NCBI GenBank assembly: GCA_964016885.1
Contig: OZ024747.1
Coordinates: 54,312,001-54,376,000, forward strand
Source: Eledone cirrhosa
Lineage: Eukaryota
Length of the DNA: 64,000 nucleotides
Reading direction: 5' to 3'
The position numbers were made by a program, and so were the translations under genes. This document shows, piece after piece, positions 1-64,000 of the stretch. Positions within the stretch are counted from its first letter, which is position 1. Every line of letters begins with the position of its first letter. The notes under the pieces were generated by a model. That model saw nothing but the letters and a program-made list of their open reading frames with translations. It had not been told where the DNA came from and searched no databases.

Positions 1-959
1 TTGCAGAATAAATCCAACTTTCCCATTTGTCTTTGCTTCATTTAAGGTTGAAAAGTTCAAGTTTAAGGTCGCTTCTTTCTAATCTTAATTCTATATACTC
101 CGTTTCAATTCTACCAAACCAGAAGACATGTTCTTTTGATTCGTCAAATAAAAAAAATTAACACACTCTCCGAACCCTAACAACACCAGAAAGAACAATG
201 ATGAAGGTTCCTCAGTTGGTATTGACGACGAAAATCCGGTAGTAATGATAAGGTTTGTGGCAAATTAATAGAATATATAAAAGATATAAAGAAAATAAAT
301 AAATGAATATTTGTCAATGAGAGAACAGACTCCGACGTGTTGAACGCGGGTTATATGTCGTTTTACGCCCCCAGTGGACAGAAATAATTTCCCCGGATCA
401 TAGCAATGAAATCGATTGAAATTATCATTTCAATTCGCTGGGTTCACTCCTGTGTATGCCTAACTCAGTCTCAATAGCTGTGAGTAAGCAGGGATTTCGG
501 AGACCTACATCATCAGGAGTTTTCAGCGTTACAGATACATGGACATCTCACTGGAAAACGGCTGATGAATAAACAGCTTATCTTCAGCTTGTAGGCAACT
601 GTATCTGCGACTATTGCCGAATATACCAGGTAGCCGGTGGGTAAAATGTCACTGTATGTCTCGTTCTAGATGAGGAGCTAATCAGTATAGAACAGCTCGA
701 GCTGAGATGGAAAGCCAGCAATATTCAAGTCGAGATTCATGATCTCAGTTAACTATGAGTCCCACACGTCATTCCACCATCAATAACAACACCAGCAAGA
801 TTAACGACGATGGAACCTCCTACTATTTCGAAGAATTGCATTCGGTTGTTTGATCGACTGAATATTTAACATCTTATTTAATGTGTATATGGTTGGGTAA
901 TCCATTAACATGTGTACTCTCAACGTAAATCCCAAGCCGAGTGAGTGTGACATAATATT

Positions 960-1478
960 TGACAATACTATAATTTATCACCAATGTTGATGTCCTTGAA
1001 AGGGTGGAGGTCACCAGCATCGAGGTCATGCTGCTGAATACGCAGCACGCTGGGAAGGGTACGTTTCCAGGAGGAAGGATCATCGCGTGTCCAGGATCAG
1101 GCTATACGGGGAAATCTCCAATACCCTCGCGACAATGGGGCACGGAGGAAGCGATACGTGTCTGTTTGAAAAGATCCTTTCGTGCCTGTCACATCGACCA
1201 TCATTAGCTGAGCACCGTGACGCCTGCCATTTTACAATTCAACCATACTCTCCCCGACTCCGAAAACTCCCGCAGTGCCACACGCGAGGACAAAAGGCAC
1301 AAGAGAAATAGGCATAACACCAAGTCATCAAATCTTGACAAAAACTTCAGCTACAACCCCAGCAAACATACCTGCCTTTCCCACATTCGCCTGGACAGAC
1401 ACAAACTTGACTGCAGTTAACGTGGACAACACTCTCCTTCATTTTCCTTCGCCAAACCAAGCCATGGGGATGATAACA
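960..1478 (+). mobile_element. RTE/BovB-like LINE, degenerate 3' end (RT C-terminus and tail)
   Basis: Frame-hopping translation FITNVDVLERVEVTSIEVMLL..RIRLYGEIS..CLKRSFRACHIDHH..EDKRHKRNR..TCLSHIRLDRHKLDCS matches the recalled RTE ORF C-terminus; ends in ccaagccatggggatgat tail. Confidence 0.8.
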
Positions 1479-1500
1479 TTTAATATATATATATATATAT

Positions 1501-1714
1501 ATAACGAAGGAAATGTGGTAAGGAACCAGGTGGACCATAACGCACCAAAGTACTCAATACTTGAGGTAGTAGAGTGGGTAATAGGAACCAGTAAGACCCC
1601 GACAGCTGAGCTCAAGCCGTTTCGACGGCTAATTCTGGACGTCCAGAATTAGCCGTCCAGAATTAGCCGTCGAAACGGCTTGAGCTCAGCTGTCGGGATC
1701 TTACTGGTTCCTAT
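1501..1714. mobile_element. Fold-back PLE 3'-end insertion, family A copy 1
   Basis: Arms 1581-1640 and 1641-1714 are inverted, with centre ctggac|gtccag plus a 14-bp duplication; contains HHR 3' half GAAAC-GGCTTGAGCTCAGCT-GTC; (TA)n on both sides. Confidence 0.8.
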
Positions 1715-1819
1715 ATATATATATATATATATATACAATTTATGTAGCCAATAAAGTCGATGACAATACATAGGTACATACACACTAATGCACTAACACA
1801 TACACACTCATATATTAAG

Positions 1820-1859
<40 letters not shown>

Positions 1860-2247
1860 AATGTCATATTCTCTATCTTGGCTGTAATATACAGCGATTG
1901 TGATTCCGGAGCTATATGCATCGAATACAAAAACTGCATTTTAGCCGTCGCTGTGGTTGAACAACGTGTCAAAGATCACAATTCAGGTTGTCGTAGACGT
2001 CTTGAAGGTCATTCTGTGAACAGTGGATCAGAGGTGCTATCGGATATATTCAAATCAAAGATCATTTCCTGTTATTACATAATGGAAATGACATTTTGCT
2101 TTTAGATAGTTACGCCTATATACAAAATTGTACACTTATGTGCACAGACAACATACTATCATCTATATATCTATCTATGTTTGTGTGTGCCTGCCCATCT
2201 ATCAATCTATATATCTATATATCTACACGTCTAACTACCTCTCTCTC

Positions 2248-2750
2248 TCTATATATATAAAGTTGTAGTTCTTGTCTATTCCTTTGTTTGTTTGTTCACA
2301 AACTCCTCCTATGGTTTTGAAGATAGACCCCGAAAACCATATATATTCTGAAACTACATTGCCCAGGCTATTTGGATAAGTATATTTCATTTTAATGAAA
2401 GGGTTACCCGGGGGCACAATACCCCACTGAAAGATTTTTCTTTTCGATTTATATGAAATTGAAACCATATTTAAATGACAAGATACGATGCCTATTCACA
2501 AAAGTTTTGAATTGATATTTAGAAAAAAAATATTTAAAAGAAACAAAATAAGAATAAGATATAATAATGTAATTTTGATTTGATATATTACAATAAATAA
2601 TGTTTTCCAATTTTTCATGCATTACATTTTACATTGAGTAATATTGAAATGCAGAATTTTCTCCATAAATGATATCACTGATTTAAGATCAATCATCATT
2701 TTCTTAGAAAAAAATCTGTGGAACGCAGCATGCGCGTGTAATTCGGCTAG
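2248..2750 (+). mobile_element. Non-autonomous Helitron-like element
   Basis: 5' TCTATATATATAAA followed by (TGTT)n; 3' GC-rich hairpin acgcagcatgcgcgt then CTAG|T. Confidence 0.5.
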
Positions 2751-2988
2751 TATATATATATATATATATATTCACGGCAAGTGGAATGGTAGCACAGTGG
2801 TCTGAATAATCAAAGATGTGGCTTCGACTTCCCATGTACGTAAATACTCATCTTTTCCCATTTCTTAGAGGGTTCTTAACCCCACTATCAGGCTAAAATT
2901 TCTATAGTCAAAAATACGGCGAAAGCTTCTATTTCTAATTACAAACACGCTCGCTGTTTCAATACAAACTGGCTTATATACACACACG

Positions 2989-3030
<42 letters not shown>

Positions 3031-3161
3031 AAGTTATATTTAAAATTGTTGGGTTACAACTAGTAAATATTTATAACTGATATAAAAGCACTCGACAAAT
3101 ACTTGGAGTATATTTACAATATTAAATAAATGGAAAACTATATTTATAAAACCATATTTAT

Positions 3162-3224
3162 TTCATTATATATATTTCGGGGATATCATATTAACAATAT
3201 GCTATGCCTTCATCAGACAAAATA
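3162..3224 (-). ncRNA. Minimal type-I hammerhead ribozyme, PLE pLTR family B (element about 3030-3290)
   Basis: Minus strand: TATTTTGT-CTGATGA-stem II AGGCATAGCATATT..AATATGATATCCCC-GAAA-TATATA-TA-ATGAAA; homologous to 18539-18602 and 55108-55168. Confidence 0.75.
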
Positions 3225-3325
3225 CAATATAAACAGTTTTATAGATAAATATATTCGACATACCGTAATAAACATCAACTTCATTTGAAGAGGTTCACTC
3301 TAGCAGGTTCACTCTAGCAGGTTCA

Positions 3326-4319
<994 letters not shown>

Positions 4320-4345
4320 TAGATAGATAATATGCTTTGATAAAC

Positions 4346-4573
4346 CTTCCTATGTAGCACACTCTTTTCTTTTTCCATGTGTATTTGATGACGTATTATG
4401 TCAGACATATTCTGGATCTGGGTGTGGAGAGGAGGGTGGTATTCGAAGACAGACCTGCAGAAATTTCCAGTAGCCTTAGCTTGATATTTCATGAAATGTG
4501 AAAGTGTAGGGGTCACTGAATCCCAAACTGACCTTTCAACAATAACTGGAATTGGTAACGATGGTGTTTGCAT
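4346..4573 (-). CDS. Candidate host coding exon, unknown protein
   Basis: 76 non-repetitive open codons [76 protein letters not shown] ending at AAG|GTTTAT donor-like site; no recognised homology. Confidence 0.3.
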
Positions 4574-5466
4574 GGATATATGGATATACCTACTTGATGT
4601 TATTTTTTCTCGAGTTTTTTTTTCTAGCTTTCATATCCCTCTGTGGTTTCTATTTATGTACGTATGTGTGAGCCTCTATACGTATACGAAAGTCTATTTA
4701 TGTAATCTAGACTCACAGACATTTAACGAGAGTTAGCCAGAACTGAAAAGTATGTTGGTAGTATATAATGTCTGCCATGTCCAGTCTTTCTTTCTCCTAT
4801 ACATGCAACTCTTGGCTTTTCCGTTTGTCTAGAATTTGATGAGCAATTCTCTCGTATTTTATATTCATCGTGATCCTTAATAGACGGCATTATCGTTTCA
4901 TTCTTAAGTACCAGTAATGTACTGGGTAATTTCTGGCCTTGTGCCTAAAGTAGAAACAATTATCGTTTCACGTAACACATTATTAAGTTCTTTGACAACG
5001 CTTCTGTTTCTATGATGCAAGGTTATATATATTAAAGTGTGTGTAAACGTTTCCATCATAGTCTTAAATCAGGAGATTTATTAATCTATGCCCTAAACAT
5101 GAATCCGCAATTTAAAAAAATGTAGCTGTGTTAAGAAGCCCCTACTAAGTTTTGCTAATATTGAATATTTTTGAAAATCGTGGGCAGTATCTTTCCTTAG
5201 AAATATGGTAATGAAATGGTTCAGACATCCGCTATAAGGATCTCTAAGAGAGATACAAGTTCACACACTTAGTTCTTTAGTTTATCGACACCATAAACAT
5301 GGAAGGCAAAACTGACATCATAGGGATTTGAGCCCCGAAACAAAGAGTCATTTGGGGCAAAATGTCTGAAATAAGATTTAGTCTATTATATCGACTTCAG
5401 TGCCTGAATACTGCTATGTTTTACCAAGGCACAAAAGAGGAAAGACAATATTAACCTTGACTAGGA

Positions 5467-5548
5467 GAAGAAGAAGAAGAAGAAGAAGAAGAAGAAGAAG
5501 AAGAAGAAGAAGAAGAAGAAGAAGAAGAAGAAGAAGAAGAACAACAAC

Positions 5549-5582
<34 letters not shown>

Positions 5583-5592
5583 ACAACAACAA
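5467..5592. repeat. Compound (GAA)n(ACA)n microsatellite
   Basis: Direct reading. Confidence 0.95.
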
Positions 5593-6313
5593 CTGTTAGT
5601 AACGATACGAACAGACCAGCAATTAGGGGAGATATTAACCGATTGATTCGATCCTAGTGACAGTTAGTTTATTTTATCAAACTTCACATGAACGAAAGTA
5701 GTTATTGCTTATATTGTTAATCTTTCTGCTGTTGTTGTAGCTGATATTTCTTTTGTTGATTCTTGCTCTTGTTGGTCACTTCTCTTAAAATTACTGGGCA
5801 TAATGTAAAAAAAAAAACGAATATTAAATTCAGATAAACGTGTAATATTCATAGAACACGTAAATGGATAGGAAACATTTTACCGAAATGAATTGAATTG
5901 AGAAACCAATAAAAAAAGCAATGTGAAAAAATAGACTTTATTACTTTCATTTTCTTTTTCGGTTTTCATTATAATTTATTATTTTCTTTCTTCACTAATC
6001 TACGTTTCAAAAATGTACTGATTTTCTTCTAAGATTTATCCTGTAATATTCGGCTGAAATTTTTAAAGAATGGTTAGTGAAAAAAACAATTTGAAAAAAA
6101 GAGTATAAAAAATGAGAAAAATATAGAGAACGTAGGTGCATCAACAACTACCATATGTCTATATATATATATATATAGGTATATGTATATGTATGTATAA
6201 GTATATATATATATGCATATATGTCTGATAGTGTGGAGGAAGTAATGGATTACACAATTGCTATGAATTCACATCATTCAATTTTTATCCGAAAACTTAA
6301 AATAACTGTGCAC

Positions 6314-6417
<104 letters not shown>

Positions 6418-6775
6418 TATATATATCTGTGTGTGTATTCATATATTAATGAGCTTTAATGATTTTCATTATATCATGATTTCCTCACGCAATCACCATC
6501 ATCCTACTAGCAAATCCTGTTCATCCTCCTGATATCTCGTTCTCACCGACATAATCATCACCACCACCATCACGATCATCATCATCATCACCACCATCAC
6601 CGCCGTCATCATCACCAACATCATCATCCCCACCACCATCATCACCATCATCATGATCATCATCACCATTATTGCTATTGTTTCCATCCAGCAGCAAGAA
6701 ACCGTAATGTTTTTTGTTCTGTTCATATTTTTGTGATGAATATCGTAGTTATTAATATATTATGATTATTATTCT

Positions 6776-7180
6776 GTGGGTTGGCAGTAATCGGTAAAGT
6801 TCGGATGCCATGCTTCGCAGCATAGAGTTACGCCCCTTTACGATCTGCGTTCAAATCTCGCCGCGGATAACTTCACTTTTCAACGTTACGGGCTCGATAA
6901 AATAAAGTACCAGCAATTCATTGAGTTAATTGCTGGCCTTGTGCCAAAAGTAGAAACAATTATTATTATTGACAATAGGGCGGTGGATTTTCAGTATCGG
7001 TAGAGGGTAGGACAACATGCTTTTGGGGCATATATTGAGGGTCCTTTAGATTCTGAGTTCAAATCCCGCTGTGGTTAGCTTTGCTTTTCATTCGTGCAGG
7101 GTCCTTAAAATAAAGTAACGTACTAGGTTCGTTTTAATCGACTTCCCCCTTGTGTCTAATTCAGAAACCCTTATTATTAC
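6776..7180 (+). mobile_element. Two head-to-tail tRNA-derived SINEs (Meta-domain-like core, (ATT)n tail)
   Basis: A-box TGGCAGTAATCGG, B-box GTTCAAATC, core ..cgggctcgataaaataaagtacc, end ggccttgtgccaaaagtagaaacaattattatt. Confidence 0.8.
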
Positions 7181-7277
7181 AATTTTTCATATTATTTTCG
7201 AGTTTCATATTCTTAATGATGCTGTGCACGATGATGATGACAATAATGATGATGCTGATAATGTTGATAATGATAAT

Positions 7278-7485
7278 GGTTTCCGATTTAGGCACAAAGT
7301 CAAATATATTTAGGAAGTGGAAGCCGATTAAATCGATACCAGTGCATTACTGGTATTTTATTTTATGGACCCCGTAAGGAAGAAAGACAAATCTAAGCTC
7401 AATGGATTTTGAACTCAGAACGCAAAGGGCCGTAAATCTATACCACAAATTATGGTGTCCGATGCTCTACCAATACTGCCATTCC
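7278..7485 (-). mobile_element. tRNA-derived SINE, same family
   Basis: Reverse complement of the core (ctggtattttattttatggaccccgtaagga) and B-box (tttgaactcaga). Confidence 0.75.
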
Positions 7486-7619
7486 GATGATGATTTTTGC
7501 TGATGGGTTATTTTATTTCATTTTATTTTATTTATTTTTTTTTGTCATTCAAATCGTGCTTAAATAATTTCAACGATATAACAAAAAATCGATTTTTGTT
7601 ATTATTACTTCTTTTGTCA

Positions 7620-8050
7620 CGCAGTGTAGATAGAAAATGGACCAGAGTGTTTATTTAGTCATCTACCAAATCAACACAAGGTCCTCAGATAATACCTTCC
7701 TTCAAATATACGTAGTGGCTAGCAATGCTGCTTTTTAACCAGTTTGTTGAAAGTTGGGTGAGAGAAGCGAACATGATCCAAGTAAATGGGCCTGCTCTGA
7801 GTAGGCGCCTGTACACCGGAAGGAGAGGCCAACTAAAAGAGGGGACTTGCTCTAGCGGCTAAGGTTACCGTGCTTTTTGTGGGATATCTCCACGAGTGAC
7901 ACATAAAGGTATTCCCACATTTGGGGCGATTTGTTATGTTGGACTTTAGTCTTGGATTTGCACTTTTCTATCACACAAAAAGCAACGCTGTACACACTTG
8001 TACAGTCTTTATTGCCTGTTAATATAAGCCTAGTATGGCTAATAAATAAA
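7620..8050 (+). mobile_element. Possible decayed LINE (L1/Tx1-like) 3' end
   Basis: Remnant FVESWVREANMIQVNGPALS followed by UTR-like sequence ending ggctAATAAATAAA; weak recognition. Confidence 0.3.
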
Positions 8051-8079
8051 CCTTTATTATTATTAATATGCTATTATAA

Positions 8080-8445
8080 GGGCGGTGGATTGGCAATATC
8101 GGTAGAGGGTCGGATGCCATGCTTTGCCGCATAGAGTTACGGCCCTTTATGATCTGAGTTCAAATCTCGCCGAGGTTAACTTTGCCTTTCATCCTTACGG
8201 GGTCGATAAAATAAAGTACCAGTCACGCACTGGGGTCGATTTCATCGACTTTTCCCTCCCCCCAAAATTGCTGGCCTTGTGCCTACATAAGAAACCATTA
8301 TTGATATGCTATTATCATTATTACTATTAAAGGTTGACTTTGCCTTTCATCCTTACGGGGTCGATAAAATAAAGTACCAGTAATGCACTGGGTAATTTGC
8401 TGGCCTTGTGCCTAAAGTAGAAACAATTTTTACTATTATTATTAT
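8080..8445 (+). mobile_element. Full-length tRNA-derived SINE plus a 5'-truncated copy in its tail
   Basis: ggcggtggatTGGCAATATCGG..GAGTTCAAATC..gcctttcatccttacggggtcgataaaataaagtaccag..gaaaccattatt; core repeated from 8331. Confidence 0.88.
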
Positions 8446-8858
8446 TGTTACTCTTGTTGTTGTTGTTATTGTTGTTGTTGTTGTTGTTGTCTCTGGTGGT
8501 AGTGGTGGTGGTGGTGGTGGTGGTGGTGGTGGTGGTGGTGGTGGTGGTGGTGGTTATTTTGTTTTTGTTATTGATGATGTTGATGATGTTCTTATTGATG
8601 CGTTGTTGCCGCCGACGATGATATGGTCTCTAGTTAGAATTATTTTTTCCACTTGCTGTTATCTATTTATGTTTATAAATCTATGAGTGTATGTATTCAC
8701 ACACACACACGCATATATATATATGTAAATATATATATATATATATATATACATATAACATATATATATTTGTGTGTGTGTACGTGTGAGTTTAGGTATA
8801 TATGTATGCATCTGTATACATGTATGTATGTATGTTTGTGAAGATTTAGAGATATTTA

Positions 8859-8944
<86 letters not shown>

Positions 8945-9046
8945 TATATAGATATATATATATACATATATATACATATATATATATACATACATATATA
9001 TACATATATATATATTTATATGTATATATATATATATGTACATATA

Positions 9047-9126
<80 letters not shown>

Positions 9127-9472
9127 CTTTTCTTTATTTAGTCAATTAGATTTAATATTAAAGGCAATGATTGACAATTTCAAAAAATCGCAAAATCTAA
9201 TGAATCGCTGAAAAATATCGCTAAGAACAAACAAGATAAAAGTGAAATGAATGAATATATAAAAACGAAATAAATAAAATAAATAAAGGAATTCCCTTTT
9301 TTATATTTCTAGTTGCTGTTGAGATTACAAAATAAACGAAATAAAGAATTAATAGGATGCGGTCAAATTTTCTAATAATAATATAGATTTCAATTCTGAT
9401 TTCTCATTTCTCATATTTTTTAGTAGTCCTGTTTATTTTGTTAAATATAATTATATATATGTATATATATGC

Positions 9473-9548
<76 letters not shown>

Positions 9549-9745
9549 TACGCATCTATATATTTATATATGTGTATATGATTTTATATAATATAAATAT
9601 ATTAAAAAACAATAATTGCTGAGTGCAAAAGGGAAAGGAAATATTAGGCAGTGTATGAGGGTGGAAAATTGAACCAAAAAATCTGAAGATAAAATACTTT
9701 TTATTGGTTTCATTTATAATTATCTCTTTTCTCAATATATATATA

Positions 9746-9789
<44 letters not shown>

Positions 9790-10334
9790 TTATATGTATA
9801 TATATATATATATGTGTATATATATCTATATGAATATATATGAATTTATATAAATATATATTATACTATGTCGTGTGTATGTATTTTTGTGTCAGTCTAA
9901 GCGTGTACATATTTATATTTATGAGTGTGTATGGCTTTAGTTTATGGATGTGTGCGCAAGCGTTATATTTCGTCGAATGAAATAGAATTGGAAATAAAAA
10001 ATCTATTGTCTTGATGTGTTTACCATTCCAACATCCCGTCCATTCCACTCCATTCCAAATTCTGTCTTCTCATACTTACACTATCACTTAAGTTCATCTA
10101 TATTCTCTTCTCTCCAATCCTTTCTCTCACCCTCTTCTTCACTTCGTTCTTCTTATGCTACCCTATATTTTTTACCAATAGTCATCATCTTCATAATTAT
10201 GATGATCATAACCATTGCCATTAACGATTTCACCAACGGCAATACCGTCCATACATCTGCGCCATTGAACACAACAACAAAAACAACAAAAAAAAAAACG
10301 ACTACGACTACTACTACTACTAATAATAATAATA

Positions 10335-10905
10335 ATTGTTTCTACTTTTGGCACAAGGCCAGCAATTACCCAGTGCATTACTGGTACTTTATTTTATCGA
10401 CCCCGTAAGTATGAAAGGCAAAGTTAACCTCGGCGGGATTTGAACTCAAATCATAAAGGGACGTAACTCTACGCTTCAAAGCATGGCGTCGGACCCTCTA
10501 CCGATACTGCCAATCCACGGCCCTATAATAATGATAATACAAATTTTGGAGAGGGGAAATTCGATTAAATTGATCCCAGTACGTTACTGGTACTATATTT
10601 TATTGACCTCAGAAGGATGAAAAGTAAAGGTAACTCCGGTAGGATTTGAATTCAGAACGTAAAGGGCTGTTACTCAATACCACACAGCATGTAGTCAGAC
10701 GCTCTCCGATAATAATAATAATAATTGTACCAAATTTTCGCACAAGGCCAGCAATTATCTCGGTGCATTACTGGTGTTTTGTTTTATCGACCACGAAAAG
10801 AAGAAAGGCAAAGTTAACCTGGCCGGGATTTGAACTCAGACCGTAAAAGGCTGTAACTCTATGCTGCAAAGCATGGCATCCGATCCTCTACCGATACTTC
10901 TAACC
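10335..10905 (-). mobile_element. Three head-to-tail SINE copies
   Basis: Core and B-box reverse complements at about 10335-10524, 10540-10710 and 10725-10905, separated by (AAT)n. Confidence 0.85.
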
Positions 10906-11693
10906 CAATAATAATAACAATAATTTCATCACCATAATTAGTATCAACATCAAAGAGATAGCATTTCAAAAAACACAGTAATACGAACAAGAAGAACATC
11001 AACAATAAAAACAGCGTCACAATTGTTTCCGCCAACAAACACCACAGATATTTCCCACTCGGATTAGTTAATGTATGTAAAAAAAAAAAAGCATTAAATG
11101 CCAGCTTAAAATAGGCAACATCATTCAAATTAGCCCGTAACATGTAGATCTCCATCTTCATGTCCCTATTTATCTGAAGAGGTCTGGATCTAGGACCTGA
11201 CTAAACTCATATAAACTAGAAGGCTCCAGAACGTATAACTGCAAATTTGTCTCATAGAGAAACTGCACATATAGTAAGAACTCTTTACTTTCTGCATCAA
11301 GAAGGCTGAACATTTATATCCTGTTGCTCATTACGGAATCCCCTATTAGCTAACTTTAAGTTAAAAGTTAAAAATATATGCCATAAATTTCAAAGTAATT
11401 ATTTTGAAATATCTAAATTCACTGAATCGTTCAATGAAACCAATTGATATTTCTGCAAGCTATTACGAGAGACTTAGCTCCTAGTATCCATCAAGCAAAC
11501 GCAGAAAAGTGGCTCCTATACGTACAAATCCCTAAATCACTTACTATAGCACGATACACCTAACTAGATAATTAAAAAGAATGTTATCGATCATGCAATC
11601 AAAATGAAAGATATTTATAAGGTGGGACTACCACACAGTGAAGCAGGATCGAATAGGCAATGCACATCTGAACCCACATACTATATTGACCTC

Positions 11694-11772
<79 letters not shown>

Positions 11773-12840
11773 TCTCTCTCTCTCTCTCTCAGGCATTGAT
11801 AATCATGCTGAGTCAGTCAACTCCTATATATATATATATATATACGAGTATATATGTATGTATGTATGTATGAAGGTATTGTAGGCTTATTCATATACAG
11901 AGAGAGAGAGAGAGAGAGAGAGGAGAGGATAATAAAGAGAGGGAGAGAGAGAGAGACGTACAGATATGGATGCTTAAAGATAATATGTAAGTATACATGT
12001 ATGAAAATATACATATACTCATGTATGTATATATATATATACTCATGTATGTATATATTTCTTTTCGCTCAACTCACACTTTCTCTTCCCCCCTCTCTCT
12101 TACTGTATGTGTGTGTGTGTGTGTGCGTGTTTGAATCTGTGTGTATGTGGAAGAGCACCCTTGCCTGTACATACACAGACACACATATATACATACACGC
12201 GCGTACAAACAACCTTCTTACATATATATACTTGCAATCATACATACATACATTCATACATGCACACATACATAGATGCTTAAATATACACATAGATATT
12301 GCGGGTGCATTGATATGTATAAATCAAATTTAATAGGAGCCTACATAAACTTTCAACTTAATCGAAAATGACATAAAGCAGGACACTCTGTTCCCTTCTT
12401 ATAGGGGCCCTGTCATCGTGTCAAATGGTATTTTACTCATCGCTGAAGCCTTAAATTCAGGTGGGTTTATTTCGCCGAGACAGACATGGGAATTTCACAA
12501 TAACATAGGCAGAAATAAGTGAATATATATAGACTTGTCTTCATTGTTCTGACAAAATAATAAGTCCATTAGTTGAACTTTTCCCCCGTTTTCCCATTAC
12601 TAAAAAGACAAGACAAGACAAATTCCCTTCCGATGTCGACCCCCACGCATTGAATGAAACTGCACATTACATTATCATTATTGTTTTTGCGGTTGTTGTT
12701 GTTGTCGCCATTATTATTATTACATCACTAAACCCTGTGGTCCTATACATAAATATATATACGTATACATAAGTATACATATATACACACACACACAGAT
12801 ACATACACATACACACGCACACAGACTCACACACACACAC

Positions 12841-12873
<33 letters not shown>

Positions 12874-12882
12874 AATATATAT

Positions 12883-13185
<303 letters not shown>

Positions 13186-13194
13186 TATATATAT

Positions 13195-13252
13195 TTAATA
13201 TAGAAATGGCTTCTACACTAATAGAACTGTTTCATTCGGGAGAAATCATCAT
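13195..13252 (-). ncRNA. Degenerate HHR-containing pLTR fragment (family of 56000-56185)
   Basis: Minus strand: ATGATGA-TTTCTCCCGAAT-GAAACAGTTCTA..GTAGAA. Confidence 0.5.
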
Positions 13253-13633
13253 AAAATTTACATCTAGATGTGAGTTCTTCGTGCTTGTGTTGCTTTTGTT
13301 GTTCTTATTCTTATATATTGTATATTTAGACGTTTGTACATATATATGTATATATAATGTGTATATGTGTATATCATTGTGCATACATTTTATATATAGT
13401 TCTTTCTTATATTAATGGATTTTCTTTTGTCATGGTGTCTAATAAGAACGTAACCCCCAAACACTTCTAGAACAATCTACAACTGATCTACCATTCCAAA
13501 TTCAAAATAATTTCAAAATGCCACCAATATGGATCTCACACAGGGATGGATAAACATATAATTATATTTACATACAGAACGTATACATGGAAGAAATATA
13601 TTAGTTTAACGCTTGACATAGCAGGAAGAGAGT

Positions 13634-13668
13634 CGTAACGTTTCGAAGACTAGTCCTGTATCAGAAAA
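13634..13668 (-). ncRNA. Degenerate HHR (family of 37715-37750)
   Basis: Minus strand: CTGATAC-AGGACTAGTCTTC-GAAACGTTA; flank acatggaagaaatatattagtttaacgc shared with 37667-37694. Confidence 0.5.
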
Positions 13669-13860
13669 TAAAGTTATAGGTAAAAGTTAAATAGAACGTA
13701 AAGTGTGACAAGAGTAAGGAACGGAGAAAAATGAGGAAATAAATGGGGGCGATATATATATCGTGCAAGTGGAAAAAATTGTTAAATTTATTAAATATTA
13801 GTCGATTCTGATAAACCTGTTTTAAGTTAAACAGTATAATGGTGGAAGTAGAATACATTG

Positions 13861-14090
13861 TTACAATTATACATAAGCACCATCGTTGTCCAATAGGGTT
13901 TCTAATCGTTTGTTTTATCAGGAACACGATCAGTATGTTTGTCAGTACATGACGAATGCTTTCCTCCATGTCAGTGTTTATGGTTTAGCACTATAAACTG
14001 CATAAATCGCTCTCACCCACAAGAAAAATTCGCATGGTGTTAAGTCAGAATTCTTGTAGGCCATTCATATGTTACTCGTCAACCTAGCTT
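13861..14090 (-). pseudogene. Tc1/mariner-superfamily transposase C-terminal remnant
   Basis: Minus strand with frameshifts: LG*RVTYEWPTR/SDLTPCEFFLWV..VYSAKP*TL/EESIRHVLTNI../RLETLLDNDGAYV, matching the WPxRSPDLTPCDFFLWG motif. Confidence 0.8.
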
Positions 14091-14833
14091 TGTAAAATTG
14101 TTATACTGATTGTCTAGGTATTAATATGGTTCTTGATGACGTGGGGGTTTGCTAGAGTAGCTATAACTTCGGATTAATTGCCTCTGCAGTCTGAGTTCAA
14201 ATCTCGTTACGGTCAAGTTCGACCCTCATCTTTATGGGATCGTCAACAATGATATTGCAGTGAATGATGTGGTGGGTTAGCGGAAGTGTTAAAGACCTAC
14301 AAGTGATGATTTGTGGTACTTTCTCATTTTGAATCCGACCGCCTTCAGCCAGCTGTTGCAGCCAGAAAACAGCTCAACAATTGCAAAACAAATGGAAACT
14401 TAATTTCCATGCGTCAATATGAAAGCGGTTAAAATAATTAATAGATTCGAGAAATTCCCGAGAATTATGTTGGAAGTAAAATGCTAAAGAAAAGATATAT
14501 CTTAAAGGAGGATTTATAGAATAGAAACTTTCAGCATACATGTACAAACAAGGAAACTGCACAAATACACCACGACACATAGAATCATACATACCCATGA
14601 AGAATTACATAAACTGATATTTGTTCAAAACAAATGGCACAAATACAGGAAAATGGGTATAGAAGTGGGATACTGTTTTGTATATGTATTTCTATACACA
14701 TTATATGTTCACATCGCCAAGGTTTACTTTGCCTTTCATCCTTACATATATAGGTATATACATATATATACATGTATATACATGAATATATACATATATA
14801 TATACATCTATATATATATATATGTATATATCT

Positions 14834-14869
<36 letters not shown>

Positions 14870-14896
14870 GTATATATATATGTATATATATGTTTG

Positions 14897-14928
<32 letters not shown>

Positions 14929-15032
14929 CATACATACATATACATACATACAAAAATGTCATCAGTCATTCCCTGTTTTATGTTGGTTTATTCACGTCAC
15001 ATATTCGTACGTAGAGTTTAACTTTGTTCTCA

Positions 15033-15159
<127 letters not shown>

Positions 15160-16259
15160 TCTCTCTCGCTCCCTTACACACAGACACACTCATACATATA
15201 TATGTGCGTATTTATTAAGATATATACGAACACATACACATACACACACAATATATAATAAAACTGTCTTACTGATGTTCTGCCATCTTTGTGTTTTGTA
15301 ATTGTATGTGTGTGTGTGCGTGTGTGTATGTGTGTATGTGTCATCCTAGCTCCCAAAAACAAATGAGAACATCATATATAGTAAGGCTTAATATACAGCC
15401 AGCGTTCATAAATAATACAGACATTTGTGATAATACAGATAAAAAAGACAGATACACATATACACACACATACACACATATACACACACACAGATACACT
15501 CATACACACGCGTACACACATACACACATATAAACATTCACATACCTAACATAAACACACACATGCCTATGTCTATATACATATGAACATATATACAAAC
15601 CAATCGTCCCCGAAATGAGGAAAAAGGATAATGGGAAGTGAAACATCTCTTTCTCAATCTCTCACACTCTCTCTCTCTGTATATATACATATATATATGC
15701 GCGCGTGTGTGTGTGTATGTGTGTGTGTGTGTTTGTGTGCGTGTGTGTTTGCGTGTGTGCATAGGCACTATATGGGTGGAAGCACAACACTCTTTGTTTC
15801 AATAATTCCCAACAATAGTTACATTTGTCATGGCGGCTCGTCAATTTTTCTTAACACCAAACAAAGATTGTCTCATTAAAAGATTAAAACGATAAAGATG
15901 AGTTACCGCTTCCTATCTGTTACCGAAAGGGATTATGGGTAAGTAAATTTGCCATTTCAAGTGAACGGGGTTGAGGAGGGAATTATGTATATGTAAACGT
16001 AATGTCTGCTAGGGAGATACGGATAAGAGCATACGTTGAAAGGAAGGCTGTCAAATTTTAGATGTTTGGTGTAGGATTGGATTGGGAGGGCGTAGAAAAT
16101 AGTGGACAATGACTTTCGTTCGCGGAGGATTTAACTGGAACATCAATATATATATAGCATATATACATATTGCAATATCAATATATATATATTAAAATCC
16201 ATAACATATCTATGTATTCATCTATTTACACTGTTTTCTCTGTCTCTCATTCATTCCCC

Positions 16260-16370
<111 letters not shown>

Positions 16371-16664
16371 TATATACATATATATATGATTGGACAATAC
16401 ATGTGTCCCTATACGCTTTTTGCGTGTAGGGATATATACTTTATTATTATTATTAATCTCCTCTTGGTCGAGATAATATTAGGTCGTTTTGACTGCTGCT
16501 ATTTATAGTGGTAGTAGACTGACCTCCCCGCCTCTGCTTCTATCTTTACACACGGCACTGGAGAGAATTGCTTCCACATCATTCATTCTCATCTCGGGAA
16601 CAATTTTGAATAGCGCCAGTTCGTAATTTGAACTCGGGAATTTTATATTCTCCGAGTGAAAATA

Positions 16665-16751
16665 ACCTCCTGACGAGAGTTTATCTTTTCAATGGAAGGC
16701 CGCAAGGACTGTCCATTTATTTTTGAGACTCGAAACCGATTCGGTAAAGGT
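16665..16751 (+). ncRNA. Type-I hammerhead ribozyme with extended stem II
   Basis: ACCTC-CTGACGA-GAGTTT..AATGGA..TCCATT..AGACTC-GAAA-CCGATTCG-GTA-AAGGT; element ends in (TA)n at about 16820. Confidence 0.8.
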
Positions 16752-16819
16752 AGCCATAGTGAGTACATGAATTTTTTGAAATTTATTGTGAAACTTTTTC
16801 TTATTTGCTAAACCTTGAT

Positions 16820-16855
<36 letters not shown>

Positions 16856-16856
16856 C

Positions 16857-17450
<594 letters not shown>

Positions 17451-17492
17451 ATATATATATATATTGTTATAAAATAATGAACACACGAGTTG

Positions 17493-17538
<46 letters not shown>

Positions 17539-17541
<3 letters not shown>

Positions 17542-18410
17542 AATAGGGAGAAAAAGGCGATTATTATGAAGAAAAATATTTTTTTTTCCTTTATTTCTTT
17601 CTCTTTTTTCTGGGTTAGTAAATGTTTAAAACAAAATATTTTACTTTGTGTGAAGTTTTAAGGTATTAGTTAATTTATTTATTAATTAACAATAGCATTT
17701 ATTTATTTATTTATATATTTAATAATTTTCAATTACCGGTTTCAGCATTTTATGCATTATCAAAGGGGTGAATTTGTATTGGTATAAAATGTAGGAGAGA
17801 AGATAAGGTGATGTTGAATATGTGAAGAAAATGTGAAAAAAAGACTAATATTATTTACAAACAAGGTTTTTGAAGTAAAAATAAAAAAAAGGGGGGATGT
17901 GGAACATGGTGATGTAATGGGAAAGACTACCATTTGCCTCCATCATGGATCAACTAAGCGCTCTTGCCATAATAATACTTTTTGAACTGCTTATCTATGC
18001 CTGAAAATAATATTATTCATTCTTTCCATTACCTTATGTTCCACATCTCCCCTTTTTTTGTTTACTTCAAAAACCTTGTTTGTAAATGATATTATTCTTT
18101 GTTTCCCATTTCCTTAACATGTTCAACATCACATTATCTTCTCTCCTACATTTTATACCAATACAAATTCCCCCCCCCCCTTTGATAATGCATGCAATAC
18201 TGAAACCGGTAATTGACAATTATTAAATATATAAATAAATACGTAAACCAATGCTATTGCTAATTAATAAATAAATTAACTAATACCTTAACACTTCACA
18301 CAAAGTAAAATATTTTGTTTTAAACATTTTCTAATCCAGAAAGAAGAGAAAGAAATAAAGGAAGAAAGTATATATTTTTTCCTAATAATCGATTTTTCTC
18401 CCTATTTATA
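17539..18410. mobile_element. Large diverged fold-back element (about 380-bp arms) with a degenerate HHR in each arm
   Basis: 17539-17920 is the reverse complement of about 18027-18410; TTGATAA-TGCAT..-GAAACCGGTA at 18182-18211 (+) and about 17734-17763 (-). Confidence 0.8.
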
Positions 18411-18419
18411 CACACACAA

Positions 18420-18496
<77 letters not shown>

Positions 18497-18538
18497 CGAT
18501 ATTAATAAATGGAAACTATATTTATAAAACCATATTTA

Positions 18539-18602
18539 TTTCATTATACATATTTCAGGGATACCACATTAAATTATGGTATGCCTTCATCAGACAAAAT
18601 AC
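18539..18602 (-). ncRNA. Minimal hammerhead ribozyme, family B
   Basis: Minus strand: TATTTTGT-CTGATGA-AGGCATACCAT..GTGGTATCCCT-GAAA-TATGTA-TA-ATGAA; element 18497-18660 lies between (TA)n tracts. Confidence 0.78.
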
Positions 18603-18656
18603 AATATATAACAGTTTTACAAATAGGTTTGACGTACCCTTTAAAATACAACCATT

Positions 18657-18776
<120 letters not shown>

Positions 18777-18871
18777 TATATGTACATATATATATATATA
18801 TAATAGTAATGAACGAAAGATATATACTTTACCTCATCTCCATTTATTTCGTTATATATATATTTCGAAAG

Positions 18872-19058
18872 GGTGGTACATTGGCAGTATCGGTAGAGGG
18901 TCGGACGCCCCTTGCTTTGCAGCAAAGAGTTATGGCCATTTATGGTCTGAGTTCAAATCCCGCCGAAGTTAAATTTGCCTGTCATCCTTGCGGTGCCGAT
19001 AAAATAAGGTACCAATAATACACTGGGATAATTCCTAGCCAAAGTAGAAACAATTATA
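18872..19058 (+). mobile_element. tRNA-derived SINE
   Basis: TGGCAGTATCGG A-box, GAGTTCAAATCC B-box, core and gtagaaacaattat end. Confidence 0.82.
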
Positions 19059-19196
19059 TATATATTTCGAAGATGTAAAGTTTTATGTATAACATAAAAC
19101 AAATCATGTTCTCCTCAGACAAAATACATAGAAACTGTATAATTTTTCCCTAATATGCTGGTAGACAGATGATCTGGATAGATAGGTGGCCAACAG

Positions 19197-19324
<128 letters not shown>

Positions 19325-19331
19325 GTAATAT

Positions 19332-19490
19332 ATAGTAATAATCATAAATTTGAAGACTAAAATCGTAAGAACGTTTTTTGATATGTTTACTTCTGCGTTC
19401 ACAGATTGACATTTTTAGTTTCAGAAGATCCCGTTAAGGGTGAAAGCAGCGATTATTTGCTTAAACTTTAATCTGTTTTTTTTTTAAATA
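19332..19490. mobile_element. Family C PLE end with degenerate HHR
   Basis: CAGAAGA-TCCC-GTTAA-GGGT-GAAAGC at 19422-19447; left end is the inverted family C 3' tip. Confidence 0.6.
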
Positions 19491-19529
19491 TGTATATATA
19501 TATATATTATAAAGAAGCAGAGCCTCATA

Positions 19530-19582
<53 letters not shown>

Positions 19583-19711
19583 TACATAATAAACAGCACA
19601 ATATATTTGTTCCATCACCAATTATATTGTATAGTTTATTTTGTAATTAAATAGCTCTGAACTCTACATAGAGCACTCTTCTTTCCTTTACCTTTTCTAC
19701 GGAATTCTTAA

Positions 19712-19821
<110 letters not shown>

Positions 19822-21106
19822 GAGAGAGAGAGAGAGAGAGAATGTAGAGAAGTGATACACGAGTTAATATATATACAAAATAGTAAAACAAGAAAAAAAA
19901 AAACAGTAGAAATTGCTGAAGAGATTTTCTCTCAGAATAACATCAAAATAGGAATTTACGCATTATTTGTACCGGATTCAGCTTATATTCCTTTTTTTAC
20001 ACGACGGAAGTGTATAATGCAGTTAAATTGTATATTAATAAAAACAATAAGAATTTGGGGAAAATTGTTTTTACATACATATATAGGGAGAAAAGTTCAC
20101 ACTTTTGTCTGTAGTATTCTTTCTTTCTCCCAGTGCTGACCTTAGCCGTGTCACAATCAGTCATTTTCTACTATCCTTTTTTTTTTTTACTATTTTATAT
20201 ATATGTATATATATATATATATATATATAAATATTAATATATATATGTGTGTGTGTGTGTGTCTGTGTGAGTGTGTTTGTGTGTGTGTGCCTATGTGTGT
20301 GAGCGGTTGTGACTGTGTGTATTATCTACATATCTCTATATATTATTTTTTCTATTGATATAGTTGTTTCTTTCAAGTTTTGGGGGTGCCCGGGTTTACT
20401 ACATTCGTGATTGTTGTCCTTGTTTGATTTCTCTACTATACGTTTCTCTTCCGTCTTTTATTCTTTACCAACTTCGTCCACATCCATTTAGTGCCATCAT
20501 CATTATCCTCATCTTGTCATTTATTATCTTTCATTTATCATAGGGATTTCTTCTTTGACGGCTTTAATAACCTGAGGATGTATTATCTCACTCATTCTTT
20601 CTCTCTCTCTCTCTCACTCCCCCTCTCTCTCATTATATATATATGTGGGGGGGGGATATACTATTAGCGGGAGTACCGGTTAGATTCCTGTTTGTCCACT
20701 TTTCTTCTAATTATATACACACACACGCACATATATACATATATATATATATATATATGTGTGTGTATGTCTTTATGTATATATATATATATAAACATAT
20801 ATGCGATAATGATCACAAATGACATGAAAATATTTACAAACAAAATATAACCCCTGAAAATATTGACAGCAAAGAATGGGTACGGATGAAATTGTAAAAT
20901 GTAGAATATAAGGGACAAAGACGGGAAAATAACAATATTAATAATAACAACAGAAACTATAACTATAACAACAAAAAAAAAAACACTAAACATATCACGT
21001 ATATATATATATATATTTATATGTCTGTATATATGATATGTATATATATATATATATATATATAAACATATATATACATATATATATATATATGTCTGTA
21101 TATATG

Positions 21107-21198
<92 letters not shown>

Positions 21199-21322
21199 AC
21201 ATATATATATATACATATATATATATACAAATATATATACATATATATATATGTATACACATATATATATATACATATAAATATACATATATATATACAT
21301 ATATATATATACATATATACAC

Positions 21323-21391
<69 letters not shown>

Positions 21392-21459
21392 CATATATAT
21401 ACATATATATATATATACATATATATACATATATATTTATATATATATATATACATATA

Positions 21460-21527
<68 letters not shown>

Positions 21528-21885
21528 CACACACACACATACATAGATACATCTATTCAAACAGTATTGTAAAAGTATGTAGAAAACTCAATAAATTGCG
21601 CAAAAACATATAACAGCTGAAAGTAGTAAAATAACAGATGAATAATTATAAGAAAAATATAAGAAAATCGAGAAAAAAAGCCTAAGAAAACACGCATGAA
21701 ATATGTTTTCCAAGTGCTGCAATCTGCGTAAAAGGTTGAAGGATAAAGAAAAAGGAACGACAACAACAATAACATTTATAAGATATAATGTTACTCTAGG
21801 TTTTGCTGGGGGTGAAGTGACTTGAAAATTTCACACCGTCGCACACATTAACGTGATATATATGTGTATACATGTGGAGGTGTAC

Positions 21886-21927
<42 letters not shown>

Positions 21928-21946
21928 TTGTGTGTGTGTGTGTGTG

Positions 21947-22046
<100 letters not shown>

Positions 22047-22067
22047 GTATGTACACATATATATATA

Positions 22068-22139
<72 letters not shown>

Positions 22140-22145
22140 TATATA

Positions 22146-22191
<46 letters not shown>

Positions 22192-22198
22192 GTATGTA

Positions 22199-22368
<170 letters not shown>

Positions 22369-22602
22369 ATATATGTATGTACTTATATATATATATATAT
22401 TATTATTTTTTTTATTATCGTTATTATTGTCATCATCTTTAGCCTTTATTCTTGTCCTAAGGGTCTGAAAAGTCTAGAAAATTCTCAGAGAAAAGTGAGA
22501 AAATCAAAATAACAATTAAAAAATAAGAAGAATGAAAAAAGAAACCGAGGATAACACACGCATACACAAACATATTCAGACACAGGCCTACACACCATAC
22601 AG

Positions 22603-22640
<38 letters not shown>

Positions 22641-22744
22641 ACACACACACACACATATGCATGAACTTAGGAAGAAAGAAAGAGAAAATGAAGAAATATA
22701 TGCCGAAAGCTGCTTACATTAATTTAGTGAATCGTCGTTAGTGG

Positions 22745-23700
22745 TTTAGGTGCTGGTGGTTGTTGTGGTGGTGGTGGTTATGATGTTGGTGTTGGTTGTC
22801 GTGGTGGTGGTTGTCGTGGTGGTGATAGTTGTGGTGGTGGTGGCGATGGTTGTGATGGTGGTGGTTGTGGTGGTGGTGTTGTTGATGGTTGTGTTGGTGG
22901 TGGTGGTTTTGGTGGTGGCTGTGGTGGTGGTTGTCGTTGTGGTGATGGTTGTGGTGGTGATGGTTGTGGTGGTAATGGTTGTGTAGATGATTGTGGTGGT
23001 GGTGGTTGAGTTGGTGATGGTTGGGTTGGTGATGGTTGGGTTGGTGATGGTTGTGGCGCTGATGATTGTAGTGGTCATGATTATGTGGGTGATGGTTGTG
23101 GTGGTAGTGGTGATGTTCGTAGTTTTGGTTGTGTGGTCGTGTTGTTGTTGTTGGTGATGGTAGGGTGGTGGTGGTTGTAGTTTTGTTGGTGGTGATGGTG
23201 ATGATTTGTTGAGATGGTGATGTTGTCGTGTTGTTGTTGGTGGTGGTGTTGGTGGTGGTGGTATTGTCGTGCCGGTGTGGTCATGTCGGTGTAGACGTGG
23301 TGATGATACTGGTGTAATGGTTGTGTTGGTGTTGTTGGTGGTGATGGTGGTGGTGTTCTCGCCGTTTTGGTGATTGTGGTGGAGGTGATGGTTGTGTTGG
23401 TTGCGATGGTGGTGGTGGTGAGGTGGTGTTCGTGATGCTGGTGTAGTGGTTGTGTTGATGGTGGTTGTGCTGGTGGTGATGTGTTCGTGTTGTTGTTGTT
23501 GTGTTTGATGGTGGTGATGGTGGTGAAGGTGGTGAAGTGGCTACGTTTGTGTGGGGAGGTAGGTGTGTTTTTAGTGGAGTTGAGGCAGTTAATTTATATG
23601 CATGTGTTTGGTCAGGTAGCAGTGGTTGTCGCGACAATTGGGGTGGGTTATTGTAAGATGGAGTTTAGTGGGGATGGCTGTAGTCGTGATGATTAGGTTG
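22745..23700. repeat. Degenerate (GGT/GAT/GTT)n triplet low-complexity tract
   Basis: Direct reading. Confidence 0.9.
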
Positions 23701-23894
23701 GGTTGGTTTAAGGTGGAGGGTGGTAGGGGTGTGGCGTGTGGCAGATTGGGGAATTAGGTTCAACAACAATAACAGTGAAAATAAAATAAAATATTAAACT
23801 GCAAAAGCTCAGCAGTGCTCCAGTTTAGGGGCGAGTTTCCTTTCCTCTTACGTTCTAGAAACTAGGTCAAATATACATACATACACACACAAAC

Positions 23895-23983
<89 letters not shown>

Positions 23984-24252
23984 TGCATATGTTTGTGTAA
24001 TTGAGTATATGGTGTGTGAGATGTAGCGTCCGAATTGCAAACGAATTCGCTTTCTTCCTCCACCTAATGACACTAATGACACAAATAGACACCTTAAGGT
24101 ATATATGTGACAGTACGTATTCACACATATATGCTTGAGCACAGGCGTTGTCAACCTCACACACACATATACATACACAGACGCACATCACTTTCACAAC
24201 TATTTTATCGAGAATTTAAACGTGACAAAAATACACGAGCACACGTTCCCAG

Positions 24253-24302
<50 letters not shown>

Positions 24303-25399
24303 ATATATATATTTATATATATGTGTGTGTCTATGTATGTGTGTGCGCGTCTGTGTGTGTGTGGGTATGTGTGTGTGTGTGTGTGTGTGAATATATATAT
24401 ATTTATATATATATATATATATATATATAAATACATTTCGATATATGTATGTATGCACATATATTCATATTCATCCTTTACCTGTTGGTATTTTTCGTTA
24501 TAGTTATATACCTTGGCTACTTACATCTAGTTGATATATTCGTATGTCACCCCTATATACCTTTGCTTTACTTTTGGTCAAGACATTGATTAACTTTTCG
24601 TACCATTGAGTGTTTTGTGACTGCTTCAAATAATTCGATTGATATCTACCCTATTTCAGTTTCAGGATTTTTGCTTCACCGTTAAAGACAGATATTGATC
24701 CTTACTGGCTCAATAAATAAGCGACATTCAAATGTAAGCTGATTGTATACAATCGTTACAAAGGTGTCGTATACCATGAGGTAATCCCCTTTTTTCTTGA
24801 ATCTTCACAGAAACCTAATGTATAATGTATTAACAAATGAGAAATATCATTATCAACTTTATTTTAAAATATTAAGATAAATATCTGAAGAAATACATTA
24901 GAAAGGCAACGTAAAATAGAAATCAACGAAAGCCCTCCACAGCTTGCATTTTGTGCGACAGAAATTAATATAATGTTACGTCGACTGTCGGAATTAAAAC
25001 AAGCACCATTTCATGTTTTACATATTAGATTAGGAGTATATTATACCAGATGAAAGGTAATTGGTCGCGGCCATAAACAGTAGCTGTATTGTTAATAAAT
25101 AAGATACGGTAGACGATAATTAAGATGTGTATGTCAAGGTAACTGCAAACGCATGTAAAATTAGACTATTCATCATTACTATTCCTTTAATCAAGGAAAA
25201 GCATCGCTGCGACACGTTCAATAGTAAATTTTGTTTTAAATGTTACTCGTGAAAGCAATCGTGCATACGTGAAATATTTTGGTAACGGAATATATATCAC
25301 GACCACAGTTACAAGGTGTAAGGGAGGGAAATGTTTGAACATGAAACATGCTATGCGGAAAATGAAGCGGGGGATGGTTGTGATGACCTCTATCACTGA

Positions 25400-25988
25400 A
25401 AAACGCGGGTGACTGACTAAGGGGCATGCTGGGGGAGGGAGTTTCGAATTTCAACGAAATCGGTTGAAAAATGTGGGAGCTAGAGCCGTAAAGGCGGAAA
25501 TTTGAGCGAAAATGTGGTATTTTCGAATATTTAAGTGGCTGCCACGCCGTTCCTGAACAAAACATCCTAAATGTAAAGTCACTTTAAGACGTGAAATAAT
25601 CAGATCTAGCGTATTGTAACATTTGAACCAAGTAGGTTGATTAATGTGGGATCTAAAACCGAAAAATTGCAATTTTGAGTCTAAAAGTGGTATTTTTGAA
25701 TATTTAAGCGGCTGCCACGCCATTCCTGAACAACAAATACAAAATATAAAGCCGTTACATATTATTTTTCGATACCTAAAAAAAGGTTATCCCCTATCGA
25801 TTTTTATCTGCAGAATGACCCCGGAATAAAAAACGACATGCTGATATATAGAAAACACTCCCCGATGACTAATCTATGAGCCTGTAAAGGTTCATGAAAG
25901 TCGGTCGTAAGATGTAGACCCCTATAGGTAATACACAGACACACAGACACACATACACACACATACTTAATTTTATATATATACAGAT
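25400..25988 (-). mobile_element. Helentron/DINE-like non-autonomous rolling-circle element (left boundary uncertain)
   Basis: Minus-strand start ATCTGTATATATATAAAA followed by (TGTC/TG)n; internal subrepeats about 173 bp apart (25514-25560 vs 25687-25733) with aaatcggttgaaaaatgtg-type motifs. Confidence 0.5.
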
Positions 25989-26324
25989 TACTTAATGTCT
26001 GTCAGATTGTGTGGTCGACAAATTTCCAATAACGGTATAACGCATTATACGATTCATAAATAATACTGTATGATTTGAATGCAGTGATCTAACATATTCA
26101 TTAGAGCCTCAGATTAAATAATTGTGGTATTTGTACCGGCTGTTTACTGGCTCGGATTTCATATTCCGACAGGATCACTTTCGCACTTCAGACATTCGAG
26201 GGTGATAGGTAAAATATCAAAAGGAGCATTCTTTATAAGCGGAATTGTTAAAGCGTTAGAAACTATTGTCAATATATGCATTCAAAGTTCATACTCATCA
26301 ATTTGTCAGTAAAAAAATTGGTAA

Positions 26325-26396
<72 letters not shown>

Positions 26397-26753
26397 TGTA
26401 CCGATTGTGTTGTTATTTCTGTTTACCTTTTAAATACATACATATATATATATAATAAATTTGAAAAAATGATCGCTCTACATGGCTGAATAAAATAAAT
26501 GTAATCTGAGTTTATATTTATCGGATTCGGCCATGTAGAGTGATATTTATTTACTTATTTTATTTATTTATTTATTTTATTTATTTGAATTTGGCAAAGC
26601 CAGCCATTAATCGCTCGAAAACAGGCGTCTGACTGGCTTGTCTGCTGATATGCAAATCTGGCTGATCAGTGGATCTTCTAATATGCAGATTAAAGTTTAA
26701 GCAAATAATCGCTTTCACCCTTAACGGATTTTAGTCTTCACATTTATTATTAC

Positions 26754-26841
<88 letters not shown>

Positions 26842-27505
26842 CATATAGATAGATGGATAGAGTTCTGAGGATACAAGTAATCATCCCCCCTCGCTCTCTC
26901 TCTCTTTCTCTCTCTCTCTCTATATATATATATACCCGCATGTGCCTGTGTTTTATAGAAATGGTCCCTCTACCAAGAGGAGTGATCCTATGTATAAGAC
27001 AATGTTGTTCTATATATGTGTGAGGAGAGGGATTTTATCTTTACTTCATTGCCTCGCTTTAGCAATAAGAAACGTTTTGAAAATCCAACGTTACGAGACA
27101 TGGCTTTCACATCGAATAAGTAGAAAACATATTGAACTTCAACTACACCAAGAAGAAGAAGAAGAACAAAAATAATGTAAATAACGAAAGACCATGATAT
27201 CTACCTGCAAGGCATTTGGACATATTGGCTTCTTTCAGACATATTGTTCAGTCTAGTGGAAAACAAACAAACGAGATACAAAGAAAAATAAATAAACAGT
27301 TGATTTCATAAGTTTAAGGCGAACAAAAAATGAAATTAAACTATGTAAAATGTGATGTCCCCTTCGTTGTAAACACACAAACTCACACACACTTTCATAT
27401 ATGCACAGAAGCATTCATCTGTACCTGCATGCAGAGACACGTTTTCATACACACATATTGGAATATATAAAATATATATATGTGTGTATGTGAACTGAAT
27501 ATGCG

Positions 27506-27577
<72 letters not shown>

Positions 27578-27580
<3 letters not shown>

Positions 27581-27737
27581 CGAAGGAAATGTGGTAAGGA
27601 ACCAGGTGGACCATAACGCACCAAAGTACTCAATACTTAGGGTAGTAGAGTGGGTAATATGAACGAGTAGGACCCCGACGGCTGAGCTCAAGCCGTCTCG
27701 ACGGCTTGAGCTCAGCCGTCGGGGTCCTACTCGTTCC

Positions 27738-27740
<3 letters not shown>
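27578..27740. mobile_element. Fold-back PLE 3'-end insertion, family A copy 2
   Basis: Hairpin ..ctcaagccgtc-tc-gacggcttgag..; near-identical to 1501-1714 but with a different centre; (TA)n flanks. Confidence 0.85.
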
Positions 27741-27783
<43 letters not shown>

Positions 27784-28126
27784 CGTTTATGTATATATAC
27801 ACATATTATATATATATATGGACATGTGTATGTGCATTTATGTATATATAAAAATATATATGTATATATATGTGGGGGGGGGGGGGTAAATATGGAAGTA
27901 GCTCAGAAATGATACGTGTAACGTTGAACCTGAAATGCAGTCTTTATGAAATAATATGAGAAAAGAAAAAGGAAAACAAAGATCTCTTCTTCGAAAGTCA
28001 TATGACGGGCAAGTCAAGAGAGAAGCGGTAGGGGAGATAAGTCCGGACTCCGTAAATGTACTCATAAACTCATAAAACATACGCCCATGTGTATGATATA
28101 TGTATGCTTTTAAATATATATACATA

Positions 28127-28213
<87 letters not shown>

Positions 28214-28445
28214 ATATAGACACTGTATATGAAAGGTATATTATGGTGTGCCGTGTATGTTGCTGAGACTTAAGCGTTGGACATTGTAACAAATAATGTT
28301 ATGTTTGATGAGGATATGATGCGGTCTGAGAGCAGACCACGGCTTGAGGATTAATTCATTTACAACCGCAATATAAACATTCCGCTGTGTATGTATGTAT
28401 GTATATATGCTTCATACATACATTCATACGTAGGTGTATGTATGT

Positions 28446-28519
<74 letters not shown>

Positions 28520-28522
<3 letters not shown>

Positions 28523-28932
28523 AGGCAGATGCATTAAAAATATCTTTGTTGGCGGAGAGGCCAGATATTCTAATAGAGATGCTTTTTACTAGGTTATCAG
28601 TGATGTTTTGGGGGGTGGTTTGAATTAACATTAATATATTTAAGGGACTCGTTAGGTTTGTGGTACGGGTAATAGAGGGAAGTATCTAGGTCGAGAGTGA
28701 CATCTAAGAAGTTGGCCCTAGTCAAATTAGAATCTATAGTTATACTAAATCCTAGATTAGAGAAGAAAGAGCTTAAGTTTTTCCGAAACCCATCGGTGGT
28801 TCTGGGGCTAACGTTATGCAGGGCGAAGAGGCCGTCGTCTCGGTATAAACCTCCAGTTAGGCCGGTAAAGAGGTTCTTCAGGTTATGTAGGATGTACAGG
28901 CCCACAAGATCGCTAATTTCAGCCGAGTCGCT
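28520..28932 (-). mobile_element. Inverted partial copy of the adjacent PLE RT
   Basis: Reverse complement of about 29857-30269 with about 5 differences; ends at ..gcctccTA into (TA)n. Confidence 0.93.
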
Positions 28933-30330
28933 TCCTTGAAGAACATCCCTATCCCTCCAAGGAAACTATACTTAAAAACACTCATCAGACGTACCGACGA
29001 GTTCATCAAGCGAATTAGATGGAGGGCCTTCTTCCTCGACAACCCTGATGTAGCATCTACCAATGATGAGAAGTTCGGCTTCAAAACGAATAAGACACCA
29101 CCCACCAACAGCCTACTCCAACCATTTGAAGAAGACCTCTTCAAGATGATCAAGGATATTAAATTCCGTAGAGCCACCACACCATTCCAGGCCTACTTAA
29201 ATGCCGAATTACGGAAAATAAAAAAATCCCCTAATCTTTATGTCTCCTCCGATAAAACCAAAAACGTTTATGAGGTAGACCCACAGACCTACAATAAGCT
29301 GGCAAAAAATACCATCACGACCACCTACAAAAAGGTAATAGAGAGGGCGCTGACTGAGACAAACGCGGCCGGAAAAGAAATCGCCAAGTCCCTTAATTTA
29401 CATGACCGAACCGAACCTTTAAGGGTAAAGACCCCGCACTTTACCCTGAAGGACCATAAGGGAAATTTCCTCAACAAACCATCAGTCAGACTTATCAACC
29501 CCACTCGTTCTGACATCGGCTCTATCAGTAAGAAGATCCTGGATAGAGTTCTACCATCATTGCGGGCAGCCTCACCACTTCCACTCTGGAGTAGAACATC
29601 TGAGGCAATATCATGGTTCCAAGAATTACCCGATAAACACCACACTCGCTTCCTGCAACTCGACATAGAAAACTACTATGCCTCTATCTCGGAGCCCCTC
29701 CTGAAGGACGCAATTAACTTTGCCAGGAATTTTACCACCATTACCGATGCTGAGCAAGTTATTATCCTCCACGCTCGTAAGACCTTTCTATACCACGATG
29801 GATCTTACTGGATCAACAAGAAATCTCAGACCCCATTTGACGTTAGCATGGGGGCGAGCGACTCGGCTGAAATTAGCGATCTTGTGGGCCTGTACATCCT
29901 ACATAACCTGAAGAACTTCTTTACCGGCCTAACTGGAGGTTTATACCGAGACGACGGCCTCTTCGCCCTGCATAAGGTTAGCCCCAGAACCACCGATGGG
30001 TTTCGGAAAAACTTAAGCTCTTTCTTCTCTAATCTAGGATTTAGTATAACTATAGATTCTAATTTGACTAGGGCCAACTTCTTAGAAGTCACTCTCGACC
30101 TAGATACTTCCCTCTATTACCCGTACCACAAACCTAACGAGTCCCTTAAATATATTAATGTTAATTCAAACCACCCCCAAAACATCACTGATAACCTAGT
30201 AAAAAGCGTCTCTATTAGAATATCTGGCCTCTCCGCCAACAAAGATATTTTTAATGCATCTGCCTCCTACTACAATGACGCCCTAGCCCGTAGCGGATTT
30301 AAAGATAAGATAACTTACCTAGAAACCACC

Positions 30331-30332
<2 letters not shown>
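28933..30332 (+). mobile_element. Penelope-like element RT ORF (YRDD type), truncated at both ends
   Basis: About 465 open codons with KNIPIP, TLKDHK, RLINP, LDIENYYASI, MGASDSAEISDLVG, GLYRDDGL, NFLEVTLDL, SNHP; no GIY-YIG; runs into (TA)n. Confidence 0.92.
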
Positions 30333-30407
<75 letters not shown>

Positions 30408-31206
30408 CGCTAATCTAATATGTCTTATAATCTGAGGTTTCAACTGCTCACTCAGTAAATAACTTTCCTTTAAAATATTTTAGATTTAAAACTCAACAGT
30501 ACTCCAGATTGGTCAATTTCATTGAGTTTATTTTTAATATTTTTTATCGTTCTTTTCCTTAGGTTGATGCACTTGCTTTCTGAATTTTCATGTGTATTAA
30601 CGTGTCGAAGCCTCCATTGCTCTAACCTCAGAATCAGATTCATGATATTTGTGTCGTTATTTTCATCTAGTTAGCATTGGTCTCAAACTATCATTAGAGT
30701 GTCAGAAAAATTTAAATGAATGTAATTGTAGTAAATATAATACAGATTCCTAGCGTAGTACGAAGTTACATTTTAAAGGTATATATTGTATTTAATCCAC
30801 GCCAGATGACTGACCTCCTCCAACAGTAATAACGAGTTTGAACTCAGAATAAAGAAGCCACAGTAAATCAGACATGATACTTCGTGGGAAACTATATCAT
30901 CTGAGCGAAACTAGCAACACATTTTTAAATTCAGACTCTCGGCAATTCATATAGGAGCAAAGACATCAATTACATCATCCCTCTACCAATATTTATCTAG
31001 TTCTTTATTATATTGATCCCCAAAACATGAATGTTAGAGTTGATCACATTGGGATTTGAGCTCGGAACGTAAAAAGCCGGAAAATATATTACATAAAGTT
31101 CTGCTCGAAGTTCTAATGATTGCATCATTCCTACTCAATGATAATAGCAATAATAATAATGACGCAATTAGTAGTAGAAATATATAATATATATACATAT
31201 ATACAT

Positions 31207-31558
31207 ATAATATATTTTGAAAGGATAACAACGACGATTGGTTACTGCTTCATTGCATTTATTGGTAGGTGACGCGCGTTTCGCCACTGATCAGCGACGA
31301 ACTCTATAAAATGCTACTAGCATTTTAAAGGGTCCTTCGAGCTCACCGATTATAGAGTCGGGTAAGATCAATACATATCGAACATTGAGCTGATCAGTGG
31401 CGAAACGCACGTCGCCTACCAATAAATGTAATGAAGGAGTAACCAATCGTGCTTGTTATCCTTTCAATATATTACACATTGTATAGCTCTACACCTCAAC
31501 ACAGAAGTGAACCTAAACTTCGAGTGTTCAGCCGGGTGAAACTCCAAGTTACGCTCCC

Positions 31559-31560
<2 letters not shown>
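31207..31560. mobile_element. Fold-back PLE 3'-end insertion
   Basis: Arms about 31207-31295 and 31389-31473 are inverted; both start at gctgatcagtggc-GAAAC-GC(G/A)C-GTC then AATAAA. Confidence 0.8.
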
Positions 31561-31589
<29 letters not shown>

Positions 31590-31722
31590 AACAAAGTGTG
31601 TGTGGTAAGATACCAGCTAGACCATAACGCAGCAGAGTACTCAATACTTAGGTTAGTAGAGTGGGTAATATGAAAAAAGCTCGGATCTAGCTCTCGAAGC
31701 GGCCGGACTTCAGCCCTCGTTG
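31590..31722 (-). mobile_element. Diverged family A 3' tip
   Basis: gtggtaagataccagctagaccataacgcagcagagtactcaatacttaggttagtagagtgggtaata resembles 1515-1583. Confidence 0.7.
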
Positions 31723-31746
31723 TATATATATATATATATACATATT

Positions 31747-31791
<45 letters not shown>

Positions 31792-32756
31792 GTATGTATA
31801 TATATATATGGGGTGTGTGTGCGCGTGTGTATAAGGCCATCCAAAATTCTCATTCACTGATATATTTACTCCTCGGGTTATTGATGTGGTAAATTTAGAT
31901 TTACAACCCCCAGGTAATTAATGTTTTCTAGGTGTATGTAGGGTGTATGTATACATACATATATGGTGGCTGCCAACTCGTTTTCGAGTACGGCCACTAC
32001 TTTATATCCATGTAGGAGAACCCCTACCGATGCGCTGAACGAGTGAGACCTTTTAGTCCAGCCAGCGACCTGAAAACTCTGGTACAAACACTTCACTTGT
32101 GACAATTATTGACACATAGTGCTGGGCCCATGGTACCATGTGACGACAAGTGCAGAGTGTTCTCCAGATATACAGCAATGCCTGTGCCGTGGAGCTTTAA
32201 TAGTGAACAAAGGCACTGCACAAAGCCAGTCCCACTCTCTTAACCAAGATGATATTTACCAAAAAGAAGAACAAGTCAACATCATTGGATACCATCAGGG
32301 TTGCAGGTGTTATCTCAGAGTTTTCCTTCTCCTAGAATTCTGCCTTGACAAAGGCTAAGAGGTCATCTCTCCCGGTGATTTTGGATGGCGATTGACTCTT
32401 AAGAGCTCCTTTGCCCTTTGACAGGTTCTGTTTTTAGTCCTGCAGGATGTCCAAAGTCACCCTCCTCACCAAGAAACCTTGGTGAGGTTGCCAGTTTATA
32501 TACATTCACACATATAAAATATATAGACAGATACATGCACATACACACTCATACAAAGCCACACCCACACAAATTATGTATATATAAATATAAATATATA
32601 TGCATATGCAATTTAAAAAAAACGAGATTATTTTCCATATATATATTACACACACACACATACACACAGACACATGCACACACAGACACACACACACAAA
32701 CACCCTCGCACATACACAGATACATATAGAGAGAGATAGAGATATATATATACTTA

Positions 32757-32861
<105 letters not shown>

Positions 32862-33503
32862 GTGTATATTCATAATTACATACATTGAAACTCACACACA
32901 AACACTCACACACACACACACACTCACACACTCACACACATATGTATATATATATATATATATATATAGCCATATCGTCATACATATTGACTTACACAAT
33001 GGCATGCGTAGTAATTCATGTCAGCCATGTCAGTTGTAGATATTAAACAGGTTTTTACATTGCTATAAAATATGGATAGATATTTCTAGAATCTTTAGCT
33101 TGTGAAACACATTGATAACTATTTACAGCATTTATCAGCAAGCAAACTGATAGAATAATAGGCTAGTAATCATATCACATCTAATCCCAGATGGCGCCCT
33201 TATCTACAGAGGTTTTATCCCTTATTATAAGGTTCTACTACACTGGGGATCTCAATAATGATTACAGCCATAACAGATTAATAATTAACTTATCACTTAG
33301 TATAGCCTGCTTACATTCTAGGCTTTCTTTTCTACTCTTTATCTAGACTTTCATTGTTTTCTCTACCCACCACCTCATTCGCTGTAAATATACATACACA
33401 CTTATATACATATACGCACTTACAAACACTTTCACATACACACACATTCTCATATACATTTAGCATATATATATGTGTGTATACAACATATATATATATA
33501 TAT

Positions 33504-33661
<158 letters not shown>

Positions 33662-33731
33662 GTTGTATACACACATATATATATGCTAAATGTATATGAG
33701 AATGTGTGTGTTTGTTTGTCCTTGTGTGTGT

Positions 33732-33779
<48 letters not shown>

Positions 33780-33953
33780 TGTGTGTATGTATGTGTATCA
33801 TCAACATCTTTTATCGTCCGCTCTCCGATGCTGGCATGTTTGGACTTGGCATTACATGCGTGTGTTATGTGTTATGCTTATGTAGTACATGTGTATATGA
33901 GCTTGAACTCAAGATGAGTATATGTGTATTGTGTATTTGACCTTTTGCAAGGT

Positions 33954-33984
<31 letters not shown>

Positions 33985-33987
<3 letters not shown>

Positions 33988-34245
33988 TAAAAAAGATGAA
34001 ATCGAAAATTGAGATGGAGGGACTGTGGTTTTTCTCAGATGTGAGAAAAACCACAAACCTCCATCTCAATTCTAATTTTGAAAAGCAGAAGAACTGTGAG
34101 ACCGGTATAAATATATATAACCAAATAAATATATATATATTTTTTTTAAATAAGAGTCCATTTGTATTTTCGATTTCAACCTTTTCCCTTATACTTTCAC
34201 TCTGGATTATTTTTCATTTTGTGAAAAAAACCTCACTTTTTTATA
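33985..34245. mobile_element. Fold-back PLE end with degenerate HHR (family shared with 60160-60350)
   Basis: Hairpin ttgagatggagg..gtggtttttctca-gatg-tgagaaaaaccac..cctccatctcaa; TTGAAAA-GCAG-AAGAA-CTGT-GAGACCGGTA. Confidence 0.6.
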
Positions 34246-34247
34246 TA

Positions 34248-34322
<75 letters not shown>

Positions 34323-34370
34323 ATGAAAAGTATAGAAATTGTTGTAGCGAGAAGCTAACAGTATTCCATA

Positions 34371-34501
<131 letters not shown>

Positions 34502-35003
34502 TATATATATAGAAATATAAGTATGTACACGTACATACATATATGTGGGATGTTTGTTTACAAACACACCGAGCATTATAATAAATGTTCGCTGAATCCA
34601 TACTTACATATATATATATGTGTGCATGTATGTATATACATACTACTGTACGTCTGTATACATATATGTATGTACGTGTATTTAAGTAACAGCCGTACTA
34701 AGAGTGGGAAATGAAATTTCGTTTCATTTTTTTCCGTTTATCGTTTCCGGTGCACCCGGCCGATGAACCCACTCGATATGCAAATTGGGCTACTCAGCCG
34801 TTAATATGCATAAGTTACGTATATACGTTCAACAATCTGGCAGGAAGGTATATGTTGCTAACGATAGCTAATAACCTTGAAATTAGTACAGCGTTCCTTT
34901 GTCAGTGTTGAACAAACGAGCAACGATGGTTGCTAGACACTACGGCTTAATACGGGATATAAATATATATATTTTATATATATATTAGTTATATATATAT
35001 TAG

Positions 35004-36635
35004 TTCTGCGTCATCTCTCAAGCCACATACAATAACCTCGCCTTCGAACACCTAAGCGACAGTGAACTGTACACAGTGATCCCGGACATGACCGCAGCCC
35101 AAATCGAAAAACAGACCAACTCCATTTGGTTCGATATCTGTAGGAGAAGACAACTCCCGAATAAAATTAAACTCAACTACACCACTAGAAATAGCAGACT
35201 GCCCACTTTCTACCACCTCATCAAGACCCACAAGAATAGCACTAAGACGCATATAAGATCCATCGTCTCTAGCATAGAAGGACCCCTATACAAAATTTCC
35301 TGGCTTCTCTCCCAGGTCCTCAAGCCTCTACTCTCCACCTTCCCCGGACATGTCAGTAGCTCCGACGAAGTTATACGTAGATTACACCAACTCCAGCCAG
35401 AACAACTTAAACTTAATAAATACGCTTTTAGCCTTGACGCTGTCTCCCTCTACACTACAGTCCCCGCTCACCCAGCTGTCGATTTATTGACGGACTGCGT
35501 GGTCGCAGAGAACATCCACTGCTACGGCCTCTACCCGACGGACATACACCAACTTTTGTCCTTCACAGTAGACAACACGTACTCCACCTTCCACCACCAC
35601 ACATACAGACAGACAACAGGATTACCCATGGGATCCAGCCTCTCGGGCCTGCTGGCCATCACTTACATGAACCAGCTAGAATGCCGAGCCCTCAACACCT
35701 GCCATTCCCATGCCTTCTTCACCCGATATGTAGATGACATACTCATCCTTACATCATCCCGTGAGGAGGCAGAGAAAATATACACAACATTCTCCAGCAT
35801 GGACGCCAGTATAAAGTTCAGCATGGAACACCCCGATGACCGCGGATCCCTATCCCTGCTGGACTTCCAACTCAGGGTAACAGAGGAAGGCAACATCCAC
35901 ACCTGCTTCTATAAAAAAGCCGCCAGCAGGGACCTGTTCGTACATTTCAGATCGGCCCTCCCACTCGGTGCCAAGTTCGGATACATAAAGAACGAACTGG
36001 CACGTATCAAGAACAAATGCACCGACGCCAGAGACCGAGACACACACACCACACATTTCCTGGAAGTACTCAAACTGAACGGATACACGACATCCACCAC
36101 AAACCGTGCCAGAAAGAACAGAGGACACCACACCCGAGGCACTAACACTTGCTTCCTGAAGCTCCCACACTTCAGTGAAGAAACAACAACAGCCATCCGC
36201 AGAGCCATCAGACGAGAGGGTCTGGATATTCAACTGGCCCATTCGGGTCCTTCTTTGCGCGGACGGCCGGCTAAGAGACACTCCACCAGACATGACAACT
36301 GCTGCAGACTAGCCAACTGCCCCATCAACGACACAGACCTATGCCACCAGGCTTACGTAGTCTACAGACTAGAGTGTGACAAATGCAACAACTTCTACGT
36401 AGGTAGCACCACCAGACCACTCCACATAAGAATAAAAGAACACCTCAATACTAACGCTTCCTCATTTAAGAAACACCTAGTTAAATGCAAAAACACCGAT
36501 AAAAACATAACAGTTAGGATAGAAACTAAGGAAAGAAACCTCGGTAATCTTAGAATCAAGGAAGCACTTATTATAGATAGAACACATCCACCAATCAATA
36601 ATAGACTAGAGCTCAACACCCAATTTATAACCTGA
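35004..36635 (+). CDS. Penelope-like element polyprotein (RT + C-terminal GIY-YIG endonuclease), 5'-truncated but uninterrupted
   Basis: Open from FCVISQATY..HLSD; motifs FYHLIKTHK, SLDAVSLYTTVP, QTTGLPMGSSLS, RYVDD, LSLLD; GIY-YIG VVYRLECDKCNNFYVGSTTRPLHIRIKEH..KEAL..IN. Confidence 0.93.
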   Translation, partial: FCVISQATYNNLAFEHLSDSELYTVIPDMTAAQIEKQTNSIWFDICRRRQLPNKIKLNYTTRNSRLPTFYHLIKTHKNSTKTHIRSIVSSIEGPLYKISWLLSQVLKPLLSTFPGHVSSSDEVIRRLHQLQPEQLKLNKYAFSLDAVSLYTTVPAHPAVDLLTDCVVAENIHCYGLYPTDIHQLLSFTVDNTYSTFHHHTYRQTTGLPMGSSLSGLLAITYMNQLECRALNTCHSHAFFTRYVDDILILTSSREEAEKIYTTFSSMDASIKFSMEHPDDRGSLSLLDFQLRVTEEGNIHTCFYKKAASRDLFVHFRSALPLGAKFGYIKNELARIKNKCTDARDRDTHTTHFLEVLKLNGYTTSTTNRARKNRGHHTRGTNTCFLKLPHFSEETTTAIRRAIRREGLDIQLAHSGPSLRGRPAKRHSTRHDNCCRLANCPINDTDLCHQAYVVYRLECDKCNNFYVGSTTRPLHIRIKEHLNTNASSFKKHLVKCKNTDKNITVRIETKERNLGNLRIKEALIIDRTHPPINNRLELNTQFIT

Positions 36636-37233
36636 TAGGGCCTCTAGCCCCATTTTTACACACCCCACACACACGCACGCGCACACCTCCACTTATTCTC
36701 TCTCACACATACACACACAAAACCAGTTCTAACACCAGATAACACCTACCCCCCACTTTTACGATTAGACCTATCTTCCCACACTCACACACACACACAC
36801 ACACATACCTACACCTTCATGCATTCTCCCACACACATATACAGGCACGCATTTAAAATTTAAAAAAACAATACAAAAACAAAAACAAAACATAAACAAA
36901 CCCCTCTTAAAGGGAGACTACTCTTTATCCACCTAATTTTAATTCTTTGATATTAAAGTTAGAACAGATACTCTATACTATTTCCGGACAGCATGGCTTC
37001 ATTAGAGATTTAAAGACGCTGGTCTGAGACCTTTACTTCCCTCCGAAGAAGAGATATTATCTCGAAAATTAAGGACATTTAAATAAATTCAAGGTGAAGG
37101 ACGAATTCACATCAATATCTTTCACTATTGCATTCTTTTTTCTATGTCCATATCTGCATTGTCTTGGCCTTATTACACATATTCTAACGTTTATACCTCA
37201 TTACACAATGCTTCAAGTGAACTATAACCTCCT

Positions 37234-37236
<3 letters not shown>
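36636..37236 (+). mobile_element. 3' UTR / pseudo-LTR of the PLE with HHR-like motif
   Basis: CCT-CCGAAGA-AGAGAT-ATT-ATCTC-GAAA-AT-TA-AGG at about 37040-37074, AATAAA at 37082, ends cctccaTATATA. Confidence 0.7.
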
Positions 37237-37328
<92 letters not shown>

Positions 37329-37586
37329 TCGATGTATTGGTGTGATGGTACGTCTTTATGTCTAAAAGAATATTTTTCAATATTTGTAATCGTACATGTT
37401 TGGCTATGTATAATTATATTCATGATTGTGGAACTTTTTCAGCCATGTATTATTTTAAATCTATGGTCTGCACTTTAAATCCAGCCAAGTAATACACATA
37501 TACACAGAAATACACCCACAAACACACACACACAAACACACACACACAGACAGACACACACACACACACGCACTTACGTGCATATA

Positions 37587-37622
<36 letters not shown>

Positions 37623-37714
37623 CGTATGTAAAAGGTAAACAGAAATAACAACACAAACGGTACAGTACATGGAAGGAATATATTAGTTTAACGCCTCAAA
37701 TACTCGGGAGAGGG

Positions 37715-37750
37715 CCTTAACGTTTCGGACGCCAGTCTTTCATCAAAGGA
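37715..37750 (-). ncRNA. Minimal hammerhead ribozyme (C3 substituted)
   Basis: Minus strand: CCT-TTGATGA-AAGAC-TGGC-GTCC-GAAACGTTA-AGG; the pLTR continues to TA repeats at about 37625. Confidence 0.65.
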
Positions 37751-37972
37751 AATAATGAGAAATTAGAAAAATTGAAGGGGCGTGCAGGGCGGAATTTGAA
37801 AAAAATACTTTTAGCGAAATATAACAGGTTCATTCCTGTTGCTATCTCTTGGAAAATCGTTGCTGCTGGAGTTGTGTGTATTATATACTTTTTTAGAAAA
37901 GTGGGTGACGGTGCGCGTCTATCTGAAATGGAAAAAAAGCCGTTTTGTATAGAGCTATACGTGTGTGTGTGT

Positions 37973-38037
<65 letters not shown>

Positions 38038-38302
38038 TAAGATGCTCGCACATTGCTCGGTCTGTTGGTTTTTTTCGCTGTTTTCTCCTTCCTTCCCCTT
38101 TCCCTTCTATTTCCGTTCTCTACCTCCTCTGTTTTCCCAATCACTTACTTAGTTATTGAACGCTCTGGGGGTAGATTTATTGTCTTTAAAGCGTTAAAAG
38201 ATCCGAGACCCCCAGCAGACAACTGATGAGGAACCCCCCCCCCCCCCCCCCCCCACACACACCTCGTTCTTGCTTTCTTCTCATTCTCATTCCAATTTTA
38301 AG

Positions 38303-38354
<52 letters not shown>

Positions 38355-38559
38355 ACTATCGAATATGAATTCAAAACATGAGGGGACACAGGTCAAAGAC
38401 AACGGAAATAAAACAGACGGTTCCTCTTTACCAGTCTACATCAGTAAATCTCTCTAGTATACACACACTGGAACGCAACAGAAGAGGTAGACATGACGAT
38501 ATGTATCTTTCAGTGAATTACATTATCTACGTTGCACAATTGAATAATGTAGAATAGTA

Positions 38560-39130
38560 GGGCGCTGGACAACATGCTTTGCGACATAGAGTTACCCCTC
38601 ATCTTTACGGGTCGATGAATTAAAGAAGCAATATCGTACTGGGGTCGATACGATCGAATTTCGCTCATCCGAAATTGTAGGCCTTTTGCCTAAATCAGAA
38701 ACCATTATTATGATTATTAACTGGCGGTGGATTTGGTAGTATCGGTAGAGGGCCGGACACCATGCTTTGCCACTTAGAGTTACAGCCCTTTACTGTCTGA
38801 GTTCAAATCCCGCCGAGGTTAACTTTGCCTTTCATCCTTACGGGGTCGATAAAATAAAGTACCAGTAATGCACTGGGTTAATTGCTGGCCTTGTGCCAAA
38901 AATAGAAACAATTATTATGATTATTAACTTTTATTTTAATACTAAGAAGGGTGATTGATAGAATCCTTAGAGGGTTGAACATATTTTGTTGTTGAATTTT
39001 GCTTCCGGTACATTGCGTTCTGTGTTCAAATCCGACAGATGTCAACTTTCACCTTCTTCCTTCCGGTATTGATAAAAGAAATAACGTTAATGCAATGAGC
39101 GTCAATTTAATCGAGTTAAACTTCTTCCAA
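38560..39130 (+). mobile_element. Cluster of three SINE copies (38723-38925 near full length)
   Basis: A/B boxes, core gcctttcatccttacggggtcgataaaataaagtaccag, (ATT)n tails. Confidence 0.85.
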
Positions 39131-39601
39131 GAAAAAAAAAAAATGTCATCCATATTCTCTGTGATGATCCAAAATTTAGCGTTCCAATTTTTTTGAATAA
39201 ATATATGAAAATAGTTTGTCCCATTAGTATCCCTTTAAATTCGATATCCCACTAATGGTGAATGCATGTTGACTTTTAGAACATGTCATTTACAGGTAGA
39301 TGAATATAGTGGTTTCGAATTTAGATATAAGGCCAACAATTATAGCGGAAAGAGGAACATCGATTGAATGGACCCCCATTAGTTACAGTGGGAGTGGAGT
39401 GGTGTGGATGGTTAATGTCTGTCAGAAACTCAAACTCTCGTCTGATACGCGTTTTGCGATTGATCAGCTCAAACTACGATCGGTAATAATCAAGCCGGAC
39501 GCTCAAATTGAAAGCTCATCAGACTTGTGAATTATCGTATTATTCATGTATTTATTTATTTGTGTTCCAGTCGAAGGATTGAAGCCATGCTGCAGCGTGT
39601 G

Positions 39602-39681
<80 letters not shown>

Positions 39682-39769
39682 AAAAGAGAGATATGTAAAA
39701 GGTAAACAGAAAAACAATATATGTATATATATATAAGGGGAGGCACAAAAACAAAGAAAATAATCCCCA

Positions 39770-39812
39770 GTCACTGAAGAGGTCACATAATATATGACGA
39801 AAGAACTTTGAC
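39770..39812 (+). ncRNA. Minimal hammerhead ribozyme
   Basis: GTCA-CTGAAGA-GGTCA-CATAATATA-TGAC-GAAA-GAAC-TT-TGAC; stem I GTCA/TGAC. Confidence 0.68.
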
Positions 39813-40057
39813 AATATATGAACAATCGTCTGGTTGTGGAACCAACCAACCAACCGGAAATTTATAAATTTAATTTATAATAAATTGGAGTGAAAGCTAC
39901 TGGTGCGTGTGTTTCTTATGGGCAACATGACCCTCCCAAAGCATAACAATATCGGTTTCAACACACGTTTTCAGATAAAGAATCTTGCTAAACAAATTCA
40001 GAAACGATATATATATATAAACATTTAGGTTTAATTATATATATATATATATATATC

Positions 40058-40175
40058 AGAATAAAGGCGGTAAAAACCAGTTAGCCCATTACTCATCAGA
40101 TTACTCGATACTTGGGGTAGTAGAGTGGCTAATATGCTGAATTCGGGGCCCCGACGGCTGAGCTCCAGCCGTTTC
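40058..40175 (-). mobile_element. Diverged family A 3' tip, truncated exactly at the HHR GAAAC
   Basis: ..ccccgacggctgagctccagccgtttc|atata; TA repeats on both sides. Confidence 0.7.
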
Positions 40176-40412
40176 ATATATATATATACATATTATTCTT
40201 TAATAATATAAATACATTCATGCTGATAAACATGCGCACATATATACACATAAGCACACATTTAAAACTATACCTGTACACATAACAACATGAAGTGTCG
40301 CTTGTATTTTAATAGGCAAACGCACCGATATCCAGAAACAGGCGAAGGTAGAATGTTAACAGTAATCATAATTTCTGTAACAAACCAACTGAGAAATTAA
40401 AGAAAGTGGTAC

Positions 40413-40470
<58 letters not shown>

Positions 40471-40846
40471 ATATATATATATATATATAAAGAGAGGGAG
40501 CGAGTGAGGGAGAGGGAAAGAGAGAGAAAGAGAGAAATGGAGAGAGAGAGGTTTTTAGAAGTATTGTATGGAGAGAAAATTTAATAGGCAGTGTGATCGT
40601 TCTCCTCTTTCTCTTTTGCCTATGTTTCTTTCCTGTTCTCTCCCTTTCTCCCTCGCTCTCAATCCCCCTCTTTCGTTCTCCTTCTCTCTGTCTTCAATCT
40701 CACTCTTCCTTCTTCCTCCTCCTCTTTATTCCATTCTTTTAAACCTGATGGAAAGGCTACGCAAAATAATTAGTTAATCAACCGTTTCCCATTTGAAACA
40801 ACCAAAGGCGAACACATGTATGTATGTATGTAGGCATAGAGATATA

Positions 40847-40927
<81 letters not shown>

Positions 40928-40983
40928 GTATAAATATAGGTATATATATATATAGACAGATATATATATATATATATATATCT

Positions 40984-41031
<48 letters not shown>

Positions 41032-41085
41032 GTATAAATATAGGTATATATATATATAGACAGATATATATATATATATATATCT

Positions 41086-41121
<36 letters not shown>

Positions 41122-41122
41122 T

Positions 41123-41167
<45 letters not shown>

Positions 41168-41259
41168 TCCTATCTATCTCTACCTCGTTCTCTCTCCCTC
41201 TCACACTCTCTTTCCGTCTCCCCCACCGCTCTCTCTCTCTCTTCCCCTCTCCCTCTCTC

Positions 41260-41303
<44 letters not shown>

Positions 41304-41433
41304 CATATTTATATATATATATACGTGTATGCGTGCAATGTTCTCACACTCCATACATGAATTATATTTACTTACATACGCACGTAAATCCTCAAATACA
41401 TAATTAAAAAGACATACATTCGCACACACACAT

Positions 41434-41479
<46 letters not shown>

Positions 41480-41679
41480 TGCATATATTCATTCCAACAT
41501 ATATTCATACATACATACTTACGTACATACATACATACATACATACTTATGTACATACTTATGTACATACATACATACTTATGTACATACATACTTATGT
41601 ACATACATACTTACGTACATACATATATACATACACCCAAACATGCCTACATTCATACAAACATATATACATGCATGTA

Positions 41680-41710
<31 letters not shown>

Positions 41711-41732
41711 TTACATATATAGCTAAATGCAT

Positions 41733-41812
<80 letters not shown>

Positions 41813-43194
41813 GTGTGTTTATATGTGTCGGTCCATATCCGATTGGATCGTCGCTCGAGCCTCGCTGTGAAGATTAAATTGAATTAGATGCAAGAACTAA
41901 TCTAATAGTCTGGAATTGGCTTAGTAGAAGCACGTTGACGAAAGACGACCACCGAGCAATGGCGGAGTGGTGAGCTGGGCGAGGGGTTATGTAGAGGCGC
42001 AGTGGTGTGTAGTTGGAGCGGTGTTGTAGTTTAGGTGCGGTGGTGGATTGAGCAATGGTTGTGGAATGCAAAGCAATGGTATGGACAGAGAGCAGTGGAG
42101 GATAGGTGATGTGATGGTGGTGGTGGTGGTGGTGGTGGTGGTTTTGGTGGTGGTGGTACGGTGTTGGTACGGTGACGGAACTGTGCTGTTGGTTGTGTTA
42201 CGGTGTTGAAACGGTGGTGATGGTTGTACGGTGCTGGTGCTGGAACGCCGGTCTCTGTGGTTTGATGGTGTTGGAACGATGGTGGTGGTGGTGGTGGTGG
42301 TGGTGGTGGTGGTAGTGGTGTGGTGTTAGAACGGTGCTGGTTGTGGTGACGGTGTTGATGGTGGTGATAGTGGTGTTAGTGTTAGCGGTATGGTGTTAGA
42401 ATGGTGGTGTGACAACTAAATGGTCATTGAATGGCGGAACTGCTACACAGTGATGGGGTGGTTTCACGGTGGCGCAGCGTTGGGGGTCGTTGGAGATATG
42501 GAGCGGAGAATTTGTAGAGCATCGGCGATGGTGTGGCGATGGTTGTAGGAAAATCTTGGGCGAGGAAATAACCGATGAAACCCCTCCCCCCCCCATCACC
42601 TCCAATATTCGGCTTCGAAAAGTGAAGACAAGGTTGGAGTAAAAGGTTGACAAGGTGGAGGAAGATTGAGAAGTGAGGAGGGGGAGGTGTGGTGGCTGAG
42701 GAATGTTCAGTGTGTGTGTGTGTGTATGTGTATGTACAAGTGTGTGTGTGTGTGTTCAAGTGTGTGTGTGTGTGTCTGTGTGTGTATAAGTGTGTGTGTG
42801 TGTACAAGTGTGTGTTATGGGGCAGGGATGAGAGAGTTCAACGTGATAGTGGTGGTCTTGCTATTAATGGTGGTGTTCTTGATAAGGAAGATGATGGTGC
42901 TGCTGATGGTGTTAGTGTTAATGGCGGTTGTATTGTTAGTAGTATGCTGATGTTGGTGGTAGTGTTGCTGGTGATGATGGCGGAGGCGGTGGTGATGAAA
43001 GCGATGATGGTAGCGGCGGTGTCTGTGGTGAGGAAAAGCCAAGATGGTAGAGGTGTCTGTGGAGACGAATAGCCCGTTGATCATGTTGGTGGCTGTGACT
43101 GTGGCTATTAAAACCAAGATGGTGGCGGTGGCGGTGGTAACGAAAGCGATGATGGTGGTCACGAACGCCATAATATTGGCGACCATGGTAACGT

Positions 43195-44400
43195 AAACAA
43201 AGATGGTGGTGACGTTGGTTATTGGTGACCAAAGCAACGATGGTGGTGACGTTGGTTGTTGGTGACCAAAGCAAAGATGGTGGTGACGTTGGTTGTTGGT
43301 GGCCAAAACAAAGATGGTGGTGACGTTGGTTGTTGGTGACCAAAACAAAGATGGTGGTGACGTTGGTTGTTGGTGACCAAAGCAACGATGGTGGTGACGT
43401 TGGTTGTTGGTGACCAAAACAAAGATGGTGGTGACGTTGGTTGTTGGTGACGTTGGTTGTTGGTGACCAAAACAAAGATGGTGGTGACGTTGGTTGTTGG
43501 TGACCAAAACAAAGATGGTGGTGACGTTGGTTGTTGGTGACGTTGGTTGTTGGTGACCAAAACAAAGATGGTGGTGACGTTGGTTGTTGGTGACGTTGGT
43601 TGTTGGTGACCAAAGCAAAGATGGTGATGACGTTGGTTGTTGGTGACCAAAGCAACGATGGTGGTGACGTTGGTTATTGGTGACCAAAGCAACGATGGTG
43701 GTGACGTTGGTTGTTGGTGACAAAAGCAAAGATGGTGGTGACGTTGGTTGTTGGTGACCAAAACAAAGATGGTGGTGACGTTGGTTGTTGGTGACGTTGG
43801 TTGTTGGTGACCAAAGCAACGATGGTGGTGACGTTGGTTGTTGGTGACCAAAACAACGATGGTGGTGACGTTGGTTGTTGGTGACGTTGGTTGTTGGTGA
43901 CCAAAGCAAAGATGGTGATGACGTTGGTTGTTGGTGACCAAAGCAACGATGGTGATGACGTTGGTTGTTGGTGACCAAAACAAAGATGGAGGTGACGTTC
44001 GTTGTTGGTGACCAAAGCAACGATGGTGGTGACGTTGGTTGTTGGTGACCAAAACAAAGATGGAGGTGACGTTGGTTGTTGGTGACCAAAGCAACGATGG
44101 TGGTGACGTTGGTTGTTGGTGGCCAAAGCAACGATGGTGGTGACGTTGATTGTTGGTGATCAAAACAAAGATGGTGGTGACGTTGGTTGTTGGTGACCAA
44201 AACAAAGATGGTGGTGACGTTGGTTGTTGGTGACCAAAGCAACGATGGTGATGACGTTGATTGTTGGTGATCAAAACAAAGATGGTGGTGACGTTGGTTG
44301 TTGGTGACCAAAACAAAGATGGTGGTGACGTTGGTTGTTGGTGACCAAAACAACGATGGTGATGACGTTGATTGTTGGTGACCAAAACAAAGATGTTGGT
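43195..44400. repeat. 37-bp minisatellite with interspersed 16-bp sub-units
   Basis: Unit gttggttgttggtgaccaaa(a/g)caa(a/c)gatggtggtgac, about 30 copies; sub-unit gttggttgttggtgac. Confidence 0.95.
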
Positions 44401-44814
44401 GACGGTGACTGTGGTGACGAATGCGATAGTGGTGGTAATGGATGTGGTATCGAAAACCAAAATGGTTGTGGTGCTGTCGCTAGTAGTGGCAGGGATGATG
44501 GCGGTGTTTGTGGTGGTTTTGGTGCTGGTGATGATCTTGGTTGTGGTATTGGTGGTAGTAGTGACATGAAGATGGTGTTGTTGGTGTTGATGGTGGTTAT
44601 GGGAATGATGGTTGTGGCATTGGTGGTAGTAGTTGCAGGAATGATGCTGGTGTCGGTGATGGTGATGACGATGCTTGTGGTCGTGCCGACAGTAGTAGCC
44701 ATGTTGGTGGTGGCGGTGATGGTGGTGTTGGTGTTGGTAGTGATGGTGTTGGTTGTGTTGCCTGTGGTAGGTGTGGCAGTGGTAATGGTGGTGTTGGTGG
44801 TGGTGATGGTGGTG

Positions 44815-46140
44815 GTTATGGTGATGGTTGTGGTATTGATAATGGTGGTATTAGTGGTGATGGTGATGGTGATGGTTATGGTTGTGGTATTGATGCTGGT
44901 GGTATTAGCGGTGATGGTGATGGTGATGGCGATGGTGATGGTGATGGTTATGGTTGTGGTTGTGGTATTGATGCTGGTGGTATTAGTGGTGATGGTGATG
45001 GTGATGGTTATGGTGATGGTGATGGTTATGGTTGTGGTATTGATGCTGGTGGTATTAGTGGTGATGGTGATGGTGATGGTTATGGTGATGGTGATGGTTA
45101 TGGTTGTGGTATTGATGCTGGTGGTATTAGTGGTGATGGTGATGGTGATGGTTATGGTTGTGGTATTGATGCTGGTGGTATTAGTGGTGATGGTGATGGT
45201 GATGGTTATGGTTGTGGTATTGATGCTGGTGGTATTAGTGGTGATGGTGATGGTTATGCTTGTGGTATTGATGCTGGTGGTATTAGTGGTGATGGTGATG
45301 GTTATGGTTATGGTTGTGGTATTGATGCTGGTGGTATTAGTGGTGATGGTGATGGTGATGGTGATGGTTATGGTTGTGGTATTGATGCTGGTGGTATTAG
45401 TGGTGATGGTGATGGTGATGGTTATGATTGTGGTATTGATGCTGGTGGTATTAGTGGTGATGGTGATGGTTATGGTTGTGGTATTGATGCTGGTGGTATT
45501 AGTGGTGATGGTGATGGTGATGCTGATGGTTATGGTTGTGGTATTGATGCTGGTGGTATTAGTGGTGATGGTGATGGTGATGGTGATGTTTATGGTTGTG
45601 GTATTGATGATGGTGGTATTAGTGGTGATGGTGATGGTGATGGTGATGGTGATGTTTATGGTTGTGGTATTGATGATGGTGGTATTAGTGGTGATGGTGA
45701 TGGTTATAGTTGTGGTATTGATGCTGGTGGTATTATTGCTGATGGTGATGGTTATGGTTGTGGTATTGATGCTGGTGGTATTAGTGGTGATGGTGATGGT
45801 TATGGTTGAGGTATTGATGATGGTGGTATTAGTGGTGATGGTGATGGTGATCGTGATGGTTATGGTTGTGGTATTGATGCTGGTGATATTAGTGGTGATG
45901 GTGATGGTGATGGTGATGGTTATGGTTGTGGTATTGATGCTGGTGGTATTAGTGGCATTGGTGATGGTGTTGGTTATGGTTGTGGTATTGATGCTGGTGG
46001 TATTAGTGGCATTGGTGATGGTGATGGTTATGGTTGTGGTATTGATGCTGGTGGTATTAGTGGCATTGGTGATGGTTATGGTTGTGGTATTGATACTGGT
46101 GGTATTAGTGGCATTGGTGATGGTGATGGTGATGGCGATG
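44815..46140. repeat. Variable-length minisatellite ggttatggttgtggtattgatgctggtggtattagt(ggtgat)n
   Basis: More than 20 units differing in the number of ggtgat hexamers; embedded in a triplet low-complexity region of about 42100-46670. Confidence 0.93.
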
Positions 46141-46568
46141 GTTCTGGTAATGTTGTTATGTTTTGATTATATTTGAGGCAGTGAAGTTACGGATTCTGAT
46201 GACGGGGTTGGGTTGGTTGGACGTGTGGTTGTTGTTGTTGTTGGTCGTAGTGTTGGTGGACGTGATGGCGGAAAATATGAAGGTGGTGGTGAAGAGTGTG
46301 ATAATAGGGATGGTGGCAATGGTGATGCTAGTTGTTGTGATATGGAGATGGTGCTCCTGCCACTGTCAAGGCTGATGATGATGATGATGATGATATCGGT
46401 GGCAGTGGTATTGTTGATGGTAGTGGTGCTGTCTTTGCTCATAATAATGGCGATTAAAGTAGGGATGGTGATGCTGATGACATTGATGATGATGATGATG
46501 ATGATGATGGTGATGCTGATGACATTGATGATGATGATGATGAGGATGATGATGATGACGACGATAAC

Positions 46569-46615
<47 letters not shown>

Positions 46616-46722
46616 CTACGGTGACGACGATAGTATTGATGAGGAGGTGGATGGTGATGATGATGACAACGCCTTAAACTTCAATAAATATTCGAAATAT
46701 GGAAAAAAAAGAAGAGAATATC

Positions 46723-46808
<86 letters not shown>

Positions 46809-47070
46809 TTAGAGAAAGGGTAGAATAATAGAGATAGATAGATAGAGGGAAAGAAATGTAGATATTATAGAGCGAGAGAGAGAGAAGAAATGTGAAAGGA
46901 AGGTGGGTAATGAAAGGGGTGGGTAGGGACATATAGATAAATGTAGAGAAGGAGAGAAAGAGAGGGAGAACAGGGAGAAAAGTGAAGGGGAAAAGATAGA
47001 GAGAAGAATAGAGAGGGAGAAAGTGAAGCTAAGAACATATATAAAGAATGAATGGAGGTTGAGAGAGAGT

Positions 47071-47173
<103 letters not shown>

Positions 47174-47384
47174 AGAGAGAGATATATATATATAGAGAGA
47201 GAGAGTGTGTGAGAGAGAGAGAGTGTGTGAGATAGAGAGATGTGTGAACTATCTTTACGATTTAACTGACAGTGCTGAGAACTAACATAGGGGATATAGA
47301 ATAAGGGGGAGTGAGAGGGAGCTAAGCAGACAGATAGAGAATGAGATACAGACAGGAGAGAGAGGGAGAGAGAGAGATAGAGAG

Positions 47385-47465
<81 letters not shown>

Positions 47466-47588
47466 TATGTGAAGTATCTTTACCATTTACCAATAGTGCT
47501 CAGAAACTATGTAGAGGATACCTAATCATGTTAACTAAAATTCTGCTTCGATGCTTATTGAAATAATATGGTAATGTAATGAGAATAA

Positions 47589-47647
<59 letters not shown>

Positions 47648-47715
47648 CGTGTGTGTGTGTGTGAGTGTGCGTCTTTCTGTGTATCTATAGATACGTGTAT
47701 ATGTATTTCTATATG

Positions 47716-47818
<103 letters not shown>

Positions 47819-47871
47819 GAGGGTTAGAAATCTGTAGGGTAGAATTTCCATCGTTTATATGTTTTACAGTC

Positions 47872-47930
47872 GCTATTATACGTATTTCGATGGTAACACT
47901 TATGAATCAGTTACGGCCTCATCTGGCAGC
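47872..47930 (-). ncRNA. Degenerate hammerhead ribozyme
   Basis: Minus strand: GCTGC-CAGATGA-GGCCGTAAC..GTTACCATC-GAAA-TACGTA-TA-ATAGC; pLTR ends in (TA)n at about 47816. Confidence 0.6.
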
Positions 47931-48229
47931 TATTACGTGAATAGAAAGTTACATGAATAAAATGACATTAGCATATATATATAGATAACAATTACTCATG
48001 CGCTTTCTATTCAGTGATATGCTAAGTGGGATTATGGATGTTGTTGCGTGAAAATCCTGCTGACATGAATTAATACAAACAAGCATATATGTCATCAGGT
48101 GTTTGAGGCAGAACATTAATAACCTGCCCGTTGTATATCACTGAATGAGAACAGCATGACTATTTTTTTAATCTTTATTTTATACATGTCATTGTATTCC
48201 TGTATTTTTTTGACAACACATGACAATAC

Positions 48230-48850
48230 AGGACGGTACAAATGGCAGAAATCCAGCCTCTGAAGACAGGACCAAAGCCATCCGCCCTCAGGACTGCGCC
48301 AGATAACGATGGTCGACCCTATCGAAAGCTTTCTACTGATCTAAATTGATCAAGGACCCACCTGTGCCAGGTTCCCAAGCTATCCTCTCTACGCTGTATC
48401 GCATGAGGTGGAGGTTGTCGTGGATGTATCTTTCTGGAATGGTGCATGTCTGTGCCTCTCCCACCAGACAACCAGCGACAAGCGCGAACCTCTTTGCTAG
48501 CACCTTAGCCAAAATCTTGAACCCTCTGTTTAGCAGAGTTATGGGCCAGAAATTATCTATGTTATCACCCTTGTTCGGGTCCTTTCTCAACAGCACCACC
48601 GCTCCTCGGCTCACAGAGCCGGGAATTCTCCCGTTCTGCTGCCAGTTGCAATAGACGTCCGCCAAGAGGTCTCCGAACAAGTCTGGCATATGTACGTAAA
48701 GTTCGTAGAGCAGACCAACCAAACCAGGCGATTTACCCATTGTGCAGCCAGTCATTGCCTCCAGTACTTCAGAAGGTGTTATCGGCTTTTCGCAACACTC
48801 CGCCTCAGTGGCCGTGACAGTCCGTTGAGGTAGGCACTAGAGTCCATCCC
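48230..48850 (-). pseudogene. L1/Tx1-clade LINE reverse transcriptase fragment
   Basis: KSPGLVGLLYELY..VLLRK..NFWPITLLNRGFKILAKVLAKR..EAQTC..IHDNL..LINLDQ*KAFDRVDH. Confidence 0.9.
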
Positions 48851-49013
48851 GCGATAATATATATATAGAGAGTATGTGTGGTTGTTTACCGACACCTCAG
48901 TAGGCAGATTGGAGCACTCGACGAAGTATGCAGGTTCGTTTGTTTATTCCGGGGTAATGTAAAATAAAATTTGTAAGTAAAAAATGTTAAAGAAACTTTC
49001 GTTTATTCCAATT

Positions 49014-49070
49014 CTCTGCTATATATATTTCAGTGACAGCCATTATTGGCTGTGACCTCATCAGGTAGCA
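49014..49070 (-). ncRNA. Minimal hammerhead ribozyme, family D (element about 48870-49140)
   Basis: Minus strand: CTAC-CTGATGA-GGTCACAGCCA-ATAA-TGGCTGTCACT-GAAA-TATATA-TA-GCAG. Confidence 0.78.
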
Positions 49071-49167
49071 AGAATTAATGTAGAAAAAACAGGTTAACAT
49101 GGTATTGTAATGTGGTATATAATGTGTTCCACTCTGTTAATATATATATATATATATAAATATATAT

Positions 49168-50090
49168 ATCACGATAAATTAACGGAGGCATAGGCCCTCG
49201 CTATTCCCTGTAAATAATGTGCTCAAAGGAGAAGAAATCCTGAGCTCTTTAAAATACAATATGTTGAAATGGTAACACACCAGAGAGAGATATACAGTGC
49301 GCTATCAATAAAACAGGGAAAAAAACCACCAGTGTATGGAATCTATAACCTATGAAAGGCAGACTATAGACACGATAATTAAAAATATAAATTAAAGCGT
49401 AAATAAATACCTCTATAACTATATAACACACGTACAAATCCAAAGATACTAATACAAAGATAAGTTTCACCAGTAATTTGTTGAAAAGAATGGGTTAGCC
49501 TCGGTTCATCAGCGTGTATTTCAGAGAATACTAAGAGAATTTTAAAAGTGACTGTCCAGCTACACGTGGGAGAGAGACGTCACAGCGTGTTTAAGGGCAG
49601 TGAACCAGTGGCCTCTGAGGGATGAACTGCTAGAAAGGGCAGCCCAAAGCCACTCAGAGAAGTGTGCTCAACCAAACAGAGAAATGAAAGACTGTTATTA
49701 GGAGAGAAATATCACGATAAATAAACGGAGGCATAGGCCCTCGCTATTCCCTGTAAATAATGTGCTCAAAGGAGAAGAAATCCTGAGCTCTTTAAAATAC
49801 TATATGTTGAAAAGGTAACACACCAGAGAGAGATATACAGGGCGCTATCAATAAAACAGCGAAAAAAACCACCAGTGTATGGAATCTATAACCTATGAAA
49901 GGTTATAGATTCCATACACTGGTGGTGTTTTTCCCTGTTTTATTGATAGCGCCCTGTAAAGGTTATAGATTCCATACACTAGTGGTTTTTTTCACTGTTT
50001 TATTGATAGCGCACTGTATATATCTCTCTGGTGTGTTACCTTTTCAACATATTGTATTTTTCAACATATTGTATTATAAATATTTATATA
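49168..50090 (-). mobile_element. Non-coding 543-bp HHR-containing unit in partial tandem plus inverted arm (non-autonomous PLE or retrozyme-like)
   Basis: 49168-49357 repeats at 49711-49900; HHR at 49451-49520 (-) ATACACG-CTGATGA-ACC..GGT-GAAACTTATC-TTTGTAT; inverted partial copies from 49901 and 49961. Confidence 0.75.
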
Positions 50091-50306
50091 TATAAATTCA
50101 TTGAGAATCGCATTTCGGCGGGTAGAAAAAGCGAAACGAAACGCAAAATCACAGTCATGCTGGCAAGCGCTCCATAGTTAAAAAACCAGTGCTAAACATA
50201 TGTTATAAAGGCCATACAAAACTGAAAAGGCAGTCAAGAAGGCATTAACCACCTAAGTCAAAAAACAAATCAAGCTAAACATGTCAGACAAAATAAATGA
50301 TAAAAT

Positions 50307-50338
<32 letters not shown>

Positions 50339-50436
50339 GTAATATATATATATATATATATATATAGCGATTCTTTGTTTAAACTTTAATCTGTTATTTT
50401 AATAAATATATATATATATATAGAGAGAGAGAGATT

Positions 50437-50839
50437 TTGAGTATATGTTGGTTGTATACCAACACCTCAGTATGCAGATTGGAGCACTCGACGAAGTGCG
50501 CAGGTTGGTTTGGTTACTCCGGAGTAATGTAAAATAAAATAAAATAAATAAGTCCAATGTTTAAAATTTAGCTTCGTTTATTACTGCTATATATATTTCG
50601 AGGAACTGGAATCATATGATTCCAGTTCCTCAGTGAAATAACAACCCAACCAGGAACTAGGCATATCAGAGTATTGACAAGGTTATACACCTCAACAACA
50701 TATGTACTTGTCTATACCACATTAATTCGGACTGCTTGAAGAGGTCACAGCCAAAGATGGCTGTCACCGAAATATATAAATATATATAGCAGTAATAAAC
50801 GAAGCTAAATTTTAAACATTTGACTTATTTATTTTATTT

Positions 50840-50846
<7 letters not shown>
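50437..50846. mobile_element. Fold-back family D insertion with HHR at 50731-50793 (+)
   Basis: Left arm ends at tttcg (GAAA complement); 32-bp perfect palindrome at 50600-50631; right arm ACTGC-TTGAAGA-GGTCACAGCCA-AAGA-TGGCTGTCACC-GAAA..TA-GCAGT. Confidence 0.8.
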
Positions 50847-50875
<29 letters not shown>

Positions 50876-51810
50876 AATATATAAATATATATAAATATAA
50901 ATATACACACATATATGAACCAATTTGGACCCATTGGAATTGATGGTAAAATCCAAATATAGGGTTATGAGGCCGTAACTGATCCAAATATAGTTATGAG
51001 GCCGTAATTGATTCTATGACTCCTAAATCAATAATACTGTCTGCTTAAAACTAAGTGTGCAATCATACATAGCTAGGTAGGTCACTAATTAAGGTTTAAC
51101 TAGAGCTTCAAATATTACCTTTTCAAAATTATCCCCTTTGATTGTTTCATGTGTTTATTTTAAATATATATATATATATATGTCAATCAATTCCTAGTTG
51201 ATATATATATACATAAATATATATACTACTGTATAAGGATATATATATATATAAAAGATATATATATTTATAAACATATAAATATGCATAGATATATAAT
51301 ATATACATATATACATGTTCATTTATATATACTTGTATTTTAATTGTATAGTGCGACTTTATGTCTATTAGCATTAACCCTTTTCCACAGAAACACACAT
51401 AAACCCACACACACACAGAAACACACATAAACCCACACACACAGAACCACTCAAACACTCACTTACTGATGTCTGTTTGTCCCTTGTGTCTTATATAAAA
51501 GTATATGGCTACTACTACCTATTAGAGGGCGTTGTACAAATCCAGATGTTTTCATTCATTTGCTATTGTCTATGACACATGCCAACATATGCTAGCTATT
51601 ATATATGAAGACCACCTTCCCCAGACTCTATCACTATCATCGGTAGATCAGCAATCATATACCCACCACCACTGAATGGAATGTCTTCATACAATGTCTG
51701 CTCGCAGAAATAATGTCATTGAAACAATTGTTATCTCCATCATGGAAACTCATAAATTTTAGTATAAAGATCGGAGTCAATTATTCCATAAGAAGCCAAT
51801 GTAAAGTTTG

Positions 51811-51935
<125 letters not shown>

Positions 51936-51944
51936 AATAATAAT

Positions 51945-52446
51945 AATTGCTTCTACTTTAGCCACAAGGCCAGCAAATTACCCAGTGCATTACCGGTACT
52001 TTATTTTATCGACCCCGTAAGGATGAAAGGCAAAGTCAACCTCGGCGGGATTTGAACTCAGATCGTAAAGGGACGTAACTACTACTACTAATAATAATAA
52101 TAATTGCTTCTACTTTAGGCACAAGGCCAGCAAATCCCCAGTGCATTACTGGTACTTTATTTTATCGACCCCGTAAGGATGAAAGGCAAAGTCAACCTCG
52201 GCGGGCTAATAATAATAATAATAATAATAATAATTGTTTCTAGATTTGGTATAAGTTCAGCAATTTGAAGGGATGTGGAATGTTGATTGATTCGACCCCA
52301 GTATGTTACTGGTGGCCCTATTTTACCGACACCCGTAAAGATAAAATGCAAAGTTTACCTCAGAGTGAGTAAAACACAGAACATAAAGTGACGTAACGAT
52401 ATGACAAAGTATTTTGTCCGGCATTCTACGGATTCTGCCACGCTAC
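51945..52446 (-). mobile_element. Three head-to-tail SINE copies flanked by (CTA)n(CTG)n(TAA)n and (CCT)n(CTA)n triplet tracts
   Basis: Core reverse complement ttttatcgaccccgtaaggatgaaaggcaaagtcaacctcggcggg, repeated. Confidence 0.85.
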
Positions 52447-52524
52447 TTCCTCCTCCTCCTCCTCCTCCTCCTCCTCCTCTTACAACTACTACTACTACTA
52501 CTACTACAACTACTACTACTACTG

Positions 52525-52567
<43 letters not shown>

Positions 52568-53536
52568 GACGACGACGACGACGACGATGACGACGACGAG
52601 AACCACACCACGCTCCTTCATATTCATAATGCTTTCTTTATTAACCACAAGGGTTTACATAAAGTAGACATTAAGGAGAGTACAGGACAATGCAGGACAA
52701 TACATATTCATAATGCGATAATTTGATATGTTTATATCAGGTGAGACACTGTACACATTCATAACGGTTATTCACCACCACATATACGCGACAATGTTTA
52801 TTCCTACTCATAGAAGTATTATGCATGTGCGGTTATATTTCTAGTCTTCTACTCGTTTAAGAATATGGCCGCAACAGACATCCATTGTTACCCGCACGAA
52901 TGACGATGCGGTATGATTCTTTCATTACCTCTATCCATAGAACACTGTTGGTGTTATTCTTCGCAACAGTCATCAACCTATTACTTTTCCCACAACCGCT
53001 AAGCCTAGGCTTTTTTTTAGAGGCATCCTTTACTTGCTTAGTCATAGCCATTACTTCCATCCCCCTAAGAATCAAAAACTTTTGGTAGCGGGGGGTGGGG
53101 GTGGGGCGTATTCACTCGACATGTGCCCTCTTATATAACAACTAAAAATCATATCTGGTGGCCGTATCGCTATCTGATACCTGCGAGAAATTGTATAGCA
53201 GAAAAGCTATGCCGAAAAGGCTCTGCAGAAAAGCTCTGCCGAAAATATTAGAGCATAATTTAGTAGGAATTAATAAATTAAATAAACGAACTTACGTAAT
53301 ACATGTATTCACTGTGCTGAAATCATATTCTCCTTAGGAACGTAAAACCAGAAAAGTGTGAAAAAGTGTATCAAACATGATTTTAGTACATGAATATATG
53401 TAATCGTGGCCCTGCAGATACAGAGATTGAAGTGGAGAATGAAAACTATTCAGTGATATTTCCTTATGCACCTGTATATATATATGTATGTATACATATA
53501 TGATTATATATATATATATGTGTATATATATATATA

Positions 53537-53625
<89 letters not shown>

Positions 53626-53951
53626 AATGTAATAGATATCCATCATGAATTCATTGATTAATTAATTTATATATTTTATTATTGTAATGATAATTGATTT
53701 AAGAATAATTGAAATATCGATACAGCAATAAAGAAATAGCTGCAAATGCGAAATTATACACCCTCAGCAAAATTGGTACACATATATGTTTATACACCCA
53801 CACGCAACACACACACACGCACACACACACGCACACACGCACACACACATACACACATCTGTCTCTGTATATATATATATGCATATGTGTGTATATATAT
53901 ATATATAAATATATAAATAAATAAACATATATATATATATATATATATATA

Positions 53952-53991
<40 letters not shown>

Positions 53992-54321
53992 GCATGAATA
54001 ACACACTATACACACAGCATGCACATGTATGAACATGTATGAACAAGATGAGAATCACAGAGAAACATTCACTACAAAGCGAACGTGAAATTTAATTAAA
54101 TTGAATAATTCCAGTTTACCTACTGCATTTCTCGTACTGTTCAATATCTAATAACCTTTTTACCGTTCTACCATTTTCTCCGTAATTAAGTACGTATGAA
54201 TAAATGTCTACATATATATGTATGTACACACACACATACGCACACACACACATATATATATATATAAATATATATATACATACATATATATATATGTACC
54301 TATGCTTGTCTCTCTCTCCCC

Positions 54322-54356
<35 letters not shown>

Positions 54357-54627
54357 TATTTATTTTATTTATGTGTGTGTGTGTGTGTGTGCTTGTGCAT
54401 ATGTGTGTGTGTGTGCGTGAATGTGATTGTCTTCAGGTGCGAACACGTTTTGATAGCAATGTAAGATACGGTAGTGTGTTATAGATCTAGTTTGCCGCTT
54501 AAGTCTATCTAACTCTCTAAACACAAACCTCACTTTTTCTCTTTCTCTATCTACCTATATATACAAACGGGTGAGCGCGTGTCTGTATGTAAGTGTGTAT
54601 ATATATATATATATATATACATATATC

Positions 54628-55018
54628 TAGGAGGAGAGTTTTATTGTAGCACAATAAAGCAATGCAAATATCGGATAAGTAGCGCTCAACAGTTTATAGG
54701 ACTGGAGTATAAATAATACAAAATCAAAAGATGGTTAAAAGAGTTCCATGTATTTTATTATGCGCATTTCAAAAACAAATATCATCATGGGATGATATTT
54801 GCGTTCACATCAGATAAAAATGATATGAAGCTTAAAAAACACTTGCGAGCAGTGAATTTAACACTTCACTGCTCGCAAATGTGTTTTAAGCTTCATATCA
54901 TGTCTCCCTATTTTATCTGATGAGAACGCAAATATCATCCCATGATGATATTTGTTTTTGAAATGCGCATAATAAAATAAATGGAACTCTTTTAACCATC
55001 TTTTGATTTTATATTATA
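54628..55018. mobile_element. Fold-back PLE end with an HHR in each arm
   Basis: About 54713-54855 is the reverse complement of 54865-55016; TA repeats on both sides. Confidence 0.85.
54909..54979 (+). ncRNA. Intact minimal type-I hammerhead ribozyme
   Basis: TATTTTAT-CTGATGA-GAACGCAAATATCATC-CCAT-GATGATATTTGTTTTT-GAAA-TGCGCA-TA-ATAAAATA; 8-bp perfect stem I, palindromic loop III. Confidence 0.88.
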
Positions 55019-55023
55019 CATAC

Positions 55024-55055
<32 letters not shown>

Positions 55056-55107
55056 GAACGGAACTTGAACCGTTATGGGTATGTCACTATTTATGAGATA
55101 AATTTTG

Positions 55108-55168
55108 TATTTTATCTGATGAGACCGTACCGAAATGATGGTACCCTTGAAATATATATAATAGAATA
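55108..55168 (+). ncRNA. Minimal hammerhead ribozyme, family B
   Basis: TATTTTAT-CTGATGA-GACCGTACC-GAAATGAT-GGTACCCTT-GAAA-TATATA-TA-ATAGAATA; element 55054-55247 lies between (TA)n tracts. Confidence 0.82.
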
Positions 55169-55244
55169 AATATGGTTTTATAAATATAGTTTCCATTTTT
55201 AATATCATTGATATTAATAAATAGCCGTCGGTGACATACATTTT

Positions 55245-55317
<73 letters not shown>

Positions 55318-55971
55318 GCACACGCACATACAAGTATTTGTATGTGTCGAAGGGTCATATACAGAATAACTACTATAAATAACAAAATTAATATAAAGAT
55401 TTAAAAGTGTAATAAAAATTCAAGTAAGTAATTAGTTGTGTTTTTGTCATAACAGTTAAAAGAAGTTGATTAGTGACTAATTTATTTAAATACAATCGCT
55501 GGCAACTTCTAACAAACAGCTGTTTGGTTGGTAGGGTTTTCTTTCCTCTTATTCTAAAATATGTTTTAAAACTCATTTGGTATTTTATGTATGCCTGTGT
55601 GTGTATGACCGTGTGTATGTGTACGTATATGTATTTAAGTATGCATATGTATACATGTATATAAACTCACACGCATATATATATATATGTGTTTGTGCGT
55701 GTGTGTGTGTGTGCATTTATGTACATATAAAAATGAGCAACCTCATCGCTAGAACAGCCGTAAAAACAGTTGTGCTGTCAAAGTCAGCGATGGGCAAAAA
55801 TGCCTCAGAGATCAGAGTCTAGCGGTCAGTGGTCAACAGAGAGATAATGCACAATTTTTCTCTCTCTTGCTTTCTGGGTGTTGCAATGAACATTGCGACT
55901 CGAAACCTTGAGTAGCGCTTTTGTTCCGTGTATGAAGATAGATAAATAATATATACATACACACACATTTT

Positions 55972-55999
<28 letters not shown>

Positions 56000-56005
<6 letters not shown>

Positions 56006-56184
56006 TGAGATTCTACAGGACTAGAACTGTTTCATTCTTTAGAAATCATCAGGATTCCTGATGATTTCTAAAGAATGAAACAGTTCTAGTCCTGTAGAAT
56101 CTCATCTATATTAAAACTTTTATACTCTGCTATGTATTGAGTACCTTACTTACTGTGGTTACCTCCGATTCAACCCGGAATAAC

Positions 56185-56185
<1 letters not shown>
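56000..56185. mobile_element. Fold-back PLE end, palindrome centred at 56055 next to an HHR core
   Basis: ..gaaatcatcagga-t-tcCTGATGAtttctaaagaatGAAACagttctaGTC..; about 55-bp arms; long arm runs to 56185. Confidence 0.85.
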
Positions 56186-56214
<29 letters not shown>

Positions 56215-56218
<4 letters not shown>

Positions 56219-56422
56219 CGAAGGAAATGTGGTAAGGAACCAAGTGGACCATAACGCACCAAAGTACTCAATACTTAGGGTAATAGAGTGGGTAACAGGA
56301 ACGAGTAGGACCTCGATGGCTAAGCTCAAGCCGTTTCGACGGCTAATTCTGGACTGAATTCTGGACTGAATTAGCCGTCGAAACGCCTTGAGCTCAGCCG
56401 TCGGGGTCCTACTCGTTCCTAT
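56215..56422. mobile_element. Fold-back family A copy 3
   Basis: Same ends as 1501-1714 and 27578-27740; centre gacggctaattctggactgaattctggactgaattagccgtc. Confidence 0.85.
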
Positions 56423-56451
56423 ATATATATGTATATATATATATATATATA

Positions 56452-56779
56452 TATAATTGAATATAAAAGAAAAACGAATAGATATATATACATATATGAG
56501 TTCAAATCATAAGGGACCAGATTCGGTAGTTACCACAATTCCTGTTTGTATATATTTTCTTGAGTTTTTCTTAAATTGAGACAAGCAAACCCAATTGTCT
56601 ATAGTTAGTATTCTTTTCACCTTAGCGAATCTGGTCCCTTACGATTTGAACTCATATATGTATATATTTATGTTCGTTTTCTTTTATATTCAATTATAAT
56701 ATACGGCTCGGAAATATCTCTTAGAGCTATTTTGTTGTAAGAGACTATTTTGAGTTCCTAACTCAATATATACCTTTGA
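56452..56779. mobile_element. Fold-back insertion between (TA)n tracts (no HHR visible)
   Basis: Arms 56452-56525 and 56626-56698 are inverted; about 100-bp spacer; long arm runs to 56779. Confidence 0.7.
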
Positions 56780-58011
56780 TATATATATATATATATCAAC
56801 ATAATTGAAGCCTCCTTCGTTTCCTACAGGATTTTCACCAACAGTATACAGCTTATACGTGCAGACTGAAAATATTTCCATTTTTTTAACAAAAGATTAT
56901 AGTAGAAAGTATTTCCTTTATGTATGCAATTTGATCATCCGTTTACGAAAACCCTTCTTTATGCAATGTACGAATGAATGCGAAAATATAATCTAGTTTG
57001 CAATACTTTCCAACCTAATCAACAGAGGCTACGACATATTACTTTTTGATTTATAAGCATAGTTTGAGGAACTGTTCCCATGATCCTTCGCGACGCTTCC
57101 TAGAAAACTGGGGAAAATGAGGGAAAACACGTTGAAACTTGATCCTTGGTGAAAATACTTGCATAGGTGTATTTCTATGTGTATGGGAATGTGTGTGGTT
57201 TTGTGGGTTTGTTTGTATGACAGTATTATTGGAACTCCATCGGTAACAACGACGCGTGTTCCAGTAAGAATATGCTTGGGGAATTACAGTTAAGTGCCAA
57301 AACATTCCAAAGACACGTGTATCCTTATATATTTCTCATTGTGATGAACGTGACGTTATGTGTGATACAGTTGGCCGGTTGCATTAGAAGTACAATGCAT
57401 TTTTTATTGTTGAGTTGATTGGAGGAACGAGAAATGAAACACATTACTGAAGGAAAAGGTAGGTTGAACGGATTGAAAATTGTGACCATAAGATCGTTAT
57501 TGGAACACCATAACACAAAGCCACATTCGTTCATGTAAAGCGTGGACACCAGTAAAGGCACTTAAGTTCCATGTGATTTTGTTAAACCTGCTGAAAGATT
57601 TTCTCTACCATCCAATAGGTTAAACACTGAGGAACGATATACATTTTTTCTTAGCTTGAATAAATATAAGATCCGAATACTGAATCAATAAATACATAAA
57701 TAAATAAGTTAAAACAAATATATAAACATATATATTTGGACATGTATTCGCTTGCTTGTTCACACTTCAGCAGGTTGCAGAAAAGTTGTTCGGTGAGAAG
57801 CCTCAACTCAGTGAAAAATGCATCCAGGAGAGATGTGGAGAAGTCATCCTTGCTTGCTCATGAAATTATATACATACGTACGTTCATACATACCTACTTA
57901 CACATAGGCACATACACACATACACACACACACGAACACACACACACACACACGCACACAAACACACAAACACACACACACATACACACGCACACACACA
58001 CACACATACAT

Positions 58012-58079
<68 letters not shown>

Positions 58080-58329
58080 TCTTCATTAAGTACTGTATGT
58101 TGACAGTACGCTTGAATATGCTTAATCTTCGTTAATATTTTAATAATTAAATGTGCTTCCAGCAATGTGACTACTTAACTACCTAATTAACATGCGGATG
58201 CCGTTCGATAATAAGTTATTTTAGCAGTATTTCTCTTCCTGTAAGTCAACAGATTGAGGAGAAATTAATCCTCCACCTAAGCAACTCCACGCTTTCTTTT
58301 AAACATCAGGGCCTTTGGGCGAAAAACCA

Positions 58330-58630
58330 TGGTAGACATGGCCATGTGGTTAAGTAATTTATCTCACACTCTTCGGGTTTATTGGTTCTGTCCCAAGCTG
58401 TGCCACATTAGACAAGTGTTTTATATTACAAACATGGTTTGGCCAATACTTTGTAAGTAATATTTGTTAGACGAAATATATACAGGAGCATCTTTGCATG
58501 TGAGTGTGTGGCAGAGTGTATATCCGTAGATATAGCGGTTCCACTAAGTGAGGTCCATGTACTGCTGTCAATATACCCGACTAAATAGCATGGCTATATT
58601 TTAATGACTGAAACGATTAAAAGAGTAAAA
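58330..58630 (+). mobile_element. Decayed CORE-type tRNA SINE (second SINE family)
   Basis: catggccatgtggttaagta..ggttctgtcccaagctgtgccacattagacaagtgtt..tagacgaaa; tail aatgactgaaacgattaaaagagtaaa resembles recalled octopus SINEs. Confidence 0.55.
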
Positions 58631-58730
58631 ATATTAGTGTTACTTATATATCTGTTCCTTCAGATATTGAGTCTTTTATACTTAGTTAAAAGTTGTATAT
58701 AGTTATGTATGTATCGTACGGTTAGCTATG

Positions 58731-58883
58731 TCTAGGAGTAGGAAGCTGTCAATACCTGACGTTATCTCTAGGGACACGGGAATCAGTAGACAGGACCTGG
58801 GGGCGGCGATGGGGGACAGGGAATTCTGGGGCATGAGAGTGAGATCCATCATCTCGACAGTAGTCGACGAATGATGATGATGA
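58731..58883 (+). mobile_element. RTE-clade LINE extreme 3' end
   Basis: RKLSIPDVISRDTGISRQDLGAAMGDREFWGMRVRSIISTVVDE* followed by a (TGA)n tail. Confidence 0.7.
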
Positions 58884-59195
58884 GCTATGTGTCACACAAC
58901 ATTTTCATACATCATTCTTGGCCCCGTGGAATATATACATGATTCGATTTCTTCACAACTTGTGTTTTATATCCCTTCAAAATTAAGTACCAAAAAATAC
59001 CATTAACTATGGGATGACCTGATATATATATTGAACCAAATATCTTCGTGATATAGGATGATGTGTCGTTCAATTCCTCATAGCGGCCTATGGCAACTTC
59101 ATATTTTAAGGGTCTTCACGCCATATTATAAGGTATCTTTACAGCATTTTTACGGTTGCGCACTTTCTATATACTTATATAAATACATACACACC

Positions 59196-59239
<44 letters not shown>

Positions 59240-59269
59240 GGGGGGGGATGTATGTGTATATATATATAA

Positions 59270-59348
<79 letters not shown>

Positions 59349-59469
59349 ACATAGATCTGTTGAGTATGCATGCCAATTCTAACACATATATATCCTAGAA
59401 ACGATCGTTAAATAATGAACTTTTTTTGTTTAATATAAGGAACTGTTTCATTGTTTTATTCATTATTTT

Positions 59470-59522
<53 letters not shown>

Positions 59523-59672
59523 CCGGGAAAGACTGCCCTAACACCGGCCAGAGTTACCTCCCTTGACCTGCTGCAAAATTAAAACAAGATATTTTTGCGA
59601 GCAATGAACCTTGCTGTGGATTTAACCCCAAAAACTCTTTCCGAGGAATATAAGGAACACTTGTGATTATTT

Positions 59673-59718
59673 ATGCCCTTGAGAAGCCCAACTGGGCGAA
59701 ACGTACGTAGGTGATATT
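59673..59718 (+). ncRNA. Hammerhead-like motif with variant core (element 59520-59935)
   Basis: CC-TTGAGAA-GCCC-AACT-GGGC-GAAA-CGTACG-TA-GG then AATAAA; (TA)n on both sides of the element. Confidence 0.6.
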
Positions 59719-59928
59719 CTAAATAAACATGTTTTAACGGTCTATTCTCTGATTTTTTACTTTCCCACGTGCTTACGCTCTGCTAACTCTCTAGCCCACT
59801 AAATATTAACACTTCGAATATTTAATACTGCCGGCACTAGTATCGAGCACCTTTGGCATACGCTACTTGGCAAATAACTATATGTATCACCTATCCCCCT
59901 TTTTTTTCTCTTTCTCGATACGTAAATA

Positions 59929-60069
<141 letters not shown>

Positions 60070-60084
60070 GTGTTTGTGTGTGAT

Positions 60085-60161
<77 letters not shown>

Positions 60162-60559
60162 AGAAAATGAGGTTTCTTTAAATGAAAAAAAACAAGAAGC
60201 CCTACAGGAGTGAAAGTATGAGAAAAAAAATGGAAAATTCAGCTAGGTTCTTTTTAAGAATATTTATTTGTTTCTTTACCGGTTTCACAGTTCTTATGCT
60301 ATTCAAAAGTAGAATTGAAATGTAGGGTTTGTGGTTTTTCTCGCATCTTTATATATGAAAGTGATATCATTTTTTTCAAAATGAATACGAAAAATTGGAA
60401 GGAGGTAGGTGGAGAGGTTAAAACAGCTCAAAATACAGTAAATTATTATAATAAACAGTTTATAAAGCTATGTCTCATACTTCATTGAACATTTTTTCAA
60501 ACAACGATGTATACAAAATCCTATTGTGTTAAAAATAATAATTACGCACGAAGCAAATT

Positions 60560-60865
60560 ATTCATTAAAGTAATTACCAAATACGTTTTTACATTAAATA
60601 TTGATTTATGAACGTTGGGACTTTTCAAAATTAGTTATTTATAAGTAAGTATCTCATTATAACTCTCAATAAACAGTTCTACAGCTCAGTAAGAGAATTT
60701 GCTTACATTTAAAAAGACTCCAAATTCTCTGGCTGTGCTGTAGCGCTGTTTAGTGAGACTTCTAATGGCATAGTTACTTATAAATAACTGATGCTGATAA
60801 GTCCCGATAAGGGACGAAACGTTCGTAAATCAATATTTAATGTAAAAATGTAAATACTTTAATGA

Positions 60866-60868
<3 letters not shown>
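60560..60868. mobile_element. Old diverged fold-back element with HHR at 60789-60833 (+)
   Basis: TGATG-CTGATAA-GTCCC-GATAA-GGGAC-GAAAC-GTTC-GTA-AATCA; 60560-60710 is a decayed reverse complement of 60722-60868. Confidence 0.7.
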
Positions 60869-60921
<53 letters not shown>

Positions 60922-61216
60922 CGCATGCGGTAAACAGAGGAGGCCATGTGTTGTCTCCCTCCGACATAACTTTTTCCCCTCGGAAAACCCCCAGTTAATG
61001 GATGCGAAATCCGAAATATAGGGACTATTAAATCACTTCCAAGGTAACTCTATCACGTGTTATTAATTTTTACACTTTTCCTGCGTTCCTTTGCGCTCTC
61101 TACGTCTGTGTCTTTCTACGCTTCCTCTTACATATCTCTATCATTACCCGGATATTTACCCATCTGCATTGTTGATCTTCCAAAACGACTATTTATATAT
61201 ATAAATATATATATAT

Positions 61217-61332
<116 letters not shown>

Positions 61333-61815
61333 AGAGGGAGAGAAGGAGAGGGAGAGAGAGAGAGATGCGAATATATACAAGAGTATCTGACACCGTCAGA
61401 TTTCTGTGTATGTATTTATTTATGAAAGTTTATGTTTGGGTGACTATATAAATGTACATTTTTTTCTGATTGGTCATATGATATCTGCACACATAAAATA
61501 CAAACAAACATTAAAAGTATAAAAATAAATGGAACACTTATCGTTGTAACCGACGGAAGTCCAACACAATCAGCAATCTACAGTTTTAAATCTCAGTTAT
61601 AACTATTTCTCATGACTGAAAAATGCAGATACTTTTTTGTCATTCATAATCGCTAATAAAGTCTTCCACAACATGTTCAACATATGTGCGACAGGTGTGG
61701 CTAAACTTGGAATATTTCATTGTAATATTTATAGTTTGTATTCATTTATTTGTTTCCATCCTCTACACACACCCTAGACGTAAGACACGTGAATGCATAC
61801 ATACGTATGTATGCT

Positions 61816-61873
<58 letters not shown>

Positions 61874-61957
61874 TGAGAGAGAGAGGGACTGTGTGTCTGC
61901 CCGTGTGTGTGTATTTATATTTATATATATTTATATATATATATATATATATATATT

Positions 61958-62035
<78 letters not shown>

Positions 62036-62104
62036 CATATATTTATATATATATATATATATATATATTTACATATATATATATACATATATTTATATAT
62101 ATAC

Positions 62105-62156
<52 letters not shown>

Positions 62157-64000
62157 GTAGAAGGCTTGGTTATCCTCAAGCAGCACACAAGGAATGATGA
62201 GGGAGTATGTCTACCCACGGATAAGTCTGGTAGGATGTCAATAGACAGCATGCCGAACTACATCAAGGCTAAGCAAGCCCACATCACCATCACGAGCGAA
62301 ATTGCACAGCAAAAACATGAAATGAGAGAGAAAATCCTCAACGCTCACATGATGATGTGCACCGACATCCTAAAGCCAAGCAGGCACACTGCCAACAATT
62401 TCCAGGCGTCTAACAATGGCATACCACCCTTGTATGGGCTCCGCAAAGACCATAAGACAGTCGACGACCCGACAACAGGACCACCAACAATACCTGTATG
62501 CGGAGCAAATATAGCTAGCAACTACAGGATCTCCTACTTCCTCTCAATGGTTATACGCCCCATAATCAAGATGTCCCCAGATGTATGTGACAGTACAGAG
62601 GACCTCCTCAGCAGAATCAGTAAGTGCAACAAAAACACAAACCTATCCAACTGCATAATAGGTTGTATGGATGTGGTATCACTGTACCTATCCATTAACA
62701 TTGATTTTGCTGTGGAAAAATGAATGTGTGGAGATGATCATTGAGAGTGAGGTGGAGTTCTGCGACGTCGACACAGACAAACTGGGCCTCCTACTTAAAC
62801 TTGCCTATGACACTGACTACCTAGACAGCCATGACCTTAGACGTTTCTGCCCCAGTAGACCCATAAGAGGTAGACCACCCACCATAACCACAATGGCAAA
62901 AAAGACACCGATGGGAAGGTGGATTGGGTGGACCAAAGCTATACGGACCCCCCAAAACAATGATCAGGTAAGAAAAATGGTGGCACATGCAATGGGGGCT
63001 AGTATCACAACTACCCTAAAGGGCCACATATTCAAATTCAACGAGAAGATCTACACCCAAAGTGAGGGAACAGCCATTGGCGTCAGCATAGCTGGTGACG
63101 TTGCCAACCTTTTTATGGTATGGTGGGAAAGGAGACTCAAATATCTCCTTCATGAGAGCTCCATAGACCTCATCATGTACTCTCGTTAGGTAGACGACAT
63201 CAATATATTAATAAGGACATCCCCACAAGAGAGTACTAACAAGTTGTATTTAGAACGTAGCACAATGGAAAGCATCCAGCAGATAGCTAATTCCATACAC
63301 CAGAATATAACTGTAACTATTGACTACCCTTCCAAACACCCTAACAATAGACTACCTGTATTAGACACGGAACTCTGGATTAACACTGTAGACGAGAGAG
63401 CCCAAATTCTCCACTCACACTATGCTAAACCCATGGCCTCCAAAAACCTGATACTCAAAAACTCAGCAATGTCCAGTAGTGCTAAGTTTAATATTCCGAT
63501 CGCAGACTTGGTACGAGTGATGAAGAACGTGTCCCGCATGTGCGACCCAACAGAAATGGAAAGACACATCCCACACTTCATCAACCGCATGCAGTTCTTT
63601 GGCTACAAGCAAAGAGACAGAATCAGAGTATATGAAGGAGCGACGGAGAAGTATAAGACCCTCATAGAACTGGACATGAAAGGAATTTGCCCATTATACA
63701 GGAGCAAATCATGGAATAGCTTAGATAGGACTAGACATAAAATAGGGAAAGCCACCTCATGGTACGACAACCAGAGATACCAGAGTGTCATGTTTGTGGA
63801 CGCTACCCCTGGAGGAAATTAGCTAACCAGTGTAGAAAGGCCCTGAGAAAGACCCACTTAAAGATTAAGGTGGTAGAAAAGCCAGGAACCACGATAAAAT
63901 CCCTGATCAGCAAAACCTACCCTTTTAAGAAAACCCACTGTACTACTAGGAAATGTATTAGATGTAGAGTAAACCCCCGGATAAACTGTAAGACTAGAAA
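62157..64000 (+). pseudogene. Third PLE family RT pseudogene, continuing beyond the window
   Basis: PTDKSGR, PPLYGLRKDHK, MDVVSLY, QSEGTAIG, SR*VDDI, LPVLD, KVVEKPG, Cys-rich linker; frameshift near 62720 and stops at about 63187 and 63820; starts at a (TA)n tract. Confidence 0.9.

Follow-up and report, generated by a model that had tools for sequence, protein, structure and literature searches.

The question raised by this locus was how a Penelope-like element (PLE) came to lie in a (TA)n tract as two inverted arms that both stop, at their 3′ ends, inside the open reading frame (ORF). The window (the whole stretch of DNA analyzed, 64,000 nt of Eledone cirrhosa contig OZ024747.1) contained here a Hydra-type PLE within a (TA)n tract, composed of a 412-nt inverted arm joined to a 1,400-nt direct arm, with the following features (window coordinates):

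28437..28520, no strand: left (TA)n target tract, ending in the two letters that come next on the template of the inverted arm
28521..28932, minus strand: inverted arm, 412 nt, with reverse transcriptase (RT) motifs 4–7 plus part of the thumb and its 3′ end at the left tract; copy of 29857–30267, matched in tblastn by P0012 residues 314–427 on the minus strand
28932..28933, no strand: head-to-head junction of the two 5′-truncated ends, with at most 1 shared letter, placed by where the matches of relatives start
28933..30332, plus strand: direct arm, 1,400 nt, Hydra-type PLE RT frame (RWR, DKT, and YRDD motifs) without the first 9 codons and without everything beyond the thumb
29857..30267, plus strand: direct-arm segment of which the inverted arm holds a second copy; rare variants at 29859 and 29880 common to both
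30268..30332, plus strand: the 65 nt that only one arm has, of tail-like length, with ORF sequence and without the tail hairpin
30333..30401, no strand: right (TA)n target tract; a target-site duplication is indistinguishable inside the repeat

Self-comparison of the window gave one long high-identity pair at the locus (28521–28932 versus 30267–29857, 98.8%), with 411 nt of the ORF occurring twice, and the fold-back from the ORF interior claimed by the sequence-only reading was thus real. Over 414 aligned columns, the arms differed by four substitutions (plus-arm positions 29917, 29976, 30087, and 30208) and by one C that only the inverted arm has (about 1%), in line with the roughly five differences counted earlier. 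The inter-arm alignment reached 2 letters into the left tract (template TA, 30268–30269); the last non-tract template positions were 30267 for the inverted arm and 30332 for the direct arm, 65 nt apart (63 nt counting the shared TA), close to the earlier estimate of about 60 nt. The duplicated parts were separated by a spacer of 924 nt, and the locus was not a palindrome; at the central junction no more than 1 letter was shared, the matches of relatives beginning at 28932 or 28933. Both arms, read from the outside in, were copies of the sense strand.

The direct arm displayed an open frame of 467 codons that stayed in frame to its end (...KITYLETTP) and then ran into the 69-nt (AT)n tract. It was also 5′-truncated, lacking the first 9 codons as judged from contigs of relatives in the reads. 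Its 3′ end fell where the RT thumb finishes and the conserved W[FY]NP motif is still about 12 residues away, a point that by homology is inside the ORF but after the RT; the earlier placement of both ends inside the RT gene was therefore right as to the ORF but not as to the RT at the direct end. Linker, endonuclease, pLTR, and hammerhead were all absent from the insert, and its endonuclease and pLTR were absent from the window: tblastn with the C-termini of homologs found no match to the missing parts adjoining the insert or elsewhere in the window, except for a single weak match (E 0.07) to another PLE at 36240–36497, which upheld the earlier statement that neither arm includes the endonuclease or pLTR. 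Pfam found no family in the arm, and Rfam gave no match on the insert among the 150 of 288 matches listed, all of which were microRNA families below the gathering score. The second, different PLE (35004–36635) carried a 543-codon frame with RVT_1 and C-terminal GIY-YIG (Pfam); its 5′ end adjoined a TA-rich stretch, and its 3′ untranslated part apparently ran to a tract at 37236.

The Hydra clade is marked by RWK, DKT, CxCX5C, C-terminal GIY-YIG, and a (TA)n target (PMC8557442). Of 8000 candidates scored, 2010 were homologs of the arm, and the best 120 of these showed 40–52% identity and were mostly about 700 aa long; the arm began a few residues past their start and stopped at the thumb end, while the homologs continued into an arginine-rich stretch, the W[FY]NP motif, the CxCx5C linker, and the endonuclease. 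RWR at arm residue 29 corresponded to the RWK motif near the N-terminus (RW[KR] in 116/120 best homologs), DKT at residue 107 to the Hydra-clade DKG-to-DKT change (DK[TS] in 120/120), and the (TA)n tracts flanking the insert on both sides to Hydra-clade insertion. CxCx5C was present in 105/120 best homologs, which were only 40–52% identical to the arm, and GIY-YIG was found by Pfam in one of the five homologs scanned, both linker and endonuclease being missing from the locus copy itself. The arm's 467 residues contained no Cys and thus no N-terminal CxC domain; an N-terminal endonuclease was likewise absent, the start codon in relatives lying 9 codons upstream of the arm. A hammerhead core-motif pattern (pattern only, unfolded) followed the ORF in 53 of the 72 related loci listed, and the arm aligned by eye with the Hydra rows in the supplement of PMC8557442. 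By its RWR and DKT motifs, its (TA)n target, and its alignment with the homologs, the arm is taken to be a Hydra-type PLE RT. The published octopus family Hydra-1_Obim was rejected as its source, being a different family whose protein differs throughout (by eye, same supplement). Elsewhere in the window, broken RT-like frames were seen by eye at 62115–63822 (PLE-like) and 48333–48836 on the minus strand (non-LTR-like), neither with a Pfam match.

The reads of four runs were aligned on the arm, with the last 30 bases at the repeat excluded and 33 nt of the inverted arm included, and the variant rows listed comprised 40 of 379 substitutions and 12 of 17 indels. The letter common to both arms was lacking in 140/147 reads at 29859 and in 41/46 reads at 29880 (run X8); the two arms shared these rare variants and therefore came from one source template. 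At 29917 and 30087, the family carried the inverted-arm letter (43/44 and 107/114 reads, respectively), so the plus arm had changed there, while the changes at 29976 and 30208 and the extra C, which were not among the variant rows listed, would lie on the inverted arm. On this pattern of variants, the two arms were probably identical at birth. The family was multi-copy and continued past the arm end, two close contigs reaching 143 letters beyond 30322. That these contigs (X3 record 15 and X1 record 8, from different runs) extended by exactly the same length suggests that family copies have a break or branch point in common there. Around 30268 the summed depth did not fall, being 4808 then 6377 in X4, where it rose from 5′ to 3′, and 51.5 then 65.6 in X8 (depths, not copy numbers), and most family copies therefore pass this site. 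Neither a head-to-head junction nor an empty site was seen in any of the four runs, in which junction reads would not show as joints. Pile-ups of read ends in X8, a RAD run, coincided with AATT restriction sites and were discarded as uninformative on element ends.

The sequence-only reading had placed both 3′ ends at TA and had taken the locus as the clearest evidence for TA priming on both strands. At the inverted end, 2 nt were indeed common to template and tract; since a match of 2 nt or more is expected by chance at 18.5% of ORF positions, this end was not beyond chance, and for a microhomology of this length priming, end-joining, and deletion are indistinguishable. At the direct end, TA was not an observation, the template past 30332 being absent from the locus and the read alignment stopping before the repeat. 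Past 30332 no close relative was found (residues 350–466, 22 candidates, none scored; 0 contig matches), and among 50% representatives no closer protein covered the arm end (best 52%; one 63% fragment stopped at residue 337). In the open frame, TA would require a Tyr codon next; at an ungapped offset, which is approximate for such distant homologs, Tyr stood there in 0/102 usable homologs (of 120) and a residue with a codon able to begin with T in at most 10/102. One diverged X4 contig read through in frame as ...A-P-R-P, with CCA then CGC (13/22 letters alike by eye). These indirect signs point to a microhomology of at most 1 nt at the direct end. Four TA/AT sites were available between 58 and 75 nt before the long end, and a better one, a run of 4 nt at a distance of 88 nt, went unused. 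TA priming is thus unproven at the inverted end and unlikely at the direct end, and the locus did not provide the clear evidence ascribed to it.

The normal ends of relatives were examined on metagenome contigs at 77 related loci, drawn from the best 80 of 531 and chosen for best full-length match. Upstream of the ORF, 27/39 non-redundant relative families had at least two GCTC..GAGC hairpin motifs, compared with 0.27 families with paired hairpins on average in shuffled upstream regions; the last two hairpins were a median of 62 nt apart, with 55–75 nt in 19/27 families. These paired hairpins sat 35–140 nt upstream of the ORF start (L001–L077), often just after a TA run, and an alternating TA run of at least 4 lay within 14 nt before the hairpin in 31/64 cases, against a background of 17%. 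Six loci had both a (TA)n end and a tandem twin showing the template, and the letters shared with the tract were 5 (L001), 4 (L017), 0 (L030), 2 (L037), 2 (L057), and 4 (L058), that is, at least 2 at 5/6 readable ends versus a null of 0.22 (p 0.0025). Four of these six ends lay before the first hairpin and two before the second, and in L001, L030, L037, and L057 an arm with the whole ORF ended at the short site. No related locus (0/77) ended early at a TA tract, the set having been picked for best full-length match, so the survey proposed earlier for other copies 3′-truncated at TA gave no second case in a sample that bears on it weakly. Within the same loci, L004 and L005 contained nine TA units inside a tandem junction (L004 454–472 and L005 692–710), a TA tract of L017 had a different Hydra-type family on each side, the two facing each other with their tails (2597–2621), and an ORF in L056 contained a tandem repeat of about 123 nt (1932–2669).

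A similar picture was obtained for seven small non-coding families of the window with ribozyme-like or hairpin motifs: the shared TA letters were 3, 5, 4, 4, 3, and 2 plus one ambiguous end (54707, counted as a miss), giving a microhomology of at least 3 nt in 5/7 families (p about 0.0005–0.0007 versus their own sequence). Because of unclear orientation, 26396/37665 and 34007 were left out, 40175 (0 nt shared) and 50367 (1 nt shared) were 5′ junctions, and an apparent 7-nt match at 56491 was dropped, as the inverted repeat continued past it and the true end was 56456. TA microhomology is therefore a property of normal ends, which favors the TA link of the sequence-only reading in general. The TA in the tandem templates may be a relic of earlier insertions, and microhomology at normal ends can come from joining as well as priming.

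Four small fold-backs of the window had end spacings of 79, 80, 82, and 85 nt, and near-perfect palindromic centers with loops of about 2–8 nt were seen in small fold-backs at 27698, 56055, 13027, and 54860. One small non-coding (TA)n fold-back family (1504–1711, 27580–27737, and 56218–56419; also 31590–31720 and 40063–40175) had three copies with identical 3′ ends 80 nt apart, differing centers, and a hammerhead-like 3′ half. More small fold-backs or partial tandems bounded by TA tracts lay at 12886–13082, 54628–55023, 56004–56185, 56456–56779, 60559–60866, and 49170–50060; several of them had CTGATGA..GAAA cores and palindromic centers, and these elements are likely to be non-autonomous PLE derivatives. 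The window further contained (i) a dispersed, clustered repeat of about 200 nt (6758–7481, 8060–8437, 10323–10924, 18869–19057, 38599–38929, and 51935–52440), probably a SINE in view of its tRNA-like head (by eye) and (ATT)n-like ends, and (ii) a long 37-nt minisatellite with a degenerate, G/T-rich array of triplets after it (43195–46170). The microsatellite load and the types of repeat would fit an octopus as host.

The geometry of the locus was that of a normal PLE inverted unit, with 3′ ends outward in (TA)n and 5′-truncated ends joined (PMC8557442 and PMC3846280), and with one end longer, here by 65 nt, compared to 79–85 nt in the window elements and the 62-nt median hairpin spacing in relatives. 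Two independent ends in a 2,400-nt element would fall 55–90 nt apart with a probability of 0.029 (distance window chosen post hoc). The Poseidon PLE of Anolis, for which a dimer model has been put forward, cleaves and extends both strands in vitro; its two start sites are internal, lie next to each other, delimit the tail, and need no homology to the cleaved DNA. Internal initiation is the normal PLE mode in vitro (PMC11167929). Given the match to the hairpin spacing, the 0.029 chance, and the Poseidon mode, we therefore favor a normal two-strand insertion with a wrong RNA start, namely one insertion in which both target strands were primed inside the ORF at the usual tail distance, and we give this reading about an even chance of being correct. 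The internal origin from one sense template read from both target strands, as proposed earlier, is thus the likeliest route, while the accompanying premise that target-primed reverse transcription gives 5′ truncation only was too strong, given PLE internal initiation in vitro (PMC11167929) and the internal priming described for L1/Alu (PMC4859970).

We infer an RNA template, two primers, a dimer, and the following order of events: (i) a Hydra-type PLE protein, probably a dimer by analogy with PMC11167929, would nick both strands of one (TA)n tract; (ii) both target 3′ ends would be extended on a sense RNA of the element's own family, starting inside the ORF and not at the pair of sites near the pLTR end that normally serve as starts, with the two starts keeping the usual tail distance (65 nt); (iii) one cDNA would extend for 1,400 nt, nearly to the start codon, and the other for 412 nt; and (iv) the far ends of the two cDNAs would be connected head to head, sharing no more than 1 nt. 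TA–RNA pairing may have fixed the short start (2 nt) and was probably unneeded at the long start, and the five inter-arm differences would be post-insertion changes or assembly errors. The starts may have shifted into the ORF because the complex was misplaced or the RNA was already cut short near 30332, and the latter could underlie either of the two leading models. Against two-strand priming stood the ORF site without hairpin or special fold, when initiation in vitro needed a specific RNA region, as well as the lack of a second mid-ORF case, the nesting of the inverted arm in the direct arm at both ends, which fold-back copying would demand, the palindromic centers of small window fold-backs, and the absence of the junction and of an empty site from every run. 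The GCTC..GAGC hairpin had 0 exact matches at 30268 or in the arm and two one-mismatch matches elsewhere, and a cryptic hairpin at 30268 was dropped, with no motif and no unusual fold (z −0.83).

Copying from one primer followed by fold-back would account for the nesting of the inverted arm at both ends and for arms identical at birth: a single start at 30332 would give a cDNA that, on reaching 28933, switched back to its own position 29857; copying toward the start would halt 65 nt before it, where the complex sitting on the start site stood in the way, and the product would be joined to the other target end via the 2-nt TA match, the short end being a stop and not a start. The palindromic centers with loops of about 2–8 nt in small window fold-backs fit such copying, and self-priming on the antisense strand has been proposed for palindromic centers (PMC3846280). 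The junction at this locus, however, would involve a 924-nt loop and at most 1 shared letter; the whole-ORF arms that end at the short site in four relatives indicate that this site functions as a start; and inverted units can have the tail at either end (PMC8557442), a pattern that fold-back copying cannot produce. We consider this route the main rival, somewhat unlikely as a whole. A strict sub-case of two-strand priming, counted apart, would have both target 3′ ends paired with TA in the RNA and the pairing choose both sites. It draws on the 2-nt match at the inverted end, on the enrichment at normal ends (5/6 relatives and 5/7 window families), and on the alternating runs before hairpins; the commonness of a 2-nt match (0.185), the four TA/AT sites and the unused 4-nt run, the approximate homolog counts at the next residue, and the CCA–CGC of the diverged contig all speak against it and make it very improbable here.

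Long inverted repeats usually lose their center, not both outer ends. A normal full fold-back that later lost both outer parts by deletion to the flanking (TA)n, or had them replaced by TA tracts, would have to lose about 1 kb twice over, in separate deletions whose break points happened to lie 65 nt apart (0.029), in arms only about 1% apart, and no 3′ part was found in the window; although microhomology-mediated deletion would give an identical 2-nt junction, and such deletions are common in rotifer PLE copies (PMC3846280), this history seems improbable to a high degree. An origin by DNA-templated repair (break-induced template switching) of a (TA)n break, with a donor copied with a strand switch, or an assembly chimera would fit the absence of any strand-changing read or contig listed in 4/4 runs and the homopolymer indel among the inter-arm differences. 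On the other hand, there was no homology at the switch, the layout matched the normal PLE layout seen many times in the window, and the inverted arm carried the family letter at two of the four substitutions, so that both arms had changed separately; furthermore, with 33 nt of the inverted arm in the aligned stretch, junction reads lie straight and are unlisted as joints, and the runs may come from individuals without the insertion. We regard repair or chimera as highly unlikely.

Returning to two-strand priming, the kept spacing hints that the enzyme, and not an RNA end signal, sets the distance between the starts. A further and doubtful possibility, which we would not expect to hold, is a two-headed ruler, in which two TA-plus-hairpin signals about 62 nt apart at the normal RNA end serve one protomer each and the spacing, built into the protein complex, persists mid-ORF without the signals. 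If so, both target strands would prime at once, tails and head-to-head fold-backs would be explained together, and the locus would be a natural experiment separating spacing from signal. PLE tail and inverted-unit formation is described as an open question needing experiments (PMC8557442); the kept spacing makes the tail question testable, and tail spacing without tail sequence, together with paired hairpins with upstream TA, leads to specific predictions for the existing in vitro PLE assay. For annotation, such copies would mislead about family ends. As a single dead copy, the locus itself matters little biologically; were it transcribed, double-stranded RNA directed against the family could arise from its 412-bp fold-back.

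Inverted 5′-truncated copies, tails, (TA)n targeting, and internal initiation are already published for PLEs, while neither a PLE with both 3′ ends in mid-ORF nor an account of the paired hairpins was found in the texts searched, which were mostly open-access papers. The locus resembled the Hydra clade (PMC8557442) in its RWK-like and DKT motifs, the ORF of about 700 aa with CxCX5C linker in homologs, the (TA)n target, and the head-to-head inverted copy at the 5′ side, as noted for Penelope-13_HM, but its 3′ ends lay in the ORF instead of the pLTR, the tail stem-loop found at PLE inverted-unit ends had no counterpart hairpin motif at 30268, and the copy lacked hammerhead, linker, and endonuclease. 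Adineta Pen2a (PMC3846280) likewise has an inverted piece from the coding-region interior at the PLE 5′ side, but its main copy keeps the pLTRs, while both arms of the locus lacked the normal 3′ end. In L1 twin priming and L1/Alu internal priming (PMC4859970 and PMC5322556), a second strand primes internally to give an inversion, and internal priming gives 3′ truncation; however, L1 twin priming keeps the poly(A) end, with small indels at the inversion point, and L1 internal priming uses A-rich pairing, whereas the locus kept no normal 3′ end, had 411 nt present twice as an overlap of its arms, and showed a pairing of 2 nt or less. In Terminon/Athena (PMC6431247), attachment is served by a short target-repeat copy that lies immediately 3′ of the hammerhead, resembling the TA runs at normal Hydra ends, but these elements are endonuclease-free and telomeric, and the repeat copy is at the element end. 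Poseidon (PMC11167929) starts in a stem-loop about 111–118 nt into the ORF of a tandem transcript with a tail of 30–40 nt, compared to starts at the locus that are separated by 65 nt, lie about 1360–1430 nt into the ORF, and showed no hairpin; on the favored reading, the two agree in the use of both target strands, in two starts inside the RNA with the intervening stretch on one end only, and in needing no homology.
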